A DNA stretch of 63,104 bases, the filler included, from Octopus bimaculoides (lineage: Eukaryota): assembly GCF_001194135.2 (NCBI RefSeq). It is 5 parts of 5 records of this genome, joined end to end, with 100 filler letters (N's around TTAATTAATTAA, not from the genome) between each part and the next. Parts side by side here need not be neighbours in the genome. Positions count along the whole stretch, not along the records: positions 19,192 to 45,135 come from NC_068982.1; 4 more parts are not named here. One strand, 5' to 3'. Shown one piece after another: positions 1 to 63,104 of this stretch. Below the pieces are notes generated by a model. It saw only the letters and a program-made list of their open reading frames with translations. It ran no database searches and was not told the origin of the DNA. The number at the start of each line of letters is the position of its first letter. Position 1 is the stretch's first letter. The position numbers were made by a program, and so were the translations under genes.

Positions 1-460
1 TGGCATGGGCTGGACGGTTTGACTGAGGACTGGTGAACCAGATGGCTGCACCAGGCTCGAATCTGATCTGGCAAAGTTTCTACAGCTGGATGCCCTTCCT
101 AACACCAACCACTCCGAGAGTGTAGTGTGTTCTTTTATGTGCTACCAGCACGAGGGTCAGCCAGGTGGTTCTGGTAACGACCATACTCAAAAAGTGTTTT
201 TACATGCTACCTGCATGAGAGCCTGTTTGGCAGCACTGGCAATGACCATGCTCGAATGTTGTTTTTCATGTGCCAGTAAGGCAACGCTGGCAACAAAAGC
301 ACTCGAATGTTGTTTTCCCCGTGCCTCCGACACAAGTGCCAGTAAGGCGACATTGGTAATGATCATGCTCAAATGTTTTTCACGTGCCAGTAAGGCGACG
401 CTGGTAACGATCACGCTCAAATGTCGTTTTTCATGTGCCACCGGCACAAGTTCCAGTAAA
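1..460 (-). mobile_element. Interspersed retroposon (family C, CTGGATGCCCTTCCTAA-core family) with internal ~50-bp tandem repeats; runs off the window start
   Basis: Shares ctacagctggatgcccttcctaa..ccaaccactcc with copies at 7925 and 8393; the unit gtgccagtaaggcgacgctggtaacgatcacgctcaaatg..tttttcat recurs about 5-6 times. Confidence 0.75.
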
Positions 461-549
461 TCTCAAAGCTACGACATAATGCATAATTAATTCAAAACAA
501 TCTGATTAGATAAGCATTATATTTAACAATGATATGAATGCAAAAGGGT

Positions 550-915
550 TGAATTATGAGACACCCAAACATCATAGCAACTCATGTATCCAAGTGTTAA
601 ATGTCTTATAATGCTCATATGAGATATCTGGAATATCTCTGTGATGTCTCATGTCATGTGACTCGGATTATTTTTGATCAGCATTTTGATTTGGTCATTA
701 TCAATGTTTGCAGGCCTGCCAGAACATTCATGGTCTTCCAGATCAAATTTTTCACTCCTAAATCTAGCAAACCACATATGAACAGTCCCTATCAACTATG
801 GCACCACCTCCATAAACTGAACATATCTATCTTACTGTTTGTACAACGTTCTTTTAACCATTCTAGAAATAAAACAACATCAAACAATGAAAATGTATCT
901 AATTTTAACTCCAAT
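550..915 (-). mobile_element. Decayed mariner (Mos1/Hsmar-like) transposase, N-terminal double HTH
   Basis: Minus-strand translation with stops/frameshifts: HFHCLMLFYF*NG*KNVVQTVR*ICSVYG..RTVHMWFARFRSEKFDLEDHECSGRPANIDNDQIKMLIKNNP..DITEIFQISHMSIIRHL-TLGY..DVWVSHN, matching the mariner WF..F..G.F.LED..RSGRP and WVPH motifs. Confidence 0.85.
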
Positions 916-1519
916 TTCACTTTTGATTTTAAAAAAGTACAAATACTCTATCCTTACTGTTATCATATAAAAAAACGTGTTGAAATGTCACCTTTCAGAA
1001 AATATATATATGTTGTATGTGTCTGTCATGTAAAAAATGAAATGATGTTTTTAAATGTCACAGTGGTACAAACTTTTGTTCCAGCCCAATACATGGGAGG
1101 TATTGAAATTGTGATGATATTTGGTTGACAACTGATGAGGGACTAAGCTTATCTGTTTCGGTTGGGAATATTTTCTTCCTGTTTTTCTTCAAATTCTTTG
1201 GATTTCCTCCTGTGTCACATTTTCATTNNNNNNNNNNATTTGAAGTCTCTGTCTCTTTTGAATATGAAAATTTAAAAGTTTAAAAACCTTATAATATAAA
1301 TATAAACTGTGAGAACGACCCTTAAGGAATCTAGTTAATGATCTCCTAAGGTAAGTTCTTATGCTATATTGGTAACGGTTGCTACATCCTCTGGGAAAAT
1401 TATTATATATATATATATATATATACACACACAGTTTGTGACAGACCATGCTTTTCTTTTGCTGAGCTCAAATCTCATTTGTGGATCCATGAAAAAGATC
1501 CTCCATCAACTATTCTGCC

Positions 1520-1790
1520 TATATATCTGTGCACACCTTCAATGCCATGTATGCCATAAGGTCTGCAAATCTAACGGAGGCCTCAAAAGACATTTTAAGA
1601 TCCACAAAGATCAGAACTTAATTGCAGCTCTTGGTGGTCCAAATCGAATATGCAATCTATGTGGGTGTCTTTTCAGTACATTGTCTGGTTTAAAAAGCCA
1701 CACCAAACACCATGATAGATCTAACGTGTAGGTACAGGAAGTGGTTAGACTCTACATAAGGAGTAGACAACCACCCATATAAACACATGT
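1520..1790 (+). mobile_element. Two C2H2 zinc fingers, probably the 3' end of a 5'-truncated RTE-type LINE ORF2
   Basis: CHVCHKVCKSNGGLKRHFKIH and CNLCGCLFSTLSGLKSHTKHH, stop at 1731, small stem-loop TCTAC-ATAAGGA-GTAGA, then (CATA)n; same architecture as 52931-53350. Confidence 0.6.
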
Positions 1791-1935
1791 ATACATACAT
1801 GCCTACATACATACATACAGATATACATACATACATGCATGCATACATAAGCACATAAATACATATGCATGCATCTAGACATAAAAACGCATCCATAAAA
1901 CAAACATACAAATCTGCGCATACACTAACACCAAA

Positions 1936-1975
<40 letters not shown>

Positions 1976-2119
1976 ACACACACACACACACACACACACA
2001 TATGCACAAATACCTAGATGATGTTGATAAAAGTTCCAATGAAGGAGCCTTGAATCTATGTTAGAGTCCGGCTCTTTCTCTATGGACAAGAAATACAGAA
2101 ATGAAACTGATTGATAACA

Positions 2120-2153
<34 letters not shown>

Positions 2154-3618
2154 CATACATACAGACATACAGACAGGCAGACAGACAGACAGACAGACAG
2201 ATATACATATATGTGTGTGTGTATATACATGCGTGTATATATATATATGTAAATACACACGTACACAAACATACATACAAGCACATACATATTTTAATTA
2301 ACAAGGGTGGAGCCTCTACATAGCTGCTCAAATTGCCATAAATAGCAGCCAATTTCCCCTCTGCCTCAGTCATGGCAGCTGTCTTTTCACACATCCAGAA
2401 AAAGTGAAGGAAAAAAAAAATGTGAATGATGAGACACGTTTGATGATGTAGTCCTTGGTATACGTTGCCTGGGATAAAGAGAACAGGACAGTCATGGCTG
2501 GAATCCTCTTGATCATAGATCTGCATGGTCAAAAGCTCTCCAGGGACTGAACAGTTTGGACAACAACAACAACAGCAAAAGAATACAAACGAACAGCAAC
2601 AACAACAACAACACCATCAGCAACAGAAGCAGCAACAGCGATTACAACAAAAAAACAATAACAGCAACAACTACTTAACAGTTACAATTATATCTATTTT
2701 AATTAACCATGTTCTCCCTCTCCCTCTCTCTCTCCCTCTTCTCTTCCTTTGTCTGTCTGTCTCTCTCTCTCTCTCTGTATCTCCCTCTCTCTCTCTCTCT
2801 GTCTGTCTCTCTCTTTCTCTCTCTCCTTAGTCACTGAAGGGAAAGCAGCACCTGTAACCTTTTACAAGGTTTGGGGTCTGGCGGTAGGAATGTAGTGGGG
2901 GTTGGAGAGTTATTTTCTCCCTCTCCCCCCCCCTCTCTCTTTCTCTAACCAGGGACCTGTTCCCTGAATAACTTTAACAAACCCAATTCACTTTTCTCCA
3001 CTAAGAGCACTTAATGGCCAGGGGTCAGCACTGGTGGTGCTGCTGTTGCTGCTGGTAGTGGTGATGGTGGCAGTAGTGGTATTTGTATTGGAGATAGTTG
3101 CTCTGGTGATGGTAATTGTGGTGGCGGGGTCGATGTGGTGATGGTGGAAATAGTGACAGTGGTGGAGATGGTGGTGGTGGTGGTGGNNNNNNNNNNNNNN
3201 NNNNNNNNNNNNNNNNNNNNNNNNNNNNNNNNNNNNNNNNNNNNNNNNNNNNNNNNNNNNNNNNNNNNNNNNNNNNNNNNNNNNNNNNNNNNNNNNNNNN
3301 NNNNNNNNNNNNNNNNNNNNNNNNNNNNNNNNNNNNNNNNNNNNNNNNNNNNNNNNNNNNNNNNNNNNNNNNNNNNNNNNNNNNNNNNNNNNNNNNNNNN
3401 NNNNNNNNNNNNNNNNNNNNNNNNNNNNNNNNNNNNNNNNNNNNNNNNNNNNNNNNNNNNNNNNNNNNNNNNNNNNNNNNNNNNNNNNNNNNNNNNNNNN
3501 NNNNNNNNNNNNNNNNNNNNNNNNNNNNNNNNNNNNNNNNNNNNNNNNNNNNNNNNNNNNNNNNNNNNNNNNNNNNNNNNNNNNNNNNNNNNNNNNNNNN
3601 NNNNNNNACAACAACAAC

Positions 3619-3690
<72 letters not shown>

Positions 3691-3691
3691 C

Positions 3692-3900
3692 CTTTCTACT
3701 AAAAGCACAAGGCCTGAAACGGGGGCAGGGGAGTTAGTCGATTACATCAACCCCAATGCATAACTGGTACTTATTTCATCAACTCTGAAAGGAGGAAAGG
3801 CGAAGTTGACCTCAGCGGAATTTGAACTCAGAACGCAAAGACAGGTGAAATACCGCTAAGCATATTGTCCAGCGTGCTAACGATTCTGCCAGCTCACCAA
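3692..3900 (-). mobile_element. tRNA-derived SINE family B
   Basis: Minus strand gagctggcagaatcgttagcacgc (A box) ... ctgagttcaaattccgc (B box); flanked by (AAT)n. Confidence 0.85.
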
Positions 3901-3954
3901 CTTCAGTAATAATAATAATAATAACGATAATAATAATAATAATAATAATAATAA

Positions 3955-4511
3955 ATGCCCGGATGCAGTACCAGGCAATGGCTCTCATGGCTTCTGATCT
4001 TAATTGATTGGAAGTGTTATCATGTACATTGTTTTGTCTTGGTATAAAAGATGGGTTACAGTAAATATTCTGCTCAATACCACAGATTTGCTTGTCAGTT
4101 GTTTGACCTTAACCAGTTGAGCATGTCCCTTGGTGGCTGACGATATGTGCATCTCTGATCATGAGCAGAAGTAATGGGGGAGCATCATAGCCATGTGCTT
4201 AGAGGAATTCTTTGGGGTTTGGATAATTCACCTTTGGAAACATGGGTGTTTCGTTCAACATCCTTAAACGAACCTTATTCAGAGACCTTTTGAGCGGAAT
4301 GGGCTACTCGACCTGAAGAAAATTCTAACTGGGCCCCACCTGCAAGGTCATGCACTGTTTATCCTCATATGAGATCACCATGTCGCGCACATATGGTTGT
4401 GATGCATGTGCCTGGTGTACCCTTATCAGACGGTTAATCATGGTGGGTACATTGGGCTTCGTATATTTGTACCCTATTGTCACTTTGATGGCATGCACTG
4501 CTCTCTCACTC
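3955..4511. repeat. Probable interspersed element bounded by (AAT)n on both sides
   Basis: Starts after the (AAT)n at 3905-3954 and ends in ctctctcactcaataat; no credible ORF; repeat status inferred and not checkable within this window. Confidence 0.4.
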
Positions 4512-4517
4512 AATAAT

Positions 4518-4822
4518 GAAGTTGGAAATAGGAAGAATTTGGTGCATGCGAACAGTAAGGGTCATGTCTATAATAATTGGTGCATTGGGAACAGTAAGGA
4601 AAGATGTAGACAAATGACTGAAGGAGATTGAAATAGAATGGCTGGTAGAGCTCCCGCAAAAAAAGTTTGTCTCTTAGGGATGGCAAGGATTATCAGGAGG
4701 GTTCTAAGCACTTGAAAGACGGCTGAAAACTTGTGGATACCCAAGGTTACAGGTAGTAACCAGCTATCCATATAATTCCTACCCGGAATAAGACCAAACC
4801 TGATCCAAACCAATATAATAAT
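4518..4822 (+). mobile_element. R4/Dong-like non-LTR retrotransposon 3' end (restriction-like endonuclease tail)
   Basis: KLEIGRIWCMRTVRVMSIIIGALGTVRKDVDK*LKEIEIEWLVELPQK-VCLLGMARIIRRVLST*, then 3'UTR ending aatataataat. Confidence 0.8.
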
Positions 4823-4824
4823 GG

Positions 4825-4955
4825 TTTCATATTTTGGCACAAGGCCAGTAATTTTAAGGGAAGGGGTTTAGTTGACACGTTTGACCCCTGTACTTGACAG
4901 GTACTTTATAATTTGTTGACCCTTGAGGGTTGAAAGGTAAAGAGGGCCTCAGCAC
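4825..4955 (-). mobile_element. SINE family B, degraded 3' half
   Basis: ggtttcatattttggcacaaggccag...ggtacttta...gaccc..gagggttgaaagg matches family B tails. Confidence 0.6.
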
Positions 4956-5263
4956 ACACACGTACATTAGGCAGTCTCACACACTACACATATATACACA
5001 CACATCCCCCACCACACACACACACACACTTAAATACACAGAGCTGTTCCACACATGCACACACACGTACTTATTCACTTACACACACACACAAACATAC
5101 ACGCACACGTTAAACTAATTGTGAAAGCTTATAACACTGGAGTTTGCTTTGTGGTCACCCATCTAAGTACAACTGGACTGGAGACATTGCTTAACTTCGG
5201 TAATTGGCTGAGAACCAATGCTTTCAACATGTTATGACCATAATAATAATAATAATAATAATG

Positions 5264-5318
<55 letters not shown>

Positions 5319-6173
5319 TGATTATAAATAAATAAATACATATATAATGTAGTTGTTCTTCTAAGAGTTCTTTTGTGGGGTTTTTTTCTTTGACTAGAGT
5401 TGCCTGTCATACTTGCATAGTCAGGATTTCATTAAACTAGACAGACACTCAATGTTGTATTGAAATCACACACACACANNNNNNNNNNNNNNNNNNNNNN
5501 NNNNNNNNNNNNNNNNNNNNNNNNNNNNNNNNNNNNNNNNNNNNNNNNNNNNNNNNNNNNNNTATATATATATATATATGTATATATACATACATATATA
5601 CATACATACATATATACATACATACATACATATATACATGCATACATACATACATACATATATACATACATATATACATACATATATATATATATAGATA
5701 TATATATATATATATATAAATATATATACATATACATACATTTGTGTATATATATAATATACATTTGTATGTATCTGTGTAGGTATAATGATATATAAAT
5801 ATATATATATTTATATTTGTGTGTCTATCTATATGCATAAGTATGTGTATGTGTGTCTGCAAGTTTTTTCTTGTTATTTTTTTTTATTCTTTTACCAAGT
5901 TTCAGTCATTGGACGAGAGCCATGAGCCATGCTGGGGCAGACATCAAGCTGTGTTGTTGTTGTTGTTATTGTTTCTATCGAACCTAACAAAGAGTTGTTA
6001 GTCTGATGCCGACTTCAACACTCTTGTAAAGTACAAAAAAAAATTCAGCGGACGTTGGGGTGAGAGAAAATAACCCCAGCCTCCTGTATCTGAACACATG
6101 AGACTACTTTGTGTTTTAACATCCCAGTTCTAAACCACTTTAATACAAACACACACACACACACACATATGCT

Positions 6174-6512
6174 GAGATCCCCTTCGGTCATGACTGACCA
6201 TGGGATTGCACCTAGAAAGTTAACCTCCCAGGCACAAGTCCGAGCAAGGTTGTTTTATGAAAGACCAGCGGTCGCCCATGCATACCGGTCTCCCCTCTCC
6301 ATGCCACTAGTGTTATCCAAGGGAAAGGCAAAGGCCGATATAGCTTGGCACCTGTGATGTCGCAACTCATTACTACAGGTGGGTTTAACTGGAGCAACGT
6401 GAAATAAAGTGTCTTGCTCAAGAACACAACACGCAGCCCCGGTCCGGGATTTGAACTCACAACCTCGCGATCGTAAGCTCGACGCTCTAACCACTGAGCC
6501 ATGTGCCTTCAC
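6174..6512 (-). mobile_element. tRNA-derived SINE family D with CORE/V/Meta-like central box
   Basis: Minus strand gtgaaggcacatggctcagtggttagagcg (A box), gagttcaaatccc (B box), gtgttcttgagcaagacactttatttcacgttgctccagt; near-identical copy at 16820. Confidence 0.9.
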
Positions 6513-6560
6513 TACATGCATATATATATAATATATACATGCACACACATGCACACATAG

Positions 6561-6599
<39 letters not shown>

Positions 6600-6714
6600 C
6601 ACACACATACACATATACGAACACACAGAGGGGATAGTACATGCAGTGTTAAAAATCGAAACCATATAATTGATATAGAATACATATAGCATGTATATAT
6701 ATATATATATATAC

Positions 6715-7605
6715 TCTGTTTCTTGGTATACATGGGGTACGTATAGTGTCTATATATGTATCCCTATTTCTAGATACATGTAGTATGTATGACTATCCCT
6801 GTTTCTAGGTAGATGTAGCATGTGTGAATTTAACCTATTTCTTGGTAGATACAGGGTACATAAGTGGAGGTACGTGGCTGAGTGGTTAGGGTGTTGGGCT
6901 CAGTTTCTTAAAATTGTGGTTTCGATTCATGGACCGGGCAACGCATAATGTTCTCGAGCGAAACGCTTCATTTCATGTTGCTCGAGTCACTCAACTGGCA
7001 AAAATGAGTAATCCTGCGATGGATCGGAGTTCCGTCCATGGGGCTGGGGTGGCGGGTGGGGGATATATATGCCACGGAAACCAGGAAACTGATCCAATGA
7101 CCCCACATGACTCAGGAAGGAACTTTATTTTACTTTTGCTATAGGGTACATATAGCATGGATCTATGTACCCAGTTTCTAGGTACATACAGCATGTATGA
7201 ATGTATTCTATTTCTTGGTAAAGATACAGGGTATATATGGAATGTATCTATGTACCCTGTTTCTAGGTACATGTAGCATATATGAATGTATCCTATTTCT
7301 TGGTACATACAGGGTACATAGAGCATGTGTCTATGTACTCTGTTTCTAGGTACATATGCAGCACATATCTATGTACCCTATTTCTAGATACATAAAGCAT
7401 GTATGTACATACCCTGTTTCTACTTCCATACAGAGTACATAGAGCATGTATGTATGTACTCTATTTCTAGATATGTTTGGTGTACAGGAAGCATATTATC
7501 TAAGTGCCATATTTCCATATATAATTCTATATAAATCATTTCATGTAAATTTGTTCCTTATTTCTGGGTACATTGAACAACTATACATGTACCCTGTTTC
7601 TAGCT
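6715..7605. repeat. Degenerate ~40/80-bp minisatellite interrupted by a SINE
   Basis: Recurrent gtaccct(g/a)tttct(a/t)ggtacat and acagggtacatagagcatg units on both sides of 6865-7140. Confidence 0.75.
6865..7140 (+). mobile_element. tRNA-derived SINE family E (D-like head, gatggactggcgtcc 3' part)
   Basis: gtggctgagtggttagggtg..ggtttcgattc..atttcatgttgctc..cctgcgatggatcgg..gccacggaaacc; related copies at 15525 and 19192. Confidence 0.7.
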
Positions 7606-7924
7606 GTCTCTCATTAAAAATAATGATTGATTTTAAAATAAGGTTTATTATTTGTATTCCTTTATACTTATAATGCACATCTTATATTCTGCAGGCGATA
7701 CCACTGATCACTAATTATATATATATAACAATTTAGCTAGATGTTAGATAACCACCTAAGGGATATTAAATATCCGAAGAATTTAATAGAAATAGCTGTA
7801 ATTTATAAGATGTCATTTGTTTGTATAAAATGATTAAATTGAATTGAATTTATCATTTAATGATTAGATTATTTAATTGTTCAATTTATTGCTTTGGTTT
7901 CCATTTCTTATATATATATATATA

Positions 7925-8340
7925 TATCATCATCATCATCATTTAACGTGTTCTCCATACTGGCATGGATTGAATGGTTTGACTGGAGTTGGCCAGCCAA
8001 AGAACTGCCCAGGTTCTATGTCTGTTTTGGCAGGGTTTCTACAGCTGGCTACCCTTCCTAATGCCGACCACTCTACAGAGTATACTGGGTACTTTTTACA
8101 TGGCACTGACATGAGCCCTTTTACGTGGACCAGCCCCTATGCGCCAGCAAGATTAGAATCATTCGGCTGAAGATGGATGCAGGGAACCTCAATTTTACTC
8201 AGCTTGACATGTCTTCTCAAGCACAGCAAATCTGCTCAGAAGACTCAAAAGGTGCCTTGTTATCCTCTCTGTAAGGCCCAACCTATGGAGGTCCTTTCTC
8301 ACCACTTTGTCTCACATCTTCCTGGGTTTACCCCTTCCAC
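7925..8340 (-). mobile_element. Family C retroposon with (CAT)n tail
   Basis: catcatcatttaacgtgttctccatactggcatgg..tttctacagctggctacccttcctaatgcc. Confidence 0.7.
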
Positions 8341-8392
8341 ACAACCCTCCATAATTAGAGATCAGCACTCATATCTATGTATGTATGTGTGT

Positions 8393-8765
8393 ATCATCAT
8401 CATCATCATCATCGTTGTTTAACGTCCGCTTTCCATGCTAGCATGGGTTGGACGATTTGACTGAGGACTGGTAAGCCAGCAGGCTGCACCAGACTCCAAT
8501 CTGATCTGGCAGAGTTTCTACAGCTGGATGCCCTTCCTAACGCCAACCACTCCAAGAGTATAGTGGGTGCTTTTACGTGTCACCCGCACGAAGGCCAGTC
8601 AAGCGGTACTGGCAACGGCCACGCTCAAAATGGTGTTTTTTTTAATGTGCCACCCACACAAGAGCCAGTCCAGGGGCACTGGCAACGATCTCGCTCAAAA
8701 ATCCTTACACATGTCACGGGCACAAGTGCCAGAAAGGCGACGCTGGGTACAGGTGCCATCCCGAT
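8393..8765 (-). mobile_element. Family C retroposon with (CAT)n tail
   Basis: (cat)n cgttgtttaacgtccgctttccatgctagcatgggttggacg..ctacagctggatgcccttcctaacgccaacc; on the minus strand ends in (GAT)n like RTE-mobilised elements. Confidence 0.8.
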
Positions 8766-9098
8766 TTCGCTTGCCCCAGTATGTTCATTATTCCTTTTCC
8801 TGGTTTCAGCCAAAGGCCGGGGGCCATGCTGGAGCACTGCCTTTAAGTGTGTTTGTTTTTTTTATTCTGTACTGTTTTTGGCAAAGAAATAAGTTGGATG
8901 GAACCCCACTTCCTTGTGCATCCCACTGTGATGTGGGTTCATCTGGGGTTTCATATTGAAATTTGTGCTTTTTGAAGATCTCCACATCTACACCTCAGAA
9001 AGGTTGTTTGGCAGAATGCTGAATAGTTGTGGACCCCTGTTACTTCCCTTGAATATTTTTATTTATTTTTTTTATCCCCCTAAACTTGAAGATTACCC

Positions 9099-9139
<41 letters not shown>

Positions 9140-9144
<5 letters not shown>

Positions 9145-9302
9145 GACGGGATTCTTTCGGTTTCCATCTACCAAATCCACTTTCAAGGCTTTGATCGACC
9201 TGGGGCTATAGTAGAAGACACTTGCCCAAGTACTATGCATTGGGACTGAACCCGGAACCATGTGGTTGGGAAGAAACTTTTTACCGCACAGCCATGTCTG
9301 CG
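9140..9302 (-). mobile_element. SINE family A, tRNA-head half
   Basis: gacggg.ttcttt..gtttcc.tctaccaaatccac..gctatagtagaagacacttgcccaag..gggactgaacccggaaccatgtggttgg. Confidence 0.85.
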
Positions 9303-9924
9303 TGCGCGGGCACGCGCACACACACACTCACACATATATATTAATGTAAAGTAAGTATCTATAGTTATAATAGTGTTACCATTATGTCTGTAAATTATTT
9401 AATTTAATTTTTTTTTTATAGAGTTTATATGTCTTTTATAACTGAAATAATACAGGAAAATATACCACATGAAATAGTTTAAATAGTGGTTAGATCGGAG
9501 ATTAACTTGTTGCTAAATCCACTTTGAATTGCACCTTATTATTTACACACAAAAAAAGGTCAAAATAACACATTCCTGGATTATCTCGACCAAAAATTCA
9601 TAGATTACAGATATTTTCAGTACTGTTACTGGGCAAAAAGACAAGTTGATAAGGGAGGGAACTCTCTGTACTTATCTCAGTTATTTCCCTTTGTTTCTTT
9701 TTTTTTTAACTTTTTGGTTTTATTCTCCGATAAGGAACATTTGAAATACGATTTATCAGAATCATTACATCATCAGACGAAACGCTTGCGATATTTCATT
9801 GTATCCCTTCGCGATCCCAGTTCGGATCCCGCAGAAATTATCTTCGGTTTTTATTCTTTTGCATTGAAAAAACTATTGTCTTGTTAATATAATCGACTGT
9901 CCCCAAATGATGATGGTCTTTTCG

Positions 9925-11325
9925 TTTGTTATATTGTGACAAGTCTTTGCTAGGTTATAACGAGTCTTTGCTGAGTTGTGAGGAATCTTTACTATTTTAT
10001 GGTATATCTTGTTTCTGCTGTGATGAATCTTTGCTATGTTATGCCAAGTCTTTGCTATATTATGACGAATTTTGGTTATATTATGACGAATCTTTGCTCT
10101 CTTATGATATGTCTTTGCTCAGTTGTAACGAATCTTTCCTACGTTGTGATTAATCTTCCCTATGTTGTGATGAGTCTTTACTATGTCATGACAAATCTTT
10201 GCTCTGTTGTGACAAGTTATTGGTATGTTATGTTGAGTCTTTTCGATAACTATTTAAAACTATATGACAATGGTACGTCCACACTTAGAATTTGCATCAC
10301 CCATATGGAATCCCTATCTTGCTCAGCCTATAAATCTCCTGGAAACTGTTAAGAAACGTGCAGCAAAGCGAATACTTGCCGTCAGGCATCTACCATACTC
10401 TGAATCCCTTCCTTTCCGTGGTATGGACACACTGAAGCTCAGATGTCTGGCAACTGACATGGTAGATACCCACAAGATATTCCACCATCTTTCCCACAAC
10501 AACCTTGGCACCTTTCTTGAATTCCATATAACAAACACTTGTGGACTTGCTTACAAAATCAGAAAATAACTCATACTTTCGGATACATTTTTTTACACTC
10601 AGAATTGTTGAAGCATGGAATAAACTACGACTAATGACTGCACTTCAGTCGTTAGCTGTCGAGACACTGCATCCTTCAAAATTACCATGCTTCTGGAAAA
10701 TCTGCCAACAGTACACCTGATGGATTTTTTTCAAGCTGTAGTGCACCTGAGCACTGTATATAACATTTTCTTTCATATATTCATATTGTGATGAATCTAT
10801 GCTATTTTATGATGTGTCTTTAGATGGTGATATTCTCAGGTTGAAGCCCTCTAATGATGGCTCTGTTCAGAAGGCTGTAATATGTCATTTGACAAAGAAA
10901 CGCTGTACAAAGAATTCATAGAACAAACTGCAACTTTAAATGCCTTTACTCTCAGGTTCAAATATATACAAATTGAATAACAATGGAAGGAGTTTGATGA
11001 AAGGACCATGTGTAACCGCATGTGCTCGCTACCGCGGGTGTGCAAGAGATAGCTAGGTCATGTCTTTTCTCTCCAGCTTCTTGGTGCGAAAGAGGAAGTG
11101 CCAGAGCTTAGTGTCTGAACCTTCACCATCTAGTGGCCAACTAATTTAAACAGCCACTGTCAGGAGAGATAACTGCACCTATATGTCTTTCCTGTGTTGT
11201 GGTGAATCTTTCTTCTTCTGCGATTAGTCTTCACTATATTGTGACAAGTCTTCACTGTGTTGTGACAAGTCTTTGCTGTGTTGTGATAAGTTTTTGATCT
11301 CTCCTGTGATAAGTCTTTGCTATCT
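9925..11325. repeat. 21-bp minisatellite (approx. tgttgtgacgaatctttgcta) split by a CR1 fragment
   Basis: About 14 units at 9925-10240, further units near 10785-10820 and 11195-11325; 7-aa periodicity CDESLL in the ORF track. Confidence 0.8.
10255..10770 (+). mobile_element. CR1-clade LINE, RT C-terminal fragment
   Basis: MVRPHLEFASPIWNPY..LETVKKRAAKRI..LPYSE..TLKLR..DMVDTHKI, then FFTLRIVEAWNKL: typical CR1 ORF2 end with stops/frameshifts. Confidence 0.85.
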
Positions 11326-11703
11326 TTTACCTTCTATTCTTTTATCTGTGTCAGTCATTAAGTTGTGGCCATGCTGGGGCAACACCCTGAAGAACTTTTA
11401 GCTGAATGAATCAACCTCAATCCTTTTTTTTTGCTAAACCACTAAGTTACAGGGACATAAACACACCAGCATCGGTTGTCAAGCGATATTGGGGGGACAA
11501 ATGCAGACACAAAGACACACACAGACATAGATATATAAACATACACAATGGGCTTCTTTCAGTTTCCGTCTCACAAATCCACTCACAAGTCTTTGATTGG
11601 ATCCAAGGCTATAGTAGAAGACATGAAACCAAAGTGCCATGCAGTGGGACTGAACCCAGAACCTTGAGGTTGGGAAGCAAACTTCTTACCACACAGCCAA
11701 ACC
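11326..11703 (-). mobile_element. SINE family A, full length, diverged
   Basis: Both halves present: aaacacaccagcatcggttgtcaagcgat and gggcttctttcagtttccgtc..ttaccacacagcc. Confidence 0.85.
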
Positions 11704-11710
11704 TCCTATA

Positions 11711-11936
11711 TTACTCTTTTACTCTTTTACTTGTTTCAGTCATTTGACTGCGGCCATGCTGGAGCACCACCTTTAGTCGAGCAAATTAACCCCAGGACTT
11801 ATTCTTTGGATGCCTAGTACTTATTCTATCGGTCTCTTTTTGCCGAACCGCTAAGTTACGGGGACGTAAACACACCACCATCGGTTGTCAAGCGATGTTG
11901 GGGGGGCAAACACAGACACACATACACACAAACATA
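11711..11936 (-). mobile_element. SINE family A, 3' half running into a gap
   Basis: ttactcttttacttgtttcagtcatttgactgcggccatgctggagcacc..gccgaaccgctaagttacggggacgtaaac. Confidence 0.9.
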
Positions 11937-12688
11937 NNNNNNNNNNNNNNNNNNNNNNNNNNNNNNNNNNNNNNNNNNNNNNNNNNNNNNNNNNNNNNNN
12001 NNNNNNNNNNNNNNNNNNNNNNNNNNNNNNNNNNNNNNNNNNNNNNNNNNNNNNNNNNNNNNNNNNNNNNNNNNNNNNNNNNNNNNNNNNNNNNNNNNNN
12101 NNNNNNNNNNNNNNNNNNNNNNNNNNNNNNNNNNNNNNNNNNNNNNNNNNNNNNNNNNNNNNNNNNNNNNNNNNNNNNNNNNNNNNNNNNNNNNNNNNNN
12201 NNNNNNNNNNNNNNNNNNNNNNNNNNNNNNNNNNNNNNNNNNNNNNNNNNNNNNNNNNNNNNNNNNNNNNNNNNNNNNNNNNNNNNNNNNNNNNNNNNNN
12301 NNNNNNNNNNNNNNNNNNNNNNNNNNNNNNNNNNGACAAGTGCCATCGTTATTTCTATAAAACGTCTACTAATTAGAATTAGCCCTCTGTCTCTCCGATC
12401 CACTTTCTGTCCACCCCTCTCTGTCTGTCTCTCTGTCTCTTTGTCTGTCTCTCTGTCTCTTTCTCTCTCCCTGCTTATCTTTCCGTCTCTCTTTCTCTCC
12501 ATCCATTTCTTGCACTCCCAGTTCCTCTCTCTTCACTTCTCTCTTTCTCCTCACATCTCTCTCTCTTTTCACCTCTCTCTCTTTCTCTTCACCTCTCTCT
12601 CTCTTCACCTCTCTCTCTCTTCACCTCTCTCTCTCTCTCCACATCTCTCTCTTCACTTCTCTCTCTCTTCACCTCTATGTCTGTCTGT

Positions 12689-12763
<75 letters not shown>

Positions 12764-24295: not shown

Positions 24296-26436
24296 NNNNN
24301 NNNNNNNNNNNNNNNNNNNNNNNNNNNNNNNNNNNNNNNNNNNNNNNNNNNNNNNNNNNNNNNNNNNNNNNNNNNNNNNNNNNNNNNNNNNNNNNNNNNN
24401 NNNNNNNNNNNNNNNNNNNNNNNNNNNNNNNNNNNNNNNNNNNNNNNNNNNNNNNNNNNNNNNNNNNNNNNNNNNNNNNNNNNNNNNNNNNNNNNNNNNN
24501 NNNNNNNNNNNNNNNNNNNNNNNNNNNNNNNNNNNNNNNNNNNNNNNNNNNNNNNNNNNNNNNNNNNNNNNNNNNNNNNNNNNNNNNNNNNNNNNNNNNN
24601 NNNNNNNNNNNNNNNNNNNNNNNNNNNNNNNNNNNNNNNNNNNNNNNNNNNNNNNNNNNNNNNNNNNNNNNNNNNNNNNNNNNNNNNNNNNNNNNNNNNN
24701 NNNNNNNNNNNNNNNNNNNNNNNNNNNNNNNNNNNNNNNNNNNNNNNNNNNNNNNNNNNNNNNNNNNNNNNNNNNNNNNNNNNNNNNNNNNNNNNNNNNN
24801 NNNNNNNNNNNNNNNNNNNNNNNATATATATATACCTACTTGTAACACGCATATACCAGTCTGCTTCTACTGAGCATAAAGTAAGAAAACTTATTTTACC
24901 ATTAAAATAGCGGGTTACTATGAACACCTTAGTTAAATGAAGGTTTTTACATTGTCGTCAAGGGATCCCATGTTAACTCGCAGGAGATACATACATACGT
25001 ACGTACGTACGTACCTATGCACGTATGTATGTATTTATATATAAACTTGATCGGTTCGTGTTTTATCCACTACCGGGTAAGTGTGTTTAATTTGTTCACT
25101 GAACACTGCTGCGAATTCCCCCTTGTTTTTCAAAAATCCCCCCTAAATCACAAAATAAGGGGAAGAAATGTGTCCTATTTTTCAAATCCGGGTAGCAACA
25201 CTGAAGCTGGAAGCAGGTAATAATCTAATTCTACACCTTATCACATTCAAGAATATAAACACACACGGACTCAAAAAATGAAAAGCACTACCTTTCACCA
25301 ATATTGTCGTTCACGCAATATTGATGTATCGCTCGTTCTGGTTTTATTCCAGACATTCACTTTTGTGATTTTGTAAGTGGATTCTTTGATAAAGGAAAGA
25401 ACAAGTCTTTCTGATTAGCGATCAAGCATGAGCGCTACATACATGCCTTTCATGAGTTTGATACCTCTTTCATCCTATCTGACAGTCTAATGTCTTGTTT
25501 GGAGTAATTTGTATGTTTGGGCCATATGTATGGTCGAAAGGAAAACATCAGAAGTGAATCCTGCCCGTTATGACGTAGGTGAGTCACTTCTGCTAAACAA
25601 AATCTCTCTTGTAAAAAAGAAAAGTAGTGTGCTAAAATATCAGGTAGATTTATTTCAGCGCTGTTTGGATTAAGTACCAGAAATCTTTTCCTCGAATCAA
25701 ATGGGTTGGAAGTTAGAAGTTGATTGTCTCAAGGATTTTCAAATTAACTGGTGCGGCATTCTACTATCTCTAGGTAACATTTTGAAACACATCAACTTCT
25801 GTTACAAGAGAAATAATTGCATACGCGAACCGAATTTTGAATTACAGACACCTTCACAAACACCATATAGTCGCGAAATTGGAATTGGTTACAGAGATTG
25901 CGTTAATGCTCGAGGTACCAGAATGCAGTGGATGAAACTGCTTATCTTAAGGATGAAGAATAGAACTCTGAAAACAAAGATTGAACCCCTTGTCTTTCTT
26001 AAAATCTTGTCTCACCGTATTTAAACGCAAGGATTAAAACAAACACACAGCTGAAAACAAAATGTATCTAAAAGGACATTACCATTCTATTGAATAATTG
26101 TTCGTAATCATAGCACATGAAATAGACATAGCATTTCATACTAAATACTATTATTAGTATATTTTTCATTCAGTAGTAACTAAACTAACTGAAAACATTT
26201 TAAAATTTGTAACCTTTTATTAGTTTATGCATTTTATTATACTTTTATAATAATTACTAAAACGTGTAAGGTGACACAAAAAATAACCTGTTCTTTTTTT
26301 TTTAAGAATGGTGAATATCATCGCAAAATCGACTTGGTGACACCGTTTCCTTTTTTGCTTGCATTCGTTTTGAATATACGAAAAATAAATTAAAAGTATC
26401 CCCTTCGGATATTAAAAAAAAAGGTATGACATGTGA

Positions 26437-26475
26437 TTTGGTAGACGGAAACTAAAAGAAGCCCGTCGTATATAA

Positions 26476-26551
<76 letters not shown>

Positions 26552-26745
26552 GTATGTGTGTGTGTATAGGTCTGTGTGTCTGTGTTTGTCCTCCCAACAT
26601 CGCTTGACGCCGATGCTGGTGTGTTTACGTCCCCGTAACTTAGCGGTTCGGTAAAAGAGACCGATAGAATAAGTACTAGGCTTACAAAGAATAAGTCCTG
26701 GGGTCGATTTGCTCGACTAAAGCAAAAGAGTAAAAGAGTAAAGAG
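26437..26745 (+). mobile_element. SINE family A, 5'-truncated
   Basis: tttggtagacggaaactaaaagaagcccgtcg-(TA)n-gtttgtcctcccaacatcgc..ctcgactaaag..aaagagtaaaagag. Confidence 0.9.
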
Positions 26746-26984
26746 TATGTTATTATTACAATCAATAAGCTATGACATGTTATTATTACATCAATAAGCT
26801 ATGACATGTTATTATTACATCAATTTATAATGCATGAACTATCCAATGAGTTTTTGTCAACAAAAATTTTTTTTTAAATCATAAGTACTTTTTCTATTTT
26901 TCATCAGCGGTTTATACAACAGGTCCTGCAGATTAATTAGCATAAATTATAATTTAGTCGGAAATGTAAAGTTAACATTATATC

Positions 26985-27427
26985 GGTTTCAAATTTTGGC
27001 ACAAAGTCAGCAAGTCTGGGGGAGAGAGTAAGTCGATTACATCGACCCCAGAACTCAGTTGGGACTTATTTTATCGACCCCAAAAGGATGAATGGCCAAG
27101 TCGACCTCGGCGGAATTTGAACTCAGAACATAAAGTTGGACGAAATGCCGCTAAGAATTTTGCCCGGTGTGCTAACGATTCTGCCAGCTCGCCACTTGAA
27201 GTCAGCATTATATTCTTTTCTACTCTAGGCACAAGGCCCGAAATTTTGGGGGAAGGAGCCAGTCGATTAGATCGATTCCAGTACGAAACTGTTACTTCAT
27301 TTATCGACCCCGAAAGGATGAAATGCAAAGTGACCTCGGCGGAATTTGAACTCAGAACGTAAAGACGGACGAAATACCGCTAAGCATTTCGCCCGGCATG
27401 CTTACGTTTCTGCCAGCTCGCCGCCTT
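26985..27427 (-). mobile_element. Two tandem family B SINEs (26985-27195 and 27213-27427)
   Basis: cggaatttgaactcagaac..gccagctcgcc present twice in the same orientation. Confidence 0.9.
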
Positions 27428-30400
27428 AAAGTTACCATTATATTAAAGTTTAAGTGGTGTACCATTAGTGAATATGAATTCTCATCAACAGCATGTTTTT
27501 AATATATAATGTGCTCCCATTGTTTTGGTGGGGACATTAAAAATTACTGATCAAGAGTGTATATTCAGCCAGTCTGTAATAATGGTAGATTGTCTCCACA
27601 CCTGTTGCCCGAAAACCTGAAATTTAAGTAAATAACTGGCACAGGCCCCATAGCTTCATACACATATATCCAGGCATACATTTATACACAAACAGACATC
27701 TAGACGCGCATATACACAGCCACAAACACACACAATCATAAACACGTATATTTACACATGTCTATACACGTCTGCAGACACAGACACATAAATACATACG
27801 CTCACACATGCCCACACATCAAATACATATATACTTTTACGCAGGTTATACACACGCACGTCCACACGTCTACAAATATATAGACACATACACATATACA
27901 CGTTTTCATAGATATATACTCACGCGTGCCCACACAAGTCTGTAAACAAACATATCTACAAACAAACGAACGCACGCACGTACACACACAGACTCATATA
28001 AACCATAAAGTCAGACTGAAAGAGTAAACATGAAAAAGCAGACATTCAAGTAAATAGACCAAACACCGGCTAATTAACTCTAATAATTGAGATGTGATAT
28101 GTTTAATTTAGTGGTAAAGCTAACACACTGCCCGTTTTCATACAACCTTTGATGTACTACAACTGTACGGACGAAGACTATTGACTAAATAGCTGGAGGA
28201 AGTGACCCTCTCACCCTACTATCACCTGGGAAGAGCGGTTTACCCACCTTCACTGTGTCTGCAATATAACCACCTGGTAATCAAAGATATTTTCGTGCAG
28301 CGTACGGTATGAAAGCTTTGTGAACTTCCATATTGTAGCCAATCTCTACAACGAAGAAGTTTTCTAATAGCATTGCAAAATCTTTCTAAATGCTACTCTT
28401 CAAACATGATAGTCGCCACTAAAGACTTGTAGATAAAGCCTTTGCTTTATCAGCAAGAGTCACACATTCATTGCTCAAACACACATATGCGCATGAATAA
28501 GCAGATTTCTCCAGCAGTCTTGAACATCTCGTCTCCATTCGAGCCTGTCACCAGACTTTGGTGTCTGGGGGTGCTTCAGAACATTCTGGGTGGGCACTAA
28601 TTTGTATTGCTGAAAGGTTTTTGTAAACTGTATCTGAGGGTACACCATTGAATAGTGAGGAAGCAATGTCGTCCAATGCACCCCCTTAGCAACAAACATG
28701 TCTCCAGTATGCTCATACGAAACGCCACACATCTAGTTCATATCCTTATTGAACTATCAATCTTTTTGTCTGTTTCTCTCAAAAAGAATCCATTCCAAAT
28801 CACGAACCACTCAACTGTCTGTCCTGTTCCTAATTTTTTGTAGCTTCCATGGCTCTACCGACTATCAACTTAACAATTTCACTGCTACTATCACGAATGT
28901 TATGAAAATAGCCGTAAACAATATCTTTATCAGTTACAATATCTCTCTCTTTTCACAAACCATTAATACGGTTTCCATAGATCCAGTTATCACAGAATTC
29001 GTTTTAGATAACAACACATCAGTGGTTTCTGGTCCTTGTGAAAACAATGTTATAACCATATTGAAATAAACAAAACCTGCGCCTGTCTTTTACACAAGAT
29101 CCTCACATCTCTCTATGGGCTTCACCTATCTTTTATTTTACTGAATAAAAAGTTTCCGCCGCATCACACTTGACATCGACAGAGCTTTGTGCTACTCACA
29201 CCCTATTAACTTTAAGTGTTCCAAAGTTTAGTTGTATCTTCAAAATTATTCCTTCTATACATCAATGACCAATTCACTGTCAAATTTAACCACACAAATA
29301 TTCCTGCATGGATCATACCACTCTTTATTCCTCGTTAAATCGTTTGCATACAGGCCTCAACACAACCACCTCATAGCAAACTTGTACTTCTTCCATGAAA
29401 ACAGACTTCAATAACAAACATCTTTTAATGACGACATGCTAAATTAGTGTCTCTCTCTTTCTTTCCAAGAATCTCTTTCAATTTATCTTCTCTTGCTTTT
29501 TCATCTAACATCTTGAGAAAAAATAAAGGCAATTTCCTTCATCATCCAGGCTCCCTCATTTCCTTCTCAATGACCATAAATACGTTTTCCGTTGAACCAG
29601 AACAAAAACTTGCTTTTCGCTTTGTAGATCCTCGGCAAAAGCAAAACCGATGTTCTGCTCATACAAGAAGAAGAAAAAATTTCAACTCAGTCTGAAATGA
29701 GAACCTCCTAATTCTAGTTTTCCCATCTTGTACTCCATTCTCTCTTATCTCTTGGAGAGAAATTTCTTGTCGGACTGTTCTTTGTCTATGACAGCGCTTA
29801 TAGCGTGTGCTGACAAGACTTTCTCTTAATTACATACTATCAACCATGATGTGTAACAACTCGGTTATATTCCCCACTCTTTTTTCTAAAGATTAATCAC
29901 CAACTTCTAACCATGTGCGCACGCACACACACACACACACACACACACTATACGACCCCACCCCACCCCCACNNNNNNNNNNNNNNNNNNNNNNNNNNNN
30001 NNNNNNNNNNNNNNNNNNNNNNNNNNNNNNNNNNNNNNNNNNNNNNNNNNNNNNNNNNNNNNNNNNNNNNNNNNNNNNGCAAGCTACATTCATCTGGACG
30101 CTTCAAATAAAACATCTTTTCTGAAAGTCACATTCAGAGCAGAAACGGTAGAATGAAGTAAAAAGGTCATCATAAGATAGATCTTGTCAGAACGCTTTCA
30201 ACCGCCTGAACATCGCTAATGACATCCAAGGGCCAGATGGTGGTGCTAAAACGAGTGAAAGACAAAGTCTAATACTCCAAAATAGCAACGATTTCTTCAC
30301 TCAGTTTTCGTCAACCAAATTTCACTCACAAAGATTTAGTCGACCTCAGGCTGTGGTAGAAAACACTTGACGCACATAGGGCTCGAATCCAAAACAATAT

Positions 30401-31701
30401 AGTTGTAGAATGAACTTGTTTACCACACAGACAAACTAAGCCCCTGGGTACGGCTATTCCCTTTTCCCACGAATAGCAAACATTAAAAACAATCTTCATC
30501 AGCATAAAAACATAACATACATATATCAAAGTATAAATTCATTACAATTAAAGGATTAAAGAGATTTATTAGCAGATTAAAGTAGAAAAGACACTAATAT
30601 ATAAACATTATAATGAAGGTATGCAAAAGTAGGAGACAGCAATTAAGTCCAGAGAGTAATCACAACGCTACTTACATTTCACACAGGACACCGTGTTTAG
30701 GTCATGAGGAAAGGGCAGTGTTCGTGACCTCTGCAGGTCACCTCAGACTAGTGAGACTGACGCGGTTAAAGTTCAGTACGAATATCAAGAAGCTCATGAC
30801 TAAAAAAAAAGAAATACACAGAGAATTCTCTAGAGTTCACATTCAGTCAAAGAAAGCCCATGCAAAGTGGCTAGTGCTGAGTTTGAGTGGGAAGACACAG
30901 AATATGGAGCGAGAAGAGAAGAGACGATCGTATACTGGGTGGATTTGGCTGGGAACGATGTGAAAATTGCTAGCAATGAAAAACATAAACCGCTGTAGTT
31001 GTAACAGTAAAACAGTGAAAGGACATATTACGTATGTAGTCCAGAGTTTAGAGCACGGCAGTGAGTGACTCCATATTAATCGGCCGCAAGATTTTCTTTG
31101 GAATATGGTCGAGGACTATCGTGCGTGCAATAGTAATAGTAGCACTTGCCATGTGACTATTGACAGTCGTAACTCGTAAGACTTGAAATCGTTTCTGGTT
31201 TAGGGGCAGATTTTGCAATGCTAAACGGTCAATTACATAGTAATCTCCCTTTGTTTAACGGTCATTTTCATAGCATATTTTGATTGCCTCGATAACTGTA
31301 GACATGCCGGTGCAGGTTTCCGCCCCGACATCCGAAACTCGGAGTTTTATTATGGCAACCGAATAATTGTCACATATTATATTACAGATAAATTATTATA
31401 TTACATATATAATTACACATAAATTCCTCTATTTACATAATATCGAGGTCTTTTTGAGATCGCCAAGAGAAATCATAAATATTTGTAGTGACCAGCATCT
31501 GTAGAGTCTTTGCGGCTTATTCCGTGTTTTCAATATTAAATAGGTACAGAAAGTCAACTAGAAGATGATTTCCGCGATACGTGGAGACGTGGAGTGATTA
31601 CACTGTTTGTTATTAAAAGTATTTAAGATTGCCGTGTCTCCTTCATAAGTCAATACTGATATAACATTTACTCTCTCTCTCTCTTTCTCTCTTTCTCTAT
31701 A

Positions 31702-31796
<95 letters not shown>

Positions 31797-32699
31797 CTCT
31801 CTTTTTCTGTATATGTGTGCATATGTGTTGTTATGTGTATGTGTGTACACGTGTGTGTCTAAAACAGTCTTATATGGTTTGAAGTGTTTCAAAAAGGATT
31901 TATCACATACTTCTCTTTCATTGCATTATACAATACAAATTGTGGTTTGGGAGACTTGAATGACTCAATTTCAATGTAATTTTTATATTTTGTCATTGGA
32001 AACACTTTTACAACGCTCGAATATATTATATTTAAAGGAATAGCCCCTGTGTTTGTGTGTGTGTGCGCGTGTGTGTGTGTGTGTGTGTGTGTGTTTGTCA
32101 GGTTAACTATATATGTATGAGTATGTATATATACAGTAAGTACGCACTGATGATTCACTCAGTTGCTAATGTGACTTTCTCGCTTGTGTGCGTTTGCCTG
32201 GGCGAATGCACGCAAGCGTGAAACTCTGATGCTTTCATTCTCTCTCTCTCTCTCTCTCCCTCTCCCCCTCTCTCTCTCTCTCTCTCCCTCTCTCTCTCTC
32301 TCTCCCTACATACATGTTACTATGATGCTATAATTAAGATAATTAATATTTCATTTTAGTCTGTGCAGACTTCCGCCTAAACCTACCATCATAGGTTTGA
32401 CCGATTAGGGTTGACCTAGCAGACAGAATGATTTTCAAAAGATGGAATAAAAGAATATGGCTCTAATGTACGTACGTACATATGCGTGTATGTATGTATG
32501 TATGTATGTATGTATGTATGTATGTATGCACGCATGTATGTATGCTCGCATGTATATATGAATGTATGAACATTTATATACACAGATATGCATACATCAT
32601 ACACACATAGAGCCCCTTCTTTATGTGTNNNNNNNNNNNNNNNNNNNNNNNNNNNNNNNNNNNNNNNNNNNNNNNNNNNNNNNNNNNNNNNNNNNNNNN

Positions 32700-32734
<35 letters not shown>

Positions 32735-33350
32735 CAGCATAAGCACACGAAGCAGCAAGAATCAAAATAATGATGTGAACATTTATTTTTTAACACATTC
32801 TTGCATGCCAGAACGACACAAATGGGATATTTTGAAAATGTATGTATATATATCACAATATCTGTGCGCGCCCACGTGCGTGCGTGCGTGCGTGCATGTG
32901 TGTGTGTGTGTGTATGTGTGTGTGCGTGCGTGCATTGCACAGTATTTTCTTGTCGAGAAAAAGAAATATCGGCCGGACTACTTTGAAAGCAGTGTTAGGA
33001 TTTCATCAGTGACTGATTATCCGCTGTAAGTCTCTCCGGCAATAATACTTATACATCCACTATTTGTAAGGTATCAAGTAAATGTGTACATTTATAACAC
33101 ATACCGGGTAATTATTTCGAGTATTAAAATACTAATGCGTTAACAATGTTTTATTTCACTGCTGTACTCCACTTTTCAGGCCGTGGAAATGTTGTATATA
33201 CAGACATGGCTTTTTACATCAGTCTATGCATATAGTTTGGCTAAAAGTCTACAGATATATATTATAGTGCAGATTAGCAATGAAACGAAACATTTTTAAC
33301 ATACCAGTGATTTAATAATCTAACTAGCTGCCATGTATGAGTTATATATA

Positions 33351-33739
33351 CTCATTTTTACTTGTTTCAGTCATTTGACTGCGGCCATGCTGGAGCACCG
33401 CCTTTAGTCGAGCAAATCGACCCCAGGACTTATTTTTTGTAAGCCAAGTACTTATTCTATCGGTCACTTTTGCCGAACCGCTAGGTTACGAGGACGTAAA
33501 CACACCAACATTAGTTGTCAAGCGATAGTGGGAGGACGAACACAGACACAAAGACATACAAACATATACACATATACGACGGGCTTCTTTCAGTTTCCGT
33601 CTACCAAATCCACTCACAAGGCTTTGGTCGGCCCGAGGCTATAGTAGAAGACACTTGCCCAAGGTGCCACGCAGTGAGACTGAACCCGAAACCATGTGGT
33701 TGGTAAGCCAGCTACTTACCACACAGCCACTCCTGCGCC
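33351..33739 (-). mobile_element. SINE family A, complete gap-free copy (~390 bp, short internal microsatellite)
   Basis: Minus strand ggcgcaggagtggctgtgtggtaag (A box), gggttcagtc (B box), cttgggcaagtgtcttc core, tail ..gtcaaatgactgaaacaagtaaaa. Confidence 0.95.
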
Positions 33740-34446
33740 TACGAAAATTTATTTGTATATCCATTTTAATTAGGCCCTTAATAATAGTGGGTTTAAAAGC
33801 AATATTGCCCTCTAGAATTAAAAAAGGTACTCAATGGATTGCTGATGAAATCCCATGCAGGACTGAAACTATTCCATTGATCTCACGTTTTTCCCAAAGA
33901 ACATTGTATATACGCATGTACAAAGTATTTACATTTGTTTGTGCATCTAAAGTTGTCTAAAAGCTTTTCTACATTCTGTAGTACAGTATAGCATTGAAGC
34001 AAGTTACACAGCTCCTGTAATCTAAGCCAAAGTAAATTCAAAGTAAACATTACATACATATCACACGTACTAGCAAATGAAAAAGAGCCACCATAACATA
34101 ATATGGTTCACACACTTCTTTTCACTCAATGTAGAATCTAATGTAGAAAGCGATTCTAACAGATCATAATAAACTCACACTTTCCTCTTTACCATAGGTG
34201 TGAAACAGATTATTATGGAAAAACCCTACTTTTTGACAAAGTTCCGCTCTATGTCAAAAAATCTTTACCGTCTTGTCCCTTTCGTTCTAAATTTGACAAC
34301 AAACTTACAAAATCCTTTAGTAAACTTCAGGTAATATTTACATCGATACAGTCTTCTGCCACTCGTCCATAATTTTCAAAAAAACTTATTAGTAACACTA
34401 GTTGAAGAATTTCGAAATTGTCTCCAAATAAAGAAATCTTTAATAA

Positions 34447-35046
34447 GGTCGCAGGAATGGCTGTGTGGTAAGTAGCTTGCTTACCAACCACATGGTTCCG
34501 GGTTCATTCCCACTGCGTGGCACTTTGGGCAAGTGTCTTCTACTATAGCCTCGGGCCGACCAAAGCCTTGTGAGTGGATTTGAGAGACGGAAACTGAAAG
34601 AAGCCCGTCATATATATATATATGTGTATATNNNNNNNNNNNNNNNNNNNNNNNNNNNNNNNNNNNNNNNNNNNNNNNNNNNNNNNNNNNNNNNNNNNNN
34701 NNNNNNNNNNNNNNNNNNNNNNNNNNNNNNNNNNNNNNNNNNNNNNNNNNNNNNNNNNNNNNNNNNNNNNNNNNNNNNNNNNNNNNNNNNNNNNNNNNNN
34801 NNNNNNNNNNNNNNATATATGCGTGTGTGTGTGTGTGAGTGTATTTGTGTGTCTGTGTTTGTCCCCCCCAACATCGTTTTGACAACCGATGGTGGTGTGT
34901 TTACGTCCCCTAACTTAGCGGTTCAGTAAAAGAGACCGATAGAATAAGTACTAGGCTTCCAAAGAATAAGTCCTGGGGTCGATTTGCTCGACTAAAGGTG
35001 GTGCTCCAGCATGGCCGCAGTCAAATGACTGAAACAAGTAAAAGAA
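34447..35046 (+). mobile_element. SINE family A, full length with gap in the microsatellite
   Basis: ggtcgcaggaatggctgtgtggtaagtagc..; tail to tgactgaaacaagtaaaag. Confidence 0.92.
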
Positions 35047-35229
35047 TAATCGGAATCAAAGATAAAATTACATATATTCATACCTTTACCACCCTAAACT
35101 AAGGTGGTGCGATAAAAATATTTCTGATTCAATATACCTTTTCACTAAATGTTTATCCCAATATCGTCAAACTTTGTAATATTAATTGGTGAGCACTTCT
35201 CCAGTAACAACGATTACAGAAAATTATTT

Positions 35230-36661
35230 AATAATAAACACACATAGGTTACTTCACTTTTCCATCTTCCTCTTCGCACTACCCAAGTATATTCTGGAGA
35301 AGGACATTGTCCGAAACATCATTATCAACTCCACTATTTCGTTGCTCCCCCCCCCACACAGACATAAATTTTTAATAATATATACTCTTAAATTTCCTTA
35401 CATACTCGAACAAAACCGAAGCTAACAGGACATGTACAAATATTAGCATATGTCCATTCAATATGCCTTATAACGCAAATACTATGATTTATGCAGCAGA
35501 GATTACTTCATCAAACCAACTTATGACATAATACTGTAACGCTACATAGGCATGATCGAAAGGAAGTTTAAACAAATGGATTACATACTCATAGTCCAGT
35601 TTTTGACGTATCGAAAAGGCGAACATGACGAATTTTTCTATTTATATGTCGCAATTAAAAGCAAACGGGTTCTTATTACAATATCAAATGGAAGAAAATT
35701 TTAAGGTTGGGACTTTAAAGAAACAAAAAAAAAAAAAAGATGTGATATTTCCAAGCTGAAAAAAGAAAAAAAAAACACTCGTCTTCAAATTCTGACAGCT
35801 ACTTAAACGCTAGGTCTGAAGTTGTCAGACAATATGATAAATATGAATATTTATTGCATAAATACTTAACACTACTACCAGGTTAAATTGACGCATTAAT
35901 ATCAAACCCTGTCTACATAATAGGTCAATTCCTTTCCATCCTACACATTCAACAAGCACATATATATATGTATGTACATGCGTATGTATATACGTATGCG
36001 CACACACAAAAGAAAACAAAAACCGATATATATGGATATATATGGATATATGTGGATATATATATGCGTGCACGTATTCTTAACTTTAATACTTATTTTG
36101 AAATTTTATCACACGTTTTCTCTTCCATATCAAGCTGGTTTTCTTCCTTGTTTCACCATTATATTACATTTCATTAAATATATTCACTGCATTTTTTTCT
36201 ATTTCCTTCAATTTTGATTGTTCTTTTTCCTATATGTATTCAAAAGAAAATGATGTATTTTCTACATTTAGATTTGTGCTACATCTACGCTCTTTAGCTA
36301 TAATGCAGAACAACAGAAATCGTTTTCTTTGACCTTTGCTCTGTGGTAATATACAAAAATCAAGTTGAGTAAACAAATAAATTAAATGAATATGTAATTG
36401 AGACGTCAAATATGTATGTTTGTTTGTTTGTGTGTGTATGCGTTTATGCGTGTGTGTGTGTGTATTTGTGTGTCGTCTTTGTGCAAGTGTGTGTGTATGT
36501 GCGTGCGTGCGTGCGTGCGTTCGCGGTCGCGCGTGTGTGTGTGTGTAACGAAATAGTGGAGAGTTGATAATGACGTTTCGGACGATGTCTTTCACCGGAA
36601 TATACTTGGGTAGTGCGAAGAGGAAGATGGAAAAGTGAAGTAGCCCATGTATGTTTATTAT

Positions 36662-36662
<1 letters not shown>
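35230..36662. repeat. ~115-bp inverted repeat pair (35230-35343 / 36547-36662), possible non-autonomous DNA element
   Basis: Arms are reverse complements; by hand, 8 substitutions and one 2-nt indel. Confidence 0.8.
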
Positions 36663-36692
<30 letters not shown>

Positions 36693-37399
36693 ATTCATAA
36701 GAATGGTACAACAAGGTACCGATATTTGCTGGAGAATAGCAATCGATATAAAAACGACGCTATTGTATAGCTTCACTGCGTATATACTGGCAAAAATGCG
36801 TGTGTGCAACAAAACATGAAAAACTTGTCTNNNNNNNNNNNNNNNNNNNNNNNNNNNNNNNNNNNNNNNNNNNNNNNNNNNNNNNNNNNNNNNNNNNNNN
36901 NNNNNNNNNNNNNNNNNNNNNNNNNNNNNNNNNNNNNNNNNNNNNNNNNNNNNNNNNNNNNNNNNNNNNNNNNNNNNNNNNNNNNNNNNNNNNNNNNNNN
37001 NNNNNNNNNNNNNNNNNNNNNNNNNNNNNNNNNNNNNNNNNNNNNNNNNNNNNNNNNNNNNNNNNNNNNNNNNNNNNNNNNNNNNNNNNNNNNNNNNNNN
37101 NNTATAGCGGCGTACATTTTGGTCTCTTATATGTAAGTATATATTTATCTAAATCTTGTACGACTCTATTCTTCTTTTCTTTTATTCTTTCCTTCTTTCT
37201 ATCAGCCCTTTCACACTTGCTTCGTTCATTCCACACTTCGTTCTTTCGTTCCCCCCTCTCACATTTCCTTGCCTTCTCTTAATGCTCACTTTCCCTCCTC
37301 TTTTCACTTCACTGTGTCCCTGTCATTTTTTCTCGCCCCTCCTTATTTCTTGTCCCTCTGCTTCTACCTCTCTCTCTTCTCTCCCCCCACGTGACCGGT

Positions 37400-37872
37400 G
37401 TTCAGCCAAGCCTAACCTTTCTTTCTTGGTTCGGCCGCTGACAGTGCAACATCTATAATCTTCCCTGTGCCTGTAAAATCTTGTACCCCTGCCGTAAGGC
37501 TTTACATCCACACACGCCAGCTTAATATAATTCGTCCTTAGTCGAAAGACACCTGTTGTTATGTCCTGTTCTTTGTATTTGTGTAACATTCTCCGTTTTT
37601 TTCAGTCCTTGTTTTCGTATATATTCGCTGCTTTCTTCCAAAGAATCTAATGCTCTTAGCTTAGTTTTTCCTTGGGGTTGGCCAGATTGGAGCAATCTCG
37701 AGTATAACCAGCCGAAATTGCAAAGATAATCTGGAACTCGACTGAGGAAAGAAAACTCCGAATGACCCGTCCTTGTTTTCTTTGTATCGTCTATCTGGAT
37801 GTTTTGTTGTCCCCTTTCTTGTATCACCTAATTGTCTGGATGTTTTGCGTTCTTGTCCCATTTTGTATTTTA
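37400..37872. repeat. Interspersed repeat (unclassified); its end recurs at 16735-16790 in the opposite orientation
   Basis: ccctttcttgtatcacctaa..gatgttttgcgttcttgtcccatt is the reverse complement of aatgggacaagaacgcaaaacatcc..ttaggtgatacaagaaaggg. Confidence 0.6.
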
Positions 37873-37880
37873 TATATATA

Positions 37881-38497
37881 GGCGCAGGAGTGGCTGTGTG
37901 GAAAGTAGCTTGCTTACGAACCACATGGTTCCGGGTTCAGTCTCACTGCGTGGCACCTTGGGCAAGTGTCTTCTACTATAGCCTTGGACCGACCAAAGCC
38001 TTGTGAATGGATTTGGTAGACGAAACTGAAAGAAGCCCGTCGCATATATGTTTATATATGTGTGTGCGTTTTTGTGTGTCTGTGTTTGTCCCCCTAGCAT
38101 TGCTTGACAACCGATGCTGGTGTGTTTATGCCCCCGTCACTTAGCGGTTCGGCAAAAGAGACCGATAGAATAAGTACTAGGCTTACAAAAAATAAGTCCT
38201 GGGTCGCGCCTTAAAGGTTGTTTCTTTAGTCGAAGAAATCGACCGCAGGACTTATTGTAAACCTAGTACTTATTCTATCGGTCATTTTTGCCGAACCGCT
38301 AGGTTAGGGGGACGTAAACACACCAACATCGGTTGTCAAGCGATGGTGGCTGAGCAAACACACACGCACACGCACACACATACAACAGGCTTCTTTCAGT
38401 TTCCCTCTACCAAATCCGCTTACAAAATACCCAGGGGTATTGAACCCGGAACCATGTGATTGAGAAATAAACTTTGTACCACACAGCCACACATGTT
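37881..38497. mobile_element. Tail-to-tail inverted pair of family A SINEs (37881-38205 plus, ~38225-38497 minus)
   Basis: gcttgacaaccgatgctggtgtgttt..aataagtcctg is mirrored by caggacttatt..aaacacaccaacatcggttgtcaagc about 40 nt later. Confidence 0.9.
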
Positions 38498-38655
38498 TCT
38501 TTATATACATACCCTATTATTCCAATGATGTGAATGCCCTATATGTAGGCACGTGGGGTATTTGTTTAGTATGAGTGCATGTGTAATTTTGAAGCAATAA
38601 AATAGACGCCCACATCTAAAGGAGTCAATGGAGAAACAGTCGAGACGTCTTGGCG

Positions 38656-38693
<38 letters not shown>

Positions 38694-38805
38694 CCATTGA
38701 TATGCGTATATAAATATGTTCACAAACAAAAACATGCGGCGCGTGCGCTTGGGCCCATACTTATGTAGGTGTAGGTGTTTATATGTATACGTAAGCATGT
38801 ATATT

Positions 38806-38846
<41 letters not shown>

Positions 38847-38864
38847 GTATGTGTGTGCGCACGC

Positions 38865-38929
<65 letters not shown>

Positions 38930-38973
38930 GTATATATACATTTGTGTGTATATATATATATATATATAGATAA

Positions 38974-39033
<60 letters not shown>

Positions 39034-39673
39034 ATAGATGCATATATACATACATGTTTGTATGTGTGTGTGTGTGTGTGTGTATGTGCGTTTGTGTTTG
39101 TATGTGTGTGTGCATGTATGTGTATGTGAAAATTCACACACATATTCACAAACACTCACGCAGTCGGTTGGCCACACTGCACCTAGCAGCACTGACCCAA
39201 ATACAGATACACGCACACACTACACATACACTCAGACACATGTACACATACGTATACATTTGCACACGTACAAGCATATTCACAGGAACACGCACCATGG
39301 CGACAATACAATCAAAGTTGCTCTCCTGGGCTCAACCGGTTTCTGGCAGCCCATCCATCTTAGGCTTACACACACAAATGCGTGCGAGTGCTCACACACA
39401 TACACATACACACTCAAATAGACGCACACATACACATATACACTCAAATACACGCACACATACACATACAGAATATAAGTGTGCAAGCGCTTATGTGCGC
39501 ATATTAATGTCTATACATGCTTTTACACGTATAGGGTGCACTGCGCATGCGGTTCAAAACAAAATTATGAAGGCACACGCACACATACACACAAACACAC
39601 ACATACACACGCATACACACACATACACACAAACACACACACACACGTATATATACGTTTGCAATTTATGTAT

Positions 39674-40912
39674 TCCTTTACTCTTTTACTTGTTTCAGTC
39701 ATTTGACTGTGGCCATGCTGGAGCACCGCCTTTAGTTAAATCAAATCGACCCCAGGACTTATTCTTTGGAAGCCTAGTACTTATTCTATCGGTCTCTTTT
39801 ACTGAACCGCTAAGTTAGGGGACGTAAACACACCAGATTCGGTTGTCCAGCGATGTTGGTGGTGGTGGGGTGAACAAACACAGACACACAAACTGCGGAT
39901 CTTTATGGTTTGACGGGCAACATTTTTTTATGTAGTGTTTTTGGTACCGAAACACTTTCAAACTTCGAATACTTGTATATTTTGTGTTATAGAACAGATA
40001 AAAAAATTTTGTATTCGAAGTTATTTCATGTAAAAAAATTGTCGTATTTCGGTAATTTCAACCAATCACTGACGTCTATTGAGGTGAAAACAATTACGCC
40101 GTGGAATATAAACAACGGTGTTACGGGATTTTTTCCCTTGAATAAAATTAGTGCCGTTGTTTGTCAACAAAAACTATCAGCGGTATATTTTTCGTTTGTC
40201 ACTGTTATTTAAGATATCGTTCATGCGTTTGTACTGGTTTTAGCTTTAGGGTTTTAGGGTTAGGGTTCGGGTTTTAGAGTTAGGGTTAGTTTTAGGATTA
40301 CGGTTAGGGTTATAATTATTTTTGCCATAATCTTAACTCTAACCCTATAACTCATAACCCTAACCCTAACCCTAACCCTAATCCCAACCCGAACCCGAAC
40401 CCTAACCCTAAAACCCGAACCCTAATCCTAAAACCCTAAACCCTTACTAGGGAATAATGATATAATTAAACAGGGAATAACACACTTGACACCGAACAGC
40501 ACTAACTGTATTCAGCTGAATAGACGTCAGTGATTGGTTGAAATTACAGAAATACGACAACTTTAACATGAAATAACTTTCGATGTACAATTTTTTGTTA
40601 AGAAGGTTAAGAGAAGTTGTTTTATATGACACATTCTACCAGTGTCCCAAGTTTGAAAGTGTTTCGTTAAGAAAACAAGTGTTGCCCGTCAAACCATAAA
40701 GATCCCAAACATATACACATACATACATGTACATATATATACATATATACGACGGGCTTCTTTCAGTTTCCGTCTACCAAATCCACACACAAGGCTTTGG
40801 TCGGCCCGAGGCTATAGTAGAAGACACATGCCCAAGGTGCTACGCAGTGGGACTGAACCCGGAACCATGTGGTTGGTAAGCCAGCTACTTACCACACAGC
40901 CACTCCTGCGCC
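39674..40912 (-). mobile_element. SINE family A split by the fold-back element
   Basis: Tail 39674-39893; head 40706-40912 resumes at caaacatatacac..gacgggcttc..cctgcgcc. Confidence 0.9.
39897..40705. mobile_element. Fold-back MITE-like element with central inverted telomeric repeats (possibly Merlin-type)
   Basis: Terminal GGATCTTTATGGTTTGACGGGCAACA / TGTTGCCCGTCAAACCATAAAGATCC; further mirrored blocks; TTAGGG-type tract ~40245-40311 and CCCTAA-type tract ~40335-40445; flanks CAAACTGC / CAAACATA. Confidence 0.85.
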
Positions 40913-40940
40913 TATGTATGCATATACAACAATACATATG

Positions 40941-40972
<32 letters not shown>

Positions 40973-41482
40973 TATATACGCAAGTAAGCACAGAAATGCA
41001 AAACAAGGTGGAGAAATAGTACTCGAATACCAAAGCTAGAGTAAGCATATACAAGCATACATAAGCATATATATATGCATATATTTGTTTATGCATACAC
41101 TCCCTCCCCCAACCCACATATAAACATACGTTGGTTAATTTCAATTGCATTATAATGTACACTTTTTCGTTAAACATCCTGTTTTAAAACTTCATTTTTG
41201 TATTATTTGGTAAGAGAGACCCCCCAGATGGAGTGTTGAAACTAAAACGTAGGGTAGGAGTCATTTCAGTCATTTAGAACACTCAAAAACTACTTTATAC
41301 ACTTTGCGTTTATTTCTTTAAGATACGGTCTATTATGAAGTATCAAAAAATTTCGTCGTTCTTCTGCGACTAGATTGCTAACACACTTCTACTGTACTGA
41401 GATACAGTGTAAGTATAAATATGTATAAATGTGCGCGCGCACATATGTGTGTTTTGTGTGTACGTGTGTGTCCAATTATCTT

Positions 41483-41675
41483 TCATCTTTTACTCATTAG
41501 ACTGCAGCCATGCTGGGGCACCCTGTTGAAGAATTTTAATCGAACGAACTGAACCCAGTACTTTTCTTTTTGTTAAAGCTGGTATTTACTTTTGCCGAAT
41601 CGCAAAATTACGGGGCGTAAACGCGTCAAAGCCGGTTGTCAAGAGGGGTTGGAGGACAAACACAGACACACACAG
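41483..41675 (-). mobile_element. SINE family A, degraded 3' half
   Basis: cattagactgcagccatgctggggcacc..tttgccgaatcgc..ccggttgtcaagagg. Confidence 0.7.
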
Positions 41676-43577
41676 AGTAATACACACGCACACACGTTTA
41701 TGTATGTATGTATATTCAAACATCAGGTAATGGAGTAAATAAAATCCAGGCTACATATGTGACATAGCTAGCGGAACCTCGGAAGTAGTAAATTATCCAA
41801 ATGACGGGTAGACCGTAAGCTACTCTTCAGGCCAATGATACCTTGATTATATGATGTTTAAATTGTCGTAGGAAGGTGCCATGTTAACTCTTGGGGGATT
41901 AGATCGAAATGCTCAACTAGTTAACATGAAACCTTCCAACGACAATTTAAACTTCATATAATCAAGGTATCAGTATTTGGGTTTATTTTTTGATTTGGTT
42001 GAAGCTTGGTTCGTTTTCTTTTTCTCTGTTGGTCAGTTATTTTTAGCGTTTTGACAGAAAAAGTCATTCTAAAATTGTCTTTGTTTTTTAACGTAAACGT
42101 GCCCAAACAAGTCGAATGCTTACACAGAGCAGGTTTTACAGCATTCAAACCGACCGGATGAGACCGGGCTTAGCTTCTAGGATATNNNNNNNNNNNNNNN
42201 NNNNNNNNNNNNNNNNNNNNNNNNNNNNNNNNNNNNNNNNNNNNNNNNNNNNNNNNNNNNNNNNNNNNNNNNNNNNNNNNNNNNNNNNNNNNNNNNNNNN
42301 NNNNNNNNNNNNNNNNNNNNNNNNNNNNNNNNNNNNNNNNNNNNNNNNNNNNNNNNNNNNNNNNNNNNNNNNNNNNNNNNNNNNNNNNNNNNNNNNNNNN
42401 NNNNNNNNNNNNNNNNNNNNNNNNNNNNNNNNNNNNNNNNNNNNNNNNNNNNNNNNNNNNNNNNNNNNNNNNNNNNNNNNNNNNNNNNNNNNNNNNNNNN
42501 NNNNNNNNNNNNNNNNNNNNNNNNNNNNNNNNNNNNNNNNNNNNNNNNNNNNNNNNNNNNNNNNNNNNNNNNNNNNNNNNNNNNNNNNNNNNNNNNNNNN
42601 NNNNNNNNNNNNNNNNNNNNNNNNNNNNNNNNNNNNNNNNNNNNNNNNNNNNNNNNNNNNNNNNNNNNNNNNNNNNNNNNNNNNNNNNNNNNNNNNNNNN
42701 NNNNNNNNNNNNNNNNNNNNNNNNNNNNNNNNNNNNNNNNNNNNNNNNNNNNNNNNNNNNNNNNNNNNNNNNNNNNNNNNNNNNNNNNNNNNNNNNNNNN
42801 NNNNNNNNNNNNNNNNNNNNNNNNNNNNNNNNNNNNNNNNNNNNNNNNNNNNNNNNNNNNNNNNNNNNNNNNNNNNNNNNNNNNNNNNNNNNNNNNNNNN
42901 NNNNNNNNNNNNNNNNNNNNNNNNNNNNNNNNNNNNNNNNNNNNNNNNNNNNNNNNNNNNNNNNNNNNNNNNNNNNNNNNNNNNNNNNNNNNNNNNNNNN
43001 NNNNNNNNNNNNNNNNNNNNNNNNNNNNNNNNNNNNNNNNNNNNNNNNNNNNNNNNNNNNNNNNNNNNNNNNNNNNNNNNNNNNNNNNNNNNNNNNTCCC
43101 CCCGACCCTTTTTCTGTTCCCTCTTCATCCCATTTCTTTTTCTACCGGATTGTCGTTCTGCTGGTCCACCACCACTGTCACTAACACCAGAACAACAACA
43201 ACAACAAGGCCCCCCACCATAACAACGTCATTGACAATAGCAACAGGCGGCGATAGCTTAACCCCCCTAACCCTCACACTCCTAAACAAACTCTTTAGCC
43301 TGAATTACGTCACCTGTCACATTCCCTTCCGCCCCCTCCTCCAACACACCTCTCCCTCAAAATTTCCCACTTCATATTTCTCTCCCAACCACTCTCTACC
43401 ACCCTTTCTCACACACTCTCTCCCCCTCTCCTTCTTTCTCTCTCTCTCTCTCGCTTAGTATATATATATATGTATGTACGTATGTATGTATTTCTATGTC
43501 TTGTTTTCCGCATATTTTCATATAACGAGCATACTCTGTGTGTAGTTCTCTCTCTCCCTCCCTCTGTCTCTGTTGTC

Positions 43578-43614
<37 letters not shown>

Positions 43615-43806
43615 ATACACATACATACACACAAACATATAAATGTATTAAATATATATACATACGTCTATGTGTGTATATATGTATATATACATATACA
43701 CACATATATGCATTAAATATATATACATACACACTCACACATATATGTATATGTGTGTATATATATATATGTATATATATATGCATATATATATATAAAT
43801 ATACAT

Positions 43807-43837
<31 letters not shown>

Positions 43838-44189
43838 CATATATATGTATGTACGTATATTATACATATGAGTATATGCTTATAAGTTTGTTTATGGTTG
43901 TATATATATATGAATGTATATGCATGTACGTGTCTTTATAACTACCAATTTGAGACAAAAAAACGGGATATGTGCGCACCTGTATCATCTCAAACTTTTT
44001 TCTTGACTAATGACTAATGACTAAGATACGTACTTCAAACAGCTTTGGATTACAATACCAATCTGTATTTGTAATGTGTATACAAACGTGGAACAGTTCT
44101 AGCTGCAGTATTTTGTCTTAGTGAAACTCTCCGGAGACTTGCCGTATATACTCGTATATAAGCTGATTCAAACACAAGTCGCATGCACG

Positions 44190-44255
<66 letters not shown>

Positions 44256-44499
44256 AACACACAATCTTTCTCTCTCTCTCTCACGCACACACACACACAC
44301 ATATACACACAAATTTACATCTGAAAAATCAGCAAATTCTTTATTCAACTTTAATAATAAAGCTGTAAAATTTTATCTTGTCTCTAAATCTGATATTTTC
44401 GTCTTTGGACGAAATGCTAGTGAATGCTTCTTAAAAACAAAATGATGGCACTATCCTCTACTAGACAATCTGGAGGACAAAATATTTTCCATTTTTATC

Positions 44500-44910
44500 C
44501 ATTTTTGCTTACAATTTTCCACATAAATATTGCCACTATGTCGCCTTCTTTGCTATGTTCTACCCAGTCAGCTAAATACTTTTCTAAATCAGCGTAAGAA
44601 ATTTTCCCACCCCTCGAATTTTGCTTGCTCCACGGCATTTACTATAATTGTATTCTTTGATTTCTTCATCCTATGTTGCTCTCCTTCCTCTCCAAACTCT
44701 CGAACAAAGGCACCATTGCTTACCTGTTCAACAGTATTATCACTTTCATTTTGAAAGAAACAGTATGTCCAGTAGGGGTTCTTTTAGCCCCTGTTGATAT
44801 GTTTAAATTAGAAAACTATTTTCTACTAACTTCGTGTAATTTAAAATATTCATCAACGATATGTTCTTATGGCGACTATTACAATGGTCGTACACGAATA
44901 CGTATTCTGT
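44500..44910 (-). mobile_element. Decayed pogo-family transposase (BrkDBD plus CENP-B HTH start)
   Basis: Frameshifted translation HTVSFKMKVI..EQVSNGAFVREFG..NIG*RNQRIQL**MPWSKQNSRGGKISYADLEKYLADWVEHSKEG, matching POGK-type SY..FKLKVI..A AREFG..WR..P.LE..L..WV. Confidence 0.65.
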
Positions 44911-44974
44911 ATTTAGCTATATTTAAGTATGAATATCTGCGTTTAAGGATTTAGAAATAATTTGTCAGTATAGA

Positions 44975-45135
44975 CTTGCTTACCAACCACATGGTTCCGG
45001 GTTCAGTCCCACTGTGTGGCACTTTGGGCAAGTGTCTTCTACTATAGCCTCGGGCCGACCAAAGCCTTGTGTGTGGATTTGGTAGACGGAAACTGAAAGA
45101 AGCCCGTCGTATTTATGTATATATATATATATATA
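44975..45135 (+). mobile_element. SINE family A, head
   Basis: cttgcttaccaaccacatggttccgggttcagtcccactg..gaagcccgtcg. Confidence 0.9.
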
Positions 45136-46544
45136 NNNNNNNNNNNNNNNNNNNNNNNNNNNNNNNNNNNNNNNNNNNNTTAATTAATTAANNNNNNNNN
45201 NNNNNNNNNNNNNNNNNNNNNNNNNNNNNNNNNNNATAACGTTGCTGCTACTGCATATAGGCCTTGCTGCCGTTGTTTATATGCGGAGGATCAAGTTGCA
45301 GCAAGACTGGAGTAAGATAAATAGAAGTGGAGCGACGGGAGAGCTCATTTACAACGAGCCCTGGAATTAAGTGTCCTTGCTATCAACTCAATCACACCTG
45401 CGCAAAGAATCGAAACACCTTCACGCATCCATTTATCGATCTTTGCTCAATGCACACACCCAAAGAGAACGTTATTCAGGATATTTGCACAAGATATTTG
45501 CACAAGATATTTGCGGTTCATGTCTTTGACCCACTTTCTGTATTATCGATACTTATTCGACGTGAAAGCAATATGCAAATAGTACGAAGCAACGTTGAAG
45601 CAATTTAAATCGGTGCCATGTCAGAAACATTTTACTACGTGTTTTCAAAGCCTGATCTATGAGTGAATGTCTTGTGATTCGGCAACAGGCTGCAAAGTCT
45701 TTCCTAGTACCATTTTAACTCAAAAACAAGACGGCAAGACCCTATTAATATCTGGTCGACACTTACGATATTTCGCTGGTACTTCACCGTTTTTCATGCG
45801 CCCTACGTAGCATAAATTGTTAACAGATATTTGAGACTTGAGAACCGACAATAGAAGACCAAATTTAAATTACGTCGCTTGACACACATGGCTTACACGT
45901 GACATAGAATAACAAACTTCATAATCCGTCATCTCGAAAAATAGCAAAAGAAAGAAAGAATTAAAGAAAAACATAATGAAACAATGAATTACTGAAATAA
46001 CGTATAGAGTTGGTCAATTTAGTCTGCTCTGCTCGTTTCTGTTCCTGAAGAACTCTCTCTGCTTCAGAAGTTAGTTTATTAATATATTGTAGACAATGAA
46101 ATTCTACAATTTCATAACTTCTTTTCTTTTCGTAGATTTTGCAATCTTTGTGATTTTATTTCGATATAAATAAAGTTTATAAAAACAGACAATTCTAGTT
46201 TAGTCCATCTATTAATCAATCCTTCTTTCCGCCCGTTATTCGACGGAGGATCGTTGGAGTGGAGTCCTAAAACACTGCCTCAATAAGGTTCGATCAGAAG
46301 CAATCGTCCTTAGACTTTCTGACGGATTCCCGAGCGTGGCCAACGGAGATTGTGTATATTTCTGTTTCACGGTCTCTCAAGTCTCCCTAAGTATCCTGAC
46401 GTTTGGCTCAGCTCCAGGAACTTATCTTGCGATTCTTTCCTGCCACATTCTAATAGCATGCCCTTAGTCCTGGTAGTGTGGCCTCTCAGTGAGGAGTAGT
46501 GGCTGGAGATTCGATGTATTCAACGTTAAATGACGCTAACCACT

Positions 46545-46680
46545 AGACGCGTGGTGTTGCGTTCGCGATCGCGAGAACGTTGTTTCGAATCCCAGACCGG
46601 CTGTCCGTTTTGTTCTTGAGCAAAACACTTCATTTCACGTGGCTCCGGTTTCAATGTGCAATCTTGCGACGGTTTAGTGC
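46545..46680 (+). mobile_element. Degraded family D/E SINE head
   Basis: tttcgaatcccagaccgg..gttcttgagcaaaacacttcatttcacgtggctcc. Confidence 0.55.
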
Positions 46681-46849
46681 AGAAGGGTGAGATATTGACT
46701 AAGCAAAAACCATCCTTACTAAGGTCTGGCGAGCTACGTTTTGTATTCAACGACCAAAAGGATGAATAGTATAAACTGAACGATAAATCCCGATGGGTTC
46801 AGACGGAGGTCAATGATATTCTAAGGGGCGAGCTGCTCAATGTGGTTGA

Positions 46850-47480
46850 ACAACCAGAGTTGCGCACCCTGTCGAGAAGCGGTGCTCCAGACGAACCCCA
46901 TTTCTGCCCCCTGTATTTGCACAGCCGCTCGTGCTTGAGGAATTCACAAACAGTTGAGCTAAACACACCGTCGAGTAACATAAAAAAGGAGGCCGTTCGG
47001 AGTAAACCTATTTCGGCACTTTGCGTTCGCACAACGCTTCGACCTGGAGAAATTCACTGACCGTTGAGTTACGGTCTCTTTCGAATAACATTACCCCAGT
47101 GATCGTTCCGAGGATCCCCTTTTCGGTCCGTTGTATATACGCATCGGATCGACCAGGGAATATTCACAGACCGTTGAGCAACGGACCATATCGTGAAACT
47201 ATACTCCAGATGCCATTCGGAGGAACCTCATTTCAGCCTCGTATATTCACGTAGCAGCTCTACCTGGAAAATACACTGACATCGTGGCTACAGACCCTGT
47301 CGAAAAACGCTCCCTAGAGGCCCCTTGTATTCGCGAAGCTTCTCAGCCTGGAGAAATTTATTGACCGTTGAGCTACGAACACTGCCAAGTAACATTACAC
47401 TAGAGGCCACTTGGAGCATCCCCATATCGGCCCTAGTATACGCGAAGAATCTCGACTTGGAGAATTTAAGACCCAAGCTC
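46850..47480. repeat. Diverged ~110-bp CpG-rich tandem repeat (5-6 units)
   Basis: Unit starts at 46935, 47044, 47154, 47264, 47348 and 47457 (periods 109, 110, 110, 84, 109); shared ctggagaaattcactgaccgttgag motif. Confidence 0.8.
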
Positions 47481-47695
47481 TTGTTCATTTTTATGTGTCT
47501 TGGTTAGGCTTGCACTGACGATTAAAAAATGCATTTTGTGCACTAATTATGAAATCATAGGATCTGCAGCTGAATCTGTTTCTAAAAGGCTCACTTCTTG
47601 AGTTGCATTCCCTCGCGTTCGGTACAATGTGTTTATGGTAGTTTTGACTTTAAGAGTTCCTCTTAGCGTGAGGCACTTATGCATAGTAATGCCCT

Positions 47696-47761
<66 letters not shown>

Positions 47762-48155
47762 GGATAAAGAGAACAATGGTAAAGTTGGAAATATATTTTA
47801 TGGATAGAGTCTTAGTTTCAGGGAAGATCCAATGCATCCCTTCATCGGAGACAGAAATAGTAGAGGAATCGATTATTATATCTATAAGCGGAGAGTTGTA
47901 GTAGGAAGTGAGAGTGAGTGTGATGCGCTGAAAAGAGAAAGAAGTATACAAGACTTACTTGGTATTNNNNNNNNNNNNNNNNNNNNNNNNNNNNNNNNNN
48001 NNNNNNNNNNNNNNNNNNNNNNNNNNNNNNNNNNNNNNNNNNNNNNNNNNNNNNNNNNNNNNNNNNNNNNNNNNNNNNNNNNNNNNNNNNNNNNNNNNNN
48101 NNNNNNNNNNNNNNNNNNNNNNNNNNNNNNNNNNNNNNNNNNNNNNNNNNNNNNN

Positions 48156-48205
<50 letters not shown>

Positions 48206-48220
48206 ATAGACAGACAGATA

Positions 48221-48390
48221 GGCGCAGGAGTGGCTGTGTGGTAAGAAGCTTGCTTACCAACCACATGGTTCCAAGTTCAGTCCCACTGTGTGGCAACTTG
48301 GGTAATTGTCTTCTACTATAGACTCGGGCCGACCAAAGTCTTGTGAATAGATTTGGTAGACGGAAACTCAAAAAAGCCGGTCATATGTAT
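48221..48390 (+). mobile_element. SINE family A, head
   Basis: ggcgcaggagtggctgtgtggtaagaagcttgcttaccaaccacatgg. Confidence 0.9.
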
Positions 48391-48400
48391 NNNNNNNNNN

Positions 48401-48448
<48 letters not shown>

Positions 48449-48829
48449 TGTATAAAATACTTTTATACTCAGATAGGAGACCCTTGACAGGGCTCCTTAC
48501 ATGCTAAAAAGAGCAGTTAAAACCCAAAGTACAAAAAAAACAAAAACATAATAATTCATGAAGTATGCTGTTATAACACTAGAACGAATGAAAAGTATGA
48601 ATTAGTTAATTCCGAACTAGAATTTCGCTATTAATTACCAAATGAACTAATTTGGAATCTGTAGATCGTCAGCGGGATCGCTGATTAATGAATAATTTGA
48701 ATAATTACGGAGTTGCAAATGCGTACAGAAATCACATATGTGTGTGTGTATGCATGCATGTATGTATGTATGTATGTATGTATGTATGTATGTATGCATG
48801 TATGCATGTATGTGTGTTTGTGTGTCTGT

Positions 48830-49415
48830 ACGTCGTAGCTGTGGAGAGAACTTTGCTTCTCAACCTCACGGTTCAGGTTCAGTTTCACGGCGTGGCATCT
48901 TGGGCAAGTCTCTACTACTAGATCAACGAACCGAACAAGGCCACCTGAGTGGATTTGGTAGACGGAAAAAGAAGGGAGCCCGCGTTTGTGTATATGTGCG
49001 TGTGTGCATGTATGTATCCATGTGTTTGTGTATGTGCCACCCACCACTGCTTGACAACCGATGATGGGGTGTTCACTGTGTATATATTTTTTATTGTTTT
49101 ATTCTTTCGCTTGTTTCAGTCATTTGACTGCGCCTTAAAGGGTTTNNNNNNNNNNNNNNNNNNNNNNNNNNNNNNNNNNNNNNNNNNNNNNNNNNNNNNN
49201 NNNNNNNNNNNNNNNNNNNNNNNNNNNNNNNNNNNNNNNNNNNNNCTTGCCAACCGATGTTTATGTCTTATTAGTATAGCGGTTCAGCAAAAGAGAACGA
49301 TAGAATAAGTATTAGGCTTACAAAAAATAAGTGCTGGAGTCGATTCATTCGACTAAAACGCGGTGCTCCAGCATGACCGCAGTCAAATGACAGAAACAAG
49401 TAAAAGAATAAAAGA
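48830..49415. mobile_element. Cluster of family A SINE pieces (degraded plus copy, minus tail stub, plus tail)
   Basis: gagtggatttggtagacgg..cttgacaaccgatg; cttgtttcagtcatttgactgcg at ~49108-49131; tail 49246-49415. Confidence 0.75.
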
Positions 49416-49575
49416 ACATACATACATACATACATACGTACGTACGTACGCACGCACGCACATACATACATACACACACACTACGCACGCGCGCATAACT
49501 GTAACAGCATCAACAACAACAACAAAACTACGAGTCGCTGCTAATGATGTTTATTGGTTTTTCACGTTGCTGGTT

Positions 49576-50361
49576 TTACCAAACATTTGATCGAGAAAAC
49601 ACTGGCATTTTCCCGGTAATTCTTGACAGACTGGATAAACTGAGAGGAGCAACAATGCTGCCATGTTGCTCTGTATTATCTTCAAGAAGGCAACAGTCGA
49701 AATATCTACGTAACTTCGTGGTTAAGTATTTCGCCAATTCGTTCAAGAATCGTAAGACTAATGTTAACGTAACGGCCAGCCAAAATATTGCTATGACGTT
49801 GTCAACGATATTTGTAATTTTACCTAAACTCACACAAGAAGGATTGTCTGCCACAATAAACGGAAGATACTGCTGTTCGAGACGCTGCTCGTTCAGTGGC
49901 TCTTGTTGGTTTTCATCTTCATCGAGAAGTTTTACGTTTGATAAAGGTAAACCGGAATTGGTTTCAGGAAACAAAGGTAGATTAGGCTTCTGGAGACTGA
50001 AGCAACAACCAAACGGACTTAATATACGCAAATATCGTAATGCCGTCAGTAAGAAAAACGGTAACATGCAAGATACGAAATACAACATGTCGTCCGTTAA
50101 ATTCAGACGGATTTTTCTTACGTGTCTTCTGGGGTTGCCATCATTCCTTCTTCTTCTCGCCATTCTTCCGATTCCCCAGCGTCTTCTAATCTCTCCATCC
50201 CCTCCTCCTCTTCGTCCGTCTCTTCCGGCTGTTCTTCTCTCTTCCCTCACACCCCCTTCGTCGTCCGGTCCGGCCAGTCTTTCTCCTCTCGCTGTTACTG
50301 CTCTTTCTTGGCTTTCAGAATCATCGTCATCATCATCATCATCATTATTATTAATTTCATG

Positions 50362-50403
<42 letters not shown>

Positions 50404-50418
50404 GCCGCCATTGTAATG

Positions 50419-50463
<45 letters not shown>

Positions 50464-50652
50464 CCCGCCGTCGTCATGGTGATTGTCATCGTCATTGCTT
50501 ACACTTCTCTCTTCTACTACGTCACCTTCGCCCCATCGCTTGTACGGTGATGTGGCCGCTGTGTCAGTGTTGTGGTCTTCATTTAGAAAGTCAAACATTC
50601 TGAAAGGGTTGTAGAAGGCGAAAGTCCAAGCGTTTGGCACTGGATCGGCCAT
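49576..50652 (-). CDS. Unidentified 358-aa protein: Asp/Gly-rich N-terminus, Arg-rich stretch, two predicted TM helices
   Basis: ATG in aatATGG context with an in-frame TGA two codons upstream; ~190 non-repetitive C-terminal codons open; hydrophobic LYFVSCMLPFFLLTALRYL and VIAIFWLAVTLTLVLRFL; CpG-rich; could splice at TG|GTAAAA (49580). Confidence 0.6.
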
Positions 50653-50786
50653 ATTTCAGTTTTGCCGAAATCGTAGGAAACAGAAACAGCGAAGAGGAAG
50701 GAACATGGTTGGAGATGGGTAAGAGGTGCAAGGTAGAAGGAGGAGGAATGGAGAGGGGGGAGGAGAAGGAGGAGGAAGGGAGGAGG

Positions 50787-50817
<31 letters not shown>

Positions 50818-51281
50818 AAAGGACGATGAAGGATATGGGAAAAGAATAAAAAGAAAGACGAGAAAGAAAGAAAGAAGAAGAAAAAGAAGAAGAAGAAGAA
50901 AAAGAAAAAGAAGAAGAAAAAGAAGAAGAAGAAGAAAGAAAGAAAGAAACAAAGAAACAAACAAACAAACAAACAAACAAACAAACAATGAATGAATGAA
51001 ACAAACAAACAAAGAAAAGAAAGACAGAAACAAACAAACAAACAAAGAAACAAAAAAAACAAAGTGGAGGAGGAGGTGGAAGAAGAGGAATAAAATATAC
51101 AACAATGAACAAAAAAATAAAATAAATAAAAAGAGTTAAATAAAAGTAAAACAAATTCGAAACACAAAATAGAATAAATAAATTTGTAATAAGAAAGAAA
51201 AAAATGCAAAAAATGAACAAAAAAGAAAGAAAAAAAGTAAGGATGAATTGTTGTTGTTGATTTTGTTGTTGATGTTGTTTA

Positions 51282-63104: not shown

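What the first reader, a model, noticed from the sequence alone, without database searches (positions are those of the whole stretch)
39897..40705. Mobile fold-back element carrying a head-to-head telomere core
Seen: an ~810-bp imperfect palindrome with a perfect 26-bp terminal IR and further mirrored blocks (cgaaacactttcaaactt; ttgtcgtatttc.gtaatttcaaccaatcactgacgtctatt). The centre is (TTAGGG)n, a ~20-nt spacer, then (CCCTAA)n. Variant units (TTCGGG, TTTTAGGG) occur in mirrored order, so the arms derive from one inverted duplication. The element interrupts a SINE whose halves rejoin exactly, and its flanks CAAACTGC/CAAACATA fit an 8-bp TSD with the first 5 bases intact. Known: TTAGGG is the mollusc telomere repeat, this is the telomere-fusion orientation, and GG...CC ends with 8-bp TSDs fit Merlin. 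Inference: a transposon that spreads interstitial telomeric sequence. A break at its centre would leave two ends with the G-strand running toward the break, i.e. ready telomerase seeds, plus G-quadruplex and telomere-protein binding potential. I do not recognise a described family with this design.
Basis: partly seen in the sequence, partly recalled or inferred. Interest (0 to 1): 0.8.

Follow-up and report, generated by a model that had tools for sequence, protein, structure and literature searches.

The report
Octopus jumping gene carrying telomere repeats
This 809-bp stretch is a small non-coding "jumping gene" of an octopus genome, most likely moved by a Merlin-type transposase. Its middle holds two short runs of the chromosome-end repeat TTAGGG facing each other, so each jump plants telomere-like DNA inside a chromosome.

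Summary
Window 39897-40705 is an 809-bp imperfect palindrome with perfect 26-bp terminal inverted repeats (GG...CC), a (TTAGGG)-like array, a ~21-nt spacer and a (CCCTAA)-like array. It sits in the microsatellite core of a SINE.

I found a second copy in Octopus bimaculoides contig LGKD02092233.1 (L008 5575-6284):
- It is 94.8% identical to the window copy.
- Its flanks are unrelated to the window's.
- It has a perfect 8-bp target-site duplication (TAACGTTG).
- It carries the same telomeric core and spacer, with the variant units in the same order.

So the element is mobile, and the telomeric core belongs to the family, not to one locus. In that contig, about 1 kb from the second copy, a Merlin transposase gene (Pfam DDE_Tnp_IS1595) is followed by an element end. 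That end shares the terminal GGATCTTT and a 49-column subterminal block (88-90% identical) with the element's left arm.

Best reading: a non-autonomous, fold-back Merlin-superfamily transposon with a head-to-head telomere-repeat cargo.

Not shown: copy number, an autonomous partner with the identical repeat, any telomere-related function, and whether Repbase or Dfam already lists the family. The arrays are short and degenerate, so telomere seeding is only a possibility. I rate it a new variant of a known kind, of moderate interest.

The parts
39684..39896 (-). Host SINE, 3' (tail-side) part, up to the start of its variable microsatellite core
   Evidence: 84-89% identical to other SINE copies in the piece. 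The host copy is 3.5% from the local consensus, both halves together.
39889..39896 (.). Left flank CAAACTGC, a candidate degraded 8-bp target-site duplication
   Evidence: Shares 5 of 8 bases with the right flank. The 8-bp TSD length comes from the second copy.
39897..39922 (+). Left terminal inverted repeat, 26 bp: GGATCTTTATGGTTTGACGGGCAACA
   Evidence: Only two matches in the window, 0 expected by chance. Homology with the L008 copy begins exactly here.
39923..40235 (+). Left arm (subterminal region). Positions 39926-39984 are homologous to the end next to a Merlin transposase gene in L008.
   Evidence: blastn gives 59 nt at 91.5% to L008 4505-4563. In the alignment, 88-90% identity to the Merlin end over the 49-column core of that block, against 74-76% to the element's own right arm.
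40039..40080 (+). Conserved 42-nt block, left copy. Contains CCAATCA and TGACGTC. Candidate transposase-binding or promoter remnant.
   Evidence: 41 of 42 identical to the reverse complement of 40519-40560. Identical in the L008 copy. The proposed function is inferred only.
40236..40312 (+). G-strand telomere-like array, about 12 units, with a 20-nt higher-order unit TTTTAGGG-TTAGGG-TTCGGG
   Evidence: Tandem-repeat periods 6 and 20. Unit parsing and one G-quadruplex motif. Differs by 1 nt from the L008 copy.
40313..40333 (.). Central asymmetric spacer TAATTATTTTTGCCATAATCT, the loop of the fold-back
   Evidence: Conserved in the L008 copy with 3 substitutions.
40334..40445 (-). C-strand array, which reads as TTAGGG on the minus strand. 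About 20 units, including four consecutive perfect repeats.
   Evidence: Tandem-repeat period 6, 15.5 copies. Eight overlapping G-quadruplex motifs on the minus strand. About 76 nt shorter in the L008 copy.
40446..40679 (-). Right arm (subterminal region)
   Evidence: 97% identical to L008 6018-6284. Aligns to the left arm with many indels.
40519..40560 (-). Conserved 42-nt block, right copy
40680..40705 (-). Right terminal inverted repeat, 26 bp, perfect complement of the left one
   Evidence: Homology with the L008 copy ends exactly here.
40706..40713 (.). Right flank CAAACATA, a candidate degraded TSD copy
40706..40915 (-). Host SINE, rest of the microsatellite core and the 5' (head-side) part
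   Evidence: 89-96% identical to other SINE copies in the piece. Consensus comparison.

Best explanation
The feature is one copy of a family of short (about 0.7-0.8 kb), non-coding, fold-back DNA transposons of an octopus genome (Octopus bimaculoides or a close relative). It most likely belongs to the Merlin superfamily.

Proposed mechanism:
1. A Merlin (IS1595-like DDE) transposase made elsewhere binds the two GG-terminated 26-bp terminal inverted repeats. It probably also binds subterminal sites such as the conserved 42-nt block.
2. It cuts the element out and inserts it at a staggered 8-bp cut, which creates the 8-bp target-site duplication.
3. The telomere-like core travels as cargo. It consists of about 12 and about 20 degenerate TTAGGG units, with G-strands pointing at each other across a 21-nt spacer.

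Proposed origin of the core: an inverted duplication of an arm that already carried a short TTAGGG-derived minisatellite. The arrays then changed length by slippage.

Net effect: the family scatters short head-to-head interstitial telomeric sequences, which are also strong hairpin or cruciform formers, through the genome.

Shown here: the element's boundaries, TIRs, an 8-bp TSD, at least two loci, conservation of the core, and similarity to an end next to a Merlin gene.

Inferred: mobilisation in trans by Merlin transposase, the origin of the core, and any effect on the host.
For: Structure:
- Perfect 26-bp TIRs that are unique in the window.
- Fold-back arms with a fold z-score of -26.5.
- No ORF with any homologue.

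Mobility:
- The element interrupts a SINE whose five other copies in the piece lack it.
- A second copy in O. bimaculoides contig LGKD02092233.1 (L008 5575-6284) has homology that starts and stops exactly at GG...CC. Its flanks are unrelated and its 8-bp TSD TAACGTTG is perfect. The chance of an 8/8 match at a fixed position is about 1.5e-5.

The core is a family feature:
- Both copies share the arrays, the variant order and the spacer.
- The copies differ by 5.2% and the host SINE is 3.5% from its consensus. The two arms differ by 15% plus 26 gap events.
- So the imperfect palindrome, core included, predates both insertions.

Merlin link:
- 5'-GG termini, TIRs of 24-462 bp and 8-9-bp TSDs define the superfamily, and O. 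bimaculoides is unusually rich in Merlin, with 191 transposase hits (PMC8101967).
- In L008 a DDE_Tnp_IS1595 gene (62.7 bits, cut-off 27) is followed about 550 bp downstream by an end terminating in AAAGATCC.
- That end's subterminal 49 columns are 88-90% identical to the element's left arm.
- Another GG-terminated MITE with a 7/8 8-bp TSD is nested in the O. sinensis Merlin gene.
Against: - Only two copies could be examined. Copy number is unknown.
- No autonomous element with the same 26-bp TIR was found. The Merlin-linked end in L008 matches the TIR at only 62-66%, and its left end could not be located.
- The related O. sinensis Merlin (82% amino-acid identity) has quite different 42-nt TIRs. 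The MITE-like end in L008 could therefore be a separate fragment that merely abuts the Merlin copy.
- The window copy's own TSD is only 5 of 8.
- hAT and P elements also make 8-bp TSDs (own knowledge).
- Nothing tests transposase binding or any role for the core.
Confidence: 0.8

Rival explanations
1. It is a non-autonomous cut-and-paste transposon, but of another superfamily that makes 8-bp duplications (hAT, P or similar). The neighbouring Merlin gene in L008 would be coincidental.
For: - No Merlin copy with the identical TIR was found.
- The L008 end matches the TIR at only 62-66%.
- The O. sinensis relative of that Merlin has different ends.
Against: - The termini are GG...CC, as in all described Merlin families (PMC8101967). 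They are not the CA/TA-type termini usual for hAT and P (own knowledge).
- A 49-column block is 88-90% identical to an end lying 550 bp downstream of a Merlin ORF, in the correct orientation.
- The two TSDs do not fit the hAT nTnnnnAn pattern (own knowledge).
Confidence: 0.12
2. The telomeric core is not inert cargo but is used. For example, it recruits telomere-binding proteins or forms G-quadruplexes or hairpins that help transposition or silencing. Alternatively, copies serve the host as ready-made telomere seeds after breakage.
For: - The core is retained in both copies, with only 1 substitution in 77 nt of the G-strand array.
- The orientation is such that a central break exposes G-strands running toward the break.
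- G-quadruplex motifs lie on both strands.
- There are five exact TTAGGGTTAGGG dimers.
Against: - The rest of the element is about as well conserved between the two copies, so there is no excess constraint on the core.
- The C-strand array has lost about 76 nt in one copy without loss of the ends.
- The arrays are short (77 and 112 nt) and degenerate, with at most four perfect repeats in a row. Efficient telomere seeding in human cells needs a few hundred bp of perfect repeats (own knowledge).
- The 20-nt higher-order period points to slippage, not telomerase synthesis.
Confidence: 0.1
3. It is not a transposon. It would be a relic of a telomere-telomere fusion, or of telomeric DNA captured during double-strand-break repair at this locus.
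For: The head-to-head orientation is that of fusion-type interstitial telomeric sequence.
Against: - The same 0.7-0.8-kb unit, with identical boundaries and TIRs, occurs at a second, unrelated locus with a perfect 8-bp TSD.
- It sits inside a SINE, and both conserved SINE parts are present on either side.
Confidence: 0.01
4. It is an assembly or sequencing artefact, such as a chimeric fold-back read.
For: The piece is a gappy draft scaffold with 3,035 N.
Against: - The arms differ by 15% and 26 gap events, unlike an artefactual perfect palindrome.
- The same asymmetric structure is present in an independent contig.
Confidence: 0.01

Closest known systems
Merlin superfamily DNA transposons and their non-autonomous derivatives (Feschotte 2004, as summarised in PMC8101967)
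   Same: - 5'-GG termini, a TIR within the 24-462-bp range, and an 8-bp TSD.
- The host lineage is exceptionally rich in Merlin.
- Sequence similarity to an end next to a DDE_Tnp_IS1595 gene.
   Different: - It has no transposase of its own.
- It is almost entirely a fold-back.
- It carries head-to-head telomere-type arrays. None of the papers retrieved in ten full-text searches describes that for a Merlin element.
Tandem-repeat-containing MITEs of molluscs (DTC84 of the clam Donax trunculus, PMC3879986; 'pearl'-type elements, own knowledge)
   Same: A short non-autonomous mollusc element with TIR-bearing arms around a central block of short tandem repeats or a microsatellite whose copy number varies between copies.
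   Different: Here the repeat is the telomere motif, and it is present as two arrays in inverted orientation as part of a palindrome. It is not one direct array. No sequence relationship was tested.
Foldback-type transposons (Drosophila FB, Galileo, sea-urchin TU elements; own knowledge)
   Same: Long inverted arms make up nearly the whole element, the arms contain tandem repeats, and the element has strong hairpin potential.
   Different: This element is far smaller. Its arms are mostly unique sequence, with repeats only at the inner ends. Its termini and TSD point to Merlin. No homology with those families is claimed or tested.
Fusion-type interstitial telomeric sequence (e.g. human 2q13; own knowledge)
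   Same: (TTAGGG)n facing (CCCTAA)n with degenerate units.
   Different: That is a unique locus created by chromosome fusion. This is a bounded, TIR-flanked, TSD-flanked unit present at two or more loci.
Ciliate telomere-bearing transposons (Oxytricha TBE1, Euplotes Tec, Tetrahymena Tel-1; own knowledge)
   Same: DNA transposons that contain the host's telomere repeat.
   Different: In the ciliate elements the repeats are at the outer tips of the TIRs. Here they are at the centre, facing each other.

Membership tests
Merlin superfamily (non-autonomous member) | TIRs of about 24-462 bp that begin with 5'-GG | tested here: met
   Perfect 26-bp TIR GGATCTTTATGG... in the window copy and GGATCTTTGGGG... 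in the L008 copy. Criterion from PMC8101967.
Merlin superfamily (non-autonomous member) | 8- or 9-bp target-site duplication | tested here: met
   L008 copy: TAACGTTG on both sides, 8 of 8. Window copy: CAAACTGC / CAAACATA, 5 of 8, in a microsatellite.
Merlin superfamily (non-autonomous member) | An autonomous relative with matching ends that encodes a DDE_Tnp_IS1595 transposase | tested here: inconclusive
   The L008 gene at 3223-4056 scores 62.7 bits against PF12762. An end at 4470-4602 shares the terminal 8 nt, and 88-90% of a 49-column subterminal block, with the element's left arm. The TIR itself is only 62-66% identical. The left end was not found. The O. sinensis relative has other TIRs.
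MITE (miniature inverted-repeat transposable element) | Short, non-coding, with TIRs and a TSD | tested here: met
   809 and 710 bp. ORFs of at most 100 aa with no homologues. TIRs and TSD as above.
MITE (miniature inverted-repeat transposable element) | Moderate to high copy number | not testable with these tools
   No octopus genome can be searched by DNA here. There are two copies in about 31 kb of examined sequence (the window piece plus the O. bimaculoides contig L008) and none in 83 kb of O. sinensis / O. vulgaris. The sampling is biased.
Fusion-type or repair-type interstitial telomeric sequence | A unique locus without transposon ends, created in place | tested here: not met
   The same unit lies at a second, unrelated locus with TIRs and a TSD.
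Tandem-repeat-containing mollusc MITEs (DTC84-like) | A central direct array of core repeats, linked to a microsatellite, between TIR-bearing arms | tested here: not met
   The general layout is similar, but the arrays here are two inverted telomere-type arrays within a palindrome. Sequence homology was not tested. Family description from the abstract of PMC3879986.

The most novel reading that the evidence does not exclude
The palindrome records its own birth at a chromosome end. On this reading, a Merlin end that came to lie next to a telomere (or was healed by telomerase) was turned into a two-ended, transposition-competent element. This would have happened by sister-chromatid or hairpin telomere-telomere fusion. 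The resulting family would now disperse head-to-head telomeric sequence that acts as fragile sites, telomere-protein binding sites or latent telomere seeds. It would thereby influence chromosome breakage and healing in cephalopod karyotype evolution.
Probability: 0.1. Interest if true: 0.8.

Novelty: new variant of a known kind. Interest (0 to 1): 0.45.

Why it matters
Interstitial telomeric sequences are usually read as scars of chromosome fusion or of break repair. This is a clear case in which a cut-and-paste transposon carries a head-to-head telomeric block as part of its family consensus and deposits it at new sites.

- Some 'fusion-type' interstitial telomeric sequences in cephalopod (and perhaps other) assemblies should be read as transposon insertions, not as karyotype history.
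- Each copy also adds a strong hairpin or cruciform former and G-quadruplex motifs, which are known kinds of replication obstacle. A multi-copy family could therefore matter for genome stability.
- The family also gives a handle on Merlin biology in the animal genome where Merlin is reported to be unusually abundant.
- The mirrored change in both TIRs between the two copies suggests that the ends of a fold-back element evolve in concert.

Tried and rejected
1. Other copies in the 26-kb piece: none (blastn; TIR search).
2. Copies found through spurious ORFs in the 5.8-billion-protein collection: the 100-aa ORF and a 723-aa concatenate of all six-frame segments of both arms gave nothing.
3. TIR scan of viral contigs: nothing.
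4. 20-nt TIR scan of JGI metagenomes: four hits, all G+C-rich contigs (presumably prokaryotic) sharing only those 20-22 nt. I take them as chance matches in a very large collection.
5. Rfam: no family in the piece.
6. Eight further Merlin look-ups:
   - P0014, P0018, P0023, P0027, P0015 and P0011: the loci contain neither the octopus SINE nor the element.
   - P0003 and P0005: the contig ends show no similar terminus, and no hits.
   - P0012: a complete but unrelated Merlin with its own TIR.
7. Left end of the L008 Merlin: only a weak 16/18 match at 2677-2694.
8. Heterogeneity test of arm conservation: the longest perfect runs (29, 29 and 26 columns) are only marginally unusual (P = 0.34 for the longest run, 0.04 for the top two). 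I do not claim selective constraint on the TIR from this copy alone.
9. Ten full-text literature searches found no description of a DNA transposon with an internal head-to-head telomeric core. Absence from this library does not prove novelty, and Repbase and Dfam could not be consulted.
10. Considered and rejected on structure: Penelope-like or other retroelement tails joined tail to tail (two independent truncations would not end at the same base with a perfect TIR); herpesvirus-type telomeric repeats (those are direct, not inverted; own knowledge); Helitron or Crypton (no TIRs; own knowledge).

Full report
**1. What is there**

Window 39897-40705 (809 bp) begins GGATCTTTATGGTTTGACGGGCAACA and ends with the exact reverse complement. 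This 26-mer occurs nowhere else in the window, and none is expected by chance.

The two halves align as an imperfect palindrome: 291 matches, 51 mismatches and 26 gap events, which is 85% identity in ungapped columns. Two blocks stand out:
- CGAAACACTTTCAAACTT at 39948-39965 and 40649-40666.
- A 42-nt block at 40039-40080 and 40519-40560 with one mismatch. It contains CCAATCA and TGACGTC.

As single-stranded DNA the element folds into one long hairpin of -198 kcal/mol. Shuffles give -78 +/- 4.5, so z = -26.5.

The centre has three parts:
- a G-strand telomere-type array at 40236-40312;
- a 21-nt asymmetric spacer at 40313-40333;
- a C-strand array at 40334-40445.

Reading inward, both arms start TTTAGGG, TTTTAGGx, TTAGGG, TTCGGG, TTTTAGxG, TTAGGG, so the mirrored order of variants is real. 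The arrays have a 20-nt higher-order period, TTTTAGGG-TTAGGG-TTCGGG. There are at most two (left) and four (right) consecutive perfect TTAGGG units. Apart from one isolated 1-mismatch 12-mer at 43265, they are the only telomere-repeat matches in the piece. TTAGGG is the only experimentally determined cephalopod telomere motif (PMC13218726).

**2. Context**

The element sits inside a tRNA-derived SINE in minus orientation. It lies within the SINE's hypervariable microsatellite core, and five other copies of the SINE in the piece lack it. The host SINE copy is 3.5% from the local consensus (13 of 367 sites).

The immediate flanks are CAAACTGC and CAAACATA, which match at 5 of 8 positions. In this microsatellite-rich piece, adjacent 8-mers share their first five bases at 4.2% of all positions. 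This copy alone therefore does not establish a TSD. The claim that the SINE halves 'rejoin exactly' cannot be checked base by base.

The piece is a gappy draft scaffold without evident genes, and Rfam finds nothing in it.

**3. Finding relatives**

Direct routes failed. There is no further copy in the piece, nothing in viral contigs, and only chance 20-mers in metagenomes. Two searches of the protein collection with element-derived peptides also found nothing.

The route that worked was indirect:
1. A survey of Merlin transposons states the superfamily's hallmarks: TIRs of 24-462 bp starting 5'-GG, and 8- or 9-bp TSDs. It also reports that Octopus bimaculoides has an unusually high number of Merlin transposase sequences, 191 (PMC8101967).
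2. I took one of those proteins (KOF79200.1) from the paper's supplement and searched with it.
3. I fetched the genomic loci of the octopus hits.

Contig LGKD02092233.1 of O. bimaculoides (L008, 8,016 bp) contains a second copy of the element at 5575-6284.

**4. What the second copy shows**

- Homology with the window copy starts exactly at GGATC and ends exactly at GATCC. The flanks are unrelated.
- The copy is bracketed by a perfect 8-bp direct repeat, TAACGTTG.
- The copies are 94.8% identical in aligned columns, with 7 indels.
- All the asymmetries between left and right arms are shared by both copies.
- The G-strand array differs by one base and the spacer by three substitutions.
- The main difference is that about 76 nt of the C-strand array are missing from L008 (or were gained in the window copy).

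Copy-to-copy divergence (5%) and host-SINE age (3.5% from consensus) are both far below arm-to-arm divergence (15% plus 26 gap events). The imperfect palindrome, telomeric core included, therefore already existed in the common ancestor of the two copies and was competent to transpose.

**5. Which transposase**

In L008 a gene at 3223-4056 encodes a 277-aa protein that matches Pfam DDE_Tnp_IS1595 at 62.7 bits (cut-off 27). About 550 bp downstream, in the orientation expected for a right end, the sequence terminates in ...AAAGATCC at position 4602.

Aligned with the element:
- This end shares the terminal GGATCTTT.
- It is only 62-66% identical over the rest of the TIR.
- It is 88-90% identical to the element's left arm over a 49-column subterminal block.
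- The element's own two arms are only 74-76% identical over that same block.

The element's outer arms are therefore a mosaic. The TIRs are kept identical between the two arms, while the left subterminal region shares recent ancestry with a Merlin-associated end.

The case is not closed, for three reasons:
- The left end of that Merlin copy could not be found. There is only a 16/18 match at 2677-2694 next to a microsatellite.
- The O. sinensis relative (L009 9415-11751; transposase 82% identical) has different 42-nt GG-starting TIRs. It shares only an inner arm motif with the L008 end.

I put superfamily membership at roughly 0.75, and 'cut-and-paste TIR transposon with an 8-bp TSD' at above 0.95.

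**6. How it most likely works**

Shown: a bounded unit with perfect TIRs and an 8-bp TSD, present at two or more unrelated sites, non-coding, with a conserved head-to-head telomeric core.

Inferred:
- A Merlin transposase supplied in trans binds the TIRs, and perhaps the conserved 42-nt block, then excises and reinserts the element.
- The core is cargo. Its 20-nt higher-order period and the length difference between copies point to slippage of a telomere-derived minisatellite rather than to fresh telomerase synthesis.
- The inner arms (42-nt block plus arrays) look like one inverted duplication. The outer arms may instead descend from the two ends of a Merlin progenitor, or may have been refreshed by recombination with one.

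**7.

The geometry is as stated: on either side of the centre the G-strand runs 5'->3' toward it. G-quadruplex motifs exist, one on the plus strand and eight overlapping on the minus strand. There are five exact TTAGGGTTAGGG dimers.

The arrays are only 77 and 112 nt long and are degenerate. From my own knowledge, efficient telomere seeding in human cells needs a few hundred bp of perfect repeats. Nothing here tests protein binding, breakage or healing. I treat these ideas as possible consequences, not as the mechanism.

**8. Novelty**

MITEs with central tandem repeats are known in molluscs (DTC84; PMC3879986). Merlin MITEs and fold-back elements are known kinds. Telomere repeats at transposon tips are known in ciliates (own knowledge).

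Ten full-text searches found no description of a Merlin-type, or any other, DNA transposon with an internal head-to-head telomeric core. Repbase and Dfam could not be checked. I rate it a new variant of a known kind, with interest 0.45.

**9. Rough abundance (inference)**

I found a copy in the single 8-kb O. bimaculoides contig that I fetched for an unrelated reason. That implies one of two things: a high copy number (on the order of 10^4 or more in an assumed ~2.7-Gb genome, for such a find to have at least a 5% chance), or a non-random association with Merlin copies, such as local hopping. No copy was seen in 83 kb of O. sinensis and O. vulgaris sequence. Only a genome-wide search can settle this.

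Noticed in passing
window 39905-39906 and 40696-40697; L008 5583-5584 and 6275-6276: The two copies differ at TIR positions 9-10 (AT in the window, GG in L008). The change is mirrored in the right TIR of each copy, so each copy keeps a perfect 26-bp inverted pair although the arms are otherwise old and diverged. This suggests arm-to-arm conversion, or one end templating the other.
   Followed up: partly
L009 10779-11248 (O. sinensis VCDQ01004827.1): A ~470-bp MITE with perfect 44-nt TIRs starting GGGCGATG and a 7/8 8-bp TSD (CAAAAGAG / CAGAAGAG) is nested inside the Merlin transposase gene. It is another GG-terminated, 8-bp-TSD element in an octopus.
   Followed up: partly
L009 9415-11751: A 2.3-kb Merlin element of O. 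sinensis with 42-nt GG-starting TIRs (86% complementary). Its subterminal arms contain repeated TGACGTCA motifs, reminiscent of the TGACGTC in the conserved 42-nt block of the element studied here.
   Followed up: partly
L005 552-2892 (O. sinensis CM016860.1): A 2.3-kb fold-back structure with 254-nt perfectly complementary arm segments and (TA)n arrays in both arms. It carries, in inverted pairs, a 33-nt motif 94% identical to the inner arm of the L008 Merlin end. It is possibly another Merlin-derived fold-back family, with a different repeat cargo.
   Followed up: partly
L016-L018 (Logan runs SRR22455140, SRR22455138 and SRR22455136, organism unknown): Contigs of 1,059-1,061 bp, each a complete compact Merlin. 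It has a 29-bp TIR GGTACTTCTACAGAACAGCCCACCCATGG and an intact 299-aa DDE_Tnp_IS1595 ORF. The family is unrelated but is a clean example of the GG-terminus rule.
   Followed up: no
window 22837-22929, 34632-34843 and other N runs: Assembly gaps (runs of N) fall inside the microsatellite cores of SINE copies. The SINE's internal (CA)n/(TA)n core seems to be a frequent breaker of this draft assembly.
   Followed up: no
L008 275-884 and 1374-1988: Two further inverted-repeat structures (77-nt arms at 97% complementarity; 63-124-nt arms at 81-86%) lie upstream of the Merlin gene. They are probably other MITEs.
   Followed up: no
L008 4054-4130: The Merlin ORF ends at a stop codon but continues in frame as RYEFKDEIFQKLLEQIRHLYPCV, which matches the intact C-terminus seen in L009 (11300-11380). 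The L008 transposase gene therefore carries a premature stop and is probably inactive.
   Followed up: partly
window 26747-26824; 38868-38927; 43265-43276: A 29-bp tandem repeat (2.7 copies) lies next to a SINE tail. There is a perfect (TAT)20 microsatellite. A lone telomere-like dimer, TGAGGGTTAGGG, lies outside the element.
   Followed up: no
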